Source: a virus (Duplodnaviria > Heunggongvirae > Uroviricota > Caudoviricetes). Taken from it: a stretch of 32,443 bases of DNA. The notes beneath the pieces were generated by a model. The model was not told the DNA's origin. It saw only the letters and a list, made by a program, of their open reading frames with translations, and ran no database searches. Within the stretch, counting starts at the first letter, position 1. The number at the start of each line of letters is the position of its first letter. The position numbers and the translations under genes were made by a program. Of this stretch, positions 1-32,443 are shown one piece after another. The stretch lies in the IMG/VR virus record IMGVR_UViG_2541047794_000003. One strand, written 5' to 3'.

Positions 1-1131
1 TCAAATGACCAGTTTTTTCCATTCCTTACCGCGTGCGTCGTTGTAAATATCGGTCATTTTTTGATTCGAATGGCCTAGCAAAATTTTGGTATCAACCCCC
101 TGCTCTCTGAACAATCGCTCTGATAAAGATCTCTGCTCATGGAAAGAGGGTGGGGTGCCATTAGCACGCCAGTTGTAATCCACAGAATCCCGGGCTTTTT
201 TAAATGCAACGGTTAATGTTGCTGGCTTAACCATCCCGCCGCGCTTAGCTGTCCCTTTCGCGTGATGGTGGTGCAATAGCCACGGACTAAGAACGCAATC
301 GCGGCAGGATGACACCACATCATCCAGGGTGAGATTTAATTTATCGCAACGCAGAGCCAGAGGGATGGCAATCCGGGTTCCTGTTTTTTGCTGTTCGACA
401 TGAAGATAACCATCCCGGATATCCGAAAATTGCATTTTGCAAATATCTGAAAGGCGCTGGCCTGTCATCAGTGCCAGCAGCATACCGCGCTGTAAAAAGT
501 AACCATCCTTTTCCGCTGCGTTATAAATCATCATCCACTCATCAAAAGTCAGTCGCTGTCTTGATATCCGCACCTGCGGTTTTTTTGCCGATTCTGCAGG
601 GTTAAAGCCTGGCGGGACATCGCCCGTTTGCTGAGCTTCCCGGAAAACATCGATCAGTACTTTCCTGAAAATTTGTCCCATTCTGTTATGTCCTCTGGCC
701 TTGTACTCTTCCAGTACTGATACCACATCTTTTACGGTTATGGCATCTAACGGTCTGGTGCCAAAACGTTCATCAAATACCCTGAGAGGGGCCGCTTTCT
801 GTTTCAGCGTGTTGAGTTTGATCTCGCCGTTTTCATATCTTTCCTGTTGAATTTTTCTGTAATTATTCAGAAAAATGGTAACGGTTGATGAACCGCCGGT
901 ATCACTAATAATTTTCTCCTGCAGACTGAGCATTTGTTCCATTTGCTGCCGGGCAAGACGGCTGTTCGCTTCTGCTGCAATAGTTTCTGCCAGTTTCTGG
1001 TCAATACTGCCGAGACCGTGATTTTTGCCTGTTATGGGATGCCTGTAACGCCAGTAAACTTTGTTATTTCTTTTGTCAAAATACGGAGATAATCCCGGAA
1101 CATCGGTTTTATATTTTCGCGGGCGCGCCAT
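1..1131 (-). CDS. int: Phage integrase, tyrosine recombinase (lambda Int family)
   Basis: 376-aa ORF; C-terminal ...LLGHSNQKMTDIYNDARGKEW typical of lambda-type integrases; ATG at 1129-1131, stop at 1-3; overlapped at its 5' end by an excisionase-like ORF. Confidence 0.9.
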   Translation of the reverse strand: MARPRKYKTDVPGLSPYFDKRNNKVYWRYRHPITGKNHGLGSIDQKLAETIAAEANSRLARQQMEQMLSLQEKIISDTGGSSTVTIFLNNYRKIQQERYENGEIKLNTLKQKAAPLRVFDERFGTRPLDAITVKDVVSVLEEYKARGHNRMGQIFRKVLIDVFREAQQTGDVPPGFNPAESAKKPQVRISRQRLTFDEWMMIYNAAEKDGYFLQRGMLLALMTGQRLSDICKMQFSDIRDGYLHVEQQKTGTRIAIPLALRCDKLNLTLDDVVSSCRDCVLSPWLLHHHHAKGTAKRGGMVKPATLTVAFKKARDSVDYNWRANGTPPSFHEQRSLSERLFREQGVDTKILLGHSNQKMTDIYNDARGKEWKKLVI

Positions 1132-1357
1132 CTTCCAGTATCCTCTTCAAAGCAGGGTGATCTGTGGCGATCACCTCCGGCTTGTTTACCATTCCGACAA
1201 AGCGAGCTTGCGGATCCACTCGCCAGCGTCTTCCAACTTTTTTGGGGAGAGGAAATATCATTCCGGCTTTAGCGTATTTACTTAACGTACTCGGAGTAGG
1301 GACCGGTTCACTGAATTCCTCTTTTGCCCACTCAGTGAGCAGAATAAGTCTTGCCAT
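1109..1357 (-). CDS. xis: Excisionase-like small DNA-binding protein
   Basis: 82-aa ORF immediately upstream of and overlapping int start (classic xis-int arrangement); basic small protein. Confidence 0.65.
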   Translation of the reverse strand: MARLILLTEWAKEEFSEPVPTPSTLSKYAKAGMIFPLPKKVGRRWRVDPQARFVGMVNKPEVIATDHPALKRILEDGAPAKI

Positions 1358-1421
1358 GAGCGTCGTTCGCTAATCATGGTCGCCGCCACTATAGCTGGTG
1401 GGCAACGACCGGGGTTGAACA

Positions 1422-3893
1422 TTAAAAATCAGCCTGATTCGGGATCAGTTTTTGCCAGATAACTGAAACGTATTTTGCCTGGTAACGGGCGTCATCAAGT
1501 GCATTATGGCGCTCACCTTCGAATGGAATAGCCGTTCTGGCATCGAAGTCTATGGCTTTCCCCAGCTCAACGATTGTGCGTACATCGCGATCGTTGTAGT
1601 AACGCCATGGGCAGGGGATCCCCTGCCGTTCGTATGAACGGCGCAAAATCGTGTTGTCGAAGTTGGCTCCATTTCCCCAGACCTGAACAAAAAATTCGCC
1701 GGAGTTTTCGTCGATAAATTCCCGCAATTGCAGCAGTGCATCATCTAACGGGATTTCATCGGTCAGAATGGCAGATTGCGCCTCCCGTGATTGCTTAAGC
1801 CACCATTTAATGGTGCCACGATCAATGACTCCGCCAGCAGTATCCATATCGATGGTCTTACTAAATTCCGGCCCCATATCTCCGGTTTGCGGATCGAAAA
1901 ATATTGCACCTATTGAGATAAGCGGGGCATCGGGATTTTTTCCCATGGTTTCAAGGTTGATCATCATGTGGTGCCACATTCTGCTGGTGGATGTGATAAC
2001 GTGATGACCGTTCATCGCAATTAAGGGATCTGCCGTCTCGCCAGTTTCACTATCGCTGGCGTGATCCTGAGCGCTACCAGCATTCTCCTTGTGTGGATGT
2101 TCAGCGCCTTCCATTTCCTTCGGATCATTTTCCTGAACTTCAACCTGATTCTCTTCATCGAATGTTTCCTGGTATGTTGCGTCGCCCATTACCGCGCCAC
2201 AATCAGGGCAGTTGCCACCACCGCTTTGACCGCAGGCGGTGCAGACTTTTTCCGGTTCCTGTTGCGCTACTGGCTCAGGTTGTTTCGTTTCTGGCTCGTT
2301 TTGTAACGCATTTGGGCTGTTTTGTTCCGCTTTCTGGCCGTTCTGTTCCGTTTCTTGTTGGTTCTGATTCACTGAATCGCGGGTTTCAATCCCCTTCACC
2401 CATTTCGGATCATTCGGGTCGCTAATCCCTGCAACAAATTCACCACGTGATACAGCAAGCAACTTATTGGCGTCAGGCTGGCTGATATTGGCTGCCTGCA
2501 TAATTTTGTTTACTTCGTCAGCGGTAACTTTTACCGGCTCTGGTTGTGCGATCGTGTCAGATGCACCAGTATTTTGTTGTGAACCTGAGTATGTACTGTT
2601 TTTGCGGGCGAAATATTCTTCTTTCGTGATTTCAGTAGCCCCAGCAGACAGCGCCTTATCCAGACCAGAAAGTTTGTTTGCGCGACCGTATTTTTCGCCA
2701 TCCTTGTCGGTGAAGAGGAAGTAGAACGGCCCCTCACGTTCTACAGATGGTTCGACTTCCACTTTGCATTCGGTTTTTTCGTTGTCCGGAATTGCCGTTT
2801 CCACTGCATCAGTTTCTGGTACTGGCGACGAGAGAGTATCAGTTGCGCTCTGATTTGTTCCTTCATCTTCAAACACGCCCTTTGTAGTCAGGTATTCAGT
2901 AATGTATTTGTTCAGTGCCACAGGGTCTTTGTGAATGTCGATCGGACGTTCACGGACAAGGCCAAAAATAGTCTGGCGGTCGTAGCGAAGGGCATCAGGC
3001 TGTTTGCGCATTGATGCCGAGATACGCTTCCAGTCTTCGCGGTCGTTGTCGATAACTTCATTTTTTGCCCAGCGATGGATGCTGCCGTCAATGTTTCCGG
3101 CATCCACATCACCAGGCCAGAGAGCGTAGGCCAGTTCGTCATCCAGTGTTTTCCATGTCTGCTTGTATTCGCGATGAATGGCAGCAATGACCGGGTTGAT
3201 TTTTCCTGTTGAATTTTCAGTGTGCTGTTGATTGGCTCTGGCGCGGGCGAGATCAACAACAGACGTGTATTTTCCGGCTTCCTTGCGTTCACCTTCGCGA
3301 CGTTTTTTCCAGATGCGCATCTCTGCCTGAATTTCGGGCCATTTGGCACCAGGCTTACATTTATGCTTAACCCACCCGATGGCATGCAGCTTAAGCTCCG
3401 GATACATGGCGTTAACTTCTGGCATTTTCATCAACGCTTCAACGATATGTCCGTCGAATGTTGCCATGTCTTCCTGCAACAATTCCTGTGCGCTAATAAC
3501 CATATCAACGGTGATGTTTTCACATGTGTCGAACTTAACCATGACAGCGTTCTGTACTTCAGGGGCCAGCTTGTCAAAAGTGACGTTCATCGGATCGGAT
3601 TCAGTCTCAACCGGGACAAAGGAAGCAGACTCCTCATCCCAGCGGTTTTCCTGCATATATTCAGCATCCCAGGAATCGAGGGCAGGGCGGGGTATACCGG
3701 GTTTATCCTCGCAGACAAGAAATTTATAAGCGCAGTCCTGAGCAGCCGGATAATGCTCCAGGAATTGCCAGTGAAATTTTGCGCGGGCGCGACGTTCATC
3801 ACCGGCTTCAATGGCAGTGGCTACAGCGACGGCACCTTCTTCCTTTATTGCCTGTTCGTCCGGAATGGCGGCGCAAATAAAGACTTTACTCAT
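1422..3893 (-). CDS. Large prophage exonuclease (exodeoxyribonuclease VIII-like annotation class); C-terminal DEDDh/DnaQ-like 3'-5' exonuclease domain, central acidic linker with CxxC...CxxC zinc ribbon
   Basis: 823-aa ORF; C-terminal ~200 aa ending ...HNALDDARYQAKYV (DnaQ-like motif III); CTACGQSGGGNCPDCG zinc-ribbon motif; GAGGT SD upstream of ATG at 3891-3893. Confidence 0.7.
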   Translation of the reverse strand: MSKVFICAAIPDEQAIKEEGAVAVATAIEAGDERRARAKFHWQFLEHYPAAQDCAYKFLVCEDKPGIPRPALDSWDAEYMQENRWDEESASFVPVETESDPMNVTFDKLAPEVQNAVMVKFDTCENITVDMVISAQELLQEDMATFDGHIVEALMKMPEVNAMYPELKLHAIGWVKHKCKPGAKWPEIQAEMRIWKKRREGERKEAGKYTSVVDLARARANQQHTENSTGKINPVIAAIHREYKQTWKTLDDELAYALWPGDVDAGNIDGSIHRWAKNEVIDNDREDWKRISASMRKQPDALRYDRQTIFGLVRERPIDIHKDPVALNKYITEYLTTKGVFEDEGTNQSATDTLSSPVPETDAVETAIPDNEKTECKVEVEPSVEREGPFYFLFTDKDGEKYGRANKLSGLDKALSAGATEITKEEYFARKNSTYSGSQQNTGASDTIAQPEPVKVTADEVNKIMQAANISQPDANKLLAVSRGEFVAGISDPNDPKWVKGIETRDSVNQNQQETEQNGQKAEQNSPNALQNEPETKQPEPVAQQEPEKVCTACGQSGGGNCPDCGAVMGDATYQETFDEENQVEVQENDPKEMEGAEHPHKENAGSAQDHASDSETGETADPLIAMNGHHVITSTSRMWHHMMINLETMGKNPDAPLISIGAIFFDPQTGDMGPEFSKTIDMDTAGGVIDRGTIKWWLKQSREAQSAILTDEIPLDDALLQLREFIDENSGEFFVQVWGNGANFDNTILRRSYERQGIPCPWRYYNDRDVRTIVELGKAIDFDARTAIPFEGERHNALDDARYQAKYVSVIWQKLIPNQADF

Positions 3894-3985
3894 TTTGTTT
3901 TACCTCATTACAGATTTAAGGGTGAACAAATCCCTGCCATTGCTGGCATATAAGAATGAAACCGGATATTTATTACGGAACTGTT

Positions 3986-4177
3986 TTAAAGACCTGCCGG
4001 GATTTCGTTATTGTCCATGTGAATAACTTTATCGACCGGATAACAGTTGCCGGGAATTTTCTGTTCCGCTGCGGCAGCCATGCATTCTTTCATTGAGTTG
4101 TACATGCCGGTGATTGCATCAAGCGACTCACCAGTATTGAGATGTACAGTCAGAATGAGTACGAATAATGTGTTCAT
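3986..4177 (-). CDS. Small hypothetical protein with hydrophobic N-terminus (possible secreted/membrane peptide)
   Basis: ATG at 4175-4177 preceded by GGAGAG SD; the six-frame track start at 4183 is a GTG; ATGA overlap with upstream gene stop (translational coupling). Confidence 0.4.
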   Translation of the reverse strand: MNTLFVLILTVHLNTGESLDAITGMYNSMKECMAAAAEQKIPGNCYPVDKVIHMDNNEIPAGL

Positions 4178-4362
4178 CGCCACTCTCCGAAAATACCGAG
4201 TTTAAGAAGGGCAATTCTGGAGAGTATGGAATTGTCATTCAGCAGGTAGGGTTCATATTTTCTCATTTTGATTGCATCCTCGGTGAAATCCCTGTTACTG
4301 AGCAGAACACCAATATTAAAGCACCCGTCAGACGTATTAACGTTTGGTAGTGACGTTTCCAT
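4174..4362 (-). CDS. Hypothetical small protein
   Basis: 62-aa ORF with GAGGA SD 8 nt upstream of ATG (4360-4362); stop overlaps the downstream start (ATGA). Confidence 0.4.
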   Translation of the reverse strand: METSLPNVNTSDGCFNIGVLLSNRDFTEDAIKMRKYEPYLLNDNSILSRIALLKLGIFGEWR

Positions 4363-4372
4363 TATCGCGTCC

Positions 4373-4930
4373 TCAACTATGAATTTTTAGCAATTGCTCC
4401 ACAGTCATATTTTTAATTGCGCTCCGGTTTACAAGAGTCCATCCTTGTTTCTCCAGATAAAACCGGAAGGTATCCAGGGTGCAGACCATTGCGCCGTCAG
4501 GAACGGTTTCAGTGAATTTGATATTGCCGTGTTCGTCGAGACGGATAACCAGGGTGCGTCCGTCCCCGTGAATCATTTTGTCGGGAGACGGGGCGTTATT
4601 CTGGCGCAGTTCAGCTTCCATGCGGTCGAACTCAGCAATGTATGCCTCTTTAAATGCAGCGGCTTTTTTGCCAGTGAAGCCCATCACCAGGAAAACGAAG
4701 CCGTTTTTGGTGATTTGGTACATTGGGAGTTTGCGCCCGGTTGAGTCGGTGTATTCGCTCGACACAAAATTGTGCTCAGTGAATTTTGCTGAACAGTCCA
4801 GATTGCGAATTTTATCCAACACTCGTTCGTGGCGTTTGCCAAAGAACTCGGCGATCGCAACAGACGTAGTGACAGCGCGACCATTTTCGATGGTTACGTC
4901 AGGGTGAGAAAGGGTAAGGATAGTAGCCAT
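4373..4930 (-). CDS. Phage regulatory protein, Rha family (antirepressor-like)
   Basis: Motif TTSVAIAEFFGKRHERVLDKIRNL characteristic of Rha N-terminal domain; start placed at internal ATG 4928-4930 with GGAGG SD; the longer track ORF to 5227 would run through a terminator. Confidence 0.7.
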   Translation of the reverse strand: MATILTLSHPDVTIENGRAVTTSVAIAEFFGKRHERVLDKIRNLDCSAKFTEHNFVSSEYTDSTGRKLPMYQITKNGFVFLVMGFTGKKAAAFKEAYIAEFDRMEAELRQNNAPSPDKMIHGDGRTLVIRLDEHGNIKFTETVPDGAMVCTLDTFRFYLEKQGWTLVNRSAIKNMTVEQLLKIHS

Positions 4931-5097
4931 GATGGCAGCCTCCGCGATGAATTTGATTAACTCACCACCGAGGTTTTCCACGACCATAAGGGTGGTGAGA
5001 CGTACAGGGGTGGAAATACCGGTCATCACGGAACCCGGCCAGCCTTGCGGCTGCCCTGCACGCCCCACCATAATGCGAATGTGGCTGTGCTTAACGC

Positions 5098-5122
5098 ATA
5101 AAAAAACCGCCTGAGCGCGGTT
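5098..5122 (-). terminator. Rho-independent terminator (minus strand) in early-left operon
   Basis: Perfect 6-bp stem AACCGC/GCGGTT with 6-nt loop followed (on minus strand) by a U-run; lies upstream of the Rha gene. Confidence 0.5.
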
Positions 5123-5799
5123 ATGCGCCGTGAATGATTTCGGGTTTCCACGCCCGGCACCCGTTTTATGAGGTGCAGGTGCACTATAATTCCACCCGTT
5201 CTGGTTTTCAATAGCTACATTCAACATTTTCTCTCACCTTTTCAGCGGAGTGAACTTTGTGATGCAGTGCCTGGTGCCTCCAGGTGACGTTAACCAGTTA
5301 ACAATTAACGCCGGATACAGAGAATCCACCCATAACACTGTTTTTGGTTTTAACTGTTCCGCGTGCGCTGAGCCGCATTCACCGCATCACAAAATTCACT
5401 TTAAAAAGGGCGGCAGAGCAGTCACGGAGTAAAACTGATACCGCCAAACGTCACCAGAAAATTGATAACAGAGGGCGTTGCAGCGGGGTTGTCACTTAAG
5501 CGTATGGTCAACCTGACAACCCGGTGTCCTCAACGGGGGAAGGAATAACCCCGCCATACTTACCGCCGCGCCATTTCGCGGATTGCCACAACCGGAAGCG
5601 CACGGTCGACGAAAATTTAACGACAGGCTATCTATGAACCAGCTACCTCGCCGTGCGCTTTCGCGTTATGGTCTGACTTTTCAGGGAAATATCCTTTCAG
5701 TAAACTGTCAGTGCCGGATTCTTATCCGTGTCCGGCGCACGACCACACGCTGTCACGAGAGGTCTCCATTCTCAACCAGTAACCTCAATGGAGGATAAA

Positions 5800-5994
5800 A
5801 TGTCAGAGCAGGAGTTAAAACTTGGTGCATGTTATTGTGTTCTCAAGGAGCTGGTACACATGCTTCCATCTACTCAGTATCAACAGTTAGTTGGCAATTT
5901 AAATCAGCGAATCGAAGCTATGTTAAAATCTGATGGTTTTAATAACGTAGAAACGCTGATGCTAAAAAGATATCTTGATGGATTAATCAGATAA
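5800..5994 (+). CDS. Hypothetical 64-aa protein on the opposite strand to the early-left genes
   Basis: ATG at 5800 with GGAGG SD 5 nt upstream; converges on and overlaps 3' end of minus-strand gene 5983..6333. Confidence 0.45.
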   Translation: MSEQELKLGACYCVLKELVHMLPSTQYQQLVGNLNQRIEAMLKSDGFNNVETLMLKRYLDGLIR

Positions 5995-6333
5995 CATTTT
6001 TTTACGGCGTTCATATTCGTTAATATTTATGAAGCCTGTTGCCAGAAGCAGTTCGTTAATTTCATGGTTGTTTGGCTGTTTCTGGCTCTTTGAACTGGGA
6101 TCTTCCACTTCTTTTTCTGCAAATTGTTTTGCTGTATCCTCTGTGCCATGGATATTTAAAGCTGTATCTGAAAACAGCCCAGTAAACGCATCGCGCACAT
6201 TACGAGCCATATTATCAGTGTCTTTTTTTGTTACCGATTCCAATTCAAGTTCGTTCAGACGATGACGAAGTGTGTGTGCTGCAATCTCCTGGATTGAAGG
6301 AGGTAAATCTTTAAATTCCATCGTCAACCTCAT
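5983..6333 (-). CDS. Hypothetical acidic protein
   Basis: 116-aa ORF; start codon 6331-6333 overlaps stop of upstream gene (TGATG coupling); an alternative start 12 nt downstream has a GAGGT SD. Confidence 0.45.
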   Translation of the reverse strand: MRLTMEFKDLPPSIQEIAAHTLRHRLNELELESVTKKDTDNMARNVRDAFTGLFSDTALNIHGTEDTAKQFAEKEVEDPSSKSQKQPNNHEINELLLATGFININEYERRKKMLSD

Positions 6334-6485
6334 CAGTCAGTGTTTCTGGCTAACCAGCGACGCGCGCCAGCTGCGGTTTTAAACGTTTTGCTTTTGGTAT
6401 ACGTCATCGCGGTGAACGTACCGTCCTGGTTTGGGAACACACCACATACCAGAGATTCGCTGTTGCCAAGATCGATAGTATCCAT
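6333..6485 (-). CDS. Small protein resembling Rac prophage YdaF (DUF1391-like), first gene of leftward operon
   Basis: 50-aa reading frame MDTIDLGN...ARRWLARNTD from internal ATG (6483-6485) with GAGGT SD; sequence resemblance to YdaF is from memory; longer track ORF to 6566 lacks an SD. Confidence 0.5.
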   Translation of the reverse strand: MDTIDLGNSESLVCGVFPNQDGTFTAMTYTKSKTFKTAAGARRWLARNTD

Positions 6486-6671
6486 GCTGACCTCATTTCC
6501 CCTTAACGCCGGGGTAGCGGAACAAAAACCTGCTGCATAGTTATTAAAGTTGAACCCTGCCGTCATGTTCTTACGCCTCGGGCTGGCTACTTAACCCCTG
6601 ACCACTGCCTGGTAACTCGAAGTATTGCCCTGCATTCTGTGGGGCGGGGTGGGTTGGTATGAAAAGAAGGA

Positions 6672-6708
6672 TACCCATAGGTATTTAAAAAGTAAATACC
6701 CATGGGTA
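6672..6708. promoter_or_regulatory. OL-like operator pair: two TACC-N4-GGTA palindromes overlapping a leftward promoter
   Basis: tacccataggta (6672-6683) and perfect palindrome tacccatgggta (6697-6708), 25 bp centre to centre, just downstream of the repressor gene stop. Confidence 0.55.
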
Positions 6709-6749
6709 AATTTTGCGGTGTCTTAACTGGTGACTAGTTGTTTGGTGAG

Positions 6750-7169
6750 CTATGATGCGTTTTGTGCTTTCTTTTTACGGATTTCTTCGTAGATCATATT
6801 GTAATACTGTTTTTTCTCTTCAAGAGTTTTTAATAATTTATCCGCTTCACTTTCTGGCAGTTCGTCTAAGAGATCTAAAAAAATACGTTGTCGTGGCGTT
6901 AGAACCCTTGTTTCATAACTGGAGGCTGTGTTCGTTGATGATGAAACGATACCATCCATCCATCCCCGGGGTAACCCAAAGGACTCTTCGATAATCTCCA
7001 CCATATCATCAGCGATCCGTTTTTTTCCCTTTTTCCCCTCTGGGTACAACATTCTTGATACATAAGAAGGCTCGCGCCCGATCTTTCTGGCCACGTTAAC
7101 CGCTTTACCATCGCATTTCTCATCACGAATTTTGATGAGTTGCTGTCGTCTAAATTCATATTTGTCCAT
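6750..7169 (-). CDS. Prophage repressor (CI analogue), HTH_XRE type without S24 peptidase domain (RacR-like)
   Basis: 139-aa ORF with HTH segment AVNVARKIGREPSYVSRM; divergent from a Cro-like gene; flanked by operator palindromes on both sides. Confidence 0.75.
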   Translation of the reverse strand: MDKYEFRRQQLIKIRDEKCDGKAVNVARKIGREPSYVSRMLYPEGKKGKKRIADDMVEIIEESFGLPRGWMDGIVSSSTNTASSYETRVLTPRQRIFLDLLDELPESEADKLLKTLEEKKQYYNMIYEEIRKKKAQNAS

Positions 7170-7189
7170 AGGTAAATAATAGATGCGAT

Positions 7190-7245
7190 TACCGCAAGGT
7201 AAACAACCTGTGGGTATTGACTTTTGTTTACCTGTGGGTATTCTT
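7190..7245. promoter_or_regulatory. OR-like operator region with three TACC-N4-GGTA sites overlapping rightward promoter
   Basis: taccgcaaggta (7190-7201), aacctgtgggta (7205-7216), tacctgtgggta (7229-7240); -35 TTGACT at 7217-7222 and -10-like TATTCT at 7239-7244 between sites. Confidence 0.55.
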
Positions 7246-7269
7246 TGCTGTGTTTACTAAGGAGTAGCT

Positions 7270-7551
7270 ATGGAAGAATTAAGAATATTTCTCAATTCTC
7301 TTTCGTCAGATGAACAGCGTATGTTTGCATGCGAGTGTGGTACCAGCATCGGTTATCTAAGAAAGGCATTGAGTAAAGGTCAAGTGTTAGGGGCATCGTT
7401 ATGTGTCCTTATTGAGCGAGCCAGTAATGGTGAAGTTACACGTCAGCAACTAAGGCCTTTTGATTGGATGAATATTTGGCCCGAGCTGGAAGATACCAAA
7501 ACGTTAACACAACCACTTTCTAGGAGCTTGATTCATGAAAATCAAGCATGA
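7270..7551 (+). CDS. ydaS: Cro-like HTH regulator of the YdaS family
   Basis: 93-aa ORF, AGGAG SD, HTH TSIGYLRKALSKGQ; position and size match Rac YdaS; 17-bp overlap with next gene. Confidence 0.7.
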   Translation: MEELRIFLNSLSSDEQRMFACECGTSIGYLRKALSKGQVLGASLCVLIERASNGEVTRQQLRPFDWMNIWPELEDTKTLTQPLSRSLIHENQA

Positions 7552-7960
7552 ACACATCCGCATGGCGATGAATGCCTGGGCGCGTCCTGATGGCGAAAAA
7601 GTTCCAGCAGCTGGAATAACCCAGGCTTATTTTGAGTTGGGTATGACGTTCCCAGAACTGTATGACGACAGCCATCCGGAAGCCCTGGCTCGCAATACCC
7701 AGAAAATTTTCCGCTGGGTAGAGAAAGACACCCCTGATGCTGTTGAAAAAATGCAGGCTCTGTTACCGGCGATCGAAAAGGCGATGCCGCCTTTGCTGGT
7801 GGCCCGTATGCGCAGCCACAGTTCTGAATATTACCGTGAGATCGTCGAACGGAGGGATCGGCTGGTGAAGGATGTCGATGATTTTGTTGCGTCAGCGGTT
7901 GTTTTGTATGACCAGATGAATCGCGGCGGCCCGGCAGGGAATGCTGTGGTGATGCACTAA
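7535..7960 (+). CDS. ydaT: YdaT-like protein (CII-position gene of Rac-type immunity region)
   Basis: 141-aa ORF starting MKIKHEHI..., immediately downstream of and overlapping ydaS-like gene. Confidence 0.65.
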   Translation: MKIKHEHIRMAMNAWARPDGEKVPAAGITQAYFELGMTFPELYDDSHPEALARNTQKIFRWVEKDTPDAVEKMQALLPAIEKAMPPLLVARMRSHSSEYYREIVERRDRLVKDVDDFVASAVVLYDQMNRGGPAGNAVVMH

Positions 7961-7982
7961 AAGCACGGTGTTCGGGGGTTTT

Positions 7983-8945
7983 ATGAGCAGCAAGCTTCAT
8001 GGTCTTGTCTGGGAAGGGTGCGCCTTCACCGGCATGATCTTATCCAGGGTGGCGGTTATGGCCCGTCTTGCAGACTACAGCAATGACGAGGGCGTGTCAT
8101 GGCCTGCCATTGAAACTATCCGGCGTCAGATCGGTGCAAGAAGTGAATCCACAGTGAAATCGGCTATTGCAGAACTGGCGAAAGAGGGCTGGCTGACGAA
8201 GGAAGAGCGTAAGGTCGGTGGGCGTAATGTAAGCAATATCTATCGGCTTAATGTGGAAAAACTCGAAGCAGCTGCGGCGGCGGCGCGTGAGTCATATAAA
8301 CCGAAAAGAAAAATTAGCCCGGCAAAAAATGACCCGTTAACAGTTGACCCGTCAAATATTGACCCCTCAACGGTTGACCCGTCAAATTTTGATGGATCAA
8401 CTGTTGATAAAAAACTGCCGATTAGGGGGGCGATGATTGACCCCGATCCGTCAGTATTAAAACCTGATCCGTCAGATAAAAGATCTTCTTGTCCGGACGC
8501 TTCGCAACCGGACCCGCAGACGGCTGAACAGGATTTTTTAACCCGACACCCTGACGCGGTTGTGTTCAGTGCGAAAAAACGCCAGTGGGGAAGTCAGGAA
8601 GATTTGGTGTGCGCACAGTGGATCTGGGGACGAATCGTGAGTCTTTACGAGCAGGCGGCCAGCTATGATGGCGAGATCACTAGACCGAAAGAACCCAACT
8701 GGACAGCATGGGCCAATGACGTTCGCACAATGCGGATGCTGGATGGCAGAACTCACAGACAAATTTGTGAAATGTTTGGGCGTCTCCAGCGGGATTCGTT
8801 CTGGGTAAAAAACATCATGAGTCCGGCAAAACTCCGGGAAAAATGGGATGAACTGGTTATCCGCCTGGGGCGTTCGCCTGCGCAGCGTTGCGTGAATCAC
8901 ATTTCTGAACCGGACACTGAAATACCGCCGGGATTCAGGGGGTGA
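7983..8945 (+). CDS. Replication initiation protein (lambda O analogue) with internal origin iterons
   Basis: ~320-aa ORF; ATG at 7983 (track start 7968 is GTG); contains 15-bp periodic TTGACCCGTCAA iterons encoded as DP(S/L)(N/T)(I/V)DPS repeats; followed by DnaC-like gene. Confidence 0.75.
   Translation: MSSKLHGLVWEGCAFTGMILSRVAVMARLADYSNDEGVSWPAIETIRRQIGARSESTVKSAIAELAKEGWLTKEERKVGGRNVSNIYRLNVEKLEAAAAAARESYKPKRKISPAKNDPLTVDPSNIDPSTVDPSNFDGSTVDKKLPIRGAMIDPDPSVLKPDPSDKRSSCPDASQPDPQTAEQDFLTRHPDAVVFSAKKRQWGSQEDLVCAQWIWGRIVSLYEQAASYDGEITRPKEPNWTAWANDVRTMRMLDGRTHRQICEMFGRLQRDSFWVKNIMSPAKLREKWDELVIRLGRSPAQRCVNHISEPDTEIPPGFRG
8330..8412. repeat. Origin-like iteron array (five to six 15-bp repeats) inside the initiator gene, followed by AT-rich stretch
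   Basis: TGACCCGTTAACAG / TTGACCCGTCAAATA / TTGACCCCTCAACGG / TTGACCCGTCAAATT / TTGATGGATCAACTG, then ttgataaaaaactg and degenerate copies to ~8476. Confidence 0.6.
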
Positions 8946-8951
8946 CGTGTC

Positions 8952-9698
8952 ATGAAAAACATTGCGGCAGTTGGGGTTCTTGAACGTATTCGCAGACTTG
9001 CACCACAGGGGTCGGTTCCACCGTACCGGACGGTGGAGGAGTGGCGGGAATGGCAACTTGCTGAAGGACGAAAACGCAGCGAGGAGATTAACCGCCAGAA
9101 TCGCCAGTTGCGGGTGGAAAAAATCCTGAATCGTTCGGGCATCCAGCCTCTGCACAGCAAATGCTCGTTTGCAAATTATCAGGTGCAGAACGACGGGCAA
9201 AAATACGCGCTGAGCCAGGCCAAATCCATAGCTGACGAACTGATGACCGGGTGCACGAATTTTGTGTTCAGCGGTAAAACCGGCACCGGGAAAAATCACC
9301 TTGCAGCGGCGATGGGCAACCGGCTGATGGTGAAGGGGCGCAGCGTGATTATCGTCACCGTGTCTGACGTCATGAGCGTGTTGCATGACAGCTACGACAA
9401 CGGCAAATCCGGGGAAAAATTTTTACAGGAGCTTTGCGGGGTTGATTTGCTGGTCCTGGATGAAATAGGCGTTCAGCGGGAGACGAAAAACGAGCAGGTG
9501 GTATTGCACCAGATAATTGATCGCCGGACAGCATCACTGTGCAGTGTCGGGATGTTAACAAACCTGAATCATGCCGCAATGAGTACGCTTCTTGGTGAGA
9601 GGATTATGGACCGCATGACCATGAACGGTGGTCGATGGGTGACGTTTAACTGGGATAGCTGGCGTCCAAATGTCAGCAATATGAGGGTTGTGAAGTAA
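8952..9698 (+). CDS. DnaC-like helicase loader (IstB-like AAA+ ATPase)
   Basis: 248-aa ORF with Walker A GKTGTGKNHLA and Walker B LLVLDEIG; start overlaps initiator gene stop. Confidence 0.85.
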   Translation: MKNIAAVGVLERIRRLAPQGSVPPYRTVEEWREWQLAEGRKRSEEINRQNRQLRVEKILNRSGIQPLHSKCSFANYQVQNDGQKYALSQAKSIADELMTGCTNFVFSGKTGTGKNHLAAAMGNRLMVKGRSVIIVTVSDVMSVLHDSYDNGKSGEKFLQELCGVDLLVLDEIGVQRETKNEQVVLHQIIDRRTASLCSVGMLTNLNHAAMSTLLGERIMDRMTMNGGRWVTFNWDSWRPNVSNMRVVK

Positions 9699-9719
9699 TT
9701 TTGTCCGGAGGAAATTTTA

Positions 9720-10490
9720 ATGGAAACCGTATCTGACGCACTGAAAGCACTGAAAAAAGCCTCTTCACATGTGGTGGCAGCTCGCCTTGGAATCAGTCGT
9801 GAAGAGGCTGTCAACGAGCTGTGGGAACTCAAAAGAAAAGGCGTCGTTGATAAAACTGGTCACACCTGGTTTCTGGCTGGCGAAGGTGAATCCCGGGTAA
9901 CCGAAGAGCGGCCAGTAAAATCTGAAGCACAGGATATGCTGACCGGGGAGGTCGAACAAAAAGTTACCGCAGACATGATGATTGAGTTTATCGGTCAGGA
10001 TGGGGCTAAAACGTGTGAGGAACTGGCGGGTAAGTTCGGTGTCAGTACTCGCAAGGTTGCTTCCACGCTGGCGGTGGTAACCGCAACGGGGCGGCTGGCA
10101 CGCGTTAATCAGAACGGTAAATTTCGTTACTGCATGCCGGGCGATAATTTACCAGCAGAGCCGAAAGCCGCGCTGGTAACGGAAAGTGATGGTAAGGCCT
10201 TTCCTCAGCCAGCAGGTGCTGCGTTACCAGTCCGGGAAGCCGCAACACAGGAAGAAATTAAAACAGAAACTGTGGCGGACATTGTGCAGCCGTTGCCATC
10301 GTTTACCGAAACGCAAGCAGATGAGCTGATTTTTCCGTCCCTTCGCAGGGCAAACCTGGCGCTGCGCAGGGCGAAAAGTGATGTTCAGAAGTGGGAGCGA
10401 GTCTGCGCCGCGCTGCGGGAGCTGAACAAGCACCGGGATATTGTTCGACAGATTACTGATTCTTCCCGCCGTGTTGTATCGGAAAAGTGA
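9720..10490 (+). CDS. Hypothetical phage protein
   Basis: 256-aa ORF with GGAGG SD and ATG at 9720; no recognisable catalytic motif. Confidence 0.6.
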   Translation: METVSDALKALKKASSHVVAARLGISREEAVNELWELKRKGVVDKTGHTWFLAGEGESRVTEERPVKSEAQDMLTGEVEQKVTADMMIEFIGQDGAKTCEELAGKFGVSTRKVASTLAVVTATGRLARVNQNGKFRYCMPGDNLPAEPKAALVTESDGKAFPQPAGAALPVREAATQEEIKTETVADIVQPLPSFTETQADELIFPSLRRANLALRRAKSDVQKWERVCAALRELNKHRDIVRQITDSSRRVVSEK

Positions 10491-10505
10491 TTGCCGGAGG
10501 CGCTT

Positions 10506-10931
10506 ATGGCAAAAGTATTTACACAAGAAGAGCGGGAAAAAATTAAAGGGCAGGTTGTTGAACTTGTACGTCTGAGCGGTCGCGAGACGTTGCGGCAACT
10601 GGAAGCCAAGACAGGTGCGACAAGATATCTGATGAGTGTTCTCGCCAGAGAGCTGGTTGCCAGTGGCGATGTATACAACTCTGGTTACGGGTTATTCCCG
10701 TCTGAACAGGCGCGTAAGGACTGGCAAAATGCTCGCAAAAAACTCTCAAGGGCAAAGGTGAAGAAACCTGCAGTGGTTGATCCGGACCTTATCTGGTCGT
10801 TACCAGACGGCGAAATACGCCGCTACGACAGGCGCCTGAATATAATCTGTCGCGAGTGCCGGAAGAGCGAAGCTATGCAGCGTGTACTGGCATTTTATCA
10901 AGGAAATGTTAGGTATTTTAGACGTTACTAG
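10506..10931 (+). CDS. Hypothetical phage protein
   Basis: ATG at 10506 preceded by GGAGG (track start 10491 is TTG); 141 aa. Confidence 0.55.
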   Translation: MAKVFTQEEREKIKGQVVELVRLSGRETLRQLEAKTGATRYLMSVLARELVASGDVYNSGYGLFPSEQARKDWQNARKKLSRAKVKKPAVVDPDLIWSLPDGEIRRYDRRLNIICRECRKSEAMQRVLAFYQGNVRYFRRY

Positions 10932-11084
10932 ATTAAAGAGCATTAGTTCAGATGTGAATTGACATTTTCATGGCGCAGGGTAGAGCCAGCGTGGTTGTCC
11001 GCTTTGCGTCAAAACCAGATATTACCAGATTTAGACATATATTCCCGATAGCCCTGCTCTGATGCTACACTCTGTGCTATTTTC

Positions 11085-11771
11085 ATGACCCCAATAAAAA
11101 TATTTATGACTATTGCTGATTTCAAACGGCCTAAATTGGAGCTCCCAAACGGGGCAAACAAACTACTACTGCACTCTTGCTGTGCTCCATGTTCCGGTGA
11201 AGTGATGGAGGCGCTTCAGGCCTCGGGAATCGACTACACCATCTTTTTCTACAACCCGAACATTCATCCTCAGAAAGAGTATTTAATTCGTAAGGATGAA
11301 AATATTCGCTTTGCTGAACAACACGGCGTGCCGTTTATCGATGCTGATTACGACACCGACAACTGGTTTGAACGTGCCAAAGGAATGGAATGGGAGCCTG
11401 AGAGGGGGATCCGTTGTACCATGTGTTTTGACATGCGTTTTGAGCGGACAGCGTTGTACGCTGCTGAAAATGGTTTCAGTGTGATCAGCAGTTCACTGGG
11501 CATTTCACGCTGGAAAAATATGCAGCAGGTTAACGAGTGTGGGCGGCGAGCTGTTGCGCATTATCCGGGTATGGTGTACTGGGATTATAACTGGCGCAAG
11601 CAGGGCGGCTCGTCCCGTATGATTGAAATCAGCAAGCGCGAAAAATTCTATCAGCAGGAATATTGTGGCTGTGTGTATTCTCTGCGCGATACCAATCTAC
11701 ACCGCAAATCTCAGGGACGCCCTCTTATCAAAATTGGCCAACTCCACTACGGAAAAGAAGAGAAGGAGTGA
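11085..11771 (+). CDS. queH: DUF208-family protein, likely epoxyqueuosine reductase QueH-like
   Basis: 228-aa ORF with [11 protein letters not shown] motif and additional conserved Cys (CTMC, CGC) typical of DUF208/QueH. Confidence 0.55.
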
Positions 11772-11879
11772 TTTTATGGATCACCTTTCTGATTGATTTC
11801 ATATTGGCGAGGTGACGTGAGTTAAGTAGAATGGCTGCGGGTGCTTGAGGCTATCTGTCTCAGGCATGAACACTGAAAG

Positions 11880-11960
11880 GCAGATAGAGAAAAGCCCCAG
11901 TTAACATTTCGCGTCCTGCAAGACGCTTAACATTAATCTGAGGCCCAATCTATGTCTCAC
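11880..11960 (-). ncRNA. Candidate Sok-like antisense RNA of the hok locus (approximate bounds)
   Basis: Minus-strand region complementary to hok leader/mok start; contains GGGGCU hairpin element analogous to Sok 3' end; candidate promoter TTGCCT-N17-TAACCT on minus strand. Confidence 0.35.
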
Positions 11961-12008
11961 AAATGTAGGTTAGCCTCTTACGTGCCGAAAGGCAAGGGGA
12001 AGCAGGCT

Positions 12009-12164
12009 ATGAAGCAGCAAAAGGCGATGTTAATCGCCCTGATCGTCATCTGTTTAACCGTCATAGTGACGGCACTGGTAACGAGGAAAGACCTCTGCGA
12101 GGTACGACTCCGAACCGGCCAGACGGAGGTCGCTGTCTTCACAGCTTACGAACCTGAGGAGTAA
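12009..12164 (+). CDS. hok: Hok/Gef-family type I toxin (small membrane peptide)
   Basis: 51-aa ORF MKQQKAMLIALIVICLTVIVTALVTRKDLCEVRLRTGQTEVAVFTAYEPEE matching Hok family pattern; leader has tac/ucb-like elements; in-frame upstream ATG at 11952 (mok-like). Confidence 0.85.
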   Translation: MKQQKAMLIALIVICLTVIVTALVTRKDLCEVRLRTGQTEVAVFTAYEPEE

Positions 12165-12214
12165 GAGACCTGGCGGGGGAGAAATCCCTCGCCACCTCTG
12201 ATGTGTCAGGCATC

Positions 12215-12256
12215 CTCAACGCACCCGCACTTAACCCGGTTCGGCGGGTTTTGTTT
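12215..12256 (+). terminator. Terminator / fold-back element at hok mRNA 3' end
   Basis: Hairpin CCCGC...GCGGG followed by TTTTGTTTTTTT. Confidence 0.5.
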
Positions 12257-12331
12257 TTTTCTGGCATTCTGGTTTACAATTCGCACGTCAGCCTGAACAC
12301 CTGACACCTGCTGCGCCAGCAGAGAAAACAG

Positions 12332-12604
12332 ATGGCGCACAAAACCAAATTTCACAATTCTGATACCGACCTTGCCATCCGGCATGGGCGGCGTTCACAC
12401 GCATTTAAAACCGACTGGTACCAACACCCACCATGTACTGAAGAACAGGCCGAATGGCTAATTCATAACTACCGCAGACGCGGATACGAGATTAAGAAAG
12501 CCCTCAGCCTCGATTATCGTCACTGGATAATCTCCGTCAGGCTTCCTTACTCTGAACGCCCACCGCGTCCGTCCCGCACATTCCAGCAACGCATCTGGAG
12601 GTAA
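12332..12604 (+). CDS. Hypothetical 90-aa protein, translationally coupled to downstream DUF968 gene
   Basis: ATG at 12332; stop 12602-12604 within GGAGGTAACGTG so that its last codons carry the SD of the next gene. Confidence 0.5.
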   Translation: MAHKTKFHNSDTDLAIRHGRRSHAFKTDWYQHPPCTEEQAEWLIHNYRRRGYEIKKALSLDYRHWIISVRLPYSERPPRPSRTFQQRIWR

Positions 12605-12605
12605 C

Positions 12606-13661
12606 GTGCGGGTATTACTTCGACCTGTTCTGGTACCGGAACTCGGGCTGGTGATCGTTAAGCCGGGCCGTGAATCCATGCCGGTATTCCACAATACCCG
12701 GGTACTGGTGGAGCCGGAACCGAAAAGCATGCGTAATCTGCCGTCCGGGGTCGTTCCTGCCGTTCGCCAGCCGCTGGCGGAGGATAAATCATTACTGCCA
12801 TTTTTCAGCGACGAACGAGTGATTCGTGCTGCTGGTGGCGCTGGCGCATTGTCTGACTGGTTACTGCGCCATGTTAAATCCTGCCAGTGGCCACACGGCG
12901 ATTATCACCACAGTGAAACCGTCATTCACCGTTATGGTACCGGCGCAATGGTGTTGTGCTGGCACTGCGACAACCAGCTGCGCGACCAGACCTCCGAATC
13001 ACTCGGGCAACTTGCTCACCAAAACCTGTTTGCATGGATGATTGACGTCATACGCCATGCAATGAATGGCTCGCAGGAACGGGAATTATCGCTGGCTGAA
13101 TTATCCTGGTGGGCGGTCCGCAATCAGGTGGCGGACGCGCTACCGGAAGCGGTATTACGTCGTTCGCTGGGGTTGCGTGCGGAAAAAATCCGCTCAATGT
13201 ACCGTGAAAGCGACATCGTACCGGGAGAGCAGACCGCCACCAGCATACTGAAGCAGCGCACAAAAAATCTTGCGCCGCTGCCTCACGCCCACCAGCAAAA
13301 CCCGCCACAGGAAAAGACGGTGGTCAGCATTGCCGTTGATCCGGAGTCACCGGCTCAGTATCTCCAGCGCCAGAAATCACAACGGGAAGAGATGCCTGTA
13401 TACACGCGTTGGGTAAAAACGCAGAAATGCATGACGTGTGGCAATCAGGCAGATGATCCGCATCACATCATTGGTCATGGACTGGGAGGGATGGGAACAA
13501 AGGCTGATGATTTGTTTGTTATTCCGCTGTGCCGTAAATGCCATAGCGAACTACACGCCGGGGTAGAAGATTTTGAAGAAAAACACGGCAGCCAGCTGTT
13601 GTTGCTGATTCGTTTTTTAATGCACGCGAGAAATTCGGGTGTTTTGAAGTGGAAAGCATAA
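12606..13661 (+). CDS. DUF968-type protein with HNH-like zinc-binding motifs (YdfU-like)
   Basis: 351 aa, GTG start with GGAGG SD; C-terminal CMTCG...DPHHIIGH...CRKCHSELH HNH-like motif and an upstream Cys/His cluster. Confidence 0.65.
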   Translation: MRVLLRPVLVPELGLVIVKPGRESMPVFHNTRVLVEPEPKSMRNLPSGVVPAVRQPLAEDKSLLPFFSDERVIRAAGGAGALSDWLLRHVKSCQWPHGDYHHSETVIHRYGTGAMVLCWHCDNQLRDQTSESLGQLAHQNLFAWMIDVIRHAMNGSQERELSLAELSWWAVRNQVADALPEAVLRRSLGLRAEKIRSMYRESDIVPGEQTATSILKQRTKNLAPLPHAHQQNPPQEKTVVSIAVDPESPAQYLQRQKSQREEMPVYTRWVKTQKCMTCGNQADDPHHIIGHGLGGMGTKADDLFVIPLCRKCHSELHAGVEDFEEKHGSQLLLLIRFLMHARNSGVLKWKA

Positions 13662-14042
13662 ATGACTGAACGCATAGAATTTGTTTTGCCTTACCCGCCA
13701 ACGGTGAACACTTACTGGCGACGCCGTGGCAGCACATATTTTGTATCAAAAGCCGGGGAGCGTTATCGCCGGGCAGTGGCGCTTATTGTTCGCCAGCAGC
13801 GGCTGAAATTAAGCCTGTCCGGAAGGTTGGCAATAAAAATTATTGCAGAACCACCGGATAAGCGCCGCCGTGACCCGGACAATATTCTGAAAGCGCCGCT
13901 GGATGCGCTGACGCATGCGGGGTTGCTAATGGACGATGAGCAGTTTGATGAAATCAATATCGTTCGTGGTCAGCCAGTATCTGGTGGACGTCTGGGGGTG
14001 AAGATTTACCCCATAATGCTTGAAGGGCAGGTCAAAAAATGA
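13662..14042 (+). CDS. rusA: Holliday junction resolvase RusA
   Basis: 126 aa; LPYPPTVNTYWRRRG ... PDKRRRDPDNILKAPLDALTHAGLLMDDEQ ... GGRL matches RusA catalytic pattern. Confidence 0.85.
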   Translation: MTERIEFVLPYPPTVNTYWRRRGSTYFVSKAGERYRRAVALIVRQQRLKLSLSGRLAIKIIAEPPDKRRRDPDNILKAPLDALTHAGLLMDDEQFDEINIVRGQPVSGGRLGVKIYPIMLEGQVKK

Positions 14043-14860
14043 AACTGGAAGATTTACCGAAATACTACTCCCCAAAATCCCCCGGCCTGACCGATGCGTC
14101 CGCCTCGACATCAAAAGATGCGCTGAGTATCACTGATGTGATGGCCGCGCAGGGCATGACACAAAATCGGGCTGAGATGGGTTTTTCTGCGTTCCTTGGG
14201 AAAATGGGCATTAGTATGAATGACAGAGAGCGGGCAACAGAATTGCTGACAGAATATGCACTCAGTCGGTGTGATCGCGTGGCGGCGTTAAGAAAACTCC
14301 CGGCAGAAATAAAACCGGTAGTGATGCGCATTATGGCTTCGTACGCTTTTGAGGATTATGCCCGCAGCGCAGCGAGTAAAAAGCAGTGCCCTTGTTGCTA
14401 TGGGGAAAAATTTATTGAAAGCGTAGTTTTTACAAACAAGGTCCAGTATCCGGATGGTAAGCCGCCGGTATGGGCAAAGTGTACGAAAGGTGTGTATCCG
14501 TCTTACTGGGAAGAATGGAAAAAAGTCAGGGAGGTGGTAAAAGTTGCCTGTCCGGAGTGTGGCGGAAAGGGTGAGGTTTCCACCGCCTGTAAGGATTGCC
14601 GTGGGCGTGGTGTCGCCATTCATCGTGAAGAGTCGGTAAAACGTGGTATGCCTGTTATCAGAGACTGCCAGCGTTGTGGTGGTCGTGGCTGTGAAAGACT
14701 ACCATCAACGGAGGCATTTAATGCCATACGCAAAGTGACGAGTGCTATCACGCTTGATACGTGGAAAAAATCAGTGAAACGCTTTTACGATACGTTGGTG
14801 GTTCGGTTTGACATTGAAGAGGCATGGGCGGAGCGGCAGTTAAAGAGGGTAACGCGATAG
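14039..14860 (+). CDS. Q: Late-gene antiterminator Q (long Q-type with multiple CxxC zinc motifs)
   Basis: 273 aa with four CxxC pairs; ATGA overlap with rusA; immediately followed by a PR'-like promoter whose -10/initial transcribed region resembles lambda PR'. Confidence 0.65.
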   Translation: MKLEDLPKYYSPKSPGLTDASASTSKDALSITDVMAAQGMTQNRAEMGFSAFLGKMGISMNDRERATELLTEYALSRCDRVAALRKLPAEIKPVVMRIMASYAFEDYARSAASKKQCPCCYGEKFIESVVFTNKVQYPDGKPPVWAKCTKGVYPSYWEEWKKVREVVKVACPECGGKGEVSTACKDCRGRGVAIHREESVKRGMPVIRDCQRCGGRGCERLPSTEAFNAIRKVTSAITLDTWKKSVKRFYDTLVVRFDIEEAWAERQLKRVTR

Positions 14861-14865
14861 TGTTG

Positions 14866-14905
14866 TTGATTTTTCCCGAATCTGTGGTAAATTTGCTCTA
14901 ACGAT
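14866..14905 (+). promoter_or_regulatory. Late promoter PR' with qut-like region
   Basis: -35 TTGATT (14866-14871), 16-nt spacer, -10 TAAATT (14888-14893) followed by TGCTCTAACGATGGGCG, resembling my recollection of lambda PR' GGGTAAATTTGACTCAACGATGGG. Confidence 0.55.
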
Positions 14906-14940
14906 GGGCGTTTTATGCCTGACGTTAGAAGATTTTTTAC

Positions 14941-14966
14941 ACCCCGCCGCCTGGCGGGTTTTTTAT
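14941..14966 (+). terminator. tR'-like intrinsic terminator
   Basis: CCCGCC gcct GGCGGG hairpin followed by TTTTTT about 50 nt downstream of PR' -10. Confidence 0.55.
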
Positions 14967-15086
14967 GACTGAAATCGCGTCAGTACAGTAAACGCGCTGG
15001 TGGCGGTGAATACCTGTCTTTCAGCTTGCTGGCTTTTTCGACAAGAGTTATTGGTGTGTCACGTTAACCGGAAAAGGGAAAAAGAC

Positions 15087-15284
15087 ATGCTAAAACAGCA
15101 GGATATGACAGAAACCGCCAGAGTAGTGTTTAATGAATTAAGAGTTACCGAACCGGCGACAGTCGGGGAGATAGCGCAGAATACTTACCTTTCACGCGAA
15201 CGCTGCCAGTTAATACTGACCCAGCTGGTTATGGCGGGTCTGGCAGACTATCAGTTCGGTTGTTACAGACGCCTTCCGCAGTGA
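15087..15284 (+). CDS. Small hypothetical protein (possible winged-helix DNA-binding)
   Basis: 65 aa from ATG 15087 with AAGGGA SD; intrinsic terminator hairpin overlaps its 3' end. Confidence 0.5.
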   Translation: MLKQQDMTETARVVFNELRVTEPATVGEIAQNTYLSRERCQLILTQLVMAGLADYQFGCYRRLPQ

Positions 15285-15296
15285 AGGCTTTTTTAT
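15271..15296 (+). terminator. Intrinsic terminator
   Basis: GCCTTC cgcagt GAAGGC followed by TTTTTTATTT. Confidence 0.5.
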
Positions 15297-15434
15297 TTGT
15301 GGTAAATGGGCGGCTGGTGGGTGTTAGGGGCACCCACCAGCCATCTGCTCATGCGTTGGGTTCACAAGCAAACCTCAGGCCCACTGCTTTGCGCAAAAGC
15401 AGAATGAGCCTATCAGAGACAGGCTTAATGATCC

Positions 15435-16484
15435 ATGCTTAATACTGTAAAAATATCCAGTTGTGAGTTAATCAACGCCGACTGCCTGGAATTTATCCGG
15501 TCGTTACCCGAAAATTCTGTTGACCTGATAGTCACGGACCCGCCGTACTTTAAAGTGAAGCCTGAGGGCTGGGATAACCAGTGGAAGGGCGACGATGATT
15601 ACCTGAAGTGGCTGGACCAGTGTCTGGCGCAGTTCTGGCGGGTGCTGAAACCTGCCGGAAGTCTTTACCTGTTCTGTGGTCATCGCCTGGCATCTGATAT
15701 CGAAATCATGATGCGTGAACGCTTCAGTGTGCTGAACCATATTATCTGGGCGAAGCCGTCCGGACGCTGGAACGGATGCAACAAGGAAAGCCTGCGGGCG
15801 TATTTCCCCGCCACAGAGCGCATTCTGTTCGCGGAACATTATCAGGGGCCGTATCGTCCGAAAGATGCCGGGTATGCGGTGAAGGGCAGTGCACTGAAAC
15901 AGCATGTGATGGCCCCGCTGATTTCTTACTTTCGTGATGCGCGCGCGGCCCTGGGGATAACGGCAAAACAGATTGCAGATGCCACAGGAAAGAAAAACAT
16001 GGTGTCGCACTGGTTCAGTGCCAGTCAGTGGCAGCTACCGAACGAAAGCGATTATCTGAAATTACAGTCGCTGTTTGCCCGGGTGGCAGAAGAGAAACAT
16101 CAGCGCGGTGAACTGGAAAAGCCCCACCACCAGCTGGTGGATACGTATACGTCACTGAACCGGCAGTATGTGGAGCTGCAGAGTGAATATAAGCATCTGC
16201 GGCGGTATTTTGGTGTGACGGCGCAGGTGCCGTACACGGATGTGTGGACACATAAACCGGTGCAGTTCTATCCCGGGAAACATCCGTGCGAAAAACCGGC
16301 AGAAATGCTGCAGCAGATAATCAGCGCAAGTAGCCGTCCTGGTGATCTGGTTGCGGATTTTTTCATGGGGTCGGGTTCAACGGTAAAAGCGGCGATGGCA
16401 CTGGGGCGTCGTGCGATTGGTGTTGAGCTGGAGACCGGACGTTTTGAGCAGACAGTCAGGGAAGTTCAGGATTTAATCGTTTGA
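15435..16484 (+). CDS. Orphan DNA methyltransferase, probably N6-adenine (beta-class motif order)
   Basis: 349 aa; TDPPY motif IV near N-terminus and FFMGSGST motif I near C-terminus; no adjacent restriction gene. Confidence 0.8.
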   Translation: MLNTVKISSCELINADCLEFIRSLPENSVDLIVTDPPYFKVKPEGWDNQWKGDDDYLKWLDQCLAQFWRVLKPAGSLYLFCGHRLASDIEIMMRERFSVLNHIIWAKPSGRWNGCNKESLRAYFPATERILFAEHYQGPYRPKDAGYAVKGSALKQHVMAPLISYFRDARAALGITAKQIADATGKKNMVSHWFSASQWQLPNESDYLKLQSLFARVAEEKHQRGELEKPHHQLVDTYTSLNRQYVELQSEYKHLRRYFGVTAQVPYTDVWTHKPVQFYPGKHPCEKPAEMLQQIISASSRPGDLVADFFMGSGSTVKAAMALGRRAIGVELETGRFEQTVREVQDLIV

Positions 16485-16533
16485 AACGGATGAGATTGCA
16501 GAATTAATTACGCACCATTATTATTCTGCTCCC

Positions 16534-16609
16534 GGCCCTTTAGCTCAGTGGTGAGAGCGAGCGACTCATAATCGCCAGGTCGCTGGTTCAAATCCAGCAA
16601 GGGCCACCA
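16534..16609 (+). tRNA. ileZ: tRNA-Ile (anticodon CAT, lysidine type; ileZ-like)
   Basis: 76-nt cloverleaf GGCCCTT...AAGGGCC-A-CCA; anticodon loop CTCATAA; near-identical architecture to E. coli tRNA-Ile2. Confidence 0.8.
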
Positions 16610-16616
16610 TCACATA

Positions 16617-16693
16617 CCGCCATTAGCTCATCAGGAAAGAGCGCCAGCCTTCGAAGCTGGTTGCGCGGAGTTCGGGTCCCCGAAGGCGGTCCA
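16617..16693 (+). tRNA. tRNA-Arg (anticodon TCG as read), atypical
   Basis: Cloverleaf with anticodon stem CCAGC/GCTGG and loop CTTCGAA; one mismatch in acceptor stem (A6:A67) and one in T-stem, T-loop TTCGGGT; ends CCA. Confidence 0.55.
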
Positions 16694-16706
16694 TTATCTG
16701 TATCCT

Positions 16707-16783
16707 GCGTTGTTAGCTCAGCCGGACAGAGCAATTGCCTTCTAAGCAATCGGTCACTGGTTCGAATCCAGTACAACGCGCCA
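16707..16783 (+). tRNA. argO: tRNA-Arg (anticodon TCT, reads AGA)
   Basis: Perfect acceptor stem GCGTTGT/ACAACGC, anticodon loop CTTCTAA, T-loop TTCGAAT, discriminator G, CCA. Confidence 0.8.
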
Positions 16784-16829
16784 CACTTATTTTCCCTGGC
16801 TCGCTTTTGTGGGCCTTTTTTTTAAATGT

Positions 16830-17045
16830 CTCACAATTTAGGCGGTTGACTGTTGTCTGGTTTGCGGGGAGTTTGTTAAAAGAAACTGGCATGGTGAATC
16901 CCCCTGTGCGGAGGGGCAATCAGCGAGTAGGTATATGGGATAATCGCGGATTCAGGTGCTGGTACTGAATTCACCGGGAGGCACCCGGCACCATGCAATG
17001 GCACATAGCGCCACTCTCCAGCCCCTCTCCGGAGGGGCTTTTCTG
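16830..17045 (+). repeat. Module A of tandem structured non-coding element (conserved arms GCATGGTG.../...CACCATGC, internal hairpins, terminator)
   Basis: CTCACAATT + TTGACT motif, conserved arm gcatggtgaatccccctgtgcggaggggc (16889-), arm ctgaattcaccgggaggcacccggcaccatgc (-16996), terminator CCCCTC tccg GAGGGG + T-run (17022-17045). Confidence 0.5.
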
Positions 17046-17297
17046 TGCCGGATACATCACAGTTTCTGGAACCTTAGGTACTACAGTATCAGTCAGGGTG
17101 CTATATTTTCAGATGTGATGAAAGCCTGTCAGCAGGCAGGGCGTATCGGAAATGACCCAGTAGAGAAAACGTTGACTCAGATACCGGTGCTGAGTTACCG
17201 GGAAACCGGCATCACATGACCGCTATCCTTCCAGGCCCATCCGCTCCGGTGGGCCTTTTTACTGCAGAAAACAGGTTCCCCGTTAAATGCTATGTTG

Positions 17298-17532
17298 CTC
17301 ACAATTCAGTAAGTTGACAGTTGCCTGTCAGACTGGGCATTTGTTAAAAAAATTTCGCATGGTGAATCCCCCTGAGCGGAGGGGCGACTGGTGACGGTAT
17401 AATCTCTGATTATCAAAACGAGAATGACGCGGGTTTAGTGGCACCGGGCTGAACTCACCGGGAGGCACCCGGCACCATGTGCATGATGATACAGATACGC
17501 GGCTTTAGCCCCTCTCCGGAGGGGTTTTCTTG
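17298..17532 (+). repeat. Module B, second copy of the same structured element with divergent core
   Basis: Same conserved arms (17357-17479) and same terminator (17507-17532); central ~60 nt unrelated to module A; preceded by terminator GGCCCA...TGGGCC+TTTTT (17234-17261). Confidence 0.5.
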
Positions 17533-17759
17533 TGGGCAAAAAAAGCCCGCGCTGGGAGACGCGGGCGGCAAGGAATAAACAATAAAACGTGAAGTAATAT
17601 TTCAGCTGGCGAATAATACCCCATAGTAATCACTCTGCGCAACTGCGCGGTCTTTTTCGAATTGCGGGCTGTCGTCTCTCTTCTGCCATTGTCCTGTAAC
17701 TTCCGGACTTCAGCCCGCTCCTTATTTTACTCACAATATTATCCCGGCCGGGAGGATTC

Positions 17760-19613
17760 ATGGCATTTAAACACTATGACGTGGTCAGGGCGGTATCGCC
17801 GTCAGACCTTGCGAAACGACTGACACAAAAACTGAAGGAGGGCTGGCAGCCGTTTGGTAGTCCGGTGGCCATAACCCCTTATACCCTGATGCAGGCGATT
17901 GCAGCAGAAGGTGATGTGGTGGTCAGTGGTGCAACTGAGCCGGATTGGTACTACGTCATCGTACTGGCCGGGCAGTCCAATGCCATGGCTTACGGTGAAG
18001 GGCTTCCGCTGCCGGATTCATACGATGCGCCCCATCCGCGCATTAAGCAACTGGCCCGTCGTAACACAGTGACTCCCGGTGGTGAAGTATGCGTATTTAA
18101 CGACATCATTCCTGCTGACCATTGTCTGCATGATGTTCAAGATATGAGTACGATTAACCATCCCCGGGCTGACCTGAGCAAAGGGCAGTACGGCTGTGTC
18201 GGACAGGGCTTACATATTGCCAAAAAACTGCTTCCGTATATCCCTAATAACGCGGGGATCCTGCTGGTACCATGCTGTCGTGGTGGTTCGGCATTCACCC
18301 AGGGCACGGAGGGGACATTCAGCGAGTCCACGGGGGCCAGTCAGGATTCGGCTCGCTGGGGAGTGGGTAAGCCGTTATATCAGGATCTGCTTTTCCGCAC
18401 GAAGGCAGCATTGCAGAAAAACCCGAAAAACGTTTTGCTGGCGATATGCTGGATGCAGGGGGAATTCGATATGACGAATGCCAGTTACGCCCAGCAGCCA
18501 GCAGCATTTCTTGCAATGGTACAGCAGTTCCGTGCTGACCTTGCCGGGCTGGCGGCGCAGTGTCACGGTGGAAGTCCGGCATCAGTCCCCTGGATTTGTG
18601 GCGACACGACATACGCGTGGAAACAAGAACACGGTACGCAATATGAAGTGGTATATGGTGCATATAAAGGTAAAGAATCCCAGCAGATTTATTTTGTTCC
18701 CTTTATGACCGATGGTAGCGGAGTTAATACACCGACAAACAACCCGTCAGAAGATCCTGATATTGCCGGGTCTGGTTATTACGGTTCGGCATCCCGAACG
18801 AACAAAAACTGGGTATCATCAAATCGCCCGACGCATTTCAGCTCATGGGCGCGTCGTGGCATTATTCCCGATCGTATGGCAACTGCTATTCTGAACGTAG
18901 CCGGTCGCACCTTAGCCTTCATTAGTGGTAAGGCACCGGAAATCAAACCCTCGCCCGGCGGCGACACGCCATCGGGGCCGTCTGAAGATGCATCCGTACG
19001 CACAATCTCCCTGTTGCCGACAGCCGGAGATGCTGCTGCGCAGGGCTGGAGCATTAAGAATGGCGGAATTCAGTTGTCAGAGGGTGTATTTAAGATCACC
19101 AAGCAGAGCAATAAAACCTGGTACCTGATGCATCCGGTGGATGACGCAATTACCCTGCTGACACAGGGCGGCAGACTGACCTGTAAGTTCCGCCTCTCAG
19201 GCGCACTGACCAACAATCAGTTCGGGCTGGGGATTTATCTGTATACGGACGCTCCCGTTCCTGATGATGTGGCGATGACGGGTACTGGTAATCCGTTCCT
19301 GATGTCTTACTTCACTCAGACCACTGACGGCAGAGTGAATCTGATGCATCACAGGAAAGCCGGAAACACGAAGCTGGGGGAGTTTGGCGATTACGGTAAC
19401 GACTGGCAGACGCTGGAGCTGGTGTTCACCGCCGGCAGTGCCACGGTTACTCCGAAACTGAATGGAGTGGCTGGCCCGGCATTCCAGGTCATAAAAGACA
19501 GTCTGACACTGGGGCTGAATGCGCTGACGCTGACGGATGTTACAAAAAATGCAGCGTATGGCGTTGAGATAGAAAGTCTGGTGCTGGAGATAAATGCACC
19601 GGCATCATCATAA
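17760..19613 (+). CDS. Prophage sialate O-acetylesterase (NanS-p type): N-terminal DUF1737 plus SGNH/SASA esterase domain
   Basis: 617 aa; GGGAGG SD; GQSNAMAYGEG esterase motif; sits downstream of the tRNA cluster as in Stx-phage late regions. Confidence 0.75.
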   Translation: MAFKHYDVVRAVSPSDLAKRLTQKLKEGWQPFGSPVAITPYTLMQAIAAEGDVVVSGATEPDWYYVIVLAGQSNAMAYGEGLPLPDSYDAPHPRIKQLARRNTVTPGGEVCVFNDIIPADHCLHDVQDMSTINHPRADLSKGQYGCVGQGLHIAKKLLPYIPNNAGILLVPCCRGGSAFTQGTEGTFSESTGASQDSARWGVGKPLYQDLLFRTKAALQKNPKNVLLAICWMQGEFDMTNASYAQQPAAFLAMVQQFRADLAGLAAQCHGGSPASVPWICGDTTYAWKQEHGTQYEVVYGAYKGKESQQIYFVPFMTDGSGVNTPTNNPSEDPDIAGSGYYGSASRTNKNWVSSNRPTHFSSWARRGIIPDRMATAILNVAGRTLAFISGKAPEIKPSPGGDTPSGPSEDASVRTISLLPTAGDAAAQGWSIKNGGIQLSEGVFKITKQSNKTWYLMHPVDDAITLLTQGGRLTCKFRLSGALTNNQFGLGIYLYTDAPVPDDVAMTGTGNPFLMSYFTQTTDGRVNLMHHRKAGNTKLGEFGDYGNDWQTLELVFTAGSATVTPKLNGVAGPAFQVIKDSLTLGLNALTLTDVTKNAAYGVEIESLVLEINAPASS

Positions 19614-19698
19614 AAAGTGAGCCAGCCAAATGGAAGGTATCGTTAAACTCACCGGTAGTGTCAGTGGGTCGTCTGAGATGCCTGCATGAGTTATCAGA

Positions 19699-19729
19699 GC
19701 CATCAGTACTTAACTGGTGGCTTTTTTTA
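19699..19729 (+). terminator. Hairpin plus T-run between esterase gene and holin
   Basis: GCCATCAG tacttaa CTGGTGGC (one G-U) followed by TTTTTTT. Confidence 0.35.
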
Positions 19730-19763
19730 TTGTTGTCAGCTTCCGGATAACGGGAGACGGGGT

Positions 19764-19979
19764 ATGTACCAGATGGAAAAAATCACAACAGGTGTGTCAT
19801 ACACCACGTCAGCGGTGGGAACGGGCTACTGGTTCCTGCAGTTGCTGGACAGGGTTTCCCCGTCTCAGTGGGCGGCAATAGGCGTGCTGGGGAGTCTGCT
19901 GTTTGGGCTGCTGACATATCTGACTAACCTGTATTTCAAAATCAGAGAGGACCGTCGTAAGGCTGCACGGGGAGAGTAA
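19764..19979 (+). CDS. S: Holin (phage 21 S-type, class II) with dual-start motif
   Basis: 71 aa [26 protein letters not shown]... two TM segments, basic C-terminus; GGAGA SD; track ORF start 19686 is an upstream extension. Confidence 0.8.
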
Positions 19980-19983
19980 TTCA

Positions 19984-20328
19984 ATGACTCAAAACTATGA
20001 ACTGATTGTGAAAGGGATCCGCAATTTTGAGAATAAAGTTACGGTAACTTTAGCGTTACGGGACAAAAAACGCTTTGACGGTGAAATTTTTGACCTGGAC
20101 ATCTCGCTGGACCGTGTTGAAGGTGCCGCGCTGGAGTTTTATGAGGCAGCAGCCAGAAGGAGCATCAGACAGGTCTTCCTGGATGTTGCTGCCGGGTTAT
20201 GTGAAGGGGATGAGCAGTCGCCGGAAAAGCGCCCCGTAATTTTAGAGGCGCAGGATGTGTTGATAACCTACAGAGGAAAACTACCGGGAATAATTACGGG
20301 TTCTCTGAAGAGTCCGCCGAAATGGTAA
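19984..20328 (+). CDS. Hypothetical protein within lysis cassette
   Basis: 114 aa, ATG 5 nt after holin stop, GGAGAG SD. Confidence 0.55.
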   Translation: MTQNYELIVKGIRNFENKVTVTLALRDKKRFDGEIFDLDISLDRVEGAALEFYEAAARRSIRQVFLDVAAGLCEGDEQSPEKRPVILEAQDVLITYRGKLPGIITGSLKSPPKW

Positions 20329-20566
20329 TTTTACCAGCATATTTTTCATCCAGTAATACAGCAAGCCGCCTGAAAGAGTCTTGTTGTTCCTGAGACCATT
20401 TGGGATTGCATGATTCAAACTGGATTGATGCCAGCGTTGATTGCATCTGTTCCCTTGGAATTGAGAATGCCAGATATGAGAAGGCGACGGTAAGGGTATT
20501 CACGTCTTCCCGAAGCCTGGAAATGCTGTCGAGCAACTCCTGTAGAGAAATGGTGTTATTGTCCAT
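20294..20566 (-). CDS. Hypothetical protein encoded antisense to the lysis cassette
   Basis: 90 aa; GAGGA SD 8 nt upstream of ATG (20564-20566); 3' end overlaps previous plus-strand gene. Confidence 0.45.
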   Translation of the reverse strand: MDNNTISLQELLDSISRLREDVNTLTVAFSYLAFSIPREQMQSTLASIQFESCNPKWSQEQQDSFRRLAVLLDEKYAGKITISADSSENP

Positions 20567-20671
20567 AAATAATCCTCATGATTGTATTGACCTGTTAGCA
20601 GCCTGAGGCAACAGGCTGGAACTGATAAACATATCCAGGGCTCAGAAACCGATAAATCCTGATAAATATCC

Positions 20672-21205
20672 ATGAACGCAAAAATCAGATACGGCCTGTC
20701 GGCTGCCGTTCTGGCGCTGATTGCCGCTGGTGCGCCTGCGCCTGACATTCTCGACCAGTTTCTGGATGAAAAGGAAGGTAACCACACCACGGCATACCGT
20801 GATGGCGCGGGTATCTGGACCATCTGCCGCGGTGCCATCCTGGTGGATGGCAAACCTGTCGTTCCGGGCATGAAGTTGTCGAAGGAAAAATGCGACCGGG
20901 TTAACGCCATTGAGCGTGATAAGGCGCTGGCATGGGTGGAGAAAAACATCAGAGTGCCATTGAGTGAACCCCAGAAAGCGGGGATCGCGTCATTCTGTCC
21001 GTACAACATTGGTCCCGGTAAGTGTTTCCCGTCGACGTTTTATAAACGAATTAATGCAGGTGATCGCAGGGGAGCGTGTGAGGCGATTCGCTGGTGGATT
21101 AAGGACGGTGGCAGAGACTGCCGTATCCGCTCAAATAACTGTTATGGTCAGGTATCCCGTCGTGACCAGGAGAGCGCGCTGGCGTGCTGGGGAATCGACA
21201 GATAA
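20672..21205 (+). CDS. R: SAR endolysin (GH24 lysozyme with N-terminal signal-anchor-release segment)
   Basis: 177 aa; hydrophobic N-terminus LSAAVLALIAAGAPA followed by lysozyme-like region. Confidence 0.8.
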   Translation: MNAKIRYGLSAAVLALIAAGAPAPDILDQFLDEKEGNHTTAYRDGAGIWTICRGAILVDGKPVVPGMKLSKEKCDRVNAIERDKALAWVEKNIRVPLSEPQKAGIASFCPYNIGPGKCFPSTFYKRINAGDRRGACEAIRWWIKDGGRDCRIRSNNCYGQVSRRDQESALACWGIDR

Positions 21206-21295
21206 GCAGAATATTTTGCTGAAAAATAAGGCATGGCCACGCGGGCGGATAACATGAAATCCTGCGAACTGGCGAAACGTAAGTGAATAAAAGTA

Positions 21296-21328
21296 AAAAC
21301 CCCGTTTGTTGGCACCAAGCGGGGTTTT
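21296..21328. terminator. Hairpin flanked by A-run and U-run between R and Rz (possible bidirectional terminator)
   Basis: AAACCCCG ... CGGGGTTT 8-bp stem, followed by TTTTGTGTTT. Confidence 0.4.
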
Positions 21329-21403
21329 GTGTTTCCTGACTCCGGAAAAGTCAAAGGAGAAAGTGTGTTTGATTTTAGCAAACTGATTCGGGAGATTCGA
21401 GTG

Positions 21404-21502
21404 ATGGCTGAAAAATTATCCACCTGGAAGTTCATTCTTATCTGGCTGGTGTTTGTGATTATGGCCTCCGGTTATTTCATCGGTCAGATACGCTGGTGGT
21501 GA
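21404..21502 (+). CDS. Candidate 32-aa single-TM peptide, stop adjacent to Rz start
   Basis: [32 protein letters not shown]; GGGAGA SD 9 nt upstream; TGA stop 1 nt before Rz ATG; not in the six-frame track (too short). Confidence 0.3.
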
Positions 21503-21503
21503 A

Positions 21504-21971
21504 ATGAACCGCGTACTGTGCGTGGTCATCATTGCCCTGCTGGTGGCCTGTGGTGCGCTTAGTCTGGGGCTGAATCATTACCGTGATAACGCCATTACCT
21601 ACAAAGCCCAGCGCGACAAAAATGTCAGAGAACTGAAGCTGGCGAACGCGGCAATTACTGACATGCAGATGCGTCAGCGTGATGTTGCTGCGCTCGATGC
21701 AAAATACACGAAGGAGTTAGCTGATGCGAAAGCTGAAAATGAAACTCTTCGCGCTGACGTTGCCGCTGGTCGTAAGCGCCTGCGTATCAACGCCACCTGT
21801 CCAGGTCCCGTGCGTGAAGCCACCGGCACCGCCCGCGTGGATAATGCAACCGGCCCCCAACTGGCAGACACCGTTACACGGGATTATTTCACCCTCAGAG
21901 AGCGGCTGATGACGATGCAGAAGCAACTGGAAGGGGCGCAGGAATATATCCGTACTCAGTGCCTGAAATAA
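21504..21971 (+). CDS. Rz: Rz i-spanin
   Basis: 155 aa, N-terminal TM, coiled coil; strong resemblance to lambda Rz ([17 protein letters not shown]...). Confidence 0.9.
21724..21909 (+). CDS. Rz1: Rz1 o-spanin lipoprotein embedded in +1 frame of Rz
   Basis: 61 aa with lipobox LVVSAC and proline-rich segment, fully nested in Rz. Confidence 0.8.
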
Positions 21972-22321
21972 GTTTTGTTGATGCGCCGTATCGTCGCTGT
22001 ATTCCCTCATTAACAGAGACCGCAGCCCGACAGGGAGACTCCTCTGCGCGAGTGTGCGGGGATAATCAAAAACGATACACACCGGGGTTTACCGCGTTAA
22101 CGGAGCGCGGCGTTGTCCCCTCATAGTCGCCTGTCCGGTGCGATGGTGGAAGAAACCGGATGTTTATCACTATTAATTGATGACACAGAAATGGATTCAT
22201 TGAATTTCAGCACGTTTTTGTATTCGTGTTATTGAACATCTGTTTATTTTACTTTTAACATATTGATAATAAAAAGAGCTGTAAATCTTTAGATGAGTCG
22301 ATTTTGTCCGGGGAAGTTCAA

Positions 22322-22462
22322 ATGGATTTTATGCTGACGGTTTCTGGTGTGGTTATCCTGTCCATTGCTTATACTGCAGATAAATATGGCTGCCATTTGT
22401 TATCACGTATTGGCGCTTATTGTTCGTTGATGCTGATTTTCTCGTCGCTTTTTTTTGAGTAA
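22322..22462 (+). CDS. Candidate 46-aa hydrophobic peptide in AT-rich region
   Basis: GGGGAAG SD, ATG 22322; one TM-like segment; followed by T-run. Confidence 0.3.
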   Translation: MDFMLTVSGVVILSIAYTADKYGCHLLSRIGAYCSLMLIFSSLFFE

Positions 22463-22594
22463 GTTATATTAATTATAACAAATAATTTTCTGTGTTATTT
22501 TTTCAGGCTATCCCGTCAGAGGGGAAGCCTGTACTGCCGGGGAGCGAATGGAAAACTGATGTGTCCGGTAACTGCGTGTTCTGTGAACACCATG

Positions 22595-22780
22595 TTACTT
22601 AATTATGTAATTCATACCCGAACTCTCTGTTGACAGCCTTCTTCTGCAGGCTTCAATAACCCACGCTGAAAAGTTTCCTGAACCTTTCAGATCAAGAGCG
22701 ATGTTAATTTGTTCAATCATCTGGTTTGGAAATCGGATGTTGCGGGTTGTTGTTCTGCGGGTTCTGTTCTTTGATGACAT
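22595..22780 (-). CDS. Ribbon-helix-helix (Arc/MetJ/CopG-like) DNA-binding protein
   Basis: 61 aa; NIRFPNQMIEQINIALDLKGSGNFSAWVIEACRRRL fits RHH beta-alpha-alpha pattern; GGGGAAA SD. Confidence 0.5.
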   Translation of the reverse strand: MSSKNRTRRTTTRNIRFPNQMIEQINIALDLKGSGNFSAWVIEACRRRLSTESSGMNYIIK

Positions 22781-22987
22781 AATGTTTCCCCATATTCAGT
22801 GTTGCTGATTTGTATTATCTGAAGTTGCTTTTACGTTAATTTGATGCAGATCAATTAATACGATACCTGCGTCATAATTGATTATTTCTCGTGGTTTGAT
22901 GGCGTACACACATGTTGTGATAAACCTTATATAGATGATAATCATTATCATTTTCGTGGGTCCTTTCCGGCGATCCGACCGGTTACG

Positions 22988-22999
22988 GGGCGGCGACCT
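22988..22999 (+). other. cosN: 12-nt cohesive end site GGGCGGCGACCT (lambda-type cos)
   Basis: Exact match to the canonical lambda cohesive-end sequence, about 220 bp upstream of the Nu1-like terminase gene; flanking sequence resembles lambda right end ...TCCGAC.GGTTACG. Confidence 0.75.
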
Positions 23000-23215
23000 C
23001 GCGCGTTTTCACTATTTATGAGATTTTTTGAGGGGGTGGTTGTTGTTTAATTGTTTGGTATATCTAATTGATAAGTAAGGTGAAAATAAAATAAATACAA
23101 CAACCTTACGATGTGTTTTGATGTCGTCAATGCGAAAAATGTCAATGATATCAAATGGTTTTGCAAAAACACATGGTTGTTGTTTCGCTTTTTATCGATG
23201 ACTTATGGAGAGGAG

Positions 23216-23722
23216 ATGGCCTTTTTATTGAATAAAAGTGATATGGCCTCCTCCATCGGTATCTCTGTTCAGGCATTTGATAAATGGGGCGTTCCTCCTG
23301 TTGAACGTCGGGGGAGGGAAGTTTTATATGACGTTAAAACTGTACTGGAGATAGATCGCGAGCGGCGACAACACAATCAGAGAACACCTGATGACGGGGG
23401 AGAACTGGAGGAAAGGCTGCTTCGGGCCAGAGCTGAACTGACAGAAGAACAGGCTGTAGCTCAAAAACTTAAAAATCAGGTAACCGAAGGTAAGCTCATC
23501 GATTCAGACTTCTGCGTTTTCGCCCTCAGCAAACTGGCGATGGCATTGTCCAGTACGCTTGATTCCATTCCGTTATCCATGCAGCGACAGTTCCCGGATT
23601 TAACGCCACGTCATATTGACCATCTGAAAACCCTTATTGCAAAGGGCGCAAATCAGTGTGCGCGGGCAGGGGATAAATTACCGGATTTGCTGGATGAATA
23701 TATCAGAGCAACAACTGAATAA
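23216..23722 (+). CDS. nu1: Terminase small subunit (lambda Nu1 type)
   Basis: 168 aa from ATG 23216 with GGAGAGGAG SD; wHTH N-terminus; LPLSMQRQFPDL...HIDHLKT resembles Nu1; 3' end overlaps terminase large subunit start. Confidence 0.85.
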   Translation: MAFLLNKSDMASSIGISVQAFDKWGVPPVERRGREVLYDVKTVLEIDRERRQHNQRTPDDGGELEERLLRARAELTEEQAVAQKLKNQVTEGKLIDSDFCVFALSKLAMALSSTLDSIPLSMQRQFPDLTPRHIDHLKTLIAKGANQCARAGDKLPDLLDEYIRATTE

Positions 23723-25622
23723 TATGGTGGCCGCCGTTTCGGTTGCGCTGCAGCCTCTGGTCAGGGTTGTACCGATGACGGCAGTTGAATGGGCTGACCA
23801 GTATTATTATCTGCCGAAAGAATCCTCATACGGTGACGGCGAATGGAAAACGCTGCCGTTCCAGATCGCCATCATGAACAGTATGGGGAATGATCAGATC
23901 CGCACTGTTAATCTGATTAAATCTGCCCGTGTTGGCTATACAAAGATGTTGCTGGGAGTCGCCGGGTATTTTATTGAGCATAAATCCCGAAACAGTCTGC
24001 TTTTTCAGCCCACGGATTCTGCCGCTGAAGATTTTATGAAGTCTCACGTGGAGGCGACGATTCGGGACGTGCCATGCCTGAAAGATCTTTCCCCGTGGCT
24101 GGGTCGTAAACATCGTGACAATACTCTCATGCTGAAACGCTTTTCATCGGGGGTGGGCTTCTGGTGCCTGGGTGGTGCGGCAGCAAAAAACTACCGTGAA
24201 AAATCCGTGGACGTGGTCTGCTATGACGAACTTTCCTCGTTCGAGCCGGATGTCGAAAAAGAGGGCTCGCCAACCCTGCTGGGGGATAAGCGTATTGAGG
24301 GCTCGGTATGGCCAAAATCCATTCGCGGCTCGACGCCTAAAATAAAAGGCTCCTGCCAGATCGAAAAAGCGGCCAACGAGTCGGCGCATTTCATGCGTTT
24401 TTATGTGCCCTGCCCGCACTGTGGGGAGGCGCAGTATCTGAAATTTGGCGATGAGTCCACGCCTTTTGGCCTTAAATGGGAGAAGGACAGCCCCGAAAGC
24501 GTTTTCTACCTCTGTGAACATCATGGCTGCGTGATCCATCAGTCTGAGCTTGACCAGAGCAACGGGCGGTGGATCTGCGAAAACACGGGGATGTGGACCC
24601 GCGACGGTCTGACGTTTTTCAGCGCCGCGGATAATGAAATTCCGCCGCCGCGCTCCATCACATTCCATATCTGGACGGCGTACAGTCCGTTCACCACCTG
24701 GGTACAGATTGTCTATGACTGGCTGGATGCACTGAAAGATCCCAACGGCCTGAAAACCTTTGTGAACACCACGCTGGGCGAGACCTGGGAAGAGGCCGTG
24801 GGCGAAAAACTCGATCACCAGGTGCTGATGGATAAGGTTGTGCGTTACACGGCTGCGGTGCCTTCCCGGGTGGTTTATCTGACGGCGGGCATTGACTCGC
24901 AGCGAAACCGTTTTGAGATGTATGTCTGGGGATGGGCTCCGGGAGAGGAAGCCTTTCTGGTGGATAAAATCATCATTATGGGGCGTCCCGATGAGGAAGA
25001 GACGCTGTTACGTGTGGATGTGGCGATCAACAAAAAATACCGCCATGCAGACGGAACCGAAATGACCATTTCCCGTGTCTGCTGGGACACCGGGGGGATC
25101 GATGGCGAAATTGTCTATCAGAGGTCAAAAAAACACGGTGTTTTCCGGGTGCTGCCGGTAAAAGGTGCATCTGTTTATGGCAAGCCGGTGATCACCATGC
25201 CAAAAACCCGCAATCAGCGGGGCGTGTATCTGTGCGAAGTGGGGACGGACACCGCAAAAGAAATTCTCTATGCCCGTATGAAAGCCGATCCCACGCCTGT
25301 GGATGAAGCCACGTCGTATGCCATCCGTTTTCCTGATGATCCGGAGATTTTTTCGCAGACAGAGGCGCAGCAACTGGTCGCGGAAGAGCTTGTGGAGAAG
25401 TGGGAAAAAGGAAAGATGCGTCTGCTGTGGGATAACAAAAAGCGGCGTAACGAAGCGCTGGACTGCCTGGTGTATGCCTACGCGGCATTACGTGTGTCCG
25501 TGCAACGCTGGCAGCTTGATCTGGCTGTACTGGCAAAATCCCGGGAAGAAGAGACGACCCGGCCAACCCTTAAAGAACTGGCAGCGAAGCTGTCCGGAGG
25601 AGTGAATGGTTACAGTCGCTGA
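23694..25622 (+). CDS. A: Terminase large subunit (lambda gpA type)
   Basis: 642 aa; extended collinearity with lambda gpA (TAVEWAD..YYLPKES, GFWCLGGAAAKNYREKSVDV, CPHCGEAQYLKFGD...). Confidence 0.95.
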   Translation: MNISEQQLNNMVAAVSVALQPLVRVVPMTAVEWADQYYYLPKESSYGDGEWKTLPFQIAIMNSMGNDQIRTVNLIKSARVGYTKMLLGVAGYFIEHKSRNSLLFQPTDSAAEDFMKSHVEATIRDVPCLKDLSPWLGRKHRDNTLMLKRFSSGVGFWCLGGAAAKNYREKSVDVVCYDELSSFEPDVEKEGSPTLLGDKRIEGSVWPKSIRGSTPKIKGSCQIEKAANESAHFMRFYVPCPHCGEAQYLKFGDESTPFGLKWEKDSPESVFYLCEHHGCVIHQSELDQSNGRWICENTGMWTRDGLTFFSAADNEIPPPRSITFHIWTAYSPFTTWVQIVYDWLDALKDPNGLKTFVNTTLGETWEEAVGEKLDHQVLMDKVVRYTAAVPSRVVYLTAGIDSQRNRFEMYVWGWAPGEEAFLVDKIIIMGRPDEEETLLRVDVAINKKYRHADGTEMTISRVCWDTGGIDGEIVYQRSKKHGVFRVLPVKGASVYGKPVITMPKTRNQRGVYLCEVGTDTAKEILYARMKADPTPVDEATSYAIRFPDDPEIFSQTEAQQLVAEELVEKWEKGKMRLLWDNKKRRNEALDCLVYAYAALRVSVQRWQLDLAVLAKSREEETTRPTLKELAAKLSGGVNGYSR

Positions 25623-25809
25623 ACTGCAGGTGCTGCGTCAGGCGCGCCTTGATTTATTAACCGGTAAACGGGTGGTGTCTGTCCAGAAAGATGGTCGCAG
25701 AATTGAATATACGGCAGCTTCTCTGGATGAGCTTAACCGGGCGATCAATGATGCGGAGTCGGTACTGGGGACCCGCCGTCGCCGTCGTCCGCTGGGAGTG
25801 AGGTTATGA
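25606..25809 (+). CDS. W: Head-tail joining protein W
   Basis: 67 aa; LTGKRVVSVQKDGRRIEYTAAS matches lambda gpW. Confidence 0.9.
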   Translation: MVTVAELQVLRQARLDLLTGKRVVSVQKDGRRIEYTAASLDELNRAINDAESVLGTRRRRRPLGVRL

Positions 25810-27398
25810 AACGAACGCCTGTCCTGATTGATGTGAACGGCGTTCCGCTTCGGGAGAGCCTCAGCTACAACGGTGGCGGTGCAGGATTTGGCGGGCAAAT
25901 GGCAGAGTGGTTGCCACCCTCGCAGAGTGCCGATGCGGCCCTGCTGCCCGCGTTGCGTCTGGGGAATGCCCGTGCAGATGATCTGGTGCGCAATAACGGA
26001 ATAGCGGCCAATGCGGTGGCCCTGCATAAGGATCACATTGTCGGGCATATGTTTCTGATTAGCTACCGTCCGAACTGGCGCTGGCTGGGGATGCGGGAGA
26101 CCGCAGCAAAAAGCTTTGTCGATGAGGTGGAGGCGGCCTGGTCGGAATACGCCGAAGGGATGTTTGGCGAGATCGACGTGGAAGGAAAACGCACGTTCAC
26201 GGAATTTATCCGTGAAGGTGTGGGCGTTCATGCGTTTAACGGCGAAATCTTTGTGCAGCCGGTCTGGGATACGGAAACCACGCAGTTATTCCGTACGCGT
26301 TTTAAAGCCGTGAGTCCGAAACGGGTGGACACGCCTGGACACGGTATGGGGAACCGTTTTCTGCGGGCCGGTGTGGAGGTCGATCGATATGGCCGTGCCG
26401 TCGCGTACCATATTTGTGAGGATGATTTTCCGTTCTCTGGTAGTGGACGATGGGAACGGATCCCGCGTGAACTTCCCACCGGACGTCCGGCCATGCTGCA
26501 TATTTTCGAGCCGGTGGAGGACGGGCAGACCCGTGGGGCTAATCAGTTTTACAGCGTCATGGAACGGCTGAAGATGCTCGATTCCCTGCAGGCAACACAG
26601 CTTCAGTCGGCCATAGTGAAGGCGATGTATGCAGCGACGATTGAAAGTGAACTTGATACCGAAAAGGCCTTTGAATATATCGCCGGTGCGCCGCAGGGGC
26701 AGAAGGATAATCCGCTTATTAATATTCTGGATAAGTTCTCCACCTGGTATGACACGAATAGCGTGACGCTGGGCGGTGTCAAAATTCCGCACCTTTTCCC
26801 CGGTGATGATCTGAAACTTCAGACCGCGCAGGATTCAGACAATGGATTTTCGGCGCTTGAACAGGCGCTGCTGCGGTATATCGCCGCCGGTCTTGGCGTT
26901 TCCTACGAACAGTTGTCCCGTGATTACTCGAAGGTCAGTTATTCAAGTGCCCGCGCATCCGCAAATGAGTCGTGGCGCTATTTTATGGGGCGGCGAAAAT
27001 TTATTGCGTCCCGGCTGGCCACGCAGATGTTTTCCTGCTGGCTGGAAGAGGCACTTCTTCGGGGGATTATTCGTCCGCCACGGGCACGTTTTGATTTTTA
27101 TCAGGCGCGATCAGCCTGGTCACGGGCTGAGTGGATTGGAGCCGGAAGAATGGCCATTGACGGGCTCAAGGAGGTTCAGGAATCAGTGATGCGCATTGAG
27201 GCCGGACTGAGCACGTATGAGAAAGAGCTGGCGCTGATGGGCGAGGATTATCAGGACATTTTCCGCCAGCAGGTCAGGGAATCTGCAGAGCGGGAAAAAG
27301 CCGGACTCTCACGTCCGGTGTGGATAGCGCAGGCGTATCAGCAGCAGATAGCGGAGAGTCGCAGGCCGGAAGAGGAGACAACACCACGTGAGACGTAA
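25806..27398 (+). CDS. B: Portal protein (lambda gpB type)
   Basis: 530 aa, position and size as lambda B, overlaps W stop. Confidence 0.9.
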   Translation: MKRTPVLIDVNGVPLRESLSYNGGGAGFGGQMAEWLPPSQSADAALLPALRLGNARADDLVRNNGIAANAVALHKDHIVGHMFLISYRPNWRWLGMRETAAKSFVDEVEAAWSEYAEGMFGEIDVEGKRTFTEFIREGVGVHAFNGEIFVQPVWDTETTQLFRTRFKAVSPKRVDTPGHGMGNRFLRAGVEVDRYGRAVAYHICEDDFPFSGSGRWERIPRELPTGRPAMLHIFEPVEDGQTRGANQFYSVMERLKMLDSLQATQLQSAIVKAMYAATIESELDTEKAFEYIAGAPQGQKDNPLINILDKFSTWYDTNSVTLGGVKIPHLFPGDDLKLQTAQDSDNGFSALEQALLRYIAAGLGVSYEQLSRDYSKVSYSSARASANESWRYFMGRRKFIASRLATQMFSCWLEEALLRGIIRPPRARFDFYQARSAWSRAEWIGAGRMAIDGLKEVQESVMRIEAGLSTYEKELALMGEDYQDIFRQQVRESAEREKAGLSRPVWIAQAYQQQIAESRRPEEETTPRET

Positions 27399-28893
27399 TC
27401 TTTCACACATTATTGCAGCAGCATTCAATGAACCGCTGCTTCTGGAGCCCGCCTATGCGCGGGTTTTCTTTTGCGCGCTGGGGCGCGAGATGGGGGCAGC
27501 AAGTCTTTCGGTACCGCAACAGCAGGTACAGCTTGATGCTCCCGGGATGCTGGCTGAAACGGACGAGTACATGGCCGGAGGTAAACGACCGGCCCGTGTT
27601 TACCGGGTGGTGAACGGTATTGCTGTACTGCCGGTGACCGGCACGCTGGTGCACCGGCTGGGTGGTATGCGGCCATTTTCCGGAATGACAGGCTATGACG
27701 GTATTGTCGCCTGTCTTCAGCAGGCAATGGCGGATAGCCAGGTGCGGGGCGTACTGCTGGACATTGACAGTCCGGGCGGGCAGGCCGCCGGCGCGTTTGA
27801 CTGCGCTGACATGATTTACCGCCTCCGTCAGCAGAAGCCGGTCTGGGCACTGTGCAATGACACTGCCTGTTCTGCAGCCATGCTGCTGGCGTCGGCCTGC
27901 TCCCGACGGCTGGTTACCCAGACATCCCGTATCGGCTCCATTGGCGTGATGATGAGCCATGTCAGCTATGCCGGTCATCTGGCGCAGGCCGGTGTGGATA
28001 TCACGCTGATTTATGCCGGGGCGCACAAGGTGGATGGCAATCAGTTTGAAGCGTTGCCGGCAGAGGTTCGCCAGGATATGCAGCAGCGGATTGATGCGGC
28101 GCACCGGATGTTTGCCGAAAAAGTGGCGATGTATACCGGGTTGTCTGTGGATGCGGTCACGGGAACAGAGGCCGCTGTTTTTGAAGGTCAGTCCGGCATT
28201 GAGGCCGGGCTGGCGGATGAATTAATCAATGCGTCGGATGCCATCAGTGTGATGGCCACGGCGCTGAACAGTAATGTCAGAGGAGGCACTATGCCGCAAT
28301 TAACTGCAACGGAAGCCGCCGTGCAGGAGAACCAGCGAGTGATGGGGATCCTGACATGCCAGGAAGCGAAAGGACGTGAACAGCTTGCCACGATGCTGGC
28401 AGGGCAACAGGGCATGAGCGTTGAACAGGCCCGGGCGATTCTGGCCGCGGCGGCACCGCAGCAGCCGGTGGCATCCGCGCAGAGTGAAGCCGATCGCATT
28501 ATGGCGTGTGAAGAAGCGAACGGTCGTGAACAACTGGCGGCAACGCTGGCGGCGATGCCGGAGATGACGGTGGAAAAAGCCCGCCCGATCCTGGCGGCTG
28601 CACCACTGGCGGATGCCGGGCCCTCACTTCGTGATCAGATCATGGCACTGGATGAGGCAAAAGGGGCAGAAGCGCAGGCTGAAAAACTGGCGGCCTGCCC
28701 GGGAATGACCGTGGAGAACGCCCGGGCTGTGCTGGCTGCGGGATCAGGTAAGGCCGAACCGGTCTCTGCATCCACAACCGCCCTGTTTGAACATTTCATG
28801 GCGAATCATTCACCGGCAGCGGTGCGGGGTGGCGTGTCACAGACGTCAGCAGACGGTGATGCGGACGTGAAAATGCTCATGGCCATGCCATGA
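27388..28893 (+). CDS. C: Head maturation protease C (S49/ClpP-like) with C-terminal scaffold region
   Basis: 501 aa, GTG start; N-terminal FNEPLLLEPAYARVFFCAL as lambda gpC; C-terminal three tandem ~48-aa repeats. Confidence 0.9.
   Translation: MRRNLSHIIAAAFNEPLLLEPAYARVFFCALGREMGAASLSVPQQQVQLDAPGMLAETDEYMAGGKRPARVYRVVNGIAVLPVTGTLVHRLGGMRPFSGMTGYDGIVACLQQAMADSQVRGVLLDIDSPGGQAAGAFDCADMIYRLRQQKPVWALCNDTACSAAMLLASACSRRLVTQTSRIGSIGVMMSHVSYAGHLAQAGVDITLIYAGAHKVDGNQFEALPAEVRQDMQQRIDAAHRMFAEKVAMYTGLSVDAVTGTEAAVFEGQSGIEAGLADELINASDAISVMATALNSNVRGGTMPQLTATEAAVQENQRVMGILTCQEAKGREQLATMLAGQQGMSVEQARAILAAAAPQQPVASAQSEADRIMACEEANGREQLAATLAAMPEMTVEKARPILAAAPLADAGPSLRDQIMALDEAKGAEAQAEKLAACPGMTVENARAVLAAGSGKAEPVSASTTALFEHFMANHSPAAVRGGVSQTSADGDADVKMLMAMP
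28291..28893 (+). CDS. Nested in-frame scaffold gene (Nu3-like) within 3' part of C
   Basis: Internal ATG 28291 preceded by AGAGGAGG SD, in frame with C; lambda Nu3 is arranged the same way. Confidence 0.5.
   Translation: MPQLTATEAAVQENQRVMGILTCQEAKGREQLATMLAGQQGMSVEQARAILAAAAPQQPVASAQSEADRIMACEEANGREQLAATLAAMPEMTVEKARPILAAAPLADAGPSLRDQIMALDEAKGAEAQAEKLAACPGMTVENARAVLAAGSGKAEPVSASTTALFEHFMANHSPAAVRGGVSQTSADGDADVKMLMAMP
28345..28790 (+). repeat. Three tandem ~145-bp repeats within C/Nu3 coding region
   Basis: Protein repeats EAKGREQLATMLAGQQGMSVEQARAILAAA / EANGREQLAATLAAMPEMTVEKARPILAAA / EAKGAEAQAEKLAACPGMTVENARAVLAAG. Confidence 0.7.
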
Positions 28894-28929
28894 AGTCAGT
28901 GCTGACCATCAATATGAGGTTTTAACAAA

Positions 28930-29277
28930 ATGGTGACGAAAACCATCACTGAACAGCGTGCGGAAGTACGTATTTTTGCTGGTAATGATCCGGCTCATAC
29001 CGCCACAGGCAGCAGCGGGATTTCTTCTGCAACACCGGCTCTGACGCCCCTGATGCTGGATGAAGCCACCGGGAAACTGGTGGTCTGGGATGGACAGAAA
29101 GCCGGTAGTGCGGTTGGCATACTGGTACTGCCGCTTGAAGGCACAGAGACGGTGCTGACCTATTACAAGTCGGGGACCTTTGCGACGGAGGCAATCCGCT
29201 GGCCTGACAGTGTGGATGAACACAAAAAGGCAAATGCCTTTGCCGGCACAGCCCTGAGTCACGCGGCTCTGCCATAA
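28930..29277 (+). CDS. D: Head decoration protein D
   Basis: 115 aa; DPAHTAT, TPLMLDE..KLV.WDG, GILV, YKSGTF, AFAGTA match lambda gpD. Confidence 0.9.
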   Translation: MVTKTITEQRAEVRIFAGNDPAHTATGSSGISSATPALTPLMLDEATGKLVVWDGQKAGSAVGILVLPLEGTETVLTYYKSGTFATEAIRWPDSVDEHKKANAFAGTALSHAALP

Positions 29278-29334
29278 CACGTTATCAGGCCACCATGGTG
29301 GCCTGACTGATTTCTGAATGAAAGGAACTGATTT

Positions 29335-30363
29335 ATGGGATTGTTTACGACCCGCCAGTTACTCGGTTATACCGAACAAAAAGTGAAATTCCGTGCGCTA
29401 TTTCTGGAGCTGTTTTTCCGCCGGACGGTGAATTTCCATACCGAAGAAGTGATGCTGGACAAAATTACCGGAAAAACGCCGGTGGCGGCCTATGTCTCCC
29501 CGATCGTTGAAGGAAAAGTGCTGCGCCATCGTGGTGGTGAAACCCGCGTGTTGCGTCCGGGCTACGTCAAGCCGAAACACGAATTTAATTACCAGCAGGC
29601 GGTTGAGCGCCTTCCCGGTGAAGATCCGGCTCAGCTGAACGACCCGGCCTACCGTCGTCTGCGTATCATCACTGATAACCTCAAACAGGAAGAGCACGCT
29701 ATTGTGCAGGTGGAAGAAATGCAGGCGGTGAATGCCGTGCTGTATGGCAAATATACGATGGAAGGAGACCAGTTCGAGAAAATTGAAGTCGATTTTGGCC
29801 GATCGACGAAGAATAACATCATACAAGGTAGCGGTAAGGAGTGGTCAAAACAGGATCGTGACACGTTCGACCCGACATATGATATCGACCTTTTCTGTGA
29901 TCAGGCCAGTGGTCTTGTGAATATTGCCATTATGGACGGTACCGTCTGGCGTCTGCTGAATGGCTTTAAGCTTTTCCGCGAAAAACTGGATACCCGTCGC
30001 GGTTCAAATTCACAACTCGAAACGGCAGTGAAAGATCTGGGCGCAGTGGTATCCTTCAAGGGGTATTACGGCGATCTGGCCATTGTGGTAGCGAAAACGT
30101 CTTATGTGGCAGAGGACGGTACCGAAAAACGTTATCTGCCGGAGGGCACGCTGGTGCTGGGGAATACGGCAGCAGAGGGGATTCGTTGCTATGGAGCCAT
30201 TAAGGATGCACAGGCGTTGTCTGAAGGAGTGGTGGCTTCTTCCCGTTACCCGAAACACTGGCTGACCGTGGGCGATCCGTCCTGTGAATTCACCATGACG
30301 CAGTCCGCGCCGCTGATGGTGCTGCCGGATCCGGATGAGTTTGTGGTGGTACAGGTGAAATAA
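29335..30363 (+). CDS. E: Major capsid protein E
   Basis: 342 aa; collinear with lambda gpE (LDTRRGSNS.LETAVKDLG, SAPLM.L.DPDEFV). Confidence 0.95.
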   Translation: MGLFTTRQLLGYTEQKVKFRALFLELFFRRTVNFHTEEVMLDKITGKTPVAAYVSPIVEGKVLRHRGGETRVLRPGYVKPKHEFNYQQAVERLPGEDPAQLNDPAYRRLRIITDNLKQEEHAIVQVEEMQAVNAVLYGKYTMEGDQFEKIEVDFGRSTKNNIIQGSGKEWSKQDRDTFDPTYDIDLFCDQASGLVNIAIMDGTVWRLLNGFKLFREKLDTRRGSNSQLETAVKDLGAVVSFKGYYGDLAIVVAKTSYVAEDGTEKRYLPEGTLVLGNTAAEGIRCYGAIKDAQALSEGVVASSRYPKHWLTVGDPSCEFTMTQSAPLMVLPDPDEFVVVQVK

Positions 30364-30414
30364 TCCGTGAGCGGGGGCGAAATGCCCCCGTGTTTTTTTC
30401 ACAGGGAGCTGGAT

Positions 30415-30783
30415 ATGGCAACAAAAGAAGAAAATCAGAAACGTCTTCGTGAACTGGCTGGTCTGCTGGGGCGCGAGGCGGATATGTCGGGGAGTGCTGC
30501 GGATATCGCACAGCGTGTGGCAGAGTGGGAAGAGGAGGTTTGCGCCTCGGAAAATGAAATCGCAGATGTTGATGATACCGTTCATGAGCAGGCATGCAGG
30601 CACACCGGTGAGGATGACGTTGGTATTCTGGAACGTATCAGGCTTCTGAAGTGTTTTTACCTGTGCGGTGTTGACGATGAAACAGGTGGGCCTGTTGAGC
30701 ATGTTGATGCTGGCAGAGTAATTCTGATGCCCCCCTCAGTGGCAAAAGACATGGTCAGGAGCGGAGTGGCCGTTTATGCGTGA
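30415..30783 (+). CDS. DNA packaging protein FI
   Basis: 122 aa from ATG 30415 with AGGGAG SD; acidic; position as lambda FI. Confidence 0.75.
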   Translation: MATKEENQKRLRELAGLLGREADMSGSAADIAQRVAEWEEEVCASENEIADVDDTVHEQACRHTGEDDVGILERIRLLKCFYLCGVDDETGGPVEHVDAGRVILMPPSVAKDMVRSGVAVYA

Positions 30784-31129
30784 TTTTGAGAATTCCTTTG
30801 ATGCTGCCCTTGCCGGGGTGGACAGAACGATTGTTGAAGTGATGGGGCTCTGTGCGCAGTTCACCTCGGGGGCACAGTGTGGCAGCGAAGTTCAGGGGGT
30901 TTTTGACGATCCGGAGTCGCTGGGTTTTGCCGGTGGCGGGGTCCGTATTGAAGGAAGCAGCCCGTCATTATTTGTGCGGACGGATACGGTGCGTGCCGTG
31001 CGGCGTGGTGACACGCTGACCATTAACGGCGAGATGTTCTGGGTGGATCGTGTTTCTCCGGATGACGGGGGAAGCTGTTATCTCTGGCTCAACCGTGGGC
31101 AACCACCCGCTGTTAACCGGCGACGATAA
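30776..31129 (+). CDS. Head-tail joining protein FII
   Basis: 117 aa; GVFDDPE, GSSPSLFVRTD, RRGDTLTI, FWVDRVSPDDGGSC.LWL.RG.PPAVNRRR match lambda FII. Confidence 0.9.
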   Translation: MRDFENSFDAALAGVDRTIVEVMGLCAQFTSGAQCGSEVQGVFDDPESLGFAGGGVRIEGSSPSLFVRTDTVRAVRRGDTLTINGEMFWVDRVSPDDGGSCYLWLNRGQPPAVNRRR

Positions 31130-31144
31130 ACGCAGGGTGAAATT

Positions 31145-31716
31145 ATGGCGATAAAAGGGCTTGATCAGGCGATTGATAATCTGAGCCGGGTTCGTAAAAA
31201 CGCCATTCCGGCGGCTTCAGCAATGACGATTAACCGCGTGGCCACAACGGCGATTAATCAGTCTTCATCACAGGTTGCCCGGGAGACAAAGGTACGCCGG
31301 AAACTGGTTAAGGAACGGTCCAGACTGAAACGGGCCACGGTCAGAAATCCGAATGCAAAAATTATCGTTAACCGCGGTGATCTCCCTGTGATTAAGCTGG
31401 GGATCAGAATGCTGGGGCGTCGTCCGGACAGCATACTCAAAGCCGGTCAGCATCGTTATCAGCGGGCATTTATCCAGCGATTAAATAATGGGCGCTGGCA
31501 TGTTATGCAACGTCTTCCTCAGGCCAGATATGAGGAGGGCAATGACGACAAGGGAAGGAAAAAGCGTAATCGCCTTCCCATTCAGGTGGTGAAAATCCCG
31601 ATGGCGGCCCCACTGAAACAGGCATTTGATGAGAATGTTGACCGTATCCGGCGTGAACGCCTGCCTAAAGAACTGGCATACGCGCTGAAACAACAACTGA
31701 GGATTGCGATAAAACG

Positions 31717-31720
<4 letters not shown>
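31145..31720 (+). CDS. Z: Tail completion protein Z
   Basis: 191 aa, position and size as lambda Z; ATGA overlap with U. Confidence 0.85.

Positions 31721-32443
<723 letters not shown>

Follow-up and report, generated by a model that had tools for sequence, protein, structure and literature searches.

A conserved RNA domain predicted upstream of DicF in the early-left operon of a lambdoid prophage integrated at ompW

The DNA analyzed in this study, hereafter the window, is a stretch of 32,443 nt and represents a lambdoid prophage integrated at ompW. A first-pass annotation had described positions 5228-5799 as an unusual part of the early-left region, transcribed leftward and lacking a convincing open reading frame on either strand. 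The non-coding character and the predicted leftward transcription were both borne out: only ORFs of 31-71 aa are present, none with homologue support, and the sole PGAP annotation is a 'DicB fragment' pseudogene (5252-5338). The region proved far from unusual, since the ydfC-dicF-dicB spacer of the K-12 Qin prophage aligns with 5251-5741 at approximately 98% identity, and 4772 of 5426 complete E. coli genomes match parts of window positions 4300-7200, which include the stretch. Judged by sequence, 5228-5799 corresponds to the dicF part of an early-left operon of the dicBF type.

The leftward operon is dicBp/pL-like and opens with a ydfA-like gene; a clear dicBp/pL promoter was not recognized in 6486-6672. 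The next minus-strand ORF, initially counted as 116 aa from 6333, probably starts at M5 (6321) to encode 112 aa. Searches of Pfam, NCBIfam and PADLOC gave no match for this protein, and Salmonella L009 has a full-length 119-aa homologue that is likewise convergent with the small gene described below. Farther downstream, the genes are ordered Rha-dicB-ydfD-exo-xis-int instead of the previously proposed Rha-exo-xis-int. The Rha stop codon falls within the Shine-Dalgarno (SD) region of dicB, and a DUF1482 gene is also present in the operon. The 13-nt and 21-nt repeats, the DicF, IsrK and C4 RNA genes and dicB had all been overlooked in the first-pass annotation. The features of the locus are collected in Table 1.

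Table 1. Genes, RNA elements and putative signals around the dicF segment (window positions)
Feature	Position	Strand	Basis or remark
DicA/CI-like repressor	6750-7169		Upstream of operon; DicA-like C-terminus
ydfA-like DUF1391 gene, first of operon	6333..6485	−	Pfam DUF1391 E=1.6e-27, aa 29-75 of 77-aa ORF; PGAP CDS
112-aa gene	5983..6321	−	phrog_2151 E=2e-55, aligned from residue 5
64-aa three-helix protein gene	5800..5994	+	phrog_4987 E=3e-49
Putative expression signals of 64-aa gene	5678..5795	+	Predicted
Putative promoter TTTTCA-17-TAAACT	5678-5706	+	
5′ hairpin GCCGGA-N12-TCCGGC	5713-5736	+	
Anti-SD segments UCUCCAU, CCUC	5763-5769, 5783-5786	+	Facing SD GGAGG
Long imperfect helix upstream of domain	5593..5671	−	Core arms 5663-5651 and 5605-5593; repeat I4
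13-nt repeat	5593-5605/5651-5663		Absent from first-pass annotation
Conserved pseudoknotted RNA domain, 116 nt, directly 5′ of DicF	5477..5592	−	Covariation
Helix P1	5592-5585/5484-5477	−	
Helix P2	within 5581-5566	−	
Helix P3, CU-rich loop	within 5553-5534	−	
Helix P4	5522-5514/5494-5486 (hairpin 5486..5522)	−	First-pass hairpin; repeat I7; 19-nt loop holds pseudoknot 3′ strand
Pseudoknot	5564-5554 with P4 loop 5507-5499	−	RNAalifold
DicF sRNA, 53 nt, with Rho-independent terminator	5408..5460	−	Rfam RF00039; T-run 5407-5403 next
dicF-dicB spacer fold, STnc100-like	5249..5400	−	Repeat I1; sub-threshold STnc100 match
21-nt repeat	5249-5269/5380-5400		Absent from first-pass annotation
GTTAAC hairpin	5312-5286	−	Inside spacer fold
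CCUGG hairpin	5284-5270	−	Inside spacer fold
Sigma-70 promoter-like TTGAAA-17-TATAGT	5183..5211	−	10/12 matches; placed for IsrK start ~5176
IsrK sRNA	5100..5176	−	Rfam RF01394, 67.7 bits vs 50
C4-type antisense RNA	4988..5075	−	Rfam RF01695, 81.9 bits vs 45; between terminator and true Rha start
Rha/Ant-type regulator, 185 aa	4373..4930	−	ATG 4930, SD GGAGG; Pfam Phage_pRha E=1e-30
dicB cell-division inhibitor gene	4174..4362	−	Pfam DicB E=8.6e-33; PGAP

As initially described, a plus-strand gene of 64 aa begins with an ATG after GGAGG and shares 12 bp with the 3′ end of minus-strand ORF 5983-6333. No other plus-strand gene was seen in the portion of the left arm that was covered. Homologues with 36-98% identity were found in E. 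coli, Salmonella, Citrobacter and other hosts, and five contexts retain the gene at an equivalent antisense location within early-left operons. E. coli AR_0017 and CFSAN067215 have this prophage, and the 64-aa module is present in O104:H4 2009EL-2050. Comparison with the Salmonella homologue revealed nine synonymous and nine non-synonymous codon differences, with third positions enriched. The gene is real, and its presence in related prophages means that lack of conservation, named in the first-pass annotation as a refuting circumstance, does not apply.

IraP (PF10796) is an anti-adaptor that shields RpoS from RssB/ClpXP. The Pfam family Anti-adapt_IraP was matched as the top Pfam family by five of six members of the 64-aa family (best E=4.6e-5), the window protein itself scoring 14.4 bits (E=0.062), below the gathering cut-off of 23.2. 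An hhalign comparison with IraP gave a probability of 30% (E=5.5e-4) over 59 gapless columns. BLASTP against IraP, tblastn against the phage collection, and the NCBIfam and PADLOC searches returned no match for the protein, and an HMM search of 1.84 billion proteins recovered only six relatives, none among the retrieved IraP sequences. The AF2 model (pLDDT 80) is a three-helix bundle, an uninformative fold, and fold searches of PDB and BFVD gave no hit at E<=0.001. The protein looks weakly IraP-like and may have an IraP-like anti-adaptor function.

Upstream of the 64-aa gene, the 5′ hairpin and the GGTCTCCATT and ATGGAGGAT blocks recur in the homologues from Salmonella, Citrobacter, L135 and L137, and in these homologues, as in the window, a −10-like hexamer is located 6-8 nt upstream of the hairpin. 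The fold of the 5′ leader is not significant alone (z=-1.1). The 64-aa gene is proposed to be a separately expressed accessory ('moron') gene converging on the operon.

DicF is among the earliest bacterial sRNAs found, and to our knowledge its precursor has so far been treated as plain spacer. The exact 53-nt K-12 dicF sequence is present at 5460-5408, followed by TTTTT, and the RF00039 model matched its full length (1-52) with 76.7 bits against a gathering score of 48 (E=1.8e-15; called at 5459-5408 on the minus strand). The operon setting of DicF was also found, with a DicA-like repressor C-terminus and the DUF1391, DicB and DUF1482 genes, together with an extra cassette between dicF and dicB. 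Identity with K-12 DicF suggests that the RNA would have the same function here (PMC10448788; PMC5069750). In K-12, DicF species of 190, 53 and 72 nt depend on RNase III and RNase E (PMC10448788; PMC5069750); the 5′ end of the 190-nt species is RNase III-dependent (PMC10448788), and the 72-nt species is of RNase III origin (PMC5069750). The main K-12 species is a transcript stopping at the DicF terminator, the read-through form building up only upon RNase E inactivation (PMC10448788).

Assuming that the K-12 processing map is valid in this prophage, the 190-nt species with its end at 5408 would start at approximately 5597, and the 72-nt species starting from 5460 would end at 5389. The published RNase III ends coincide with two helices, I4 (13 nt, 92% complementary, formed in the MFE and centroid folds alike) and I1 (21 nt, 90% complementary). 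The I4 helix is the probable RNase III site making the 5′ end of the 190-nt species, and I1 that for the 3′ end of the 72-nt species. I1 also closes the fold of the dicF-dicB spacer. The GTTAAC/TTAAC reiterations noticed in the first-pass annotation were found at 5286-5312, where they form the arms of a hairpin within this fold. The STnc100 model (RF02076) aligned with 5256-5396 over positions 21-154 of 206 (33.1 bits, E=4.5e-5), below the gathering score of 47, and the homologous spacer block in P7 scored 43 bits with the same model. Two full STnc100 copies are present elsewhere in the window.

The perfect 9-bp inverted repeat GGGTTGTCA/TGACAACCC was confirmed, with arms at precisely 5486-5494 and 5514-5522 and a 19-nt spacer. 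It is not significant by itself: of 2000 dinucleotide shuffles of 5228-5799, 6% contained a perfect 9-bp repeat whose loop measured 3-40 nt. Its reality rests on comparative evidence. The comparison revealed compensatory changes in five of the nine pairs (Citrobacter, Izhakiella and P1-type sequences) and G·U intermediates that can be read on the minus-strand RNA only. The hairpin is accordingly real, with covarying arms, and is helix P4 of a conserved RNA domain. While the DicF locus itself is well known, the new point here is that this repeat is a helix of a domain without an Rfam family.

Across the domain, 10 pairs were changed on both sides, compared with 3.4+-1.2 in shuffles, and none of 500 shuffles reached the observed value. 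Helix P3 is retained with at least seven different stem sequences; owing to indels in the MAFFT alignment, it was counted through per-sequence folding and re-alignment to the model. Run on the MAFFT alignment, RNAalifold missed P1 and P4 by choosing the competing pseudoknot strand; the pseudoknot that it proposed, GUAUGG/CCAUAC, has one compensatory pair (UA to CG). Helix P1 pairs poorly in the P1-phage sequences. An apparently compensatory change in L033 was offset by one position and left uncounted, and about half of the pattern matches in the genome collection, chance matches in GC-rich genomes, were dropped. Since the search patterns GCGGCGGTAAG and CAGGTTGACC fixed their alignment columns, invariance in those columns is uninformative. 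Occurrences of the domain span lambdoid phages, the P1 ban leader and five enterobacterial genera; each locus has a single copy, followed in every case by a variable seed and a terminator, with at least eight different seed/terminator modules. Rfam gave no match for the domain at E<=5 over 5469-5741, which places it in no known family. Apparently it has not yet been described, although 'dicF-like' sequences were possibly discussed by Faubladier & Bouche (1994) and Lobocka (2004, P1 genome).

Sequence comparison also identified the junctions of an insertion that separates the spacer from dicB. The module order IsrK, C4 and antirepressor-family gene, with both RNAs above their gathering thresholds, identifies the inserted DNA as a predicted IsrK-C4-Rha cassette of the P1 immI/Gifsy-1 kind. 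IsrK contains a candidate a1b1-type C4 target (c4-a1b1, 25.7 bits, gathering 46.7, E=6e-4; 5137-5189). The C4 segment UUUCCACCCC (5016-5007) is complementary to GGCGUGGAAA of IsrK (5154-5145; inverted repeat I6) and partly complementary to GUCGUGGAAAA (4984-4974), which lies ~40 nt upstream of the Rha ribosome-binding site, and one complementary pair was thus found for each C4 site type (a1b1; a2b2 leader). The 284-aa Rha annotated by PGAP from 5227 (4373-5227) crosses the C4 and IsrK genes, and its 'Phage_ASH' match (aa 14-109) overlies the same two RNA genes. The annotated Rha ORF is therefore over-extended, an error from which the Pfam 'Ash' family may have arisen as an artefact.

A minus-strand terminator previously placed at 5098-5122, and thought to separate this block from Rha, was indeed found (5122 to 5105; 6-bp stem with 4 G-C pairs, T7 run), but it is the 3′ end of IsrK, lying within the PGAP Rha ORF, rather than a free-standing barrier. 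Of the two consequences drawn from it, antitermination or an independent promoter for Rha, the latter agrees with the TTGAAA-17-TATAGT sequence, the best promoter-like site in 4300-7400, whereas simple antitermination is less likely. Because the terminator belongs to IsrK and a C4 gene precedes the Rha start, control of Rha most likely follows an antisense/activating RNA logic, by analogy with P1 immI and with Gifsy-1 IsrK, from which the IsrK mechanism is known (PMC4825925).

We propose, with a probability of about 0.85, a joint reading of the locus as a dicF segment with RNA processing, a 116-nt pro-domain, an inserted IsrK-C4-Rha cassette and a separate 64-aa gene. Upon derepression of the operon, leftward transcription would proceed via the ydfA-like and 112-aa genes into 5741-5249, which would act as RNA-processing machinery rather than coding sequence. 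RNase III would cleave the long helix 5671-5593 to yield a ~190-nt precursor with the compact 116-nt domain as its 5′ body, and RNase E would cleave in AU-rich unpaired RNA immediately 3′ to the domain to yield the 53-nt DicF (5460-5408), whose 3′ end would be set by its own terminator. Read-through RNA would be cleaved by RNase III in the 21-bp helix (5400-5380/5269-5249) closing the STnc100-like spacer. The cassette would supply a promoter of its own (5211-5183) and, with IsrK, a terminator (5122-5105), and the C4 and IsrK RNAs would act on the read-through mRNA to control Rha. The domain may be a stable 'pro-domain' within a modular type of phage sRNA cassette, and may shield the 5′ end and set the RNase E entry site. 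The invariance of its loops suggests an additional role in binding a partner. The near-invariant unpaired loop bases and the pseudoknot are unexplained by a simple processing scaffold, and so is the retention of the domain in cdtI/Stx2c-type phages, which have hardly any single-stranded seed between it and the terminator.

Among the alternatives, the one that survives best, albeit as a doubtful possibility, is that the domain is a cis-acting processive antiterminator RNA comparable to HK022 put or Bacillus EAR, modifying RNA polymerase (RNAP) to pass the terminators of DicF, IsrK and later ones and allowing N-less phages to express dicB, exo, xis and int, or P1 ban. The invariant loops and pseudoknot would suit an RNA binding a macromolecule, and, as for put-type elements, the domain is located after an early promoter and before the operon terminators in the window, in cdtI and in the P1 ban leader. 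In cdtI/Stx2c-type phages it heads the early-left operon at most ~340 nt past cI, with a strong terminator directly after it and no N-like gene detected; in P1 it lies ~60-80 nt past the C1-controlled Pban promoters and ahead of a terminator, tRNA genes and ban; and in the window terminator-like sites are absent from 6672 up to the domain, past which the DicF terminator comes first. Moreover, several types have a boxA-like UGCUCUCUU ahead of helix P1, and the HK639 annotation has a 126-nt putL-like RNA at the same relative position. On the other hand, similarity to HK022 put was not significant (local score 16-18, compared with a mean of 15 and a maximum of 22-23 in shuffles), the covariance model had zero matches in the HK022/HK639 early regions, and the architecture of four helices and a pseudoknot differs from the two stem-loops of put. 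Rfam was equally blank on the HK022 put regions, so the absence of the domain from Rfam alone cannot exclude put. The window holds only one copy, with none in the rightward operon. The predominance in K-12 of the transcript stopping at the DicF terminator, ~35 nt past the domain, speaks against efficient antitermination.

Slightly less probable, and likewise to be regarded as tentative, is a broader version in which the domain would be a new class of phage cis-regulatory RNA, either a processive antiterminator or some other element that binds polymerase or a factor, placed before an sRNA-type terminator by N-less lambdoid phages and in the P1 ban operon. The unit would then have two outputs: termination would give a DicF-family sRNA and read-through would allow expression of the downstream early genes.

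We consider it quite improbable that the stretch is mainly the 5′ leader and promoter region of the 64-aa gene. According to this proposal, a plus-strand transcript from TTAACA-16-GAGAAT (5298-5325) would run antisense across DicF, expressing the small gene and silencing the dicF precursor through RNase III. A promoter-like match does exist there, and in all five contexts a ~480-bp gap with structured RNA on the opposite strand precedes the small gene. However, the match is weak (9/12) and no better than in shuffles (4 sites against 4.4 expected), and the sequence including it is also present in K-12 and most E. coli genomes lacking the 64-aa gene. In addition, the closer −10-like hexamer beside the conserved 5′ hairpin is common to all homologues, and the G·U pairs of the conserved helices are readable on the minus strand only. 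Less probable still is decayed coding sequence, as implied by the PGAP pseudogene at 5252-5338 or by the 94-aa 'DicB' annotation of phage mEp460 with its N-terminal extension into the homologous spacer, given that the K-12 reference has a non-coding spacer with dicB beginning at its 62-aa ATG, that the segment, with its 21-bp helix, fits the STnc100 covariance model, and that the same block occurs in P7 and D6 away from any dicB gene. Equally improbable is a DNA-level palindrome (operator or recombination site) or chance match at the 9-bp repeat, for which the frequency in shuffles could be cited, as the arms co-vary without keeping their sequence (GGGTAACCA/TGGTTACCC in Izhakiella, GGATTGTCA/TGGCAATCC in Citrobacter, GAGTTGCCA/TGGCAACTC in P1-type sequences), the G·U intermediates would be A·C mismatches on the opposite strand, and conservation is higher in the loop, which pairs with a segment upstream, than in the stem.

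Returning to the joint reading, if the domain is real, the DicF precursor holds a covarying pseudoknotted domain common to lambdoid phages, P1 and several enterobacterial genera, which offers a concrete structure that can be mutated to test how the forms of 190 and 53 nt arise and why the longer one is stable. Given the interchangeable seeds, DicF would then be one member of a family of modular phage sRNA cassettes. If the domain controls termination, this would explain how exo, xis and int are expressed past two sRNA terminators in N-less prophages of this type. The locus also shows that a toxic division-inhibitor operon can accept an IsrK-C4-antirepressor switch, and its small antisense gene, which is conserved, may influence the stability of RpoS.

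Several known systems resemble parts of this locus. The 64-aa protein, like IraP, is small and all-helical, and its residues 7-64 align with IraP 25-83 without gaps; IraP is 86 aa long with an N-terminal helix that the 64-aa protein lacks, and, unlike IraP, the 64-aa gene is prophage-borne and antisense in an early-left operon. The dicF-dicB spacer shares with STnc100/PasD (RF02076) the model core 21-154, the long closing helix and the CCNGGAGGCACCNGG hairpin, whereas it lacks the 5′ end and terminator of STnc100 and is an internal operon spacer, not a separate gene. HK022/HK639 put and Bacillus EAR are, like the domain, structured RNAs of ~70-125 nt located downstream of a promoter and before the terminators of early phage operons, in phages without a recognizable N gene. 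The put RNA causes terminator read-through in cis, dependent on the zinc-binding domain of the RNAP beta′ subunit. Nevertheless, put/EAR and the domain have no sequence or covariance-model similarity and differ in helix architecture, and only the domain is followed immediately by an sRNA-type terminator, which is functional in K-12.

The cassette has the same order as Gifsy-1 isrK-orf45-anrP and P1 immI c4-icd-ant, comprising a promoter, an IsrK (a1b1-like) RNA with terminator, a C4-type RNA and an antirepressor-family gene (PMC4825925), and complementary UUUCCAC/GUGGAAA segments are common to both. In the window, an orf45/icd-like upstream ORF was not identified in the cassette, the counterpart of the leaky IsrK terminator is a predicted intrinsic terminator, and the unit lies inside a dicBF operon with dicB next and a Rha-family regulator. 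The closest relative is the dicBF operon of K-12 Qin (ydfABC-dicF-dicB-ydfD), which has an identical DicF, a processing region 98% identical over 5251-5741 and the same logic from a DicA-like repressor through a ydfA-like gene to dicF, dicB and ydfD. Compared with Qin, the 112-aa gene and the convergent 64-aa gene replace ydfB and ydfC, the IsrK-C4-Rha cassette parts dicF from dicB, and, while Qin is cryptic, the window prophage looks intact, with exo, xis and int present, and sits at ompW.

The window holds a lambdoid prophage adjoining ompW, and its segment 4300-7200 is 100% identical to E. coli AR_0017. Rfam searches identified DicF, IsrK and C4, each scoring above the gathering score, and the ydfC-dicF-dicB spacer of K-12 Qin was about 98% identical to 5251-5741, with DicF itself identical. 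The order on the minus strand is repressor, terminator, ydfA-like gene, 112-aa gene, dicF region, IsrK, C4, Rha, dicB, ydfD-like DUF1482 gene, exo, xis and int. On the basis of the RNA genes, the identity to Qin and this gene order, the stretch 5228-5799 is the dicF segment of a dicBF-type operon. The first-pass annotation had called it non-coding, which holds, since it contains just short ORFs and none is supported; it had also called the region unusual, which does not hold, since parts of 4300-7200, the interval that holds the dicF segment, were matched in 4772 of 5426 complete E. coli genomes. The DicA/CI-like repressor gene is followed immediately by a terminator-like hairpin whose stem measures 16 bp; from this hairpin to the ydfA-like gene, no dicBp/pL promoter could be clearly made out.

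Positions of genes, RNAs and RNA helices at the dicF locus (window coordinates)
Feature	Position	Strand	Details
DicA/CI-like repressor gene	6750-7169	-	
Terminator	6708-6672	-	
ydfA-like DUF1391 gene	6333-6485	-	
112-aa gene	5983-6321	-	
64-aa gene	5800-5994	+	
P1 (closing helix)	5592-5585 with 5484-5477	-	GUUGUGGC with GCUGCAAC
P2	within 5581-5566	-	CCGCG with CGCGG
Pseudoknot	5564-5554 with 5507-5499	-	P2-P3 linker GGU..GUAUGG with P4 loop CCAUACGCU; proposed by RNAalifold
P3	within 5553-5534	-	CGGGG with CCCCG around a CU-rich loop
P4 (9-bp repeat)	5522-5514 with 5494-5486	-	
DicF	5459-5408	-	Rfam
IsrK	5176-5100	-	Rfam
C4	5075-4988	-	Rfam
dicB	4174-4362	-	

The perfect 9-bp inverted repeat noted earlier, with its 19-nt spacer, is exact. 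In isolation it is unremarkable, as 6% of dinucleotide shuffles of the region contain a 9-bp repeat that is likewise perfect and has a loop of 3-40 nt. Comparison of homologous sequences, however, indicates that it is one helix (P4) of a conserved structured domain of 116 nt, predicted to be pseudoknotted and located directly 5′ of DicF (5592-5477). In an alignment of 28 sequences, 96.3% of cells were paired and 7 pairs were changed on both sides, compared with 2.6±1.2 in shuffled alignments; the inclusion of other genera (21 sequences) gave 96.5% and 10 such pairs (3.4±1.3 shuffled), and re-alignment of 57 distinct sequences to a covariance model of the domain gave 94.7% and 10 (3.4±1.2 shuffled), with none of 500 shuffles reaching the observed value in any of the three. 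When the 3′ partners were slid by 1-3 columns as a control, pairing fell to 28-64%. Compensatory changes were found in five of the nine P4 pairs, the arms being GGGUAACCA/UGGUUACCC in Izhakiella, GGAUUGUCA/UGGCAAUCC in Citrobacter and GAGUUGCCA/UGGCAACUC in the P1 type. P4 also shows G.U intermediates, which would be A.C mismatches if read on the plus strand, and the structure was therefore assigned to the minus-strand RNA; a DNA palindrome was rejected because these intermediates fit that RNA alone.

P3 was maintained across at least seven different stem sequences, and the pseudoknot is supported by one compensatory pair (UA to CG, P1 type) together with U.G intermediates. Helix P1 is poorly paired in the sequences from phage P1, and the invariance of the columns fixed in the search patterns (GCGGCGGTAAG and CAGGTTGACC) is uninformative. 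The P3 loop varies in sequence among homologues, and is always CU-rich and anti-SD-like (UUAUUCCUU, UUCCUCCAUUG, CUAGUCCUC); it could serve as a second seed or a protein-binding site. No Rfam family matched the domain at E≤5, and no description of it was found in the searchable literature, an earlier mention in two older papers being possible.

Distant BLAST matches showed that the block with the repeat (5469-5592) moves independently of DicF. Copies that are 77-90% identical are present in phages cdtI, Ayreon and 2H10, Stx2c phages and Salmonella phage F1055; a further copy stands in the ban operon leader of P1 and is labelled a "dicF-like region" in the P1 record. Pattern scans returned 120 viral-contig stretches, which when pooled with previously fetched loci comprised 68 distinct core versions, and further copies in E. 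albertii, E. ruysiae, Shigella, Citrobacter, Trabulsiella, Erwinia tracheiphila and Izhakiella. Every copy is followed, about 20-60 nt 3′ of the domain, by an intrinsic terminator; this terminator and the segment before it differ among types. What follows the domain may be canonical DicF, a short DicF variant or one of at least three other seed types; there are also a cdtI/Stx2c type with hardly any single-stranded segment before the terminator, a P1 type, a Salmonella type, and a type with a hairpin enclosing an SD and start codon. The long post-domain hairpin or terminator that encloses these elements in Trabulsiella, Erwinia, Izhakiella and one further locus, L054 (e.g. CAGGAGGAGCGAAGATAATG), looks like a translated leader within a terminator. 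The covariance model detected exactly one domain copy per locus, and had no match in the window's rightward operon.

In K-12, DicF is excised from a polycistronic transcript starting at dicBp: a 190-nt species receives its 5′ end from RNase III and the 53-nt DicF receives its own from RNase E, and the 3′ end is set by the DicF terminator or by RNase III, giving a 72-nt form (PMC10448788; PMC5069750; PMC9438474). The 190-nt species is stable, builds up in stationary phase and rises on RNase E inactivation (PMC10448788). These published ends coincide with features of the window. A 190-nt RNA with its 3′ end at 5408 would start at about 5597, a point within a 13-nt inverted repeat (5605-5593/5663-5651), on its 3′ arm; the MFE and centroid folds both extend this repeat to a longer helix. 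A 72-nt RNA from 5460 would end at 5389, in the 5′ arm of a 21-nt repeat (5400-5380/5269-5249) with 90% complementary arms. Both helices, unlisted in the first-pass annotation, are plausible RNase III substrates. Just 5′ of P1 (5605-5594 and homologues) lies a conserved GUGC(G/U)CU(U/C)(C/U), which forms the 3′ arm of the RNase III helix in the canonical type; the cdtI, L039, L054 and Erwinia types carry UGCUCUC(U)U at this site, a sequence similar to boxA (UGCUCUUU). Before processing, the transcript can alternatively pair the 5′ P1 strand, GUUGUGG (5586-5592), with upstream CCAUAAC (5665-5671), which lengthens the RNase III helix, so that RNase III cleavage might be needed before the domain closes.

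The 21-bp helix closes the dicF-dicB spacer, which matched the core of the STnc100 model (positions 21-154) below threshold (33.1 bits, E=4.5e-5); the homologous spacer block of phage P7 scored 43 bits. The GTTAAC/TTAAC reiterations reported here are present at 5286-5312 and make up a hairpin (GGCGUUAA...UUAACGUC), its loop and both its arms, within the STnc100-like fold, next to a CCUGG/CCAGG hairpin (5284-5270). STnc100-like blocks also adjoin the tRNA genes of the ban operon in P1 and P7. Elsewhere on the plus strand, the window carries a sok antitoxin RNA, three tRNA genes and two full-length tandem STnc100 copies (11839-12014, 16534-16780, 16860-17050, 17328-17537).

The evidence best supports a modular sRNA cassette, in which an RNase III helix would be followed by a stable structured pro-domain, a single-stranded RNase E entry site with the seed, and a terminator. 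The domain would then form the 5′ body of the 190-nt species. What the data show is the identity of the locus, the structure and its agreement with the published ends; we infer that the domain shields the precursor and sets where RNase E cuts. Loops that hardly vary, together with the pseudoknot, speak for a further binding partner. The chief alternative, that the domain is a cis-acting antiterminator like put of HK022/HK639 or the Bacillus EAR, would suit the cdtI/Stx2c phages and P1, where the domain lies near a promoter and upstream of a strong terminator and long operons, and where no N-like gene was found. We consider it unlikely, as neither alignment nor the covariance model revealed similarity to HK022 or HK639 put, and the K-12 DicF terminator does stop most transcripts (PMC10448788).

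Besides this cassette, the opposite strand carries a real 64-aa gene, with the proposed GGAGG SD and an overlap with the end of the minus-strand ORF 5983-6333. Its product matched phrog_4987 (E=3e-49), homologues share 36-98% identity, and substitutions are skewed to third codon positions. As to conservation in related prophages, the gene is placed alike in five prophage contexts, in all of which it stands alone on the strand opposite to the early-left operon; in four it converges on a minus-strand gene, the two overlapping by 4-33 bp, and in at least three a gap of several hundred bp before it contains a structured RNA and terminator on the other strand. Among 5426 E. coli genomes, 152 carry the complete 64-aa/112-aa module, with O104:H4 among them. 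Upstream, the homologues share a hairpin (GCCGGA-N12-UCCGGC, 5713-5736), a -10-like hexamer 6-8 nt 5′ of it (TAAACT, 5701-5706, with TTTTCA 17 nt upstream) and anti-SD segments opposite GGAGG; since the fold is not significant, these are regarded as putative expression signals. A distant homologue (44% identity; loci L135/L136, 3520-4000) has the same hairpin and SD-sequestering motif, and a different structured RNA with terminator replaces the 116-nt domain on its other strand. Pfam Anti-adapt_IraP was the top match for five of six family members (best E=4.6e-5), the protein of the window falling below the cut-off; hhalign against an IraP alignment gave 30% probability, and an exhaustive profile search recovered just six relatives, none among the retrieved IraP sequences. 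The AF2 model, a three-helix bundle, had no informative structural neighbours. An IraP-like anti-adaptor is a doubtful lead, rather than an assignment to that family. The 112-aa protein has a full-length homologue in Salmonella and belongs to no recognisable family.

Downstream, an insertion at about 5248-4376 places the IsrK-C4-Rha cassette between the dicF spacer and dicB. Its flanks carry the two copies of an imperfect direct repeat, CACAAAGTTCACT (5261-5249) and CTAAAAATTCATAG (4390-4377), that is single-copy in K-12 (CACAAAATTCATTG). The Rha stop codon TGA falls within the dicB SD, TTGAGGA, which suggests translational coupling. Rha truly starts at ATG 4930, with a GGAGG before it; the ORF annotated from 5227 (284 aa) spans the IsrK and C4 genes, and its Phage_ASH segment (PF10554, aa 14-109, 4931-5227) coincides exactly with them. 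A Salmonella locus (L009, 1614-3497) has three tandem IsrK-C4 modules, each beneath an ORF with a Phage_ASH match. The "Ash" protein family may largely represent translated RNA genes. C4 UUUCCACCCC is complementary to GGCGUGGAAA within IsrK, whose 5′ half shows a weak c4-a1b1 match, and partly to GUCGUGGAAAA, which precedes the ribosome-binding site of Rha by about 40 nt.

The minus-strand terminator said to separate Rha from the dicF block exists (5122 to 5105), but as the 3′ end of IsrK. The layout of the unit is the same as in P1 immI and Gifsy-1 isrK-anrP; in Gifsy-1, read-through of the IsrK terminator yields an mRNA that is inactive until short IsrK RNA acts on it in trans (PMC4825925). 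TTGAAA-17-TATAGT (5211-5183), the best of the promoter-like sites in the region, is positioned to start IsrK at 5176. Of the two routes to Rha expression proposed earlier, this site and the shared layout therefore point to the independent promoter, with RNA-based control in place of plain antitermination. The locus is thus mostly a rediscovery, a known DicF locus joined to a known IsrK/C4 control module and ordinary at that level; what goes beyond these described systems is the covarying pseudoknotted domain 5′ of DicF-family sRNAs and the conserved antisense small gene.

What the first reader, a model, noticed from the sequence alone, without database searches (positions are those of the whole stretch)
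6640..7269. Rac-type immunity switch with a TACC-N4-GGTA operator family
The repressor is a short HTH protein lacking the LexA-like peptidase domain, so it should not be RecA-cleavable. It is paired with YdaS/YdaT-like genes rather than lambda cro/cII. Five 12-bp palindromic sites sharing TACC-N4-GGTA flank the repressor gene (two at OL, three at OR) and overlap the predicted -35/-10 elements of the divergent promoters. The operator consensus is read directly from the sequence.
Basis: partly seen in the sequence, partly recalled or inferred. Interest (0 to 1): 0.5.

Follow-up and report, generated by a model that had tools for sequence, protein, structure and literature searches.

The report
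Prophage immunity switch with TACC-N4-GGTA operators
This is the on/off control region of a lambda-like prophage found in about 15% of complete E. coli genomes: its five repressor-binding sites are real and conserved, but it follows the familiar lambda design, with a repressor assembled from two known kinds of repressor that lacks the self-cleaving domain.

Summary
TACC-N4-GGTA occurs exactly four times in 32 kb (0.14 expected). All four copies, plus one one-mismatch copy, flank the 139-aa repressor gene. Two lie at OL and three at OR, overlapping PL, PR and a PRM that would give a leaderless repressor mRNA.

Comparative evidence is strong. In 22 related loci from about a dozen genera and two phages (mEp043, CharmingMan), the same palindrome sits at the same offsets from the repressor ATG (-72, -47, -32). 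A pair spaced 25-26 bp lies downstream. The sites track the repressor's N-terminal domain, not the backbone.

The "Rac-type" label is only partly right. The repressor is unrelated to RacR, and the RacR operators differ. It is a chimera:
- a DicA-type two-helix C-terminal domain.

The "YdaS-like" gene is 73% identical to mEp043 cro. The YdaT homologue is genuine and has an exact copy of the published YdaT site.

Induction is probably through an antirepressor. The Rha gene sits behind isrK-like and C4-like RNAs, as in Gifsy-1 and P1, but this link is inferred.

Verdict: an ordinary lambdoid switch with an apparently undescribed operator specificity. Modest interest.

The parts
6672..6683 (.). 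OL1, TACCCATAGGTA. It overlaps the spacer and the -10 of the leftward promoter PL.
   Evidence: Exact match. A downstream pair 25-26 bp apart is conserved in 20 of 23 loci.
6697..6708 (.). OL2, TACCCATGGGTA. It abuts the PL -35 hexamer.
   Evidence: The OL and OR promoter-operator modules are extended inverted copies of each other (I1 and I3).
6668..6696 (-). Putative PL: TTTACT (6696-6691), 17-nt spacer, TATCCT (6673-6668).
   Evidence: Read from the sequence. It matches 8 of 12 consensus positions. It has the same geometry as PR, and as TAGACA-17-TATATT read by eye at the mEp043 OL. Inferred.
6750..7169 (-). Repressor gene, 139 aa. It has an N-terminal HTH domain (residues 1-72), a disordered linker (77-87) and a DicA-type two-helix C-terminal domain (92-138).
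7176..7203 (-). PRM-like promoter: TTTACC-16-TATTAT. The ATG lies 6 nt after the -10 hexamer, so the mRNA would be leaderless. There is no Shine-Dalgarno sequence.
   Evidence: The same layout is seen in mEp043 and most related loci.
7190..7201 (.). OR3, TACCGCAAGGTA. It overlaps the PRM -35 and is the predicted autorepression site.
   Evidence: It lies at -32 from the ATG; related loci have it at -32/-33.
7205..7216 (.). OR2, AACCTGTGGGTA (TACCCACAGGTT on the repressor strand). It has a weak half-site and lies between the two -35 hexamers, centred about -41.5 from the PRM start.
   Evidence: TACC-N4-GGTT is conserved at -47/-48.
7229..7240 (.). OR1, TACCTGTGGGTA. It overlaps the PR spacer and -10.
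   Evidence: It lies at -71; related loci have it at -72/-73.
7217..7244 (+). PR-like promoter: TTGACT-16-TATTCT. AAGGAG at 7259-7264 precedes the cro ATG at 7270.
   Evidence: The conserved TCAATACC in related loci corresponds to the PR -35 abutting OR2.
7270..7551 (+).
   Evidence: It is 73% identical to mEp043 Cro. It matches PHROG 35. Its Pfam YdaS match is below the cutoff. A homologue lies divergently upstream in 15 of 22 related loci.
7528..7545 (.). TTGATTCATGAAAATCAA, an exact copy of the published YdaT recognition repeat TTGATT-N6-AATCAA. It sits at the cro end and the ydaT start, the position equivalent to PRE.
   Evidence: It is the only exact match in the window. The site and its position were footprinted in CP-933P (PMC9986795).
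7535..7960 (+). YdaT-like gene, 141 aa, a CII analogue.
   Evidence: Pfam YdaT_toxin scores above its cutoff. It is 31% identical to Rac YdaT and 86.5% identical to its Tritos homologue.
4373..5211 (-). Candidate antirepressor module. It comprises a promoter TTGAAA-17-TATAGT (5211-5183), an isrK-like sRNA (5176-5100) with a terminator, a C4-like RNA (5075-4988), and a Rha-domain ORF probably starting at ATG 4930.
   Evidence: together with the Gifsy-1 isrK-orf45-anrP precedent (PMC4825925). Its link to this repressor is inferred.

Best explanation
The region is a lambda-style bistable immunity switch of an apparently complete lambdoid prophage inserted next to ompW.

Proposed mechanism:
- The 139-aa repressor, presumably a dimer, binds 12-bp TACC-YRYR-GGTA palindromes through its N-terminal helix-turn-helix (recognition helix REPSYVSRMLY).
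- Pairs of sites 24-25 bp apart (OR1+OR2, OL1+OL2) cover the -10 and flank the -35 of PR and PL. This shuts off the cro/ydaT/replication operon and the leftward operon.
- OR2, centred about -41.5 from the PRM start, is placed to stimulate the leaderless repressor transcript.
- OR3 overlaps the PRM -35 and gives autorepression at high repressor levels.
- The Cro-like protein uses the same sites in the opposite sense.
- The YdaT homologue binds TTGATT-N6-AATCAA at the cro/ydaT junction to establish repressor synthesis.

The C-terminal domain is a DicA-type helical module, not an S24 peptidase. RecA-stimulated self-cleavage is therefore not available, and induction needs an antirepressor or spontaneous switch flipping. 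The in-prophage antirepressor candidate is the Rha-domain protein that sits behind the isrK-like and C4-like RNAs.

Shown here: the sites, their positions, their conservation, their co-inheritance with the N-terminal domain, and the domain architecture. Inferred: binding itself, cooperativity, PRM activation, and the induction route.
For: - Site statistics: 4 exact sites against 0.14 expected, all flanking the repressor gene.
- Phylogenetic footprint: across 23 loci there are 41 exact sites in 2,300 bp of the 100-bp upstream zones, against 2 in 76,722 bp of coding and far-upstream DNA. Offsets are fixed at -72/-47/-32, and an OL pair occurs in 20 of 23 loci.
- The sites follow the N-terminal domain. 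Tritos shares the C-terminal domain, ydaT and the flanks but has a different N-terminal domain, and it has no such sites. The Klebsiella, Izhakiella and Orbus loci lack the Cro homologue yet keep the sites.
- The recognition helix is nearly invariant across the family.
- Promoters are positioned as described, and the leaderless PRM layout is conserved.
- The AF2 model has pLDDT 84, with an HTH at residues 23-40 and two C-terminal helices.
- The C-terminal domain matches DicA: NCBIfam E=1.9e-5, BLASTP E=2e-7, hhalign 97% probability with E=3e-11.
- Homologues of the N-terminal domain mostly carry PF00717 and show AG and GDSM motifs; this protein does not.
- An exact YdaT site is present at the expected position.
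- Precedents for non-cleavable short repressors relieved by antirepressors: Gifsy (PMC3121763) and DicA/Rem (PMC10448788).
- The isrK/C4/Rha module lies in the left arm. In Gifsy-1, ectopic expression of the predicted antirepressor AnrP, encoded in the isrK-orf45-anrP locus, raised antQ transcript levels (PMC4825925).
Against: - No binding or expression data exist for this protein or for any member of its N-terminal domain family that I could find.
- PL matches the consensus poorly (8 of 12).
- OR2 and OR3 are only 15 bp apart centre to centre, unlike lambda, so lambda-style occupancy rules may not carry over.
- No Rem homologue and no convincing LexA box is present in the window.
- The Rha gene lies in the arm that the repressor itself should silence. 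Its promoter carries no TACC site, and its target is unknown.
- The oligomeric state and the function of the C-terminal domain were not modelled.
Confidence: 0.8

Rival explanations
1. The switch is a member of the Rac family, with a RacR-type repressor and YdaS/YdaT.
For: - There is synteny with Rac: DUF1391/ydaF-like and ydaG-like genes to the left, and a ydaT homologue followed by replication genes to the right.
- DNA at 6340-6661 is 84-87% identical to Rac, and the ydaT start is 96.7% identical to Rac over 30 bp.
- YdaT matches Pfam above its cutoff.
Against: - The repressor has no similarity to RacR.
- RacR operators are TAGGC-n3-GCCTA (PMC9638921), not TACC-N4-GGTA.
- The cro-like gene is 73% identical to mEp043 cro and only marginally YdaS-like.
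- The C-terminal domain is DicA-type, as in Qin, not Rac-type.
Confidence: 0.08
2. The two left-hand palindromes act mainly as an intrinsic terminator for the repressor transcript rather than as operators. On the minus strand they form one 16-bp hairpin followed by a U-rich run.
For: - The terminator scan picks up the hairpin at 6708-6672 with the tail TCCTTCTTTT.
- As RNA it folds at -22.2 kcal/mol, z = -5.6.
- No other terminator is evident between the repressor stop codon (6750) and the PL region.
Against: - Two similar palindromes placed side by side form such a hairpin automatically.
- In related loci the same pair lies 70 to 1,860 bp beyond the repressor stop. In mEp043 it lies downstream of a separate terminator-like GC hairpin with a T run, read by eye. 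The central N4 often does not match between the two sites, so the hairpin is not what is conserved.
- The pair has the same geometry relative to a promoter as OR1/OR2.
- A dual role remains possible.
Confidence: 0.1
3. The prophage is still SOS-inducible in the usual Gifsy way. A LexA-controlled antirepressor encoded elsewhere (outside the window or on another prophage) inactivates the repressor, and the Rha protein is an unrelated regulator.
For: - Gifsy repressors are inactivated by LexA-controlled antirepressors encoded outside the immunity region, including ones from other prophages (PMC3121763).
- DicA is relieved by Rem, which was found through homology searches seeded with the Gifsy antirepressor GfoA (PMC10448788).
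- The C-terminal domain is DicA-type and weakly GtgR-like.
Against: - No Rem homologue and no LexA box better than chance is in the window.
- Nothing is annotated as an antirepressor in the rest of this prophage in strain AR_0017.
- The Rha ORF matches antirepressor PHROGs and sits in an isrK-orf45-anrP-like and P1 immI-like context.
Confidence: 0.25

Closest known systems
Phage lambda cI-OR-cro / OL switch
   Same: - The repressor and cro genes are divergent.
- OR is tripartite and overlaps PR and PRM.
- OR1 and OR2 are about 24 bp apart, and OR2 is centred near -42 of PRM.
- The repressor mRNA is leaderless.
- A second operator set sits at PL.
- A CII-type activator site lies at the cro/cII junction.
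   Different: - The operators are 12 bp (TACC-N4-GGTA) rather than 17 bp.
- OL has two sites, not three.
- OR2 and OR3 are only 15 bp apart.
- OL and OR are about 530 bp apart.
- The repressor has no S24 domain.
- The CII analogue is YdaT.
- No N gene is evident after PL.
Phage mEp043 (and CharmingMan) cI/cro immunity region, and the wider LexA-family CI proteins of Enterobacterales
   Same: - The N-terminal domain is 65% identical, with an identical recognition helix, and Cro is 73% identical.
- The operator consensus, number and offsets are the same at OR and OL.
   Different: - mEp043 cI is 228 aa and has an S24 peptidase domain with an AG cleavage motif. This repressor has a DicA-type C-terminal domain instead.
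- mEp043 has a lambda-type cII and an N gene.
- I found no published operator study for this group.
DicA/DicC of the Qin prophage (and the Tritos CI)
   Same: - It is a short (135-139 aa) non-cleavable repressor with a homologous C-terminal helical domain: hhalign 97% probability, and about 72% identity to Tritos over 50 aa.
- The backbone is the same: DUF1391, DicF, dicB and ydaT in Tritos.
- DicA/DicC behave as a bistable CI/Cro pair, and the antirepressor Rem relieves DicA repression (PMC10448788).
   Different: [quoted passage not shown]
- There is no Rem homologue in the window.
RacR/YdaS/YdaT (Rac) and PaaR2/YdaS/YdaT (CP-933P)
   Same: - Gene order matches, and there is a YdaT homologue with the TTGATT-N6-AATCAA site.
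- RacR's strongest mapped promoter gives a leaderless transcript, as predicted here for PRM (PMC9638921).
- YdaS/YdaT have been shown to act as Cro/CII analogues (PMC8630535, PMC9986795).
   Different: - The repressor is not homologous to RacR. It was not compared with PaaR2.
- The operator sequences differ: TAGGC-n3-GCCTA in Rac and GTTTAGTAA palindromes in CP-933P.
Gifsy-type repressors (GfoR/GtgR) and SPC32H Rep with antirepressors
   Same: - The repressor is small and lacks a cleavage motif.
- The C-terminal domain is weakly similar to that of GtgR.
- The best Foldseek hit in the PDB is the SPC32H Rep-Ant complex 5d50, a weak match with E about 1e-3.
- An isrK/anrP-like module is present, as in Gifsy-1.
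   Different: - No LexA-controlled antirepressor operon was found in the window.
- The similarity to GtgR is marginal.
- The DNA-binding domain belongs to a different family.

Membership tests
Lambdoid CI/Cro immunity switch (functional class) | Divergent repressor and cro genes, separated by multiple copies of one palindromic operator that overlap PR and PRM. | tested here: met
   conserved across 23 loci.
Lambdoid CI/Cro immunity switch (functional class) | A second operator set at a leftward early promoter (OL/PL). | tested here: met
   The sites at 6672-6708 are confirmed, and the pair is conserved in 20 of 23 loci. The PL hexamers are weak (8 of 12) and read by eye.
Lambdoid CI/Cro immunity switch (functional class) | Repressor and Cro both bind the operators and give bistable expression. 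| not testable with these tools
   This needs EMSA or footprinting and reporter assays.
Rac-type switch (RacR/YdaS/YdaT) | Repressor homologous to RacR. | tested here: not met
   BLASTP gives no significant alignment.
Rac-type switch (RacR/YdaS/YdaT) | Operators of the (T/A)TAGGC-n3-GCCTA(T/A) type. | tested here: not met
   The operators here are TACC-N4-GGTA. The RacR consensus comes from PMC9638921.
Rac-type switch (RacR/YdaS/YdaT) | YdaS homologue as the first rightward gene. | tested here: inconclusive
   Pfam YdaS_toxin scores 25.8 bits against a cutoff of 30. The only alignment to Rac YdaS covers 28 aa at 54% identity. The closest relative is mEp043 Cro.
Rac-type switch (RacR/YdaS/YdaT) | YdaT homologue with its TTGATT-N6-AATCAA site at the ydaS/ydaT junction. 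| tested here: met
DicA-type short repressors | C-terminal helical domain homologous to DicA residues about 84-131. | tested here: met
   NCBIfam PRK09706 E=1.9e-5 (below the whole-protein cutoff, because only the C-terminal domain matches). BLASTP E=2e-7. hhalign 97.2% probability, E=3e-11.
DicA-type short repressors | DicA-like XRE N-terminal domain and DicA operators. | tested here: not met
   There is no N-terminal alignment to DicA. The N-terminal domain matches the mEp043 cI family instead.
DicA-type short repressors | Cognate Rem-type antirepressor in the same prophage. | tested here: not met
   tblastn of Rem against the window gives nothing better than E=0.4.
LexA-like (S24) phage CI repressors | C-terminal Peptidase_S24 domain with an Ala-Gly cleavage site and a Ser/Lys dyad. 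| tested here: not met
   There is no Pfam or NCBIfam S24 match. The alignment diverges after about residue 75 from homologues that carry PF00717 and the AG and GDSM motifs.
LexA-like (S24) phage CI repressors | N-terminal DNA-binding domain of the mEp043-cI family. | tested here: met
   It is 65% identical over residues 1-86 and 60-82% identical to many S24-bearing proteins.
Gifsy-type antirepressor-controlled repressors | LexA-controlled antirepressor transcription unit. | tested here: not met
   Within the window there is no LexA box above chance. The rest of the genome was not examined.
Gifsy-type antirepressor-controlled repressors | Repressor homologous to GfoR/GtgR. | tested here: inconclusive
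   Only the C-terminal domain aligns: BLASTP E=1e-3, and hhalign 62% probability, E=7.6e-5 over 30 columns.

The most novel reading that the evidence does not exclude
One DNA-binding and operator specificity (TACC-N4-GGTA) circulates in nature attached to two alternative output domains: a self-cleaving S24 peptidase (mEp043 and many Enterobacterales prophages) and a DicA-type helical domain (this prophage, in about 15% of complete E. coli genomes). If the two forms cross-recognise each other's operators, this prophage would give its host SOS-proof immunity against SOS-inducible phages of the mEp043 immunity group. It would also mean that operator geometry and pairwise cooperativity are maintained by two unrelated C-terminal domains. 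That would make a natural experiment separating repressor specificity from induction logic.
Probability: 0.3. Interest if true: 0.55.

Novelty: new member of a known kind. Interest (0 to 1): 0.35.

Why it matters
The result gives a concrete, testable operator map for an immunity type carried by 822 of 5,426 complete E. coli genomes. RefSeq annotates its repressor only as "hypothetical protein", and Pfam does not cover its DNA-binding domain. The result also shows that the repressor cannot be inactivated by RecA-stimulated self-cleavage. This matters for predicting which prophages respond to DNA-damaging antibiotics. Finally, it identifies a natural domain-swap pair, S24 against a DicA-type C-terminal domain on one DNA-binding domain. 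That pair could be used to test how induction mode and cooperativity depend on the C-terminal module. None of this changes the lambda paradigm.

Tried and rejected
- **RacR homology.** Rejected.
- **Truncated S24 repressor (pseudogene).** Rejected. The 139-aa length and the C-terminal domain are conserved in E. coli, Salmonella, Serratia, Yersinia and phage Tritos.
- **LexA boxes.** There is only one exact CTGT-N8-ACAG, inside an ORF and at chance level. Nothing lies within 3 mismatches of the 20-bp consensus.
- **Rem-type antirepressor.** Absent from the window. The 90-aa ORF after hokD is not Rem.
- **Sequence search of solved structures.** Only noise, such as ADAR Z-alpha at E about 0.08.
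- **Foldseek against the PDB.** Only generic XRE-type HTH hits, led weakly by the SPC32H Rep-Ant complex.
- **Literature.** Searches for the motif, for mEp043 operators and for the RefSeq protein accessions found no prior description. The library is limited to open-access papers.
- **P0010 and P0019.** These apparent divergent homologues are frameshift or alternative-frame products and were ignored.
- **Not run.** A dimer or DNA-complex model, a search with the C-terminal domain alone, and a comparison with PaaR2.
Full report
**1. The observation**

The pattern TACCNNNNGGTA occurs exactly four times in the 32,443-bp window: at 6672-6683, 6697-6708, 7190-7201 and 7229-7240. Dinucleotide-preserving shuffles give 0.14 on average and never more than one. 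With one mismatch allowed, a fifth site appears at 7205-7216, AACCTGTGGGTA.

The two left sites lie 42-78 bp beyond the stop codon of a leftward 139-aa ORF, 6750-7169. The three right sites fill the 100-bp gap between that ORF's ATG and the ATG of a rightward 93-aa ORF at 7270.

The promoter scan places a PR-like promoter, TTGACT-16-TATTCT, at 7217-7244 on the plus strand. It places a PRM-like promoter, TTTACC-16-TATTAT, at 7203-7176 on the minus strand. The geometry follows from these positions:
- OR1 (7229-7240) covers the PR spacer and -10.
- OR2 (7205-7216) sits between the two -35 hexamers.
- OR3 (7190-7201) overlaps the PRM -35.
- The PRM -10 ends 6 nt before the ATG and no Shine-Dalgarno sequence is present. 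The repressor mRNA is therefore predicted to be leaderless, as for lambda cI and for RacR's strongest mapped promoter (PMC9638921).

On the minus strand I read a PL candidate by eye: TTTACT (6696-6691), 17 nt, TATCCT (6673-6668). It matches only 8 of 12 consensus positions, below the scan's threshold. OL2 abuts its -35 and OL1 overlaps its -10, exactly as OR2 and OR1 relate to PR. The OL and OR modules are extended inverted copies of each other (I1 and I3).

**2. Where the window comes from**

It is an E. coli lambdoid prophage inserted beside ompW. It carries int/xis, an exonuclease, dicB, DicF, replication genes, a Q-type antiterminator, lysis genes and lambda-like head and tail genes. The immunity cassette 6655-7522 is present in 822 of 5,426 complete E. 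coli genomes, mostly at 99% identity or more. RefSeq calls the repressor "hypothetical protein".

**3. Comparative test of the operators**

I ran that test.

The repressor's first 86 residues are 65% identical to cI of phage mEp043, a 228-aa protein. A database search shows that this N-terminal domain is widespread in Enterobacterales. It is mostly fused to Peptidase_S24, giving proteins of 221-242 aa. A shorter form of 135-140 aa occurs in E. coli, Salmonella, Serratia and Yersinia.

I analysed 22 related loci together with the window: mEp043, CharmingMan and 20 genome loci. The genome loci come from Yersinia, Arsenophonus, Edwardsiella, Klebsiella, Pantoea, Leclercia, Dryocola, Atlantibacter, Izhakiella, Orbus and others. 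Anchored on the repressor ATG, they show a fixed layout:
- TACC-N4-GGTA at -72/-73.
- TACC-N4-GGTT at -47/-48, so the weak half-site is itself conserved.
- TACC-N4-GGTA at -32/-33.
- A pair of sites 25-26 bp apart downstream of the repressor gene, in 20 of 23 loci.

The window has -71, -47, -32 and a 25-bp pair. Across the set there are 41 exact sites in 2,300 bp of the 100-bp upstream zones, against 2 in 76,722 bp of coding and far-upstream DNA. The pooled consensus is tTACC-YRYR-GGTAw.

Two controls show which component the sites follow:
- Phage Tritos shares the C-terminal domain, the ydaT gene and the flanking DNA with the window, but has a different N-terminal domain. It has no such sites.
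- The Klebsiella, Izhakiella and Orbus loci lack a homologue of the Cro-like gene yet keep the sites.

The sites therefore track the repressor's N-terminal domain. Its helix-turn-helix segment REPSYVSRMLYPEGKKGKKRIADDM is almost invariant across the family. This is as strong as computational evidence for an operator assignment gets. It is still not a binding experiment.

**4. What the proteins are**

*Repressor.* It has no Pfam match. It matches PHROG 5736, "transcriptional regulator".

The AlphaFold model has a mean pLDDT of 84. It shows a four-helix N-terminal domain with the HTH at residues 23-40, a disordered linker at 77-87, and two C-terminal helices at 92-103 and 106-138. Foldseek finds only generic XRE-type HTH proteins. 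The weak top hit is the non-cleavable Rep of Salmonella phage SPC32H in complex with its antirepressor (5d50, E about 1e-3).

The C-terminal domain is homologous to that of DicA, the Qin prophage repressor. The support is NCBIfam PRK09706 positions 81-131 at E=1.9e-5, BLASTP at 33% identity and E=2e-7, and hhalign at 97% probability and E=3e-11. It is about 72% identical to the Tritos CI C-terminal domain. It is only marginally similar to Gifsy-2 GtgR.

There is no similarity to RacR.

The S24-bearing homologues show the usual Ala-Gly and GDSM motifs after residue 80. This protein has nothing of the kind, so RecA-stimulated self-cleavage is not expected. This follows from the established mechanism of LexA and CI cleavage. 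It is an inference here, not a measurement.

*Cro-like protein (93 aa).* It is 73% identical to mEp043 Cro. A homologue lies divergently upstream in 15 of 22 related loci. Its match to Pfam YdaS_toxin is below the curated cutoff (25.8 bits against 30). It aligns with Rac YdaS over only 28 residues.

*YdaT-like protein (141 aa).* It passes Pfam's cutoff, is 31% identical to Rac YdaT and is 86.5% identical to the Tritos homologue.

The window contains exactly one perfect copy of TTGATT-N6-AATCAA, at 7528-7545 across the cro stop and the ydaT start. This is the sequence footprinted by CP-933P YdaT, and it lies at the position equivalent to that beside PRE in CP-933P (PMC9986795).

*Mosaic structure.* DNA comparison shows the junctions:
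- 6342-6654 is 94% identical to Tritos, and 7523-7949 is 84% identical to Tritos.
- The part coding for the C-terminal domain (6751-6866) is 75% identical to Tritos.
- The OL region and the stretch 6867-7522 (N-terminal domain, OR and cro) are foreign to Tritos and related to mEp043.

This is a classic lambdoid immunity cassette exchange, with one junction inside the repressor linker.

**5. How it most likely works**

*Inferred from position and analogy.*
- Repressor dimers occupy OR1+OR2 and OL1+OL2, pairs 24-25 bp apart, and block PR and PL.
- OR2 is centred about 41.5 bp upstream of the predicted PRM start. This is the geometry with which lambda CI at OR2 activates PRM.
- OR3 overlaps the PRM -35 and would give negative autoregulation.
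- Cro would use the same sites to shut off PRM.
- YdaT would drive establishment transcription of the repressor from a PRE-like promoter.

*Precedents with experimental support.* CP-933P PaaR2/YdaS/YdaT (PMC8630535), RacR (PMC9638921) and DicA/DicC (PMC10448788).

*Open points.* OR2 and OR3 are only 15 bp apart, unlike in lambda. It is also unknown how a small helical C-terminal domain supports the same site geometry that S24-bearing relatives use.

*Induction.* Short non-cleavable repressors of the Gifsy and DicA kinds are inactivated by antirepressors (PMC3121763; PMC10448788). The window has no Rem homologue and no LexA box above chance.

The window does contain a Rha-domain ORF whose best PHROG matches include antirepressors. 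It is preceded by three elements:
- a strong promoter, TTGAAA-17-TATAGT;
- an isrK-like sRNA with its terminator;
- a C4-like RNA.

This layout resembles two known systems. One is the Gifsy-1 isrK-orf45-anrP unit. There, IsrK activates translation of AnrP, a predicted antirepressor-like protein, and ectopic anrP expression raises antQ transcript levels (PMC4825925). The other, from my own knowledge, is the P1 c4-icd-ant immI operon. The target of this Rha protein is unknown.

**6. Rival readings**

- The two OL palindromes together form a 16-bp RNA hairpin followed by a U-rich tract on the repressor's strand (-22.2 kcal/mol, z = -5.6). It might terminate PRM transcripts. However, such a hairpin follows automatically from two similar palindromes. 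The conserved feature in related loci is the pair of sites at a promoter, not the hairpin or its distance from the repressor stop. At most this is a secondary role.
- "Rac-type" membership fails on the repressor and on the operators.
- A trans-acting, LexA-controlled antirepressor encoded elsewhere remains a live alternative for induction.

**7. Novelty and verdict**

I found no description of this operator motif, of mEp043's operators or of this protein in the searchable literature. The design is nevertheless the textbook lambdoid one. Non-cleavable DicA-type and Gifsy-type repressors, YdaT as a CII analogue, and mosaic immunity cassettes are all known.

I classify it as a new member of a known kind: a new immunity specificity and a chimeric repressor. 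Interest is about 0.35. The most interesting reading still open is that the same DNA-binding and operator specificity exists in nature with two different induction modules. That would allow SOS-proof cross-immunity against mEp043-group phages.

Noticed in passing
window 4373-5227 (-): The ORF annotated in RefSeq as a 284-aa 'Rha family phage regulatory protein' (Pfam Ash + Rha) spans a strong sigma-70-like promoter (TTGAAA-17-TATAGT, 5211-5183), an isrK-like sRNA with terminator (5176-5100) and a C4-like antisense RNA (5075-4988). The N-terminal 'Ash' part is therefore probably not coding. The Rha protein likely starts at ATG 4930 (185 aa). The layout resembles Gifsy-1 isrK-orf45-anrP and P1 c4-icd-ant.
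   Followed up: partly
window 7528-7545: There is a perfect TTGATTCATGAAAATCAA across the cro-like stop and the ydaT start, identical to the footprinted CP-933P YdaT operator consensus. The 30 bp at 7529-7558 are 96.7% identical to the start of Rac ydaT.
   Followed up: partly
window 6672-6708 (-): The two OL palindromes fold as one 16-bp RNA hairpin (-22.2 kcal/mol, z = -5.6) followed by UCCUUCUUUU. This is a possible terminator for the repressor transcript.
   Followed up: partly
window 5408-5459 (-); 11839-12014 (+) and 11952-12164 (+): A DicF sRNA lies in the left arm upstream of dicB. A sok/hokD type I toxin-antitoxin locus lies in the right arm.
   Followed up: no
window 16534-16780; 16860-17050; 17328-17537: Three tRNA genes (annotated Ile, Arg, Arg in the matching RefSeq record) are followed by two tandem copies of the sRNA family STnc100, downstream of the Q antiterminator.
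   Followed up: no
window 11085-11771 (+): A QueH-like epoxyqueuosine reductase gene lies inside the prophage early-right region. It is an unexpected cargo gene.
   Followed up: no
window 6162-6177: CTGTATCTGAAAACAG is the only exact CTGT-N8-ACAG core in the window. It lies inside the ydaG-like ORF and occurs at chance frequency (33 of 100 shuffles have at least one).
   Followed up: yes
L009-L014 (Klebsiella loci), upstream of the repressor: A variant OR keeps the sites at -73 and -33, lacks the middle TACC-N4-GGTT site, and has no homologue of the Cro-like gene. It may be a different switch wiring built on the same DNA-binding domain.
   Followed up: no
window 6899-7159 (-), proteins P0010 and P0019: Some database 'homologues' of the repressor begin with the translation of the overlapping -1 frame (MNLDDSNSSKFV...). 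This indicates frameshifted copies of the repressor gene in some E. coli genomes.
   Followed up: no

Follow-up and report, generated by a model that had tools for sequence, protein, structure and literature searches.

What is a gene of tRNA queuosine maturation doing in a lambdoid prophage? The stretch of DNA analysed here (the window, 32,443 nucleotides of Caudoviricetes sequence) is a lambdoid Escherichia coli prophage whose integration site adjoins ompW, and it encodes an intact member of the QueH family of epoxyqueuosine reductases. Arguing from sequence, we consider it likely that this protein is a functional QueH acting on host tRNA and that its gene was captured from a cellular chromosome. 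More tentatively, and with some doubt, we propose that the prophage brings about lysogenic conversion of host tRNA modification, such that queH+ E. coli would finish queuosine (Q) without B12, and queH− E. coli, for example K-12, would be left with epoxyqueuosine (oQ) whenever B12 runs short. The coding sequence and its cysteine motifs are as follows.

11085..11771, + strand: longest open reading frame (ORF), 228 amino acids; an intact QueH ORF.
11106..11771, + strand: queH coding sequence from its likeliest start, 221 amino acids, epoxyqueuosine reductase QueH (PGAP start, homologue alignment, Pfam).
11085..11105, + strand: seven extra N-terminal codons of the longest ORF, probably 5' UTR (non-conserved ATG, absent from homologues).
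11172..11195, + strand: HSCCAPCS motif, residues 30-37 of the 228-residue ORF; Cys32 and Cys33 are equivalent to Thermotoga maritima C9 and C10, and Cys36 to Asp13.
11415..11426, + strand: CTMC motif, Cys111 and Cys114, equivalent to T. maritima C87 and C90.
11664..11672, + strand: CGC motif, Cys194 and Cys196, equivalent to T. maritima C169 and C171.

A sequence-only reading of this DNA had assigned the ORF to QueH/DUF208 from its HSCCAPCS motif, with a profile search as the proposed check and absence of the conserved Cys ligands from an alignment as the grounds for rejection. The assignment holds. Pfam PF02677 (QueH, formerly DUF208) matches ORF 11085-11771 with E=1.1e-65 and 221.5 bits against a cut-off of 23.5; the match is end to end, covering profile positions 1-174 of 175, and all six Cys columns are present on alignment. 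The T. maritima QueH structures 7lc5 and 7lc7 are matched with E=8e-22, and 9deu likewise with E of about 1e-21. Pfam matches PF02677 only, and the QueG domains PF08331 and PF13484 are not in the protein. An NCBIfam scan of the protein matched no model; this null is uninformative, because PGAP nonetheless names the protein QueH. Judged by these matches, membership of the QueH family is far beyond chance. The first methionine of the ORF is another matter, and the true start is most likely ATG 11106 rather than 11085: RefSeq/PGAP starts the product at 11106, the chromosomal homologues align from the equivalent position without the seven upstream residues, and the GF47 prophage allele has ATT in place of the 11085 ATG, whereas the prophage alleles compared all agree at and around the 11106 ATG.

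The protein was first aligned with eight proteobacterial homologues and T. maritima QueH. A search of 1.84 billion 50%-identity representatives then gave 4775 matches at E<=0.001, and conservation was scored on 63 sequences, namely the query, T. maritima QueH and 61 whole-domain representatives from the best 150 of the 4775. The columns of Cys32, 33, 111, 114, 194 and 196 are Cys in 63 of these 63 diverse sequences (Cys32 and Cys33, in the numbering of the 228-residue ORF, are C25 and C26 when counted from the 11106 start). Similarly, the protein has N52, E99, R103, K137, Q184 and G188 (counting from the 11106 start), and all of these are invariant in 63/63. The six conserved cysteines of QueH (CC, CxxC and CxC) are reportedly ligands of the Fe-S cluster and metal, an assignment attributed to the 2021 structure paper and the UniProt rule. 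The column of T. maritima Asp13, which is Cys36 in the window protein, is Cys in 59 and Asp in 4 of the 63 sequences, and thus CCAPC is the usual form of QueH and that of T. maritima a minority form; the PDB also holds the T. maritima mutants D13N (9DCO) and C9S (9D86). An AlphaFold2 model of the protein is of only moderate confidence (pLDDT 70.7, pTM 0.72). Its best PDB matches are nonetheless five QueH entries (E 8e-8 to 1e-6, target-normalised TM 0.70-0.72), followed by PP-loop folds of the TtuA/LarE type, and on this model the protein has the QueH fold, which is adenine-nucleotide alpha-hydrolase-like. Among the 50%-identity representatives we also noted a QueH domain at the C-terminal end of proteins of 719-1398 amino acids (P0125, P0129, P0135, P0138) and one QueH fused to ribosomal protein S21 (P0094); such fusions may be real or may be gene-calling artefacts.

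Where in the prophage does the gene lie? Over its first 25 kb the window is all but identical (a rounded 100.0%) to E. coli AR_0017 (NZ_CP024886.1). The two sequences differ in the length of a T-run at 6715, and a DNA methyltransferase ORF of 349 amino acids (15435-16484) is open in the window and annotated as frameshifted in NZ_CP024886.1. The early genes run int, xis, exo, dicB and rha, then repressor, cro-like gene and YdaT, then O-like, DnaC-like, DUF1627 and DUF977 genes, followed by queH; on its 3' side come hokD, a 90-codon ORF, DUF968, RusA, Q, the DNA methyltransferase and tRNA-Ile/Arg/Arg, and after the tRNAs DUF6645, lysis genes, terminase, head and tail. queH thus occupies a variable cargo position with replication genes on one side and the hokD/DUF968/RusA/Q block on the other, and the earlier label "nin-equivalent region" is a fair one, since the gene lies between the replication genes and Q.

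The proposal that queH sits next to three tRNA genes and shares with them a theme of translation tuning fares less well. The tRNA genes are real (16534-16783; Ile2(CAU), Arg(UCG) and Arg(UCU)), but they lie 4.76 kb downstream of queH, beyond hokD, DUF968, rusA, Q and the methyltransferase gene, and form a separate module downstream of Q. Queuosine is confined to the Asp, Asn, His and Tyr tRNAs, and QueH therefore has no substrate among these three. The first of them (16534-16609) is called tRNA-Met(CAT) by ARAGORN and tRNA-Ile by PGAP; it is probably an ileZ-like tRNA-Ile2 that needs lysidine.

Several RNA elements were also located. Immediately 3' of queH comes a type I toxin-antitoxin locus, hok/sok (11839-12164), with the Rfam sok family (RF01794) at 11839-12014 (120.5 bits), a hokD coding sequence ending at 12164, an overlapping mok-like ORF (11952-12164) and a promoter-like site at 11804-11832. 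On the − strand of the early-left arm (4988-5459) lie the C4 antisense RNA (4988-5075), isrK (5100-5176) and DicF (5408-5459), all scoring above their Rfam gathering thresholds. Between the three tRNA genes and the DUF6645 gene lie two tandem copies of the STnc100 sRNA (16860-17050 and 17328-17537; 136 and 161 bits). The equivalent position in Stx phages is occupied by stx; there are no stx genes in the annotation of the window. Rfam, run over the whole window, found no riboswitch or other RNA at queH, and the RNA fold of the spacer upstream of the gene (10925-11110) is unremarkable (z=-1.1).

Comparison of alleles by blastn delimits a unit that has moved between genomes.

11056..11775, + strand: mobile queH module of about 720 bp, comprising the promoter-like element, the coding sequence and 4 nt past the stop; common to the Scandinavium chromosomal queH and all prophage alleles (blastn).
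11063..11071, + strand: TGcTACACT, resembling an extended -10 promoter, with its hexamer at 11066-11071; 34 nt separate it from ATG 11106 downstream.

Window positions 11056-11775 align with a Scandinavium chromosome at 84%, positions 11057-11775 align with the Rac-like GF47 prophage at 90%, and homology to the isolated Escherichia phage HannyBb stops at 11777. The mobile unit is therefore about 720 bp long and includes about 50 bp of upstream sequence; across backbones it is a discrete insertion with mosaic boundaries between conserved phage modules. The DNA immediately 3' of queH is a recombination hot spot (window 11776-12330; L001 12872-14882; L090 7672-8045), and the right-hand neighbour differs between backbones, being hokD, a restriction-modification system, a 373-bp segment or DUF1971. 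In O157:H7, for example, Z1832 is followed by a Dcm methyltransferase and a restriction enzyme of the NgoMIV family. In HannyBb, E. coli B and GF47, queH is followed by an additional segment of about 370 bp with a hairpin, GCAGGTCAT...ATGACCTGC; in the window, queH runs straight into hok/sok without this segment.

The upstream part of the cassette is equally well kept. The block CTCTGATGCTACAC, which contains TGcTACACT, is invariant in four prophage alleles despite differing DNA further upstream, and TGcTACACT stands at equal distance before the chromosomal queH of Erwinia, Scandinavium, Kluyvera and Enterobacter. More broadly, 20 of the 76 species loci compared have TGnTAnnnT at -60..-20, against 0 of 76 control windows. 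A consensus sigma-70 scan of 10400-12700 did not flag TGcTACACT, the only promoter-like site near queH in that scan being that of hok (11804-11832). To us TGcTACACT looks like a native extended -10 promoter co-transferred with queH, and it is somewhat probable that queH is expressed in the lysogen from its own promoter.

We propose that a lambdoid phage captured the queH cassette, apparently with this promoter, from the chromosome of a Scandinavium- or Kluyvera-like member of the Enterobacteriaceae, a related gut bacterium. The gene now forms a "moron", a piece of cargo with the replication module on one side and the hokD/DUF968/RusA/Q block on the other. In the lysogen it would probably be transcribed from its own promoter, and read-through after induction may contribute as well. 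Read-through could instead be the point of the arrangement, with transcription from the early-right (pR-like) operon supplying QueH in the lytic cycle to top up Q for late-mRNA decoding and frame maintenance. queH is on the same strand as that operon, at the position of delayed-early genes, and may for that reason of orientation be expressed mainly on induction; there is no terminator-like site from the DUF977 gene to queH. (On the other side of the gene, the terminator scan of 10400-12700 found none between 11771 and the hok/sok locus; a hairpin downstream of queH exists in the longer HannyBb, E. coli B and GF47 alleles.) The fraction of NAU codons at the Tyr, His, Asn and Asp boxes is 0.56 in the prophage, 0.60 in its late genes and 0.53 in a small sample of K-12 host genes, so that late genes use them slightly more often, but the difference is small. 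The cassette, moreover, has its own conserved promoter-like element, queH is intact in remnants that are unable to grow lytically, such as the Qin-like remnant of E. coli B, and tRNA turnover in a short lytic cycle would presumably leave little time for a top-up to take effect. We therefore regard a mainly lytic role as unlikely, while noting that it is compatible with a role in the lysogen and that the two are possibly both played. For a codon-usage rationale for queH as such we found no support, there being no marked NAU bias in the prophage.

Did the gene come from a cell, and has it been kept for its function? Outside prophages, its relatives share 82-92% amino acid identity and stand in non-phage chromosomal contexts. 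The closest are those of Scandinavium (92%), Kluyvera (91%) and Enterobacter (88-89%). In Erwinia the order is purL-queH-glrK, in Providencia queH lies between tmcA/DUF441 and purC, and at the Scandinavium locus and one Enterobacter locus the flanking genes are metabolic and not phage genes. When phage markers and the Erwinia and Providencia flank markers were searched by tblastn against 80 species loci, there were almost no matches, which means that chromosomal queH contexts differ between genera and nothing more. A neighbour-joining tree (without bootstrap) groups the four prophage alleles in a single clade that is sister to Scandinavium/Kluyvera.

Among the prophage alleles dS is 0.27-0.46 and dN/dS is 0.03-0.06, and GC3 falls from about 60-66% in the nearest chromosomal queH genes to 47-53%. 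Since the prophage alleles are monophyletic, their divergence post-dates capture, and the low dN/dS at this dS, together with the drop in GC3, points to long residence in phages under strong purifying selection; a single clade with such values indicates that prophage queH has been kept functional. These values also contradict the suggestion that queH is a neutral passenger, redundant with the host's universal queG and hitch-hiking with hok/sok or with successful prophages. The suggestion has in its favour that hokD is often adjacent and that no phenotype is known. However, the divergence at issue accrued after capture, inside phages, 985 of 995 carriers have kept the gene intact, and queH occurs without an adjacent hokD in Rac-like GF47 and in O157 Z1832. 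We judge neutral carriage to be quite improbable.

What would a functional QueH do in a lysogen? The sequence-only reading took QueG to be the normal E. coli enzyme for this step, and indeed all of 5426 complete E. coli genomes contain queG; every queH carrier therefore has both enzymes. E. coli does not synthesise cobalamin de novo, and without cobalamin it reportedly accumulates oQ, an observation attributed to Frey et al. in 1988. Because QueG needs cobalamin, QueH does not and E. coli lacks de novo synthesis, prophage QueH would be a B12-independent backup that uncouples Q maturation from the B12 supply. In the proposed mechanism, it would reduce oQ to Q at position 34 of the host Asp, Asn, His and Tyr tRNAs, with a predicted chemistry that uses a [4Fe-4S] cluster and an adjacent Cys-ligated metal site. 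We know of no E. coli phenotype that separates oQ from Q, and the selective benefit of queH is accordingly conjectural; a benefit related to B12 is a conceivable explanation, if a slightly doubtful one. The cobalamin dependence of QueG and the cobalamin independence of QueH are taken from earlier work (PMC5175355, PMC11906303), and the upstream host pathway, in which tgt and queA yield oQ-tRNA, is established for E. coli (PMC5372724).

QueG and QueH are both present in Pantoea dispersa (at the level of the species, not of one genome) and both occur in the genus Enterobacter, in different species, and the dual state is therefore probably not peculiar to lysogens. Separately, work on prolonged carriage of ESBL E. 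coli lists a queG nonsense mutation that arose within a host (PMC8477403), a hint that E. coli can do without QueG in vivo.

A substrate other than tRNA must also be weighed. QueH could act on an epoxy-7-deazaguanine in phage DNA as an anti-restriction measure, or it could alter tRNAs targeted by anticodon nucleases in a conflict role; phages do use 7-deazaguanine chemistry on DNA (PMC6884629), and conflict genes stand beside queH (the restriction-modification system at O157:H7 Z1832, and hok/sok in the window). The prophage region, though, with 58 features in its annotation, has no DpdA/TGT-like, FolE, QueC, QueD, QueE or QueA gene, and PADLOC, run on QueH and five neighbours, assigned QueH to no defence system. 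Identity to chromosomal QueH is 91-92%, and the same constraints act on both. With partner genes missing and near-identity to a housekeeping enzyme, a DNA or conflict substrate is very improbable, and the earlier alternative of a nucleic-acid (DNA) modification function, which would call for DpdA/TGT-like or preQ0 genes, is set aside in favour of action on host tRNA.

How widespread is the gene, and how has it been named? Of 5426 complete E. coli genomes, 995 (about 18%) carry queH, with at least 80% of the gene kept in 985 of the 995, and among the carriers are an O157:H7 strain, a Rac-like prophage and, in the E. coli B lineage, a Qin-like remnant; E. albertii also has it. The gene occurs in 190 IMG/VR viral contigs and in phage HannyBb (96.8% amino acid identity, labelled "hypothetical protein"). 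It is intact in three distinct prophage backbones, in the E. coli B remnant and in HannyBb. In E. coli B-DidR (NZ_CP115968.1, L091), an intact queH at 6022-6687 lies within a heavily degraded Qin-like remnant in which DUF968 is truncated, an IS3 has inserted and a tail gene is truncated. B-derived laboratory strains probably carry QueG and QueH, unlike K-12. Other QueH-bearing "phage" records (unannotated faecal contigs, and records of 280-380 kb) were discounted as possible bacterial contamination.

All 995 E. coli carriers have the RefSeq annotation "epoxyqueuosine reductase QueH", and the window protein is RefSeq WP_000150294.1, already so named. In PHROGs it falls in phrog_3217, "unknown function", with E=1.9e-138. 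The phrog_3217 profile starts at residue 41 of the ORF, and the CCAPC motif therefore lies outside it; with the profile beginning there, many phage annotations start at an internal Met and lose CCAPC, which may explain the "unknown function" status in phage resources. According to cited literature and PDB entries, QueH has been a defined family since 2017, and its structure followed in 2021. Our search of the literature for phage or prophage QueH, DUF208 or epoxyqueuosine reductase found no description of a phage-borne QueH, and Hutinet et al. (2019, PMC6884629), who surveyed viral 7-deazaguanine genes, reported no QueA, QueG or QueH homologue in their set of viruses. The identification as QueH is thus already public, and it is the phage context alone that is undescribed in the literature searched. 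The finding is sound, yet prophage queH is an ordinary example of a host gene that a phage has taken up and carries.

No new kind of system is at issue here, since the family, the chemistry and the protein name are already in public databases. If the gene is active in lysogens, then about one in five E. coli genomes, the E. coli B lineage included, would have a phage-acquired B12-independent route to queuosine. Lysogenic conversion, if true, would make this the first documented phage enzyme specific to the tRNA-queuosine branch and could account for strain differences in oQ/Q content. Experiments with queG deletion or B12 limitation would then give different results in K-12 and in B-lineage strains, the reach of phage "auxiliary" genes would be seen to extend to the tRNA epitranscriptome, and the labels of PHROG 3217 ("unknown function") and the HannyBb protein ("hypothetical protein") could be updated. 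The proposal makes a testable prediction in the relative amounts of Q and oQ in queH+ and queH− strains without B12.

Finally, we compare the prophage gene with known systems. With T. maritima QueH (PF02677/DUF208, EC 1.17.99.6; PDB 7LC5/7LC7/9DEU) the window protein has in common the family, the fold, the six Cys and the invariant residues. The two are only 33% identical, however, with Asp13 in one and Cys36 in the other, and unlike the T. maritima enzyme the window QueH is phage-encoded and has a 4-residue insertion after CCAPC and a basic C-terminal tail of about 25 residues, both also found in proteobacterial QueH. The chromosomal QueH proteins of Enterobacterales (Scandinavium, Kluyvera, Enterobacter, Erwinia and Providencia) have the same length and start, but their genes lie among metabolic or housekeeping genes and not in a lambdoid prophage. 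QueG of E. coli (b4166) catalyses the same reaction as QueH on the same tRNAs (PMC5372724) and is found in the same cells, yet QueG (PF13484 and PF08331) is unrelated in sequence to QueH (PF02677), and only QueG needs cobalamin (PMC11906303). Phage systems with DpdA, FolE and QueC/D/E likewise place queuosine/7-deazaguanine-pathway genes on a phage; those systems depend on DpdA and have phage DNA as the target of modification, whereas the window has a lone Q-specific tRNA enzyme (PMC6884629 for the phage systems). There is also a parallel in arrangement with lambdoid "morons" of the replication-to-Q region, which are alike in having their own promoter-like element and hokD, a rem-like gene, DUF968 and Q as neighbours. 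Qin of K-12, for example, probably has relBE-hokD cargo in the equivalent slot. The usual cargo of a moron is a toxin-antitoxin, exclusion or virulence gene; in the window it is a tRNA-modification enzyme of the housekeeping type.

What the first reader, a model, noticed from the sequence alone, without database searches (positions are those of the whole stretch)
11840..12260. hok/sok-type type I toxin locus with an in-frame upstream (mok-like) start
A 51-aa Hok-family toxin is preceded by a leader carrying GCTTGAGGCT...CTCAGG and GGCAGATAGA...AGCCCC elements like those I recall from plasmid R1 hok mRNA, and followed by a 3' fold-back/terminator hairpin. The upstream ATG (11952) that would correspond to mok is in the same frame as hok here, giving a 70-aa N-terminally extended form. 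An antisense Sok-like RNA is predicted on the minus strand around 11880-11960. The in-frame arrangement is seen directly; whether it differs from canonical mok/hok is from memory.
Basis: partly seen in the sequence, partly recalled or inferred. Interest (0 to 1): 0.45.

Follow-up and report, generated by a model that had tools for sequence, protein, structure and literature searches.

The report
Ordinary prophage hok/mok/sok toxin–antitoxin locus
This is an intact, already-annotated copy of the well-known hok/sok RNA-controlled toxin–antitoxin module sitting in a lambda-like E. coli prophage, and its in-frame upstream start codon, although different from the textbook plasmid R1 case, is the commonest arrangement among its relatives.

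Summary
Window 11839-12260 (+) is a complete hok-type transcript. It matches the Rfam 'sok' leader model (120.5 bits; gathering score 59). It encodes a 51-aa Hok/Gef peptide (Pfam 6e-23) at 12009-12164. An SD-preceded ATG at 11952 lies exactly 57 nt upstream and in frame, giving a 70-aa product. A Sok-like antisense gene is predicted at about 11960 to 11888 (-). The 5'/3' fold-back pairing and a terminator are also present.

The 521 bp around it are 100% identical to loci annotated hokD in many E. coli chromosomes. Both the 51-aa and 70-aa products are already in public databases on at least 1000 contigs each. [quoted passage not shown]

The in-frame mok start does differ from plasmid R1 (58 nt, out of frame). 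It is the same as K-12 mokC/hokC, which share a stop codon. Among 36 non-redundant relatives, 23 are in frame, 8 are +1, 4 have the mok stop overlapping the hok ATG, and 1 has lost the start. The frame relationship flips within clades and is not a novelty.

Verdict: real, intact, already known; low interest.

The parts
11804..11832 (+). hok promoter: -35 TTGGCG, 17-nt spacer, -10 TAGAAT. The transcript start is predicted at 11839.
   Evidence: Consensus scan, 9/12 matches. A TAnAAT box 7 nt upstream of the conserved GGGUGC 5' end is conserved in alignment A1.
11839..12260 (+). Full-length hok-type mRNA (about 420 nt).
   Evidence: Rfam model position 1 falls at 11839. The terminator ends near 12260. 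MFE is -170.8 kcal/mol, z = -6.45.
11839..11850 (+). tac-like 5' element, GGGUGCUUGAGG. It pairs with the 3' fbi-like element.
   Evidence: The MFE pairs nt 1-12 with 12214-12226. RNAalifold recovers columns 45-50 / 472-477, with U-A in 23 loci and C-G in 11.
11851..11887 (+). 5' leader hairpin (CUAUCUGUCUCAG ... CUGAAAGGCAGAUAG).
   Evidence: Helix 2 has compensatory changes at columns 59/108.
11888..11960 (-). Predicted Sok-like antisense RNA, about 72 nt. Its 5' end is at about 11960 and overlaps the first 9 nt of the mok ORF. It has a hairpin and then UUUUCUCU.
   Evidence: By position it is homologous to the annotated K-12 sokC, whose 5' end is the 9th nt of mokC. The fold shows a roughly 14-nt 5' tail, a long hairpin and a U-run, z = -4.27. 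Expression was not tested.
11967..11995 (-). Predicted Sok promoter: -35 TTGCCT (11995 to 11990), 17-nt spacer, -10 TAACCT (11972 to 11967).
   Evidence: Read directly. Positions 11968-11997 are 30/30 identical to Sp5 probe YO-597. The Sp5 'pro-less' mutagenic primer YO-421 changes this hexamer. The strict sigma-70 scan does not detect it, because the -10 matches only 3/6.
11940..11954 (+). mok-position translation start: SD GAGG (11940-11943) and ATG (11952-11954).
   Evidence: The GAGGCC...ATG arrangement is conserved in 35 of 36 relatives.
11952..12164 (+). In-frame mok-position ORF: a 70-aa N-terminally extended Hok, MSHKCRLASYVPKGKGKQA + Hok.
   Evidence: The exact sequence is in public databases on at least 1000 contigs under Hok-family names.
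11972..11981 (+). ucb-like box, AGCCUCUUAC.
   Evidence: CUCUUAC pairs with GUAAGAG in the RNAalifold consensus (columns 204-210 / 394-400). The pairing is nearly invariant, with 98.8% of cells paired.
12009..12164 (+). hok CDS, 51 aa. Its SD-like AAGGGG lies at 11994-11999.
   Evidence: Pfam PF01848, E = 6.3e-23. It differs by one residue (I34L, 50 of 51 identical) from K-12 HokD. PGAP annotates it as hokD in identical loci.
12133..12144 (+). Segment that pairs with the hok start region (12007-12017), sequestering the hok AUG.
   Evidence: RNAalifold helix 7, columns 237-247 / 366-377, with three pairs showing compensatory change.
12161..12167 (+). dcb-like box, GUAAGAG, overlapping the hok stop codon.
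   Evidence: helix 5.
12214..12226 (+). fbi-like 3' element, CCUCAACGCACCC.
12233..12260 (+). Intrinsic terminator: AACCCGGTTCGGCGGGTT followed by a T-run.

Best explanation
This is an intact hok/mok/sok type I toxin-antitoxin module of the prophage hokW/hokD type. It lies in the early-right region of a lambdoid prophage integrated next to ompW, between queH and the DUF968/rusA/Q genes.

A stable hok mRNA of about 420 nt is made from its own promoter. It is kept inert by pairing of its extreme 5' end (tac) with a 3' element (fbi), and by helices that cover the hok start. These structural features are shown here by fold and covariation.

The following steps are inferred from the R1 paradigm. 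Slow 3' trimming removes fbi and refolds the RNA. Ribosomes can then start at the mok-position AUG (11952) and, by translating through the hok ribosome-binding site, allow Hok synthesis. A short unstable antisense RNA (Sok, about 11960 to 11888 on the minus strand) pairs with the mok start region, blocks its translation and triggers RNase III cleavage. Toxin therefore appears only when Sok supply stops.

In this locus the mok AUG is in frame with hok. Ribosomes that start at mok must therefore make a 70-aa N-extended Hok rather than a separate Mok peptide.

By analogy with hokW-sokW of Sakai prophage 5, the likely biological role is to kill or permeabilise the host when the prophage is induced or lost.
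For: - Family identity: Rfam RF01794 at 120.5 bits and Pfam HOK_GEF at 6e-23.
- Prior annotation: 100% identity to hokD-annotated loci in many E. coli chromosomes; a match covering at least 80% of the query in 3815 of 5426 genomes. Prophage context.
- Phage records annotate the same locus as MokW or as mok + hok.
- The hokW-sokW relative was shown experimentally to be a toxin plus an RNA antitoxin, activated on mitomycin C induction (PMC8621323). Its primers match the window leader, and the probe over the sokW promoter matches 30/30.
- The 5'-3' pairing appears in the MFE fold, z = -6.45.
- Consensus structure over 36 relatives: 96.7% of cells paired against about 40% with slid partners; 22 pairs with compensatory change against 11.1 +/- 1.8 in shuffles, 0 of 500 reaching the observed value.
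- Sok geometry matches the annotated sokC and folds as expected.
- The requirement that mok be translated up to, but not beyond, the hok start comes from PMC9841398.
Against: - No expression or toxicity data exist for this exact allele.
- The Sok -10 hexamer (TAACCT) is weak and was missed by the strict promoter scan.
- The MFE of a 3'-truncated transcript did not reproduce R1's tac-ucb refolding; the 5' end re-paired with the AGCCCC element instead.
- The NCBIfam Hok models scored below their curated cut-offs: 49.1 bits against 73, and 38 against 89.
- Chromosomal hok loci of K-12 are reported to be inactive (cited). Activity cannot be assumed from sequence alone.
Confidence: 0.93

Rival explanations
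1. The locus is a decayed, non-functional chromosomal relic, like most K-12 hok loci. It retains sequence similarity but no longer works as a toxin-antitoxin system.
For: K-12 chromosomal hok loci are reported inactive. K-12 hokD shares homology with the window only from 11995 onward, so it has lost tac, the Sok target, the mok start and most of the Sok promoter. K-12 hokC has IS186 next to it and a divergent 3' fbi segment. One relative, L032, has lost the mok ATG.
Against: All the regulatory parts are present and correctly spaced in the window: the hok promoter, tac, fbi, ucb/dcb, mok SD + ATG, hok SD + ATG, the Sok promoter stretch, the Sok terminator and the mRNA terminator. The closely related Sp5 hokW-sokW has the same layout and is functional.
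Confidence: 0.08
2. The in-frame mok start is a selected feature. On this view the locus is designed to make a functionally distinct 70-aa Hok isoform, and this sets it apart from canonical hok/sok.
For: No stop codon lies between 11952 and 12164, so any initiation at 11952 must yield the 70-aa form. The in-frame arrangement is the majority state, 23 of 36. A much larger N-terminal fusion, mCherry-linker-HokB, was used to assay HokB toxicity, so an N-terminal extension is compatible with toxicity.
Against: The frame state flips through single-nucleotide indels within several clades:
- hokD/W type: window, L003, L008 and L016 are in frame; L002, L009 and L014 are +1.
- hokC type: in frame, against 56 nt in L019 and L020.
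- Erwinia: L051 and L052 are in frame; L049 and L050 are 56 nt.
- R1 type: L006 is in frame, against R1 itself at 58 nt.

That pattern argues against selection on the extension. Conservation of the 19 leader codons is explained by RNA-level constraints, since the Sok promoter, the ucb box and the hok SD overlap them. In R1, mok translation past the hok start is dispensable.
Confidence: 0.1
3. The biological role is anti-phage abortive infection or prophage stabilisation (post-segregational killing), rather than help with lysis on induction.
For: R1 hok/sok stabilises plasmids and reduces T4 plating (summarised). hok genes are about four-fold enriched in prophages, and their function there is stated to be open (bioRxiv 10.1101/2025.08.07.668861).
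Against: The only direct experiment on a prophage homologue found HokW produced on RecA-dependent induction, and roughly two-fold more phage released with the locus than without it. The roles are not mutually exclusive, and nothing in the sequence discriminates between them.
Confidence: 0.3

Closest known systems
hokW-sokW of Sakai prophage 5 (Sp5), E. coli O157:H7 (Takada et al. 2021, PMC8621323)
   Same: Both are lambdoid-prophage hok/sok loci with a 51-aa Hok. The leader is near-identical: the primers and probes align to the window, and the probe over the sokW promoter matches 30/30. Reconstructed from the primers, the Sp5 mok-position ATG is also 57 nt upstream and in frame.
   Different: The Hok C-terminus differs: Sp5 ends ...VFVDYESEK and the window ends ...VFTAYEPEE. 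There are a few leader substitutions, some of them compensatory within the 5' hairpin. The host prophage also differs (a prophage next to ompW rather than the Stx2 phage Sp5). No experiments exist on this allele.
hokC/mokC/sokC (gef) of E. coli K-12
   Same: The leader is homologous (RF01794, 118 bits). mokC and hokC share a stop codon, so they are in frame with a 57-nt offset, exactly as here. The position of sokC defines the expected Sok 5' end.
   Different: Nucleotide identity is about 75%. The window carries a 16-18-nt insertion in the Sok-target hairpin loop. In K-12 hokC the 3' fbi segment diverges next to IS186, whereas the window keeps an intact fbi.
hokD (relF) of the K-12 Qin prophage, the name PGAP gives this gene
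   Same: The Hok proteins differ by one residue, I34L (50 of 51 identical). The 3' UTR, fbi and terminator are 97.7% identical, and both lie in a lambdoid prophage.
   Different: K-12 hokD homology starts only 14 nt upstream of the hok ATG. The tac element, Sok target, mok start and Sok promoter are replaced by relBE. The window is the complete form, and K-12 hokD is a truncated remnant of it.
hok/mok/sok of plasmid R1 (the paradigm)
   Same: The set of elements is the same: tac, fbi, ucb/dcb, mok, hok and Sok. An R1-type locus matches RF01794 at 87 bits and aligns along its length. Covariation supports a shared structure.
   Different: The R1 mok AUG lies 58 nt upstream of hok and is out of frame, giving a separate 70-aa Mok. 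Hok identity to R1 is reported as 44% for HokW and measured at 44.9% here. R1 is on a plasmid rather than a prophage.

Membership tests
[quoted passage not shown] | A Hok/Gef toxin of about 50 aa, with an N-terminal transmembrane helix and the conserved RKDLCE...TEVA.F.AYE domain. | tested here: met
   Pfam HOK_GEF, 80.6 bits, E = 6.3e-23, covering profile positions 1-42 of 42. The NCBIfam models are below their curated cut-offs, 49.1 bits against 73.
[quoted passage not shown] | A conserved structured mRNA leader from the 5' end to the hok AUG. | tested here: met
   RF01794 covers model positions 1-157 in full, at 120.5 bits against a gathering score of 59. The same model hits K-12 hokC, an R1-type locus and the phage Rac locus, always on the hok-sense strand.
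[quoted passage not shown] | A long-range tac (5' end) to fbi (3' end) pairing that closes the full-length mRNA. | tested here: met
   The MFE pairs 11839-11850 with 12214-12226. RNAalifold finds the same helix independently, with U-A in 23 loci and C-G in 11.
[quoted passage not shown] | An upstream mok reading frame with its own SD. It starts inside the Sok target and is translated across the hok ribosome-binding site. | tested here: met
   GAGG at 11940-11943 and ATG at 11952. The ORF is open through the hok SD and start. The position is conserved in 35 of 36 relatives.
[quoted passage not shown] | A cis-encoded antisense Sok RNA with its own promoter, a single-stranded 5' tail complementary to the mok start region, and a terminator hairpin. 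| tested here: met
   This was met in silico only. The position is homologous to the annotated sokC. The fold shows a tail, a hairpin and a U-run, z = -4.27. The promoter stretch is identical to that of Sp5 sokW. Transcription itself cannot be tested with these tools.
[quoted passage not shown] | The ucb/dcb complementary boxes. | tested here: met
   CUCUUAC (11975-11981) pairs with GUAAGAG (12161-12167) in the consensus structure, with 98.8% of cells paired. The boxes are nearly invariant, so there is little covariation to assess.
[quoted passage not shown] | Hok is toxic and Sok neutralises it. | not testable with these tools
   This has been shown for the close relative hokW-sokW, but not for this allele.
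R1-type hok/mok/sok specifically | mok out of frame with hok (58-nt offset), giving a separate 70-aa Mok peptide. | tested here: not met
   The window offset is 57 nt and in frame. The R1 offset of 58 nt comes from PMC9841398. This feature does not define the wider family: K-12 mokC/hokC are in frame.
R1-type hok/mok/sok specifically | After 3' processing, tac re-pairs with ucb and opens the mok start. | tested here: inconclusive
   tac GAGGCU (11847-11852) and ucb AGCCUC (11972-11977) are complementary. However, the MFE of the truncated RNA pairs the 5' end with AGCCCC instead.

The most novel reading that the evidence does not exclude
In in-frame loci such as this one, Sok may control a toxic proteoform directly. 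Ribosomes that start at the mok AUG necessarily make a 70-aa N-extended Hok, which may itself insert into the membrane and kill. The 56/57/58-nt frame state, which flips by single-nucleotide indels between close relatives, would then act as a fast-evolving switch. It would change whether the locus makes one or two toxic products, and how tightly Hok is coupled to mok.
Probability: 0.2. Interest if true: 0.35.

Novelty: already known. Interest (0 to 1): 0.08.

Why it matters
It matters little as a discovery. The locus is annotated in thousands of E. coli genomes, and a close homologue has been characterised experimentally.

The useful by-product is a clean statement that the mok/hok frame relation is not fixed in the family. 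In this sample it runs 23 in frame, 8 in the +1 frame and 4 with the stop overlapping the hok ATG, and it flips within clades. That fits the published view that only translation up to the hok start matters. It is also a caution against treating the R1 arrangement as canonical when annotating mok.

Tried and rejected
1. I tried to fetch plasmid R1 itself (KY749247). It is not in the collections. I used an IncFII plasmid encoding a Hok 100% identical to the R1 Hok sequence I queried from memory (L006), and took R1 coordinates from PMC9841398. L006 turned out to be in frame (57 nt), unlike R1.

2. The strict sigma-70 scan found the hok promoter but not the Sok promoter. I placed the Sok promoter by homology to sokC and sokW instead.

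3. The NCBIfam models did not reach their cut-offs. PGAP's 'HokD' name follows from near-identity to K-12 HokD, not from these models.

4. Folding a 3'-truncated transcript to reproduce the R1 tac-ucb refolding did not show it. I left this unresolved.

5. I assumed the whole window would be colinear with the O104:H4 prophage. It is a mosaic of blocks at 93-99% identity, so the window comes from a related prophage, not that exact one.

6. The Rfam hit is on the + strand, which might suggest a sense-strand 'sok' RNA. I rejected this. In K-12 the same model hits the hok-sense strand, while the annotated sokC lies on the opposite strand. The model therefore represents the leader.

7. A literature search for orf69/gef found no open-access text on the fate of the 69-aa MokC product.

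Full report
**What is in the sequence**

- A 51-aa ORF lies at 12009-12164.
- An ATG at 11952 is in the same frame with no intervening stop, which gives a 70-aa ORF.
- A sigma-70-like promoter (TTGGCG, 17 nt, TAGAAT; 11804-11832) sits 7 nt upstream of 11839.
- An intrinsic terminator lies at 12233-12250, followed by a T-run.

**Is it more than chance?**

Yes.
- Rfam RF01794 ('sok') matches 11839-12014 over its whole length at 120.5 bits against a gathering score of 59, E = 3e-27.
- The 51-aa peptide matches Pfam HOK_GEF at E = 6e-23.
- The NCBIfam Hok models match but stay below their curated cut-offs.
- The full transcript folds much better than shuffled versions, z = -6.45.

**Where it comes from**

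The 521 bp around the locus are 100% identical to a locus annotated hokD in many E. coli chromosomes, among them O104:H4. A match covering at least 80% of the query occurs in 3815 of 5426 complete genomes.

The context is a lambdoid prophage integrated next to ompW. The gene order is cro-like, ydaT, a replication gene, queH, hok, DUF968, rusA, Q, all on the hok strand. The window is a mosaic relative of the O104:H4 prophage, with blocks at 93-99% identity and 99.2% over the 2.9 kb around hok.

Phage records annotate the same locus as 'MokW protein', 'host killer protein', or 'mok' plus 'hok'. Both the exact 70-aa and the exact 51-aa sequences are in public protein collections on at least 1000 contigs each, under Hok-family or HokD names.

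**RNA anatomy**

In the MFE fold the first 12 nt (11839-11850, GGGUGCUUGAGG) pair with 12214-12226 (CCUCAACGCACCC). This is the tac-fbi fold-back of hok mRNAs.

I aligned 36 non-redundant hok transcripts from Escherichia, Shigella, Kluyvera, Citrobacter, Pseudocitrobacter, Photorhabdus, Pantoea and Erwinia, plus an R1-type plasmid. On that alignment RNAalifold independently recovers five elements:
- the 5'-3' helix, with U-A in 23 loci and C-G in 11;
- the 5' hairpin;
- the Sok-target hairpin;
- the nearly invariant CUCUUAC/GUAAGAG (ucb/dcb-like) pair;
- a helix that covers the hok start codon.

Across the 64 consensus pairs, 96.7% of cells are paired, against about 40% when the partners are slid. 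Twenty-two pairs carry compensatory changes, against 11.1 +/- 1.8 in shuffles, and none of 500 shuffles reached the observed value.

**The antisense gene**

The Rfam 'sok' model is in the hok-sense orientation. In K-12 it hits the strand of hokC/mokC, while the annotated sokC lies on the opposite strand. The + strand hit here therefore identifies the leader, not the antisense RNA.

By position, sokC starts at the ninth nucleotide of mokC. That puts the predicted Sok 5' end at about 11960 on the minus strand. From there the minus strand folds as a roughly 14-nt single-stranded tail, a long hairpin and UUUUCUCU, z = -4.27. This gives an RNA of about 72 nt ending near 11888.

A candidate promoter is TTGCCT (11995 to 11990), 17 nt, TAACCT (11972 to 11967). 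The strict scan misses it. However, 11968-11997 is 30/30 identical to a probe over the sokW promoter region of Sakai prophage 5, and the Sp5 'promoter-less' mutagenic primer changes exactly this -10 hexamer.

**The frame question**

In plasmid R1 the mok AUG is at 116-118 and the hok AUG at 174-176. [quoted passage not shown] The window (57 nt, in frame) therefore does differ from R1.

It does not differ from the family at large:
- RefSeq K-12 mokC (16751-16960) and hokC (16751-16903) share a stop codon, so they are in frame.
- K-12 mokB/hokB and the phage Rac mok/hok are out of frame.
- An alignment-anchored tally of the 36 loci gives 23 in frame (57 nt), 8 in the +1 frame (58 nt), 4 at 56 nt with the mok stop overlapping the hok ATG as AUGA, and 1 that has lost the ATG.

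The state flips within clades:
- Among hokD/W-type loci, the window, L003, L008 and L016 are in frame, while L002, L009 and L014 are +1.
- Among hokC-type loci, most are in frame, while L019 and L020 are at 56 nt.
- In Erwinia both states occur.
- An IncFII plasmid encoding an R1-identical Hok is in frame.

The flips are single-nucleotide indels in the 57-nt leader. The in-frame state is therefore common and apparently neutral. Reconstructed from its primers, the experimentally studied Sp5 hokW locus is also in frame.

**How it most likely works**

Two things are shown here: the closed 5'-3' structure and the occlusion of the hok start.

The remaining steps are inferred from the R1 paradigm (Thisted and Gerdes 1992, as cited):
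- 3' trimming removes fbi, and the RNA refolds.
- Ribosomes start at the mok AUG and open the hok start region.
- Sok pairs with the mok start region, blocks it and triggers RNase III cleavage.
- Because Sok is unstable, toxin appears when its supply stops.

Because the frames coincide here, initiation at 11952 must produce a 70-aa N-extended Hok. Whether that form is toxic has not been tested. A large N-terminal mCherry fusion was used to assay HokB toxicity, so an N-terminal extension does not preclude it.

For the biological role, the only direct data are from Sp5:
- HokW is toxic, and sokW neutralises it.
- sokW RNA disappears and HokW appears after RecA-dependent induction.
- The locus raises phage release about two-fold.

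Post-segregational stabilisation or phage exclusion remain possible.

**Comparison with K-12 hokD**

The protein differs by one residue (I34L). K-12 hokD homology begins only 14 nt upstream of the ATG, and the rest of the leader is replaced by relBE. The window is the intact form, and K-12 hokD is a remnant of it.

**What did not work**

- R1 itself is not in the collections.
- A truncated-RNA fold did not reproduce tac-ucb refolding.
- The Sok promoter is not detectable by consensus scan alone.

**Verdict**

This is a real, intact and already known hok/mok/sok locus of the prophage hokW/hokD type. The in-frame mok start is ordinary. Interest is low.

Noticed in passing
window 12147-12150: The Hok Tyr47 codon is TAC followed by G, which is the TACG motif of TadA A-to-I mRNA editing. 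Editing that recodes Tyr46 to Cys has been published for hokC, hokD and hokE (PMC5630033). UACGAA is invariant in all 36 aligned loci, including at synonymous positions.
   Followed up: partly
window 11085-12164 and the flanking early-right genes: hok is co-oriented with the prophage early-right operon, and the predicted Sok promoter faces into that transcription. No + strand terminator was found in the scanned stretch upstream of hok, 11700-12008. Read-through on induction could occlude the Sok promoter. Takada et al. state that the cause of sokW loss after mitomycin C is unknown.
   Followed up: no
window 11085-11771: An epoxyqueuosine reductase QueH homologue (Pfam 1e-65) is encoded inside the prophage, immediately upstream of hok.
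   Followed up: no
window 16860-17050 and 17328-17537 (+); 16534-16780 (+): Two copies of the sRNA STnc100 (136 and 161 bits) lie just downstream of a three-tRNA cluster. The matching O104:H4 locus annotates the tRNAs as Ile, Arg, Arg. All of this lies in the late-regulatory region of the prophage.
   Followed up: no
window 4988-5459 (-): Three regulatory RNAs lie together near dicB: C4 antisense RNA (4988-5075), isrK (5100-5176) and DicF (5408-5459). All score above the Rfam gathering threshold.
   Followed up: no
L006 (NZ_CP128973.1, IncFII plasmid) 544-759: This plasmid encodes a Hok 100% identical to the R1 Hok sequence I queried from memory. Its mok-position ATG is 57 nt upstream and in frame, unlike R1's 58 nt. 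PGAP annotates only a shortened hok CDS there (658-759).
   Followed up: partly
window 12206-12385 (-): A 59-aa minus-strand ORF overlaps the hok 3' UTR and terminator. It is annotated 'hypothetical protein' or 'mobile element protein' in matching records. No support for it was looked for here, and it may be an annotation artefact.
   Followed up: no
window 11910-11926: Relative to hokC-type and Photorhabdus-type leaders, the hokD/W-type and Kluyvera-type leaders carry a 16-18-nt insertion (GCGUCCUGCAAGACGC). It forms an extra hairpin at the tip of the Sok-target / Sok-terminator stem.
   Followed up: no

What the first reader, a model, noticed from the sequence alone, without database searches (positions are those of the whole stretch)
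12332..13661. Translationally coupled pair: 90-aa protein plus DUF968 protein with two Cys/His clusters
The stop of the 90-aa gene lies inside GGAGGTAACGTG, so its last codons form the SD for the GTG start of the 351-aa DUF968 protein. That protein has an HNH-like C-terminal motif (C-x2-C ... HH ... C-x2-C-H) and a second upstream Cys/His cluster. The pair lies between a toxin locus and RusA and may act as a nuclease or defence-type two-gene unit rather than as replication or packaging genes.
Basis: partly seen in the sequence, partly recalled or inferred. Interest (0 to 1): 0.5.

Follow-up and report, generated by a model that had tools for sequence, protein, structure and literature searches.

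The report
Prophage HNH nuclease with small partner
This is the ordinary, very widespread YdfU-type (DUF968) HNH nuclease gene of E. coli lambda-like prophages, preceded by a small uncharacterised gene whose last codons form its ribosome-binding site; it belongs to the phage's recombination gene block just upstream of the late-gene activator, and nothing marks it as a defence system.

Summary
A 90-aa ORF (12332-12604) ends in TGG-AGG-TAA, so GGAGG lies 4 nt before the GTG (12606) of a 351-aa DUF968 protein, which has two Cys/His clusters.

- **Identity.** The large protein is the orthologue of E. coli K-12 YdfU (79% identity). DNA similar to this block is found in 4784 of 5426 complete E. coli genomes.
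- **C-terminal cluster.** It is a His-Me (HNH) finger, already classified in the literature. Its motif is conserved in 23 of 27 diverse homologues and is lost only in the P1 PdcB-like clade.
- **N-terminal cluster.** It is a conserved putative zinc site (C93, H/C101, C118, C/H121), not a second HNH.
- **Small protein.** It belongs to a Pfam-less, Enterobacterales-only family (PHROG 1212) under purifying selection.
- **Is the pair exclusive?** No.
  - The same small gene, with the same stop/SD/start junction, precedes NinG, YbcO (DUF1364), DUF968, RusA or a DnaQ-like exonuclease.
  - Near-identical small proteins sit before different nucleases.
  - Roughly 88% of DUF968-bearing phage records lack the small gene.
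- **Wider coupling.** The tight junctions continue through RusA and Q.

The best reading is a Rap/NinG-like nin-region recombination nuclease. There is no evidence for defence. Low novelty.

The parts
12332..12604 (+). Gene for a 90-aa small protein. It has a 66-aa conserved core (residues 25-90, PHROG 1212, no Pfam family) plus a poorly constrained, predicted-disordered N-terminal extension of about 24 residues.
   Evidence: ORF. PHROG 1212 at 2.2e-36; no Pfam or NCBIfam match. RefSeq annotates it as a hypothetical protein, WP_001329966.1. dN/dS 0.19 for the core and 0.68 for the extension. AF2: beta-alpha-beta-beta core at pLDDT about 89, residues 1-24 below 50.
12597..12608 (+). Junction GGAGG-TAA-C-GTG. 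The Shine-Dalgarno sequence is made by the Trp89-Arg90 codons of the small gene, followed by its stop codon, one base, and the GTG start of the DUF968 gene.
   Evidence: Read directly. The same junction occurs in 73 of 75 IMG/VR relatives, with two GGAGA variants, and in K-12 Qin. Family-wide variants are TGGGGGTGAnnATG and TGGGAGTAAcaATG.
12606..13661 (+). Gene for the 351-aa DUF968 protein, the orthologue of E. coli K-12 YdfU (Qin prophage).
   Evidence: 79% identity to YdfU over 348 aa. Pfam DUF968 at 1.1e-63. PHROG 96 'HNH endonuclease' at 2.1e-166 over the full length. RefSeq WP_021524061.1, 'DUF968 domain-containing protein'.
12882..12968 (+). N-terminal Cys/His cluster (C93 ... H101 ... 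C118-W-H-C121-D-N). It is a putative structural zinc site in an N-terminal domain (residues 1-160) that is specific to this protein family.
   Evidence: In 27 diverse sequences: C93 27/27, Q94 27/27, position 101 H16/C10, C118 27/27, W119 26/27, position 121 H17/C10, D122 25/27. No profile similarity to the C-terminal HNH region. The N-domain family has only 177 representative clusters; every full-length member checked carries Pfam DUF968 downstream.
13428..13556 (+). C-terminal His-Me (HNH) finger core: C275-x2-C278, H286-H287, GGMGTK loop, D302, C309-x2-C312-H313, H317.
   Evidence: Pfam HNHc_6 at 2.6e-06, just above the gathering score. Conservation: C275 27/27, C278 24/27, H286 23/27, H287 23/27, D302 27/27, C309 24/27, H313 23/27, H317 23/27. 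Local BLASTP to a YbcO (PDB 3g27 family) protein, 43% over 30 aa, E=4e-05. Published as His-Me finger group 7 (PMC5714182).
13662..14042 (+). RusA Holliday-junction resolvase gene. It starts directly after the TAA of the DUF968 gene.
   Evidence: Pfam RusA at 2.1e-15. Junction GCATAAATG. RusA is the next gene in 74 of 75 evaluable relatives.
14039..14860 (+). Q-type late antiterminator gene. It overlaps the RusA stop by 4 nt (ATGA) and is the last gene of the packed chain.
   Evidence: Pfam Antiterm at 8.5e-51. Coordinates. Terminator-like site at 14943-14958.
11839..12250 (+). Upstream boundary of the block: the hokD/sok type I toxin-antitoxin locus and its intrinsic-terminator-like hairpin (12233-12250).
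   Evidence: Pfam HOK_GEF at 1.6e-22. Rfam sok, 120.5 bits. RefSeq hokD annotation. Terminator-like site.

Best explanation
Identity and setting. The 351-aa protein is the YdfU-type DUF968 nuclease of a lambdoid prophage. It sits in the 'nin' block of the early operon: small gene, DUF968, RusA, then the Q antiterminator.

The nuclease (inferred). Its C-terminal His-Me (HNH) finger, held by a Cys/His zinc site, most likely cuts DNA. H286 would be the general base, and H313/H317 would hold the metal. The family-specific N-terminal domain, with its own conserved C/H zinc site, probably supplies DNA or branch recognition. Because it occupies the genomic slot that Rap/NinG or YbcO occupies in sister phages, its likely job is to nick or trim branched recombination or replication intermediates. 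It would act alongside RusA while the phage replicates and before packaging.

The small gene. The 90-aa gene upstream is a separate, conserved nin-region gene. Its final Trp-Arg codons and stop codon form the ribosome-binding site and restart point for the nuclease gene. Ribosomes finishing it would therefore initiate on the nuclease, then RusA, then Q.

Shown here: gene identities, motif conservation, synteny, junction conservation, and purifying selection.
Inferred, not shown: nuclease activity, substrate, zinc binding, real translational coupling, and any physical contact between the two proteins.
For: - Identity: 79% identical to YdfU; DUF968, HNHc_6 and PHROG 96 matches.
- Catalytic and zinc residues are conserved in 23-27 of 27 homologues down to 25% identity.
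- There is a local match to the YbcO/3g27 family, and the literature places DUF968 with DUF1364 as His-Me finger group 7, with RusA and Q as neighbours (PMC5714182).
- Slot equivalence: the same small gene is followed by NinG in Gifsy-2 and GF-2, by YbcO then RusA then Q in mEp237, phiES15 and Klebsiella ST974, and by DUF968 then Q in Klebsiella ST846phi9.1.
- Across 204 loci the gene after the small gene is NinG in 97, DUF968 in 83 and YbcO in 15.
- The packed chain is conserved: RusA follows in 74 of 75 loci, and the small-gene/DUF968 junction is kept in 75 of 76.
- Literature (PMC4118853) reports the Pfam DUF968 domain fused to Erf, Rad52 and RusA recombination proteins.
- The best Foldseek matches of the (poor) model are all HNH nucleases: McrA, Cas5-HNH and IscB.
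Against: - No experiment on any YdfU-family protein turned up in the searches made (K-12 YdfU appears in a paper on the E. coli 'y-ome').
- The structure model is poor (mean pLDDT 45), and the fold matches are not significant (best E=0.05).
- There is no Pfam match to NinG, and profile comparisons to NinG and YbcO are weak (P about 0.002-0.003). 'Works like Rap' therefore rests on position, not homology.
- RusA is already present, so a second junction nuclease looks partly redundant.
- The P1 PdcB-like clade lacks the catalytic histidines, so nuclease activity is not universal in the family.
Confidence: 0.55

Rival explanations
1. Defence or exclusion module. The small protein and the HNH nuclease would form a two-gene anti-phage or toxin/antidote-like unit carried as a prophage moron next to hok/sok. 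The small protein would restrain or direct the nuclease.
For: - It lies directly after accessory-type genes, QueH and hokD/sok.
- The arrangement of a small upstream gene tightly joined to a nuclease gene resembles toxin-antitoxin layouts.
- It is retained in the cryptic Qin prophage of K-12.
Against: - PADLOC gives no match for either protein or for RusA.
- The genes are part of the phage's own early operon, packed against RusA and Q, and are separated from hok by a terminator-like hairpin.
- The small gene is not specific to the nuclease: a cluster at 95% identity or more precedes either YbcO or NinG.
- About 88% of DUF968-bearing phage records lack the small gene.
- The slot is filled by the recombination nuclease NinG/Rap in sister phages.
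Confidence: 0.08
2. Regulatory, non-catalytic zinc protein. The protein would bind DNA through its two zinc sites and help control late-gene activation, rather than cutting DNA.
For: - It sits directly upstream of the late activator in very different phages: Q in lambdoids and Lpa in P1.
- The P1 PdcB clade keeps the four cysteines but has lost H286, H287, H313 and H317.
- Some database records label relatives as transcriptional regulators or Q (PMC5714182).
Against: - In 23 of 27 diverse members the full catalytic set is conserved, which is hard to explain without catalysis.
- Its position next to Q is simply the end of the early operon.
- The 'Q' labels are most likely annotation carry-over from the neighbouring gene.
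Confidence: 0.1
3. Selfish homing-type HNH endonuclease. It would maintain itself by cutting phage genomes that lack it, which could explain why different nucleases alternate in one slot.
For: - Three different His-Me finger families alternate at one junction, and near-identical small genes lie upstream of different nucleases.
- An annotated HNH homing endonuclease lies next to the small gene in Enterobacter phage vB_Ecl_MII_001.
Against: - The protein has stable synteny, and the gene block is found in most E. coli genomes.
- None of the annotated contexts examined places the gene in an intron or intein.
- The family is His-Me group 7, not one of the classical homing families.
- Mosaic module exchange is the norm in lambdoid nin regions (general knowledge).
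Confidence: 0.05
4. The small protein as a dedicated subunit. It would be a stoichiometric accessory (a specificity, activation or inhibition factor) for nin-region nucleases in general, and the coupling would ensure it is made first.
For: - In 197 of 204 loci the gene right after it is a nuclease: 195 are His-Me finger nucleases (NinG, DUF968 or YbcO), plus one RusA and one DnaQ-like exonuclease.
- The junction type is conserved across all partner classes.
- The C-terminal tail PRPSR..Q..W is conserved.
Against: - The partners are three families with little sequence similarity, plus RusA and a DnaQ-type exonuclease, so a common binding surface is unlikely.
- In Erwinia phage Eho59 a cytosine methyltransferase follows. 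In PY54 the exonuclease is upstream. In the Enterobacter phage several genes lie in between.
- Most DUF968 genes lack the small gene.
- The loci sampled are redundant and were chosen by homology to the small gene.
Confidence: 0.15

Closest known systems
E. coli K-12 YdfU (b1560, Qin prophage), Pfam DUF968 (PF06147), His-Me finger 'group 7' of Jablonska et al. 2017
   Same: 79% identity over the full length. It has the same N-domain plus DUF968 architecture, and the same upstream small ORF with the same GGAGGTAACGTG junction. The neighbours RusA and Q were already noted in the literature.
   Different: K-12 Qin has rem inserted upstream and no RusA between ydfU and the Q gene ydfT. In YdfU position 312 is His rather than Cys. 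The K-12 copy of the small ORF is not annotated.
YbcO / DUF1364 (PDB 3g27), the small HNH protein of the DLP12 / phage 82 type nin region
   Same: It has the same catalytic core pattern, H-x-G-x-G-x-K-x-DD ... C-x2-C-H (43% over 30 aa). It occupies the same slot, after the same small gene and before RusA and Q.
   Different: YbcO is 96 aa and consists of the finger only. It lacks the 260-residue N-terminal part, including the second zinc cluster. The profile-profile match is weak (P=0.003), and a profile of DUF968 sequences did not retrieve 3g27.
Lambda Rap / NinG (PF05766), branch-specific recombination endonuclease
   Same: It is a His-Me finger nuclease in the nin region upstream of Q. In Gifsy-2, GF-2 and many IMG/VR prophages it follows the same small gene with the same stop/SD/start junction.
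   Different: There is no Pfam NinG match and only a weak profile similarity (P=0.002). The size and domain make-up differ. Rap's activity is experimentally known (cited), whereas no assay of a DUF968 protein was found.
Phage P1 PdcB
   Same: Full-length homologue (27% identity), with the same N-terminal cluster and the four C-terminal cysteines.
   Different: It lacks H286, H287, H313, H317 and the GGMGTK loop. It lies after phd-doc-pdcA and before lpa, not in a nin region. PdcA is not a member of the small-protein family.

Membership tests
Pfam DUF968 (PF06147) | Profile match above the curated gathering score | tested here: met
   214.7 bits against a cut-off of 27.8, residues 160-343.
His-Me finger / HNH nuclease superfamily | Catalytic His at the end of the first strand, plus a metal-binding His/Asn on the helix, conserved across relatives | tested here: met
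   H286 23/27, H287 23/27, D302 27/27, H313 23/27, H317 23/27. The four exceptions are the P1 PdcB-like clade. HNHc_6 scores 27.6 bits against a cut-off of 26.6.
His-Me finger / HNH nuclease superfamily | Beta-beta-alpha-metal fold | tested here: inconclusive
   The AF2 model has mean pLDDT 45; only residues 264-345 are moderately confident. The top four Foldseek PDB matches are HNH nucleases, but with E=0.05-0.7. The fold is established for the related YbcO, PDB 3g27.
His-Me finger / HNH nuclease superfamily | Metal-dependent nuclease activity | not testable with these tools
   Needs a biochemical assay. No published assay of a YdfU-family protein was found.
NinG / Rap (PF05766) | Sequence membership in the NinG family | tested here: not met
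   No Pfam NinG match at E<=0.01. hhalign probability 12.8%, P=0.002, over 36 columns. Only the genomic slot is shared.
DUF1364 / YbcO (PF07102) | Single-domain protein of about 96 aa matching the DUF1364 profile | tested here: not met
   No Pfam DUF1364 match. The protein is 351 aa with an extra N-domain. There is only a local 30-aa similarity.
Known anti-phage defence systems (PADLOC-DB 2.0) | A match of any component to a defence-system profile | tested here: not met
   No families at E<=0.1 for the small protein, the DUF968 protein or RusA.
Obligate two-gene unit (toxin-antitoxin-like pair) | The two genes co-occur wherever either is found, and co-vary | tested here: not met
   They co-occur in 75 of 76 close relatives. 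However, only about 21 of 175 DUF968 phage records and about 21 of 65 small-gene records hold both. One small-protein cluster at 95% identity or more precedes both YbcO and NinG.
Translationally coupled gene pair | Stop and start within a few bases, with the SD inside the upstream coding sequence | tested here: met
   GGAGG-TAA-C-GTG, conserved in relatives and in other partner classes. Whether downstream translation really depends on upstream translation cannot be tested here.
PHROG 1212 (small protein) | Profile match over the whole profile | tested here: met
   2.2e-36, profile positions 1-66 of 66, residues 25-90.

The most novel reading that the evidence does not exclude
The PHROG-1212 small protein could be a shared accessory subunit for the whole set of nin-region nucleases (NinG/Rap, YbcO, YdfU, perhaps RusA and the N15 DnaQ-like exonuclease). 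It might be a loader, an activator or a transient inhibitor. Its conserved basic C-terminal tail (PRPSR..Q..W) would dock on the nuclease or on a common host target. The stop/SD/start junction would exist so that the small protein is made first and in step with the nuclease. That would define a previously unrecognised regulatory layer of phage recombination nucleases.
Probability: 0.1. Interest if true: 0.5.

Novelty: already known. Interest (0 to 1): 0.2.

Why it matters
It matters little as a discovery. The protein is the YdfU orthologue, and the gene block is found in most E. coli genomes. It has already been placed in the His-Me finger superfamily, with RusA and Q noted as neighbours.

Two modest points are worth keeping:
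- YdfU-family proteins remain without an assayed function, even though they are among the commonest prophage nuclease genes in E. coli. The slot equivalence with Rap/NinG and YbcO gives a concrete, testable substrate hypothesis.
- The small upstream gene is a Pfam-less family that is unannotated in K-12 and in N15. It precedes several different nuclease families with the same stop/SD/start junction, which had not been pointed out in the papers found here.

Tried and rejected
- **Rem homology.** I expected the 90-aa protein to be the K-12 Rem protein, because the gene order is hokD-rem-ydfU. BLASTP shows no similarity. Rem is an extra insertion, and the true K-12 homologue is an unannotated ORF.
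- **P1 PdcA.** PdcA (66 aa, upstream of PdcB) is not a member of the small-protein family.
- **Internal duplication.** The two Cys/His clusters are not a duplicated HNH: hhalign gives probability 0.5% or less.
- **Locus searches that yielded little.**
  - The search for related loci with the 6-sequence alignment failed because no stretch was conserved enough.
  - The genome-contig scan with a 4-sequence alignment returned only 6 loci, because the pattern was too narrow.
  - IMG/VR scans returned mostly redundant close relatives.
- **PDB sequence searches.** Family profiles gave nothing significant.
- **Structure of the DUF968 protein.** Only homologues at 83% identity or more were admissible, so the model is poor. 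The last fold-search job was therefore not spent on it.
- **Long 'fusion' representatives of the N-domain.** Proteins of about 400 to 807 aa turned out to be chimeras with tail or portal proteins, most likely assembly artefacts.
- **Literature.** The search for YbcO was swamped by papers on the superconductor of the same abbreviation.
Full report
**1. What is in the sequence**

- The 90-aa ORF runs from the ATG at 12332 to the TAA at 12602-12604.
- Its last two sense codons, TGG-AGG, give GGAGG at 12597-12601.
- After the stop comes one base, then the GTG at 12606, which opens a 351-aa ORF ending at 13661.
- This GTG is the real start: the N-terminal residues align from position 1 with homologues of only 25-50% identity.
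- The next junctions are just as tight. The TAA of the 351-aa gene is followed directly by the ATG of RusA (13662). RusA overlaps the Q antiterminator gene by ATGA at 14039.
- Upstream lies a hokD/sok locus (Pfam HOK_GEF; Rfam sok at 11839-12014, 120.5 bits), with a terminator-like hairpin at 12233-12250.

**2. Where the window comes from**

- The window is an E. coli lambdoid prophage. The 2.2-kb stretch 11900-14100 has 100%-identical copies in several complete E. coli genomes. Similar DNA occurs in 4784 of 5426 genomes, and 3022 of them cover at least 80% of it.
- RefSeq annotates, in order: hokD, hypothetical protein, DUF968 domain-containing protein, RusA, antitermination protein.
- The 351-aa protein is 79% identical to K-12 YdfU of the Qin prophage.
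- The K-12 gene rem, which lies between hokD and ydfU, is unrelated to the 90-aa protein.
- The true K-12 counterpart is an unannotated 92-codon ORF between rem and ydfU that ends in the same GGAGGTAACGTG.

**3. The large protein**

- Family matches: Pfam DUF968 (1.1e-63, residues 160-343) and HNHc_6 just above its threshold. PHROG 96 'HNH endonuclease' covers the full length. NCBIfam and PADLOC give nothing.
- Published placement: DUF968 and DUF1364 (YbcO, PDB 3g27) together form His-Me finger 'group 7'. That paper names YdfU, notes RusA and Q as neighbours, and proposes a role in recombination (PMC5714182). Another paper notes DUF968-type HNH domains fused to Orf, Erf, Rad52 and RusA proteins (PMC4118853). 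I found no functional study of YdfU.
- C-terminal motif, in 27 diverse full-length homologues (25-96% identity):
  - C275 27/27, C278 24/27
  - H286 and H287 23/27 each
  - D302 27/27, C309 24/27
  - position 312 Cys or His in 24/27
  - H313 and H317 23/27 each
  - The four exceptions form the P1 PdcB-like clade. It keeps the four cysteines but has lost the histidines and the GGMGTK loop.
- Link to the solved YbcO family: a local BLASTP match to a YbcO-family protein (43% over 30 residues, E=4e-05). That protein is itself a close match to PDB 3g27.
- N-terminal cluster:
  - It is real and conserved as C93, position 101 (His 16, Cys 10), C118 and position 121 (His 17, Cys 10), with Q94, W119, D122 and N140 nearby.
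  - This is the pattern of a four-ligand zinc site.
  - It shows no profile similarity to the C-terminal finger, to YbcO or to NinG, so I do not read it as a second HNH.
- N-terminal 160 residues: a narrow family with 177 representative clusters among 1.84 billion proteins. The full-length members I checked all carry Pfam DUF968 downstream. The apparent long fusions are chimeras with tail or portal proteins.
- Structure prediction was limited to near-identical homologues and gave a poor model (pLDDT 45). Its best Foldseek matches are HNH nucleases, but they are not significant.

**4. The small protein**

- It matches PHROG 1212 (unknown function) over residues 25-90 and has no Pfam or NCBIfam family.
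- A profile search found about 520 clusters at 90% identity. All that carry an organism name are Enterobacterales.
- Most members are 66-69 aa. The Qin-type copies carry an extra, fast-evolving N-terminal extension of about 24 residues.
- Among 59 distinct alleles, dN/dS is about 0.22: 0.19 for the core and 0.68 for the extension. The core is therefore a real protein.
- AF2 gives a confident beta-alpha-beta-beta core (residues 25-72, pLDDT about 89), a disordered N-terminus and a low-confidence basic tail.
- A weak, sub-threshold Glyoxalase/VOC signal in 10 of 35 members is only a lead.

**5. Is it a pair?**

- Close relatives: in the YdfU clade (83% identity or more), 75 of 76 evaluable IMG/VR loci have the small gene with the same one-base gap. 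RusA follows in 74 of 75.
- The small-gene family is not tied to DUF968. It lies directly before:
  - NinG in Gifsy-2 and Edwardsiella phage GF-2
  - YbcO-type HNH, then RusA, then Q in mEp237, phiES15 and a Klebsiella phage
  - a 47%-identical DUF968 in another Klebsiella phage
  - a DnaQ-like exonuclease in N15, where the small ORF is unannotated
  - a cytosine methyltransferase in an Erwinia phage
  - In PY54 the exonuclease is upstream instead.
- Over 204 loci, the gene that follows is NinG in 97, DUF968 in 83, YbcO in 15, and RusA and the DnaQ-like exonuclease in 1 each. The sample is redundant.
- The junction is of one type throughout. The terminal Trp-Gly, Trp-Arg or Trp-Glu codons plus the stop codon read TGGGGGTGA, TGGAGGTAA or TGGGAGTAA, and the next start lies 1-3 bases on.
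- One cluster of small proteins at 95% identity or more precedes YbcO in 6 loci and NinG in 17. Partners are therefore exchanged right at the junction, without co-variation.
- The converse also holds:
  - The phage collection has 175 records with a DUF968 homologue and 65 with the small gene. Only about 21 have both.
  - SfV, a Providencia phage, Vibrio phage H20 and P1 have no small gene within 2.5 kb.
- The second refutation test (never co-occurring) is not met. Equally, the pair is not an obligate unit.

**6. Most likely function**

- The slot just upstream of the Q antiterminator (downstream of the early-region genes) holds NinG/Rap, YbcO or DUF968 in different phages, after the same small gene and often before RusA.
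- Rap is a known branch-specific endonuclease (cited).
- I therefore rate as most likely (about 0.55) that the YdfU-type protein is a metal-dependent DNA endonuclease acting on branched recombination or replication intermediates. Its N-terminal zinc domain would provide substrate recognition.
- I also think the junction makes its translation follow that of the small gene.
- Activity, substrate, zinc binding and coupling are all inferences.

**7. Rival explanations**

- Defence or toxin-antidote reading: PADLOC gives no match, the genes are embedded in the early operon, and the small gene's partner varies.
- Non-catalytic regulatory role: this is suggested by the position next to Q or Lpa and by the histidine-less P1 clade. 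It does not explain the conserved catalytic set elsewhere.
- Homing-endonuclease behaviour, and a general 'nuclease accessory' role for the small protein, remain possible at low probability.

**8. Verdict**

The defence-type two-gene-unit reading is not supported.
- The gene is an orthologue of a known, if unassayed, family, and its classification and neighbourhood are already published. Novelty is therefore low.
- The one modestly new point is that the Pfam-less small gene supplies the ribosome-binding site for several different nin-region nuclease genes.

Noticed in passing
L002 4307-4585 (minus strand), equal to NC_000913.3 about 1644306-1644584: E. coli K-12 MG1655 has an intact 92-codon homologue of the small gene between rem and ydfU, ending in the same GGAGGTAACGTG junction. 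It is not annotated in the K-12 record. Rem itself is unrelated to it.
   Followed up: yes
L005 2992-3219 (phage N15, NC_001901.1 about 35930-36157): N15 carries an unannotated member of the small-protein family (ending ...KPSKTFQQRIWE) directly upstream of gene 41, a DnaQ-like exonuclease. An older partial record calls it 'orf QD1'.
   Followed up: partly
window 11085-11771 (+): A full-length epoxyqueuosine reductase QueH homologue (Pfam 1.1e-65) sits as an accessory gene in the prophage early region, just before hok/sok. A queuosine-pathway enzyme is an unusual phage passenger.
   Followed up: no
window 12206-12385 (-): RefSeq annotates a 59-aa 'hypothetical protein' (WP_001112740.1) antisense to the hok terminator region and to the start of the 90-aa gene. 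It looks like a spurious call, but this was not tested.
   Followed up: no
L125 2405-3448 (phage P1 pdcB) and P0377, P0404, P0447: A P1 PdcB-like clade of the DUF968 family keeps the N-terminal cluster and all four C-terminal cysteines. It has lost H286, H287, H313, H317 and the GGMGTK loop, so it is probably not a nuclease. In P1 it lies directly upstream of the late-promoter activator lpa.
   Followed up: partly
window 14039-14860 (+): The Q-type antiterminator carries a DnaJ-like CXXCXGXG zinc-finger segment (Pfam DnaJ_CXXCXGXG at 7e-06, below the gathering score) in addition to the Antiterm domain.
   Followed up: no
window 15435-16484 (+) and 16534-16783 (+): An intact 349-aa DNA methyltransferase-like ORF lies here; the identical region in strain AR_0017 is annotated as frameshifted. 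Three tRNA genes follow (CAT, TCG and TCT anticodons). ARAGORN calls the first Met, while RefSeq calls it Ile.
   Followed up: no
P0324-P0327, P0341 (representative proteins): Several 'long' database proteins begin with the DUF968 N-domain and then continue into tail-fibre, tip-attachment (J) or portal domains. They are almost certainly chimeric assemblies of prophage repeats, not real fusions.
   Followed up: yes
P0241 (Salmonella enterica, 96 aa): A small-protein variant with an internal tandem duplication of about 28 residues (HHHDCTTEQADTLISDYQKRG... occurs twice).
   Followed up: no
L208 1789-3044 (Erwinia phage vB_EhrS_59): Here the small gene overlaps the start of a Dcm-type cytosine methyltransferase gene instead of a nuclease gene. 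NinF and NinG follow further downstream.
   Followed up: no

Follow-up and report, generated by a model that had tools for sequence, protein, structure and literature searches.

Results

Organisation of the locus

Our analysis covers a stretch of 32,443 nucleotides of Caudoviricetes DNA (IMG/VR record IMGVR_UViG_2541047794_000003), referred to here as the window. A gene for a Q antiterminator is followed, on the same strand, by a compact series of elements resembling the PR' promoter, pause element and tR' terminator of phage lambda, and then by the late genes (Table 1). The window matches an apparently complete prophage that, in E. coli AR_0017 as in many further strains, lies next to ompW; in that prophage integrase, DicB, replication genes, DUF968, RusA and Q come before the cassette, and the genes downstream of it on the plus strand include those for holin, lysozyme, an Rz-like protein, terminase, portal and capsid. 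SfV, Stx2 phages and RefSeq list the first downstream open reading frame, of 65 aa, as a hypothetical protein. The initial annotation had assigned the methyltransferase, tRNAs, structured modules (here STnc100), esterase and lysis genes to Q-dependent control, and all of these do lie downstream on the same strand. Several further terminator-like sites are found on the plus strand between PR' and the holin gene, which fits the need for processive antitermination; with the late genes placed behind these sites, Q-dependent late control would be the natural reading of the gene order. A match to P26 at 15311-15375 is weak and was rejected, as it reflects a perfect 12-bp inverted repeat and not the Pseudomonas sRNA. 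The PR' cassette is unannotated in the two records RefSeq NZ_CP024886 and phage mEp460_ev081.

Table 1. Features of the Q-PR'-tR' region in the window, with divergence from the window among 81 close relatives.
Feature	Position	Strand	Divergence	Remarks
Q antiterminator gene, Q-lambda family, long form	14039-14860	+	2.3% (codon positions 1+2); 12.9% (third positions)	273 aa; stop TAG
Gap between Q stop and -35			20.7%
-35 hexamer TTGATT	14866-14871	+	0%	counterpart is TTGACT in lambda and P22
16-nt spacer TTTCCCGAATCTGTGG, candidate Q-binding element	14872-14887	+	1.2% (flanking unconstrained segments 16-21%)	from conservation and covariation with Q
TG of extended -10, within spacer	14885-14886	+		at -15/-14
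-10 hexamer TAAATT	14888-14893	+	0.6%	identical in lambda and P22 PR'
Discriminator TGCTCT	14894-14899	+	16.0%	free to vary
Initial transcribed region TGCTCTAACGATGGGCG	14894-14910	+		lambda counterpart TGACTCAACGATGGGTT
Predicted start A14900, with sigma-dependent pause element (AACGAT plus GGG)	14900-14908	+	1.9%	equals lambda +1 to +9
Transcript +10 to +27			0.9%
TATG, fits TNYG scrunched-pause consensus	14914-14917	+		+15 to +18; predicted pause about +17/+18
5'-terminal RNA hairpin	14900-14926	+		AACG 14900-14903 with CGUU 14923-14926 (predicted, MFE fold)
Inner helix of 5' hairpin	14906-14911 / 14915-14920	+		GGGCGU with AUGCCU (MFE fold)
A/U-rich single-stranded linker AGAAGAUUUUUUACAC	14927-14942	+	5.6% (moderate constraint)	unpaired in MFE structure
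tR' intrinsic terminator CCCGCC-GCCT-GGCGGG plus T6	14943-14964	+	16.5% (stem-loop; changes in loop); 0.8% (T tract)	6-bp all-GC stem, 4-nt loop
Mosaic junction just past T tract	14965-14970	.		phage matches break there
65-aa ORF, first downstream	15087-15294	+		span includes second terminator-like hairpin; weak TrmB-like match, E 0.003
Second terminator-like hairpin and T run	15271-15288	+
DNA methylase, three tRNAs, two STnc100 copies, sialate-esterase-like protein, holin	15435-19979	+

A long-form Q protein

The product of the Q gene matches the Pfam family PF03589 with an E-value of 8.5e-51 and has no match to the families PF06530 and PF06323; its one remaining Pfam match, DnaJ_CXXCXGXG, fell under the cut-off. 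PF03589 is the Q-lambda family, three Q families having been named in all (PMC9388147). Lambda Q (207 aa, against 273 aa in the window) aligns with the protein from end to end at 30% identity, and the product is therefore not of an unrelated family, a prospect that the initial annotation had raised. Solved Q-lambda chains likewise align end to end (PDB 7ubm, E 3.4e-39), and residues 1-113 do so with chain 7ubm_Q without a gap. Residues 114-181 form an insertion of about 68 residues that is rich in CxxC motifs, absent from lambda Q and located directly in front of the zinc-ribbon arm; an insertion with extra cysteine motifs is shared by phi80, SfV and HK225, and the long form of Q is found in mEp237 and phiEt88 as well. 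Across an alignment of nine proteins (alignment A1) the zinc-ligand cysteines C184, C187, C210 and C213 are invariant, as are G39, L268 and T272, and the N-terminal nozzle segment is conserved. Judged by this alignment, the 273-aa Q retains the zinc-ribbon ligands and both the N-terminal and C-terminal segments of the RNA-exit nozzle. Since the insertion adjoins the DNA-contacting zinc arm, this Q may recognise DNA with a geometry other than that used by lambda Q.

The predicted promoter and its conserved spacer

A TTGATT-N16-TAAATT promoter had been noted directly 3' of Q, and it is present at 14866-14893; the alignment to the lambda PR' region that was proposed as a check gave a position-by-position match, which extends to P22 and phi80. 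The -35 hexamer begins just 5 nt after the Q stop codon, a distance that is 42 nt in lambda. The window combines TTGATT with a TG extended -10 where lambda has TTGACT, and its 16-nt spacer is unrelated in sequence to the 17-nt lambda spacer TATTGAATAAAATTGGG. A generic promoter scan of 13500-16500 reported nothing. The hexamers score 8/12 and the cut-off of the tool is 9, so that the missing call at PR' is no evidence of absence; under the same scoring the lambda PR' hexamers reach 9/12, with an identical -10 hexamer. The conserved TG may offset both the weak hexamers and the 16-nt spacer.

Constraint was measured as divergence from the window in a gap-free alignment of the 81 close relatives (Table 1). 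The -35 hexamer, spacer, -10 hexamer and sigma-dependent pause element (SDPE) are about ten times more conserved than synonymous sites, whereas the intervening segments are not. Discriminators in close relatives include TGCCCT, CGTCAT, CGCACT and CACCCT. With functional elements at 0-2%, against 13-21% for neutral proxies, these alignments show that purifying selection on the cassette elements is ongoing across the clade.

In a wider clade of the same spacer type, the information content of the spacer is 1.76 bits per position, equal to that of the hexamers, while the discriminator has 0.92. Conservation at such a level is not expected of an ordinary sigma-70 spacer. A Q-binding element between -35 and -10 would account for it, and this is where the Q-binding element (QBE) of lambda lies (PMC9388147). 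The spacers fall into classes that follow the C-terminal helix of Q: TTTCC(C/G)GAA occurs with the helix motif W(K/E)K(S/T/N)VK in 23 of 23 cases in which a motif was found, GGCG(G/A)A with WRR(N/S)(F/Y/L)K in all 12, and the lambda-like class TGAATAA pairs with WSRTVK. Such covariation is what a Q-binding element would predict, and counts as indirect evidence for the candidate.

The predicted start site and pause element

The resemblance to the initial transcribed region of lambda PR', pointed out in the initial annotation, is borne out by 13 identities over 17 positions, AACGATGGG being fully identical. After TGCTCT the window reads AACGATGGGCG, and lambda (NC_001416) has TTGACT-17-TAAATT-TGACTC-AACGATGGGTT. 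By alignment to lambda we infer that +1 is A14900; the corresponding lambda position, found by counting in the record, is 44587, which we take to be the start of the 6S RNA. The string TAAATT-N6-AACGATGGG occurs once in the window with zero mismatches, against a chance expectation of about 0.1 matches per window even with two mismatches allowed. The TTGACT-like element directly upstream of the lambda pause element is not kept; the window has TTGCTC, and the relatives are variable.

In lambda the SDPE occupies +1 to +6 and RNA polymerase pauses at +16/+17, with a scrunched-pause consensus of T+14 N Y+16 G+17 (bioRxiv 10.1101/2022.01.24.477500). The TATG that fits this consensus in the window is shifted by 1 nt relative to lambda, so the predicted pause falls one base later. 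For the window, and for 22 of the 77 leaders in which the position of the motif was mapped, the Y stands at +17; 49 of 77 TNYG occurrences counted across unique leaders have Y at +14 to +17.

The terminator and the predicted short RNA

The strong downstream terminator that had been described is present, with a hairpin energy of -11.9 kcal/mol, and in relatives its stem is retained while the loop varies. The accompanying estimate of a 50-60 nt RNA did not hold: the stem begins 43 nt past the inferred start, which gives a predicted RNA of about 65 nt. The MFE fold of a 66-nt RNA (-21.9 kcal/mol, z -2.8) has three parts, a 5' hairpin, an unpaired linker and the terminator hairpin. Rfam gave zero matches over 14861-14966 at the gathering threshold, and relaxing the search to E-values up to 10 yielded overlapping hits at chance level alone (E at least 0.63). 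A full-text literature search with the exact leader and promoter strings returned no paper.

Two other candidates in this segment were set aside. A terminator-like match at 14894-14910 (TGCTC...GGGCG plus TTTT) has a weak stem and is unable to form in the PR' transcript because it straddles the start site, and a mini-ORF of 17 codons from ATG 14916 is ruled out by a 1-nt indel in an internal T run of relatives.

A predicted, covarying hairpin at the 5' end

The first four or five nucleotides of the transcript are predicted to pair with nucleotides at about +20 to +27, and this pairing covaries across the family. The first four bases vary slightly between lineages, as they form the pause element. 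Cassettes of the Q21 and Q82 families have their pause element away from +1. Leaders starting with AACG contain CGTT at +13 to +34 in 51 of 54 cases; TGTT is found in 8/8 of those starting with AACA, as against 5/54 of the AACG class; and among the 11 starting with AATG, CATT occurs in five and CGTT, with which U-G pairing is possible, in four. A leader's own complement is present in 64 of 77 leaders, compared with a permuted mean of 42.8, and 0 of 10,000 permutations reach 64. The arm pairs that co-evolve are AACG/CGUU, AAUG/CAUU, AACA/UGUU and AACGG/CCGUU.

A plain MAFFT alignment of the leaders (A2) was ungapped and left the 3' arms out of register. It was replaced by an N-padded alignment (A3) anchored on the first YRTT after +17 and blind to the variable 5' bases. 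This rule fixes pairs 1 and 2 and limits pairs 3 and 4 to pyrimidine and purine, so that the free tests in A3 are the base choice within pairs 3 and 4, and pair 5, among sequences that are related. Pair 3 is CG in 44 leaders, UG in 5, UA in 4 and unpaired in 3; pair 4 is GC in 41, AU in 7, GU in 7 and unpaired in 1. Cells altered on both sides number 12, against 3.9 in shuffles (0/500). Sliding the partner 1-3 columns 5'-ward or 1-2 columns 3'-ward lowers overall pairing from 85% to 26-39%; a +3 slide gives 91%, but counts two pairs only. In MFE folds of +1 to +34, at least four of the first five bases are paired in 49 of 76 leaders, versus 13% of shuffles. By our own reading, the compensatory classes occur in at least six different leader types and so do not go back to a single inherited event.

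A 20-nt inverted repeat (14884-14903 with 14923-14942) would extend the hairpin into the -10 hexamer. We treat it as chance, since its upstream arm is untranscribed from PR' and the discriminator varies without compensation.

Distribution and mosaic structure

For the family survey we gathered 80 close relatives from IMG/VR and 80 diverse loci, one genome per species. The diverse loci are nearly all from Enterobacterales, with Klebsiella, Enterobacter, Kluyvera, Serratia, Xenorhabdus, Proteus, Morganella, Yersinia, Pectobacterium and Edwardsiella among the genera; the titles of a few of these records name taxa outside the order. The layout of -35, spacer, -10, 5-7 nt and AAYRMT plus GGG was located in 157 loci, which reduce to 77 unique leaders, and it recurs in about 150 loci despite diverged Q genes. 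Of 103 unique leaders, 92 have a terminator no more than 110 nt downstream; the predicted RNAs have a median length of 65 nt, which equals that of the window. A 401-bp query (14700-15100) matches 2358 of 5426 complete E. coli genomes, 1424 of them at 80% coverage or more.

Matches to phage genomes break off just past the T tract. For mEp460 and Evi the match takes in Q, PR' and tR' and ends at about 14966; for SfV-like and many Stx2 phages it starts only at about 14943 and continues through the 65-aa ORF and the methylase, and the Q genes of these phages are different. In the set of 80 close relatives, five or more distinct sequences are found after the T tract, and leader types are swapped between promoter types and between Q types. 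From these breakpoints and exchanges, the pause element and the terminator look like recombination joints. Near kin of the Q-PR'-tR' unit in deposited phage genomes are found in mEp460, Evi, vB_EcoS phages and Stx2_EH1910. In the last of these, a Stx2a phage, the hexamers, spacer and pause element are unchanged, with base changes confined to the discriminator and the terminator hairpin, and the cassette stands upstream of the methylase, tRNAs and stx2AB, so that the toxin genes would be under its control.

Comparison with characterised late promoters

The same order of elements follows Q in lambda, P22, phi80, SfV, HK225, mEp237, mEp460 and phiEt88. With lambda the window shares the Q family, the -10 hexamer, a 6-nt discriminator, AACGATGGG at +1 to +9 and a TNYG pause motif, and in both an intrinsic terminator precedes the late genes. 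In lambda PR' the arms of the 5' hairpin correspond to AACGA at +1 to +5 and UCGUU at +19 to +23. The lambda RNA, at 194 nt, is far longer than the RNA predicted for the window and is a length outlier among the leaders. Termination in lambda has been placed at +193 (PMC4914094). Closer in several respects is phi80, whose Q (gp17) is of the long form with the same insertion and 41% identical to the window Q. At matching positions its record (NC_021190) annotates PR', a terminator and, between -35 and -10, a Q site; counted from the record coordinates, the terminator ends about 75 nt after the start. An SDPE-like AACGCT plus GGG is present in phi80, and the 5' arm AACG is paired with a downstream CGTT as in the window; it differs in its 17-nt spacer TTCGCGGAAAAACTGGA, 7-nt discriminator and Q C-terminal helix. 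The P22 record for P-late and t-late annotates a promoter, a qut-like site, a probable 5' end and a terminator that ends about 59 nt downstream. P22 is thus similar in its short RNA, and its AACGA pairs with UCGUU, while gene 23 encodes a short-form Q nearly identical to lambda Q and the spacer is of the lambda type.

A comparable short RNA is known from Stx phages, in which the Hfq-binding sRNA StxS arises from PR', is constitutive in lysogeny and ends at tR' (PMC7547250). RNase E cuts StxS, 74 nt long, out of a transcript of 258 nt, and the authors who described it propose that other antiterminated promoters may likewise yield regulators (PMC7547250). The RNA predicted for the window resembles StxS in being a short product of PR' that would end at tR', and in Stx2_EH1910 the cassette likewise precedes stx2AB; the window RNA has no Rfam match.

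Discussion

Our results make it very probable that the segment 14866-14964 is a Q-lambda-type cassette for late-gene regulation in a lambdoid prophage. Taken at the level of sequence, it is an ordinary lambda-type late switch of the long-Q subgroup that carries the defining features of such switches, with the spacer as candidate Q-binding element. The sequence shows the elements themselves, their homology to lambda, P22 and phi80, the selective constraint on them and the family of Q; the proposed model adds to these a start site, a pause, Q binding and read-through. In this model host sigma-70 RNA polymerase would initiate at PR', most likely at A14900. Sigma region 2 would then recapture the -10-like AACGAT in the non-template strand at +1 to +6, giving a scrunched pause at about +17/+18, at TATG. 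If Q is absent, the polymerase would escape, stop at tR' and release the RNA of about 65 nt. If Q is present, it would bind the conserved spacer, load onto the paused complex and build an RNA-exit nozzle as in Q-lambda. The modified polymerase would pass tR' and the later terminators and continue into the methylase, tRNA, esterase, lysis and morphogenesis genes. Points that count against the model are the weak hexamers (8/12) with their 16-nt spacer, the loss of the TTGACT-like element, the 1-nt shift of the pause motif and the insertion in Q.

Other readings of the locus have to be weighed against this model. The hairpin and T tract could be a mere terminator of the early-right operon after Q, the promoter-like sequence being a non-functional resemblance, and the weak hexamers (8/12) that a consensus scan missed, together with the gap of only 5 nt between the Q stop and the -35, would suit such an arrangement. 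It is nevertheless extremely improbable: AACGATGGG stands exactly 6 nt past TAAATT, as it does in lambda, where about 0.1 such matches would be expected; the promoter elements and SDPE are some tenfold more conserved than synonymous sites; and the architecture is repeated in about 150 loci with diverged Q. We consider it very unlikely, too, that the cassette is intact but disused within a cryptic prophage and is kept by recent descent or by selection on cargo genes. Many lambdoid prophages of E. coli are indeed defective, one genome that is otherwise identical has a frameshift in the downstream methylase, and the window stops short of the tail genes. Against this stand the continuing purifying selection on the functional elements, the relatives of the Q-PR'-tR' unit in phage-genome records and the presence of the genes from integrase through major capsid.

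The remaining alternative concerns the RNA and adds to the switch function: the transcript of about 65 nt may itself act in trans as an Hfq-binding sRNA, constitutive in lysogens like StxS. The StxS precedent establishes that a PR'-tR' by-product can regulate (PMC7547250), and the window RNA is predicted to fold into a hairpin at its 5' end, followed by an A/U-rich linker (AGAAGAUUUUUU) and then by a GC terminator ending in U6. Positions +10 to +27 diverge by 0.9% and the linker by 5.6%, against 13-21% for the neutral proxies, and the 401-bp segment is carried at 80% coverage or more by 1424 of the 5426 complete E. coli genomes. On the other hand, no Rfam family is matched above chance at E-values up to 10, and the constraint on +10 to +27 is explicable by the pause site and hairpin alone. 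In the wider family the loop and linker sequences are unconserved (0.6 bits per position for +10 to +30) and leader types are swapped between Q types, a pattern that better fits a structural role in cis than a conserved seed. A trans-acting function of this kind therefore appears unlikely.

Returning to the switch itself, we put forward, with somewhat less than even confidence, the proposal that the 5' hairpin is a functional and previously unlisted part of Q-lambda-type cassettes and that the RNA of about 65 nt is possibly a StxS-like regulator expressed in lysogens. The papers covered on Q-lambda, sigma-dependent pausing, NusA and StxS do not mention the hairpin. It is an established principle that 5'-terminal stem-loops protect against 5'-end-dependent decay. 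By analogy, one plausible role for the hairpin would be to shield the late mRNA and the short RNA in this way; in a second plausible role it would serve as a folded stopper outside the Q nozzle against RNA slipping back.

The practical value of this analysis lies in annotation, as the cassette, though found in many E. coli genomes, is unlabelled in the two records. Its predicted start and pause site, the candidate Q-binding spacer and the terminator offer targets for work on the control that this type of Q exerts over late genes and toxin genes. Beyond this, the family comparison contributes two modest, testable points, the covarying 5' hairpin and the correspondence between spacer class and Q motif; the spacer classes that track the Q helix motif may amount to a natural specificity code for Q-lambda-type proteins.

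Leader RNA pairing and promoter recognition by Q

The first four to five nucleotides of the transcript from PR', the late promoter, which form the transcribed pause element, are complementary to a segment at about +20 to +27 (window 14900-14926). Across the Q-lambda-type cassettes gathered from relatives for family comparison (loci L001-L169), this 5' pairing covaries, taking the forms AACG/CGUU, AAUG/CAUU, AACA/UGUU and AACGG/CCGUU, and we found no description of it in the literature searched. The leader dyad forms part of a longer, 20-nt inverted repeat with 70% complementarity (14884-14903 / 14923-14942) that reaches back into the -10 element and discriminator, which are not transcribed. 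Since its upstream arm does not covary, this longer repeat is probably a product of chance; its arms could pair only in read-through transcripts arriving from upstream.

The spacer of PR' (14872-14887) falls into classes that correlate, among loci L083-L169, with a motif in the C-terminal helix of the Q antiterminator (residues ~240-250). Spacers with TTTCC(C/G)GAA accompany a WKKSVK-like motif, those with GGCG(G/A)A a WRRN(F/Y)K-like motif, and those with TGAATAA the motif WSRTVK. From these sequence correspondences, we propose that the pairing of spacer class and helix may serve Q-lambda-type proteins as a recognition code. The Q protein also contains an insertion of about 68 residues, which is common to the Q proteins of the phi80, SfV and HK225 type and absent from those of lambda and P22. 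This insertion may form a second zinc ribbon that alters the geometry of DNA recognition, a proposal beside which we note the spacer length of 16 nt here versus 17.

Modular organization and cargo genes

The DNA at the terminator tR' (~14943-14970) has the character of a mosaic joint: the unit of Q, PR' and tR' and the downstream module of an ORF plus methylase each occur with differing partners in other phages, and close relatives carry at least five distinct sequences after the T tract. A matching prophage in E. coli AR_0017 is identical to the window over 401 bp (14700-15100; 100% identity), but its methylase gene is annotated as frameshifted, while that of the window is intact. A sub-threshold P26 match upstream of the methylase gene was produced by the perfect inverted repeat found there and was rejected.

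Features of the Q gene, the late region and the early region
Feature	Position	Details
Q insertion	14378-14581	Q residues 114-181; ~68 aa; extra CxxC motifs; N-terminal to zinc-ribbon arm
Epoxyqueuosine reductase QueH	11085-11771	Pfam E 1e-65; RefSeq annotation agrees
Perfect 12-bp inverted repeat	15312-15342	GGCTGGTGGGTG / CACCCACCAGCC; 7-nt loop; between 65-aa ORF and methylase gene
DNA methylase ORF	15435-16484	Intact; 349 aa
tRNA, CAT anticodon	16534-16609	Met by ARAGORN; tRNA-Ile in RefSeq for the same gene
STnc100 (Rfam sRNA family), copy 1	16860-17050	136 bits
STnc100 (Rfam sRNA family), copy 2	17328-17537	161 bits

The tRNA trio of the window corresponds to the set of tRNAs that precedes stx2AB in the related Stx2a phage Stx2_EH1910. 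The two STnc100 copies of the window lie after the tRNAs and before the esterase gene, at the place occupied by stx2AB in Stx2_EH1910.

In the early region the QueH gene adjoins a hok/sok module, and its position suggests a prophage cargo gene tied to tRNA modification. Strong Rfam matches to C4 antisense RNA, isrK, DicF and sok (4988-5459 on the minus strand and 11839-12014) show that small RNAs are abundant in the immunity and early region.

What the first reader, a model, noticed from the sequence alone, without database searches (positions are those of the whole stretch)
15087..16484. Late-expressed orphan adenine methyltransferase preceded by a small putative DNA-binding protein
A beta-class methyltransferase (DPPY before FxGxG) with no restriction partner lies downstream of PR', separated from it by two terminators. 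A 65-aa protein with its own terminator precedes it and may be a controller. Late-phase methylation of progeny DNA would be an anti-restriction function; target specificity is unknown.
Basis: partly seen in the sequence, partly recalled or inferred. Interest (0 to 1): 0.55.

Follow-up and report, generated by a model that had tools for sequence, protein, structure and literature searches.

The report
Prophage non-specific adenine methyltransferase cassette

Summary
A 65-aa ORF (15087-15284) and a 349-aa beta-class N6_N4 methyltransferase (15435-16484; DPPY before FxGxG) lie between antiterminator Q with a lambda-like PR' and a three-tRNA cluster. Two terminator-like hairpins separate them from PR', and no restriction gene is nearby.

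The specificity is not really unknown. The protein is about 95% identical to M.EcoGII, the characterised non-specific adenine methyltransferase from an E. coli O104:H4 prophage. It is 96% identical to the phage 1720a-02 enzyme that the M.EcoGII authors named as a relative. The module occurs in 1779 of 5426 complete E. coli genomes and in many Stx2 phages. The gene itself is therefore already known.

The small ORF is a real gene (dN/dS about 0.11) with a confident winged-helix model. Where it occurs, a methyltransferase gene almost always follows. However, 16 of 42 species-level loci keep the methyltransferase without it, so it is not an obligatory controller.

A roughly 130-nt leader before the methyltransferase start is more tightly linked. 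It diverges about 7% as fast as flanking synonymous sites, folds into three hairpins with covariation, and matches no Rfam family. Its 5' half has a counterpart in lambda between PR' and S. Late anti-restriction hypermethylation is plausible but inferred, not shown.

The parts
14039..14860 (+). Late antiterminator Q (273 aa, PF03589 type with a DnaJ-like zinc motif)
   Evidence: Pfam Antiterm 170.5 bits; phrog_127 anti-termination protein Q-like.
14866..14908 (+). Late promoter PR': -35 TTGATT 14866-14871, extended -10 TGgTAAATT 14885-14893, and the AACGATGGG sigma-70 pause-type element from 14900. The start near 14900 is inferred by analogy with lambda.
   Evidence: Aligned with lambda PR' (TTGACT / TAAATT / AACGATGGG); lambda PR' located by the scan. 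Function is inferred from established knowledge of lambda PR'.
14943..14964 (+). tR'-like intrinsic terminator (6 G-C pairs plus TTTTTT). It is the left edge of the module shared with Stx2 phages.
   Evidence: Phage matches start at query position 81-85, which is window 14940-14944.
15025..15086 (+). Conserved 5' block of the small gene (CTTGCTG ... AGAGTTATCnGTnTGTCA ... AGG SD). A weak predicted helix joins 15054-15059 to 15085-15090 and covers the AUG.
   Evidence: Alignment A7; alifold 6 bp with no covariation; AUG unpaired probability median 0.04 in 23 loci. Role unknown.
15087..15284 (+). 65-aa stand-alone winged-helix protein (phrog_331; named 'TrmB family' or 'DprA-like winged helix' by sources)
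15271..15296 (+). Hairpin plus T run overlapping the small gene's stop codon (second terminator). The T run is E. coli-specific; other genera have a hairpin here with a poor T run.
   Evidence: comparison of loci.
15305..15434 (+). Conserved structured leader of the methyltransferase: P1 15312-15342, P2 15344-15372 (covarying pair 15346-15370), P3 15378-15410, then an SD-less initiation region 15411-15434
   Evidence: Motifs present in 39 of 42 loci with a methyltransferase at least 70% identical, and by covariance model in 40 of 42. Alignment A3. JC distance 0.15 against dS 1.4-2.0 in flanking genes. Pair counts. MFE -63.4 kcal/mol, z -4.2. No Rfam match on this strand.
15435..16484 (+). 349-aa beta-class N6-adenine DNA methyltransferase, M.EcoGI/M.EcoGII family (DPPY nt 15537-15548; FMGSG nt 16362-16376)
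   Evidence: The exact protein is already in public collections, on 68 contigs.
16534..16783 (+). Three tRNA genes (CAT, TCG, TCT anticodons; the ileZ-argN-argO type cluster of lambdoid and Stx phages). This is downstream context in the same late transcription unit.
   Evidence: annotations.

Best explanation
The 349-aa gene is an intact allele of the M.EcoGI/M.EcoGII family. These are prophage-borne, orphan, beta-class N6-adenine methyltransferases with no sequence specificity beyond the target adenine. In this window it is the first large gene of the late operon of a lambdoid E. coli prophage. The order is Q, PR', tR' terminator, a 65-aa winged-helix gene, a second hairpin/terminator, a 130-nt structured leader, the methyltransferase, three tRNAs, sRNA copies, an esterase and the lysis genes.

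Shown here: the identity, the intact motifs, the gene order, the promoter and terminator anatomy, purifying selection on both genes, and strong constraint on the leader.

Inferred: in the lysogen, PR' transcripts stop at tR' and at the second terminator, so the toxic enzyme is not made. After induction, Q-modified RNA polymerase reads through, the enzyme is made late, and it methylates most adenines of replicating and packaged phage DNA. That would protect progeny from adenine-methylation-sensitive Type I, II and III restriction in the next host.

The winged-helix protein is a real accessory gene of this cassette. It almost never occurs without the methyltransferase, but the methyltransferase often occurs without it. 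It most likely modulates expression or action of the cassette by binding nucleic acid, and it is not required. The leader, not the small protein, is the constant companion of the gene. It probably acts in cis on the late transcript, in termination, processing or translation of an SD-less start.
For: - **Identity.** The protein is 331/350 identical to M.EcoGII, whose sequence was read from Suppl. Table S1 of PMC11551740. It is 330/345 identical to the phage 1720a-02 methyltransferase, which PMC5778455 names as very similar.
- **Family properties.** PMC5778455 reports that M.EcoGII is 349 aa, beta-class and non-specific, and that it is toxic when expressed. It also reports that M.EcoGI (333/349 identical) and M.EcoGII are both non-specific and not expressed in the lysogen. 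[quoted passage not shown]
- **Clade-wide non-specificity.** Reconstructed ancestors of the clade are also largely non-sequence-specific (PMC11551740).
- **Motifs and selection.** The catalytic and SAM motifs lie in invariant columns. Methyltransferase dN/dS is 0.07.
- **Late control.** PR' matches lambda and the terminators are present. PR' being constitutive and terminated at tR' in lysogens is taken from PMC7547250.
- **Placement.** The cassette sits behind three different Q families in other genera.
- **Small gene.** dN/dS is 0.11 and the fold is a winged helix. Of loci found with the small protein, 64 of 68 have an intact methyltransferase downstream, and all 8 places in three other genera do. 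Among methyltransferase-seeded species-level loci, 26 of 42 have the small gene.
- **Leader.**
Against: - No activity, methylome or expression data exist for this allele. About 15-18 residues differ from M.EcoGII, three of them in the 160-237 recognition domain.
- The M.EcoGII sequence I compared with is a machine-read PDF table. It has three oddities in otherwise invariant blocks.
- In the paper library I found no demonstration that virion DNA of such phages is hypermethylated, or that the gene helps the phage.
- Copies are often inactivated: frameshifted in the 99.9% identical AR_0017 prophage, and interrupted by IS elements or truncated elsewhere. This could mean weak benefit or a cost.
- Predicted sequestration of the methyltransferase start codon is seen in the window but is not a family-wide feature.
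Confidence: 0.8

Rival explanations
1. The enzyme is a sequence-specific orphan methyltransferase with an unknown motif. The residues that differ from M.EcoGII would confer specificity.
For: About 15-18 substitutions relative to M.EcoGII, three of them inside the recognition domain at residues 160-237. NCBI names the protein 'site-specific DNA-methyltransferase', but that is a generic label.
Against: M.EcoGI differs from M.EcoGII by 16 residues and is equally non-specific (PMC5778455). Reconstructed clade ancestors, which are far more divergent, remain largely non-specific (PMC11551740). The substitutions fall outside columns invariant across genera.
Confidence: 0.07
2. The 65-aa winged-helix protein is a dedicated controller of the methyltransferase. 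It would be either a transcriptional regulator acting on the cassette's conserved DNA blocks, or a Com/mom-like RNA-binding factor acting on the structured leader to gate translation of the SD-less start.
For: Adjacency is tight and asymmetric: the small gene is almost never found without the methyltransferase. It is under purifying selection. It is a minimal stand-alone winged helix, and fold neighbours include the RNA-hairpin-binding SelB domain and Z-alpha domains. The leader is structured and highly constrained, and there is no SD before the methyltransferase AUG. The enzyme is toxic, so tight control is expected (PMC5778455).
Against: Sixteen of 42 species-level loci keep an apparently full-length methyltransferase and 14 of those keep the leader without the small gene, some with remnants of its 3' end. 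Leader sequences do not differ visibly between loci with and without it. There is no Cys4 zinc finger as in Com. There are no fusions to methyltransferases among 59 representative clusters. Start-site sequestration is not conserved.
Confidence: 0.2
3. The small gene is an independent moron-like gene with its own terminator. Its function would be unrelated to methylation, for example host-directed or binding phage DNA, and it would be linked to the methyltransferase only by shared ancestry of a 1.9-kb module.
For: It is bracketed by terminators and has a conserved upstream block with an SD of its own. It is dispensable for maintenance of the methyltransferase. It has no match in the PADLOC defence-system library or NCBIfam.
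Against: No consensus promoter lies upstream; the best candidate -10, TATCTG/TATTGG, lacks the essential final T. Adjacency is maintained at synonymous saturation across genera and behind three Q types. It is rarely retained when the methyltransferase is lost.
Confidence: 0.2
4. The leader's conservation reflects its role as a shared recombination linker, or as tandem late-operon terminators common to lambdoid phages. It would not be a methyltransferase-specific regulatory RNA.
For: The covariance model finds P1 and P2 in lambda at 45004-45111, between PR' and S, with compensatory changes, and lambda has no methyltransferase. Breakpoints of module exchange fall inside P1 in L095 and L064. From my own recollection, tandem terminators downstream of tR' were described in lambda (Luk and Szybalski 1983); I did not check this here.
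Against: P3 and the initiation region were not matched in lambda (the hit aligns only the P1-P2 part) and travel with the methyltransferase. The hairpins lack good U tracts in most loci. Covariation including G-U pairs points to selection on + strand RNA structure.
Confidence: 0.3

Closest known systems
M.EcoGII and M.EcoGI (E. coli O104:H4 C227-11 prophage methyltransferases; Fang 2012, Murray 2018, PMC5778455)
   Same: 349 aa, beta-class order (DPPY, central recognition domain, FxGxG), about 95% identity, orphan, and located on a lambdoid prophage. Phage 1720a-02, which the authors name as a relative, is 96% identical to this copy.
   Different: About 15-18 substitutions, and this allele is untested. 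The papers I read (searched for flanking-gene, homolog and prophage terms) did not mention the upstream winged-helix gene, the structured leader or the position behind Q and PR'.
Phage Mu mom/com (toxic late DNA-modification gene with layered control)
   Same: A DNA-modifying enzyme that is toxic when expressed, silent in the lysogen and expressed late. A small gene lies immediately upstream and the leader is structured. PMC12707154 itself pairs Mom with M.EcoGII.
   Different: The chemistry is different (from my knowledge of Mu: Mom adds an acetamido-type group, this family a methyl group). Com is a Cys4 zinc-finger translational activator, whereas this is a winged helix with two cysteines. 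No Dam/OxyR/C-type transcriptional layer is evident. The small gene is dispensable in many loci.
Controller (C) proteins of Type II restriction-modification systems
   Same: A small nucleic-acid-binding protein encoded just upstream of a modification gene.
   Different: C proteins are XRE-type HTH dimers that time expression of a restriction gene through C-boxes. Here the fold is a winged helix and there is no restriction gene.
Other phage orphan adenine methyltransferases (P1 Dmt, T4 Dam, VT2/933W Dam-like enzymes)
   Same: Phage-encoded orphans thought to protect phage DNA or to regulate the phage cycle.
   Different: Those enzymes are sequence-specific (GATC and relatives), and from my own knowledge they belong mostly to another motif-order class. 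This family is context-free.
Lambda late leader (PR', qut/pause element, tR', PR'-S interval) and the StxS/6S short PR' transcript
   Same: PR' core and pause element are nearly identical to lambda. A short PR'-to-tR' transcript is expected (PMC7547250). The P1-P2 hairpins have a lambda counterpart.
   Different: The Q type differs (PF03589, not the lambda type). The predicted PR'-tR' transcript is about 65 nt, against 258 nt between PR' and tR' in the Stx phages studied in PMC7547250. Lambda has no methyltransferase cassette.

Membership tests
M.EcoGI/M.EcoGII family (prophage non-specific N6-adenine MTase) | Beta-class motif order: DPPY (motif IV) N-terminal, central recognition domain, FxGxG (motif I) C-terminal | tested here: met
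   DPPY at aa 35-38 and FMGSG at aa 310-314, both in columns invariant across genera. PF01555 at 152.8 bits.
M.EcoGI/M.EcoGII family (prophage non-specific N6-adenine MTase) | Full-length close sequence identity to the type enzyme (349 aa) | tested here: met
   331/350 identical to M.EcoGII as read from PMC11551740 Table S1. This is a machine-read copy with three doubtful positions. 330/345 identical to the 1720a-02 enzyme that the authors name as a relative.
M.EcoGI/M.EcoGII family (prophage non-specific N6-adenine MTase) | Recognition domain (residues 160-237, four-helix bundle with HTH per PMC11551740) conserved | tested here: met
   75 of 78 residues identical to M.EcoGII in the alignment. 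The structure of this allele was not modelled here.
M.EcoGI/M.EcoGII family (prophage non-specific N6-adenine MTase) | Methylates adenine in any sequence context (also ssDNA and RNA) | not testable with these tools
   Requires a methylome or in vitro assay. Inferred from M.EcoGI, M.EcoGII and reconstructed ancestors.
M.EcoGI/M.EcoGII family (prophage non-specific N6-adenine MTase) | Orphan gene on a lambdoid prophage, silent in the lysogen | tested here: inconclusive
   Orphan status and prophage location are met. Silence is only inferred from the PR' and terminator anatomy.
R-M controller (C) proteins | XRE-type HTH protein adjacent to a restriction endonuclease gene that it regulates | tested here: not met
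   The fold is a winged helix. There is no Pfam HTH_3-type hit and no restriction gene within +/- 4 kb.
TrmB family (PF01978), the name given by NCBI and UniRef to the small protein | Score at or above Pfam's gathering threshold | tested here: not met
   17.7 bits against a cut-off of 25.6, over residues 14-55 only. The generic winged-helix fold is confirmed.
Mu Com/mom-type translational activation | Small Cys4 zinc-finger protein that opens a leader hairpin occluding the modification gene's start | tested here: not met
   The small protein has two cysteines (C40, C59) and a winged-helix fold. Occlusion of the start is predicted in the window but is not conserved: median unpaired probability 0.37 against 0.42 with a shuffled leader.
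Any Rfam 15 family (for the leader) | Covariance-model match | tested here: not met
   No + strand match at E <= 1 in 15285-15434. The only hit is a sub-threshold minus-strand P26 match (24 bits, gathering score 36).

The most novel reading that the evidence does not exclude
The cassette carries an undescribed control layer for a toxic, context-free methyltransferase. The first part is a roughly 130-nt leader RNA (P1-P3) that diverges about as slowly as flanking amino-acid-changing (non-synonymous) sites and precedes an SD-less start. The second is a facultative 65-aa minimal winged-helix protein that binds this RNA, or the cassette's conserved DNA block, to gate translation, termination or targeting. 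This would be functionally analogous to Com/mom but built from unrelated parts. The P1-P2 element would then be a general, unrecognised feature of lambdoid late leaders, since it is also present in lambda upstream of S.
Probability: 0.2. Interest if true: 0.55.

Novelty: already known. Interest (0 to 1): 0.25.

Why it matters
The methyltransferase needs no new explanation. It belongs to the family of M.EcoGII, a characterised enzyme that is widely used as a non-specific m6A footprinting reagent. Two things are still open and directly testable. First, does this very common prophage gene (about a third of complete E. coli genomes, and many Stx2 phages) actually hypermethylate progeny DNA and broaden host range across restriction barriers? 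I found no experimental test of this in the paper library. Second, how is a lethal enzyme kept silent? The conserved leader and the winged-helix partner are concrete candidates. The answer matters for Stx-phage spread and for engineering tight expression of M.EcoGII-type enzymes.

Tried and rejected
- **Solved structures.** There is no structure of M.EcoGII. The best PDB sequence matches are other beta-class methyltransferases that align only in the catalytic halves.
- **Murray 2018 supplement.** Its table of homologs is not held as text.
- **An exact M.EcoGII copy in the phage collection.** None was found; the best is 93-94%. The identity figure therefore rests on a machine-read table.
- **Lambda orf-64 as a homolog of the small protein.** No similarity.
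- **Fusions of the winged helix to methyltransferases or larger proteins.** None among 59 representative clusters.
- **PADLOC (defence-system library) and NCBIfam for the small protein.** No hits.
- **A longer 94-aa form of the small ORF (GTG at 15000).** Rejected. The upstream extension is not conserved, contains indels, and an SD precedes the ATG at 15087.
- **A leader peptide or uORF in the methyltransferase leader.** Rejected. The ORF from the invariant AUG ends at many different positions, with an ATGA overlap of the methyltransferase start in only 10 of 46. Single-base indels also break the frame.
- **Conserved occlusion of the methyltransferase start site.** Not supported.
- **RNAalifold's own consensus for the leader.** It conflicts with the one strongly covarying pair, A3 columns 67-93. 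I therefore tested a hand-built P1-P4 structure; P4 is not supported.
- **A sigma-70 promoter for the small gene.** None by the scan. The conserved block has a poor -10.
- **Literature on induction-dependent hypermethylation by this family.** Nothing found.
Full report
**What is there.** The window is a lambdoid E. coli prophage. Around the finding, all on the + strand, the order is as follows.
- a DUF968/HNH protein (12606-13661)
- RusA (13662-14042)
- antiterminator Q of the PF03589 type (14039-14860)
- a 65-aa ORF (15087-15284)
- a 349-aa PF01555 methyltransferase (15435-16484)
- three tRNAs (16534-16783)
- STnc100 sRNA copies
- a NanS-p-like esterase (17760-19613)

The segment is 99.9% identical to prophages in several sequenced E. 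coli strains. Stretches covering at least 80% of the 14860-16800 module occur in 1779 of 5426 complete E. coli genomes. They also occur in many Stx2-converting phages, in phiP27 and in phage 1720a-02. The exact methyltransferase and small-protein sequences are already in public protein collections.

**Observation check.** The coordinates, the DPPY-before-FxGxG order and the absence of a restriction partner are all correct. PR' was not picked up by the consensus scan. A direct alignment nevertheless shows that 14866-14908 carries the lambda PR' core: -35 TTGATT against TTGACT, an identical -10 TAAATT preceded by TG, and the same AACGATGGG element that in lambda induces the sigma-70-dependent pause. 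The lambda function is established knowledge. A strong terminator follows at 14943-14964, and a second hairpin with a T run overlaps the small ORF's stop codon at 15271-15296. No + strand sigma-70-like promoter lies between PR' and the methyltransferase. Homology with Stx2 phages, which carry other Q types, starts exactly at the first terminator. The mobile module therefore runs from the terminator through the small gene, leader and methyltransferase to the tRNAs.

**What the methyltransferase is.** Full-text searching led to M.EcoGII, the non-specific adenine methyltransferase of an E. coli O104:H4 C227-11 prophage (PMC5778455). That paper describes a 349-aa beta-class enzyme. It methylates adenine in any context in dsDNA, and also ssDNA and RNA. 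It is toxic when expressed and is not expressed in the lysogen. [quoted passage not shown]

The M.EcoGII sequence printed in Suppl. Table S1 of PMC11551740 is 331/350 identical to the window protein. The three places where that machine-read copy departs from every other family member lie in otherwise invariant blocks, so they may be reading errors. The 1720a-02 enzyme is 330/345 identical. Only 3 of the 78 residues of the recognition domain (160-237) differ from M.EcoGII.

Reconstructed ancestors of the clade are also largely non-specific (PMC11551740). I therefore conclude that this allele is a context-free adenine methyltransferase. No solved structure of the family exists. Membership rests on sequence; the activity itself could not be tested.

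**How it most likely works.**
- Shown: the gene lies in the late transcription unit behind PR' and two terminators. It is intact and under purifying selection (dN/dS 0.07).
- From the literature: lambdoid PR' is constitutive and is terminated at tR' in lysogens until Q acts (PMC7547250). M.EcoGI and M.EcoGII are silent in the lysogen, and M.EcoGII is toxic when expressed.
- Inferred: Q-dependent read-through makes the enzyme late. Progeny DNA becomes heavily m6A-modified and resists adenine-methylation-sensitive restriction in the next host.

I found no paper testing that last step. Recurrent inactivation of the gene suggests a cost. It is frameshifted in the near-identical AR_0017 prophage, and it is IS-interrupted or truncated elsewhere.

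Linkage between the two genes is asymmetric.
- Loci found with the small protein have an intact methyltransferase 130-160 nt downstream in 64 of 68 viral contigs. The four exceptions are disrupted copies.
- The same holds in all 8 places examined in Klebsiella, Salmonella and Buttiauxella, behind three different Q families.
- In a one-genome-per-species scan seeded with the methyltransferase, only 26 of 42 loci with a methyltransferase at least 70% identical have the small gene. Several of the 16 without it retain remnants of its 3' end.

The small gene is therefore ancestral to the cassette and seems useful only alongside the methyltransferase. It is dispensable, so it is not an obligatory controller and not a C-protein.

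**An unlooked-for part: the leader.** The roughly 130 nt before the methyltransferase start are conserved in 39 of the 42 loci by motif and in 40 by covariance model. That includes 14 of the 16 loci that lack the small gene. The leader's divergence (JC 0.15) is about 7% of the synonymous divergence of the flanking genes. It is not coding: single-base indels are common, and the ORF from its invariant AUG ends at many different places. There is no SD before the methyltransferase AUG.

One pair (A3 columns 67-93, window 15346-15370) shows four Watson-Crick or wobble types in 45 of 45 sequences. A three-hairpin structure (P1 15312-15342, P2 15344-15372, P3 15378-15410) is 94% paired, against 27-39% for slid controls. 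It has 8 pairs with compensatory changes, against 2.7 +/- 1.2 in shuffles, on the MAFFT alignment. With divergent members added, 22 of 36 pairs show compensatory changes, but that alignment is fitted to the model and so is biased. I drew the structure from these same sequences, so the support is moderate. The G-U pairs argue for + strand RNA.

The window leader folds at -63.4 kcal/mol (z -4.2) and pairs the start codon. Across 43 loci, however, the start region is no less accessible than with a shuffled leader, so occlusion is not established. Rfam has no matching family.

The model also finds P1-P2, with compensatory changes, in phage lambda at 45004-45111. That is between PR' and S, and lambda has no methyltransferase. 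Module-exchange breakpoints also fall inside P1. The 5' half of the leader is therefore a general lambdoid late-leader element. It may be an extra termination or processing hairpin. I recall tandem terminators described there in lambda, but I did not check this. P3 and the start region are what travel with the methyltransferase.

**Comparison and novelty.** What I did not find described is the cassette architecture: the facultative winged-helix gene plus the constrained structured leader behind Q and PR'. The nearest functional analogy is Mu com/mom. That too is a toxic late DNA-modification gene with a small upstream gene and a leader hairpin, but the defining features of that system are not met (no Cys4 zinc finger, occlusion not conserved). 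Overall interest is low for the finding as given. It is moderate only for the untested idea that the leader and the winged helix form a new control layer.

Noticed in passing
window 16860-17050, 17328-17537 (and 17089-17262): Two full-length copies of the STnc100 sRNA family (RF02076; 136 and 161 bits) plus a degenerate third copy (30 bits, below the gathering score). Each ends in a terminator hairpin. They lie between the tRNA cluster and the esterase gene, in the slot where stx sits in Stx phages.
   Followed up: no
L251:1205-1312 (phage lambda 45004-45111): Lambda carries a counterpart of leader hairpins P1 and P2, with compensatory changes, about 75 nt upstream of gene S although it has no methyltransferase (27.5 bits; E about 5e-6 to 9e-5 depending on search size). 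This suggests a conserved, unannotated late-leader RNA element in lambdoid phages.
   Followed up: partly
window 14900-14965: PR' to tR' would give a short transcript of about 65 nt, the positional analogue of lambda 6S RNA and of the StxS sRNA of Stx phages (PMC7547250). Homology to Stx2a phages begins only at the terminator, so the body of the RNA is specific to this Q/PR' type.
   Followed up: no
window 15025-15090: A conserved block upstream of the small gene (CTTGCTG, 13 nt, CAGAGTTATCnGTnTGTCA). A 6-bp helix (15054-15059 with 15085-15090) is predicted to cover the small gene's AUG, whose unpaired probability has a median of 0.04 in 23 loci. There is no covariation and the energy is weak.
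   Followed up: partly
L095:2857-3271 and L064:2904 onward (window 15338-15358): Module-exchange breakpoints fall inside hairpin P1. One contig keeps the small gene and half of P1 but has other DNA in place of the methyltransferase. Another keeps the methyltransferase from mid-P1 onward without the small gene.
   Followed up: partly
L001:4576-5623 (NZ_CP024886.1), and hits H43, H44 and H50: The methyltransferase is annotated as a frameshifted pseudogene in a 99.9% identical prophage. It is split or IS-interrupted in other genomes. Four of 68 viral contigs have truncated copies. This recurrent inactivation fits a toxic or costly gene.
   Followed up: partly
window 16534-16609: ARAGORN calls the first tRNA Met (anticodon CAT), while RefSeq and phage records annotate the same gene as tRNA-Ile (ileZ). 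From my own knowledge, this fits a CAT-anticodon tRNA-Ile2 read as Ile after lysidine modification.
   Followed up: no
L226:2310-2509 (Enterobacter sp. Bisph1): A truncated copy of the leader and the first 93 methyltransferase codons lies directly downstream of an isocitrate dehydrogenase-like gene. From my own knowledge, icd is a known prophage integration site, which would make this a decayed prophage end.
   Followed up: no
L176:1513-1687: A second, weak match to the leader model (29.4 bits) lies about 800 nt upstream of the main leader in a Trabulsiella locus that lacks the small gene.
   Followed up: no
L001:247-912 and 1150-1305 (window about 11085-11771 and nearby): The early-right region of this prophage carries a QueH (epoxyqueuosine reductase) gene and a hokD toxin gene, according to the RefSeq annotation of the near-identical prophage.
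   Followed up: no
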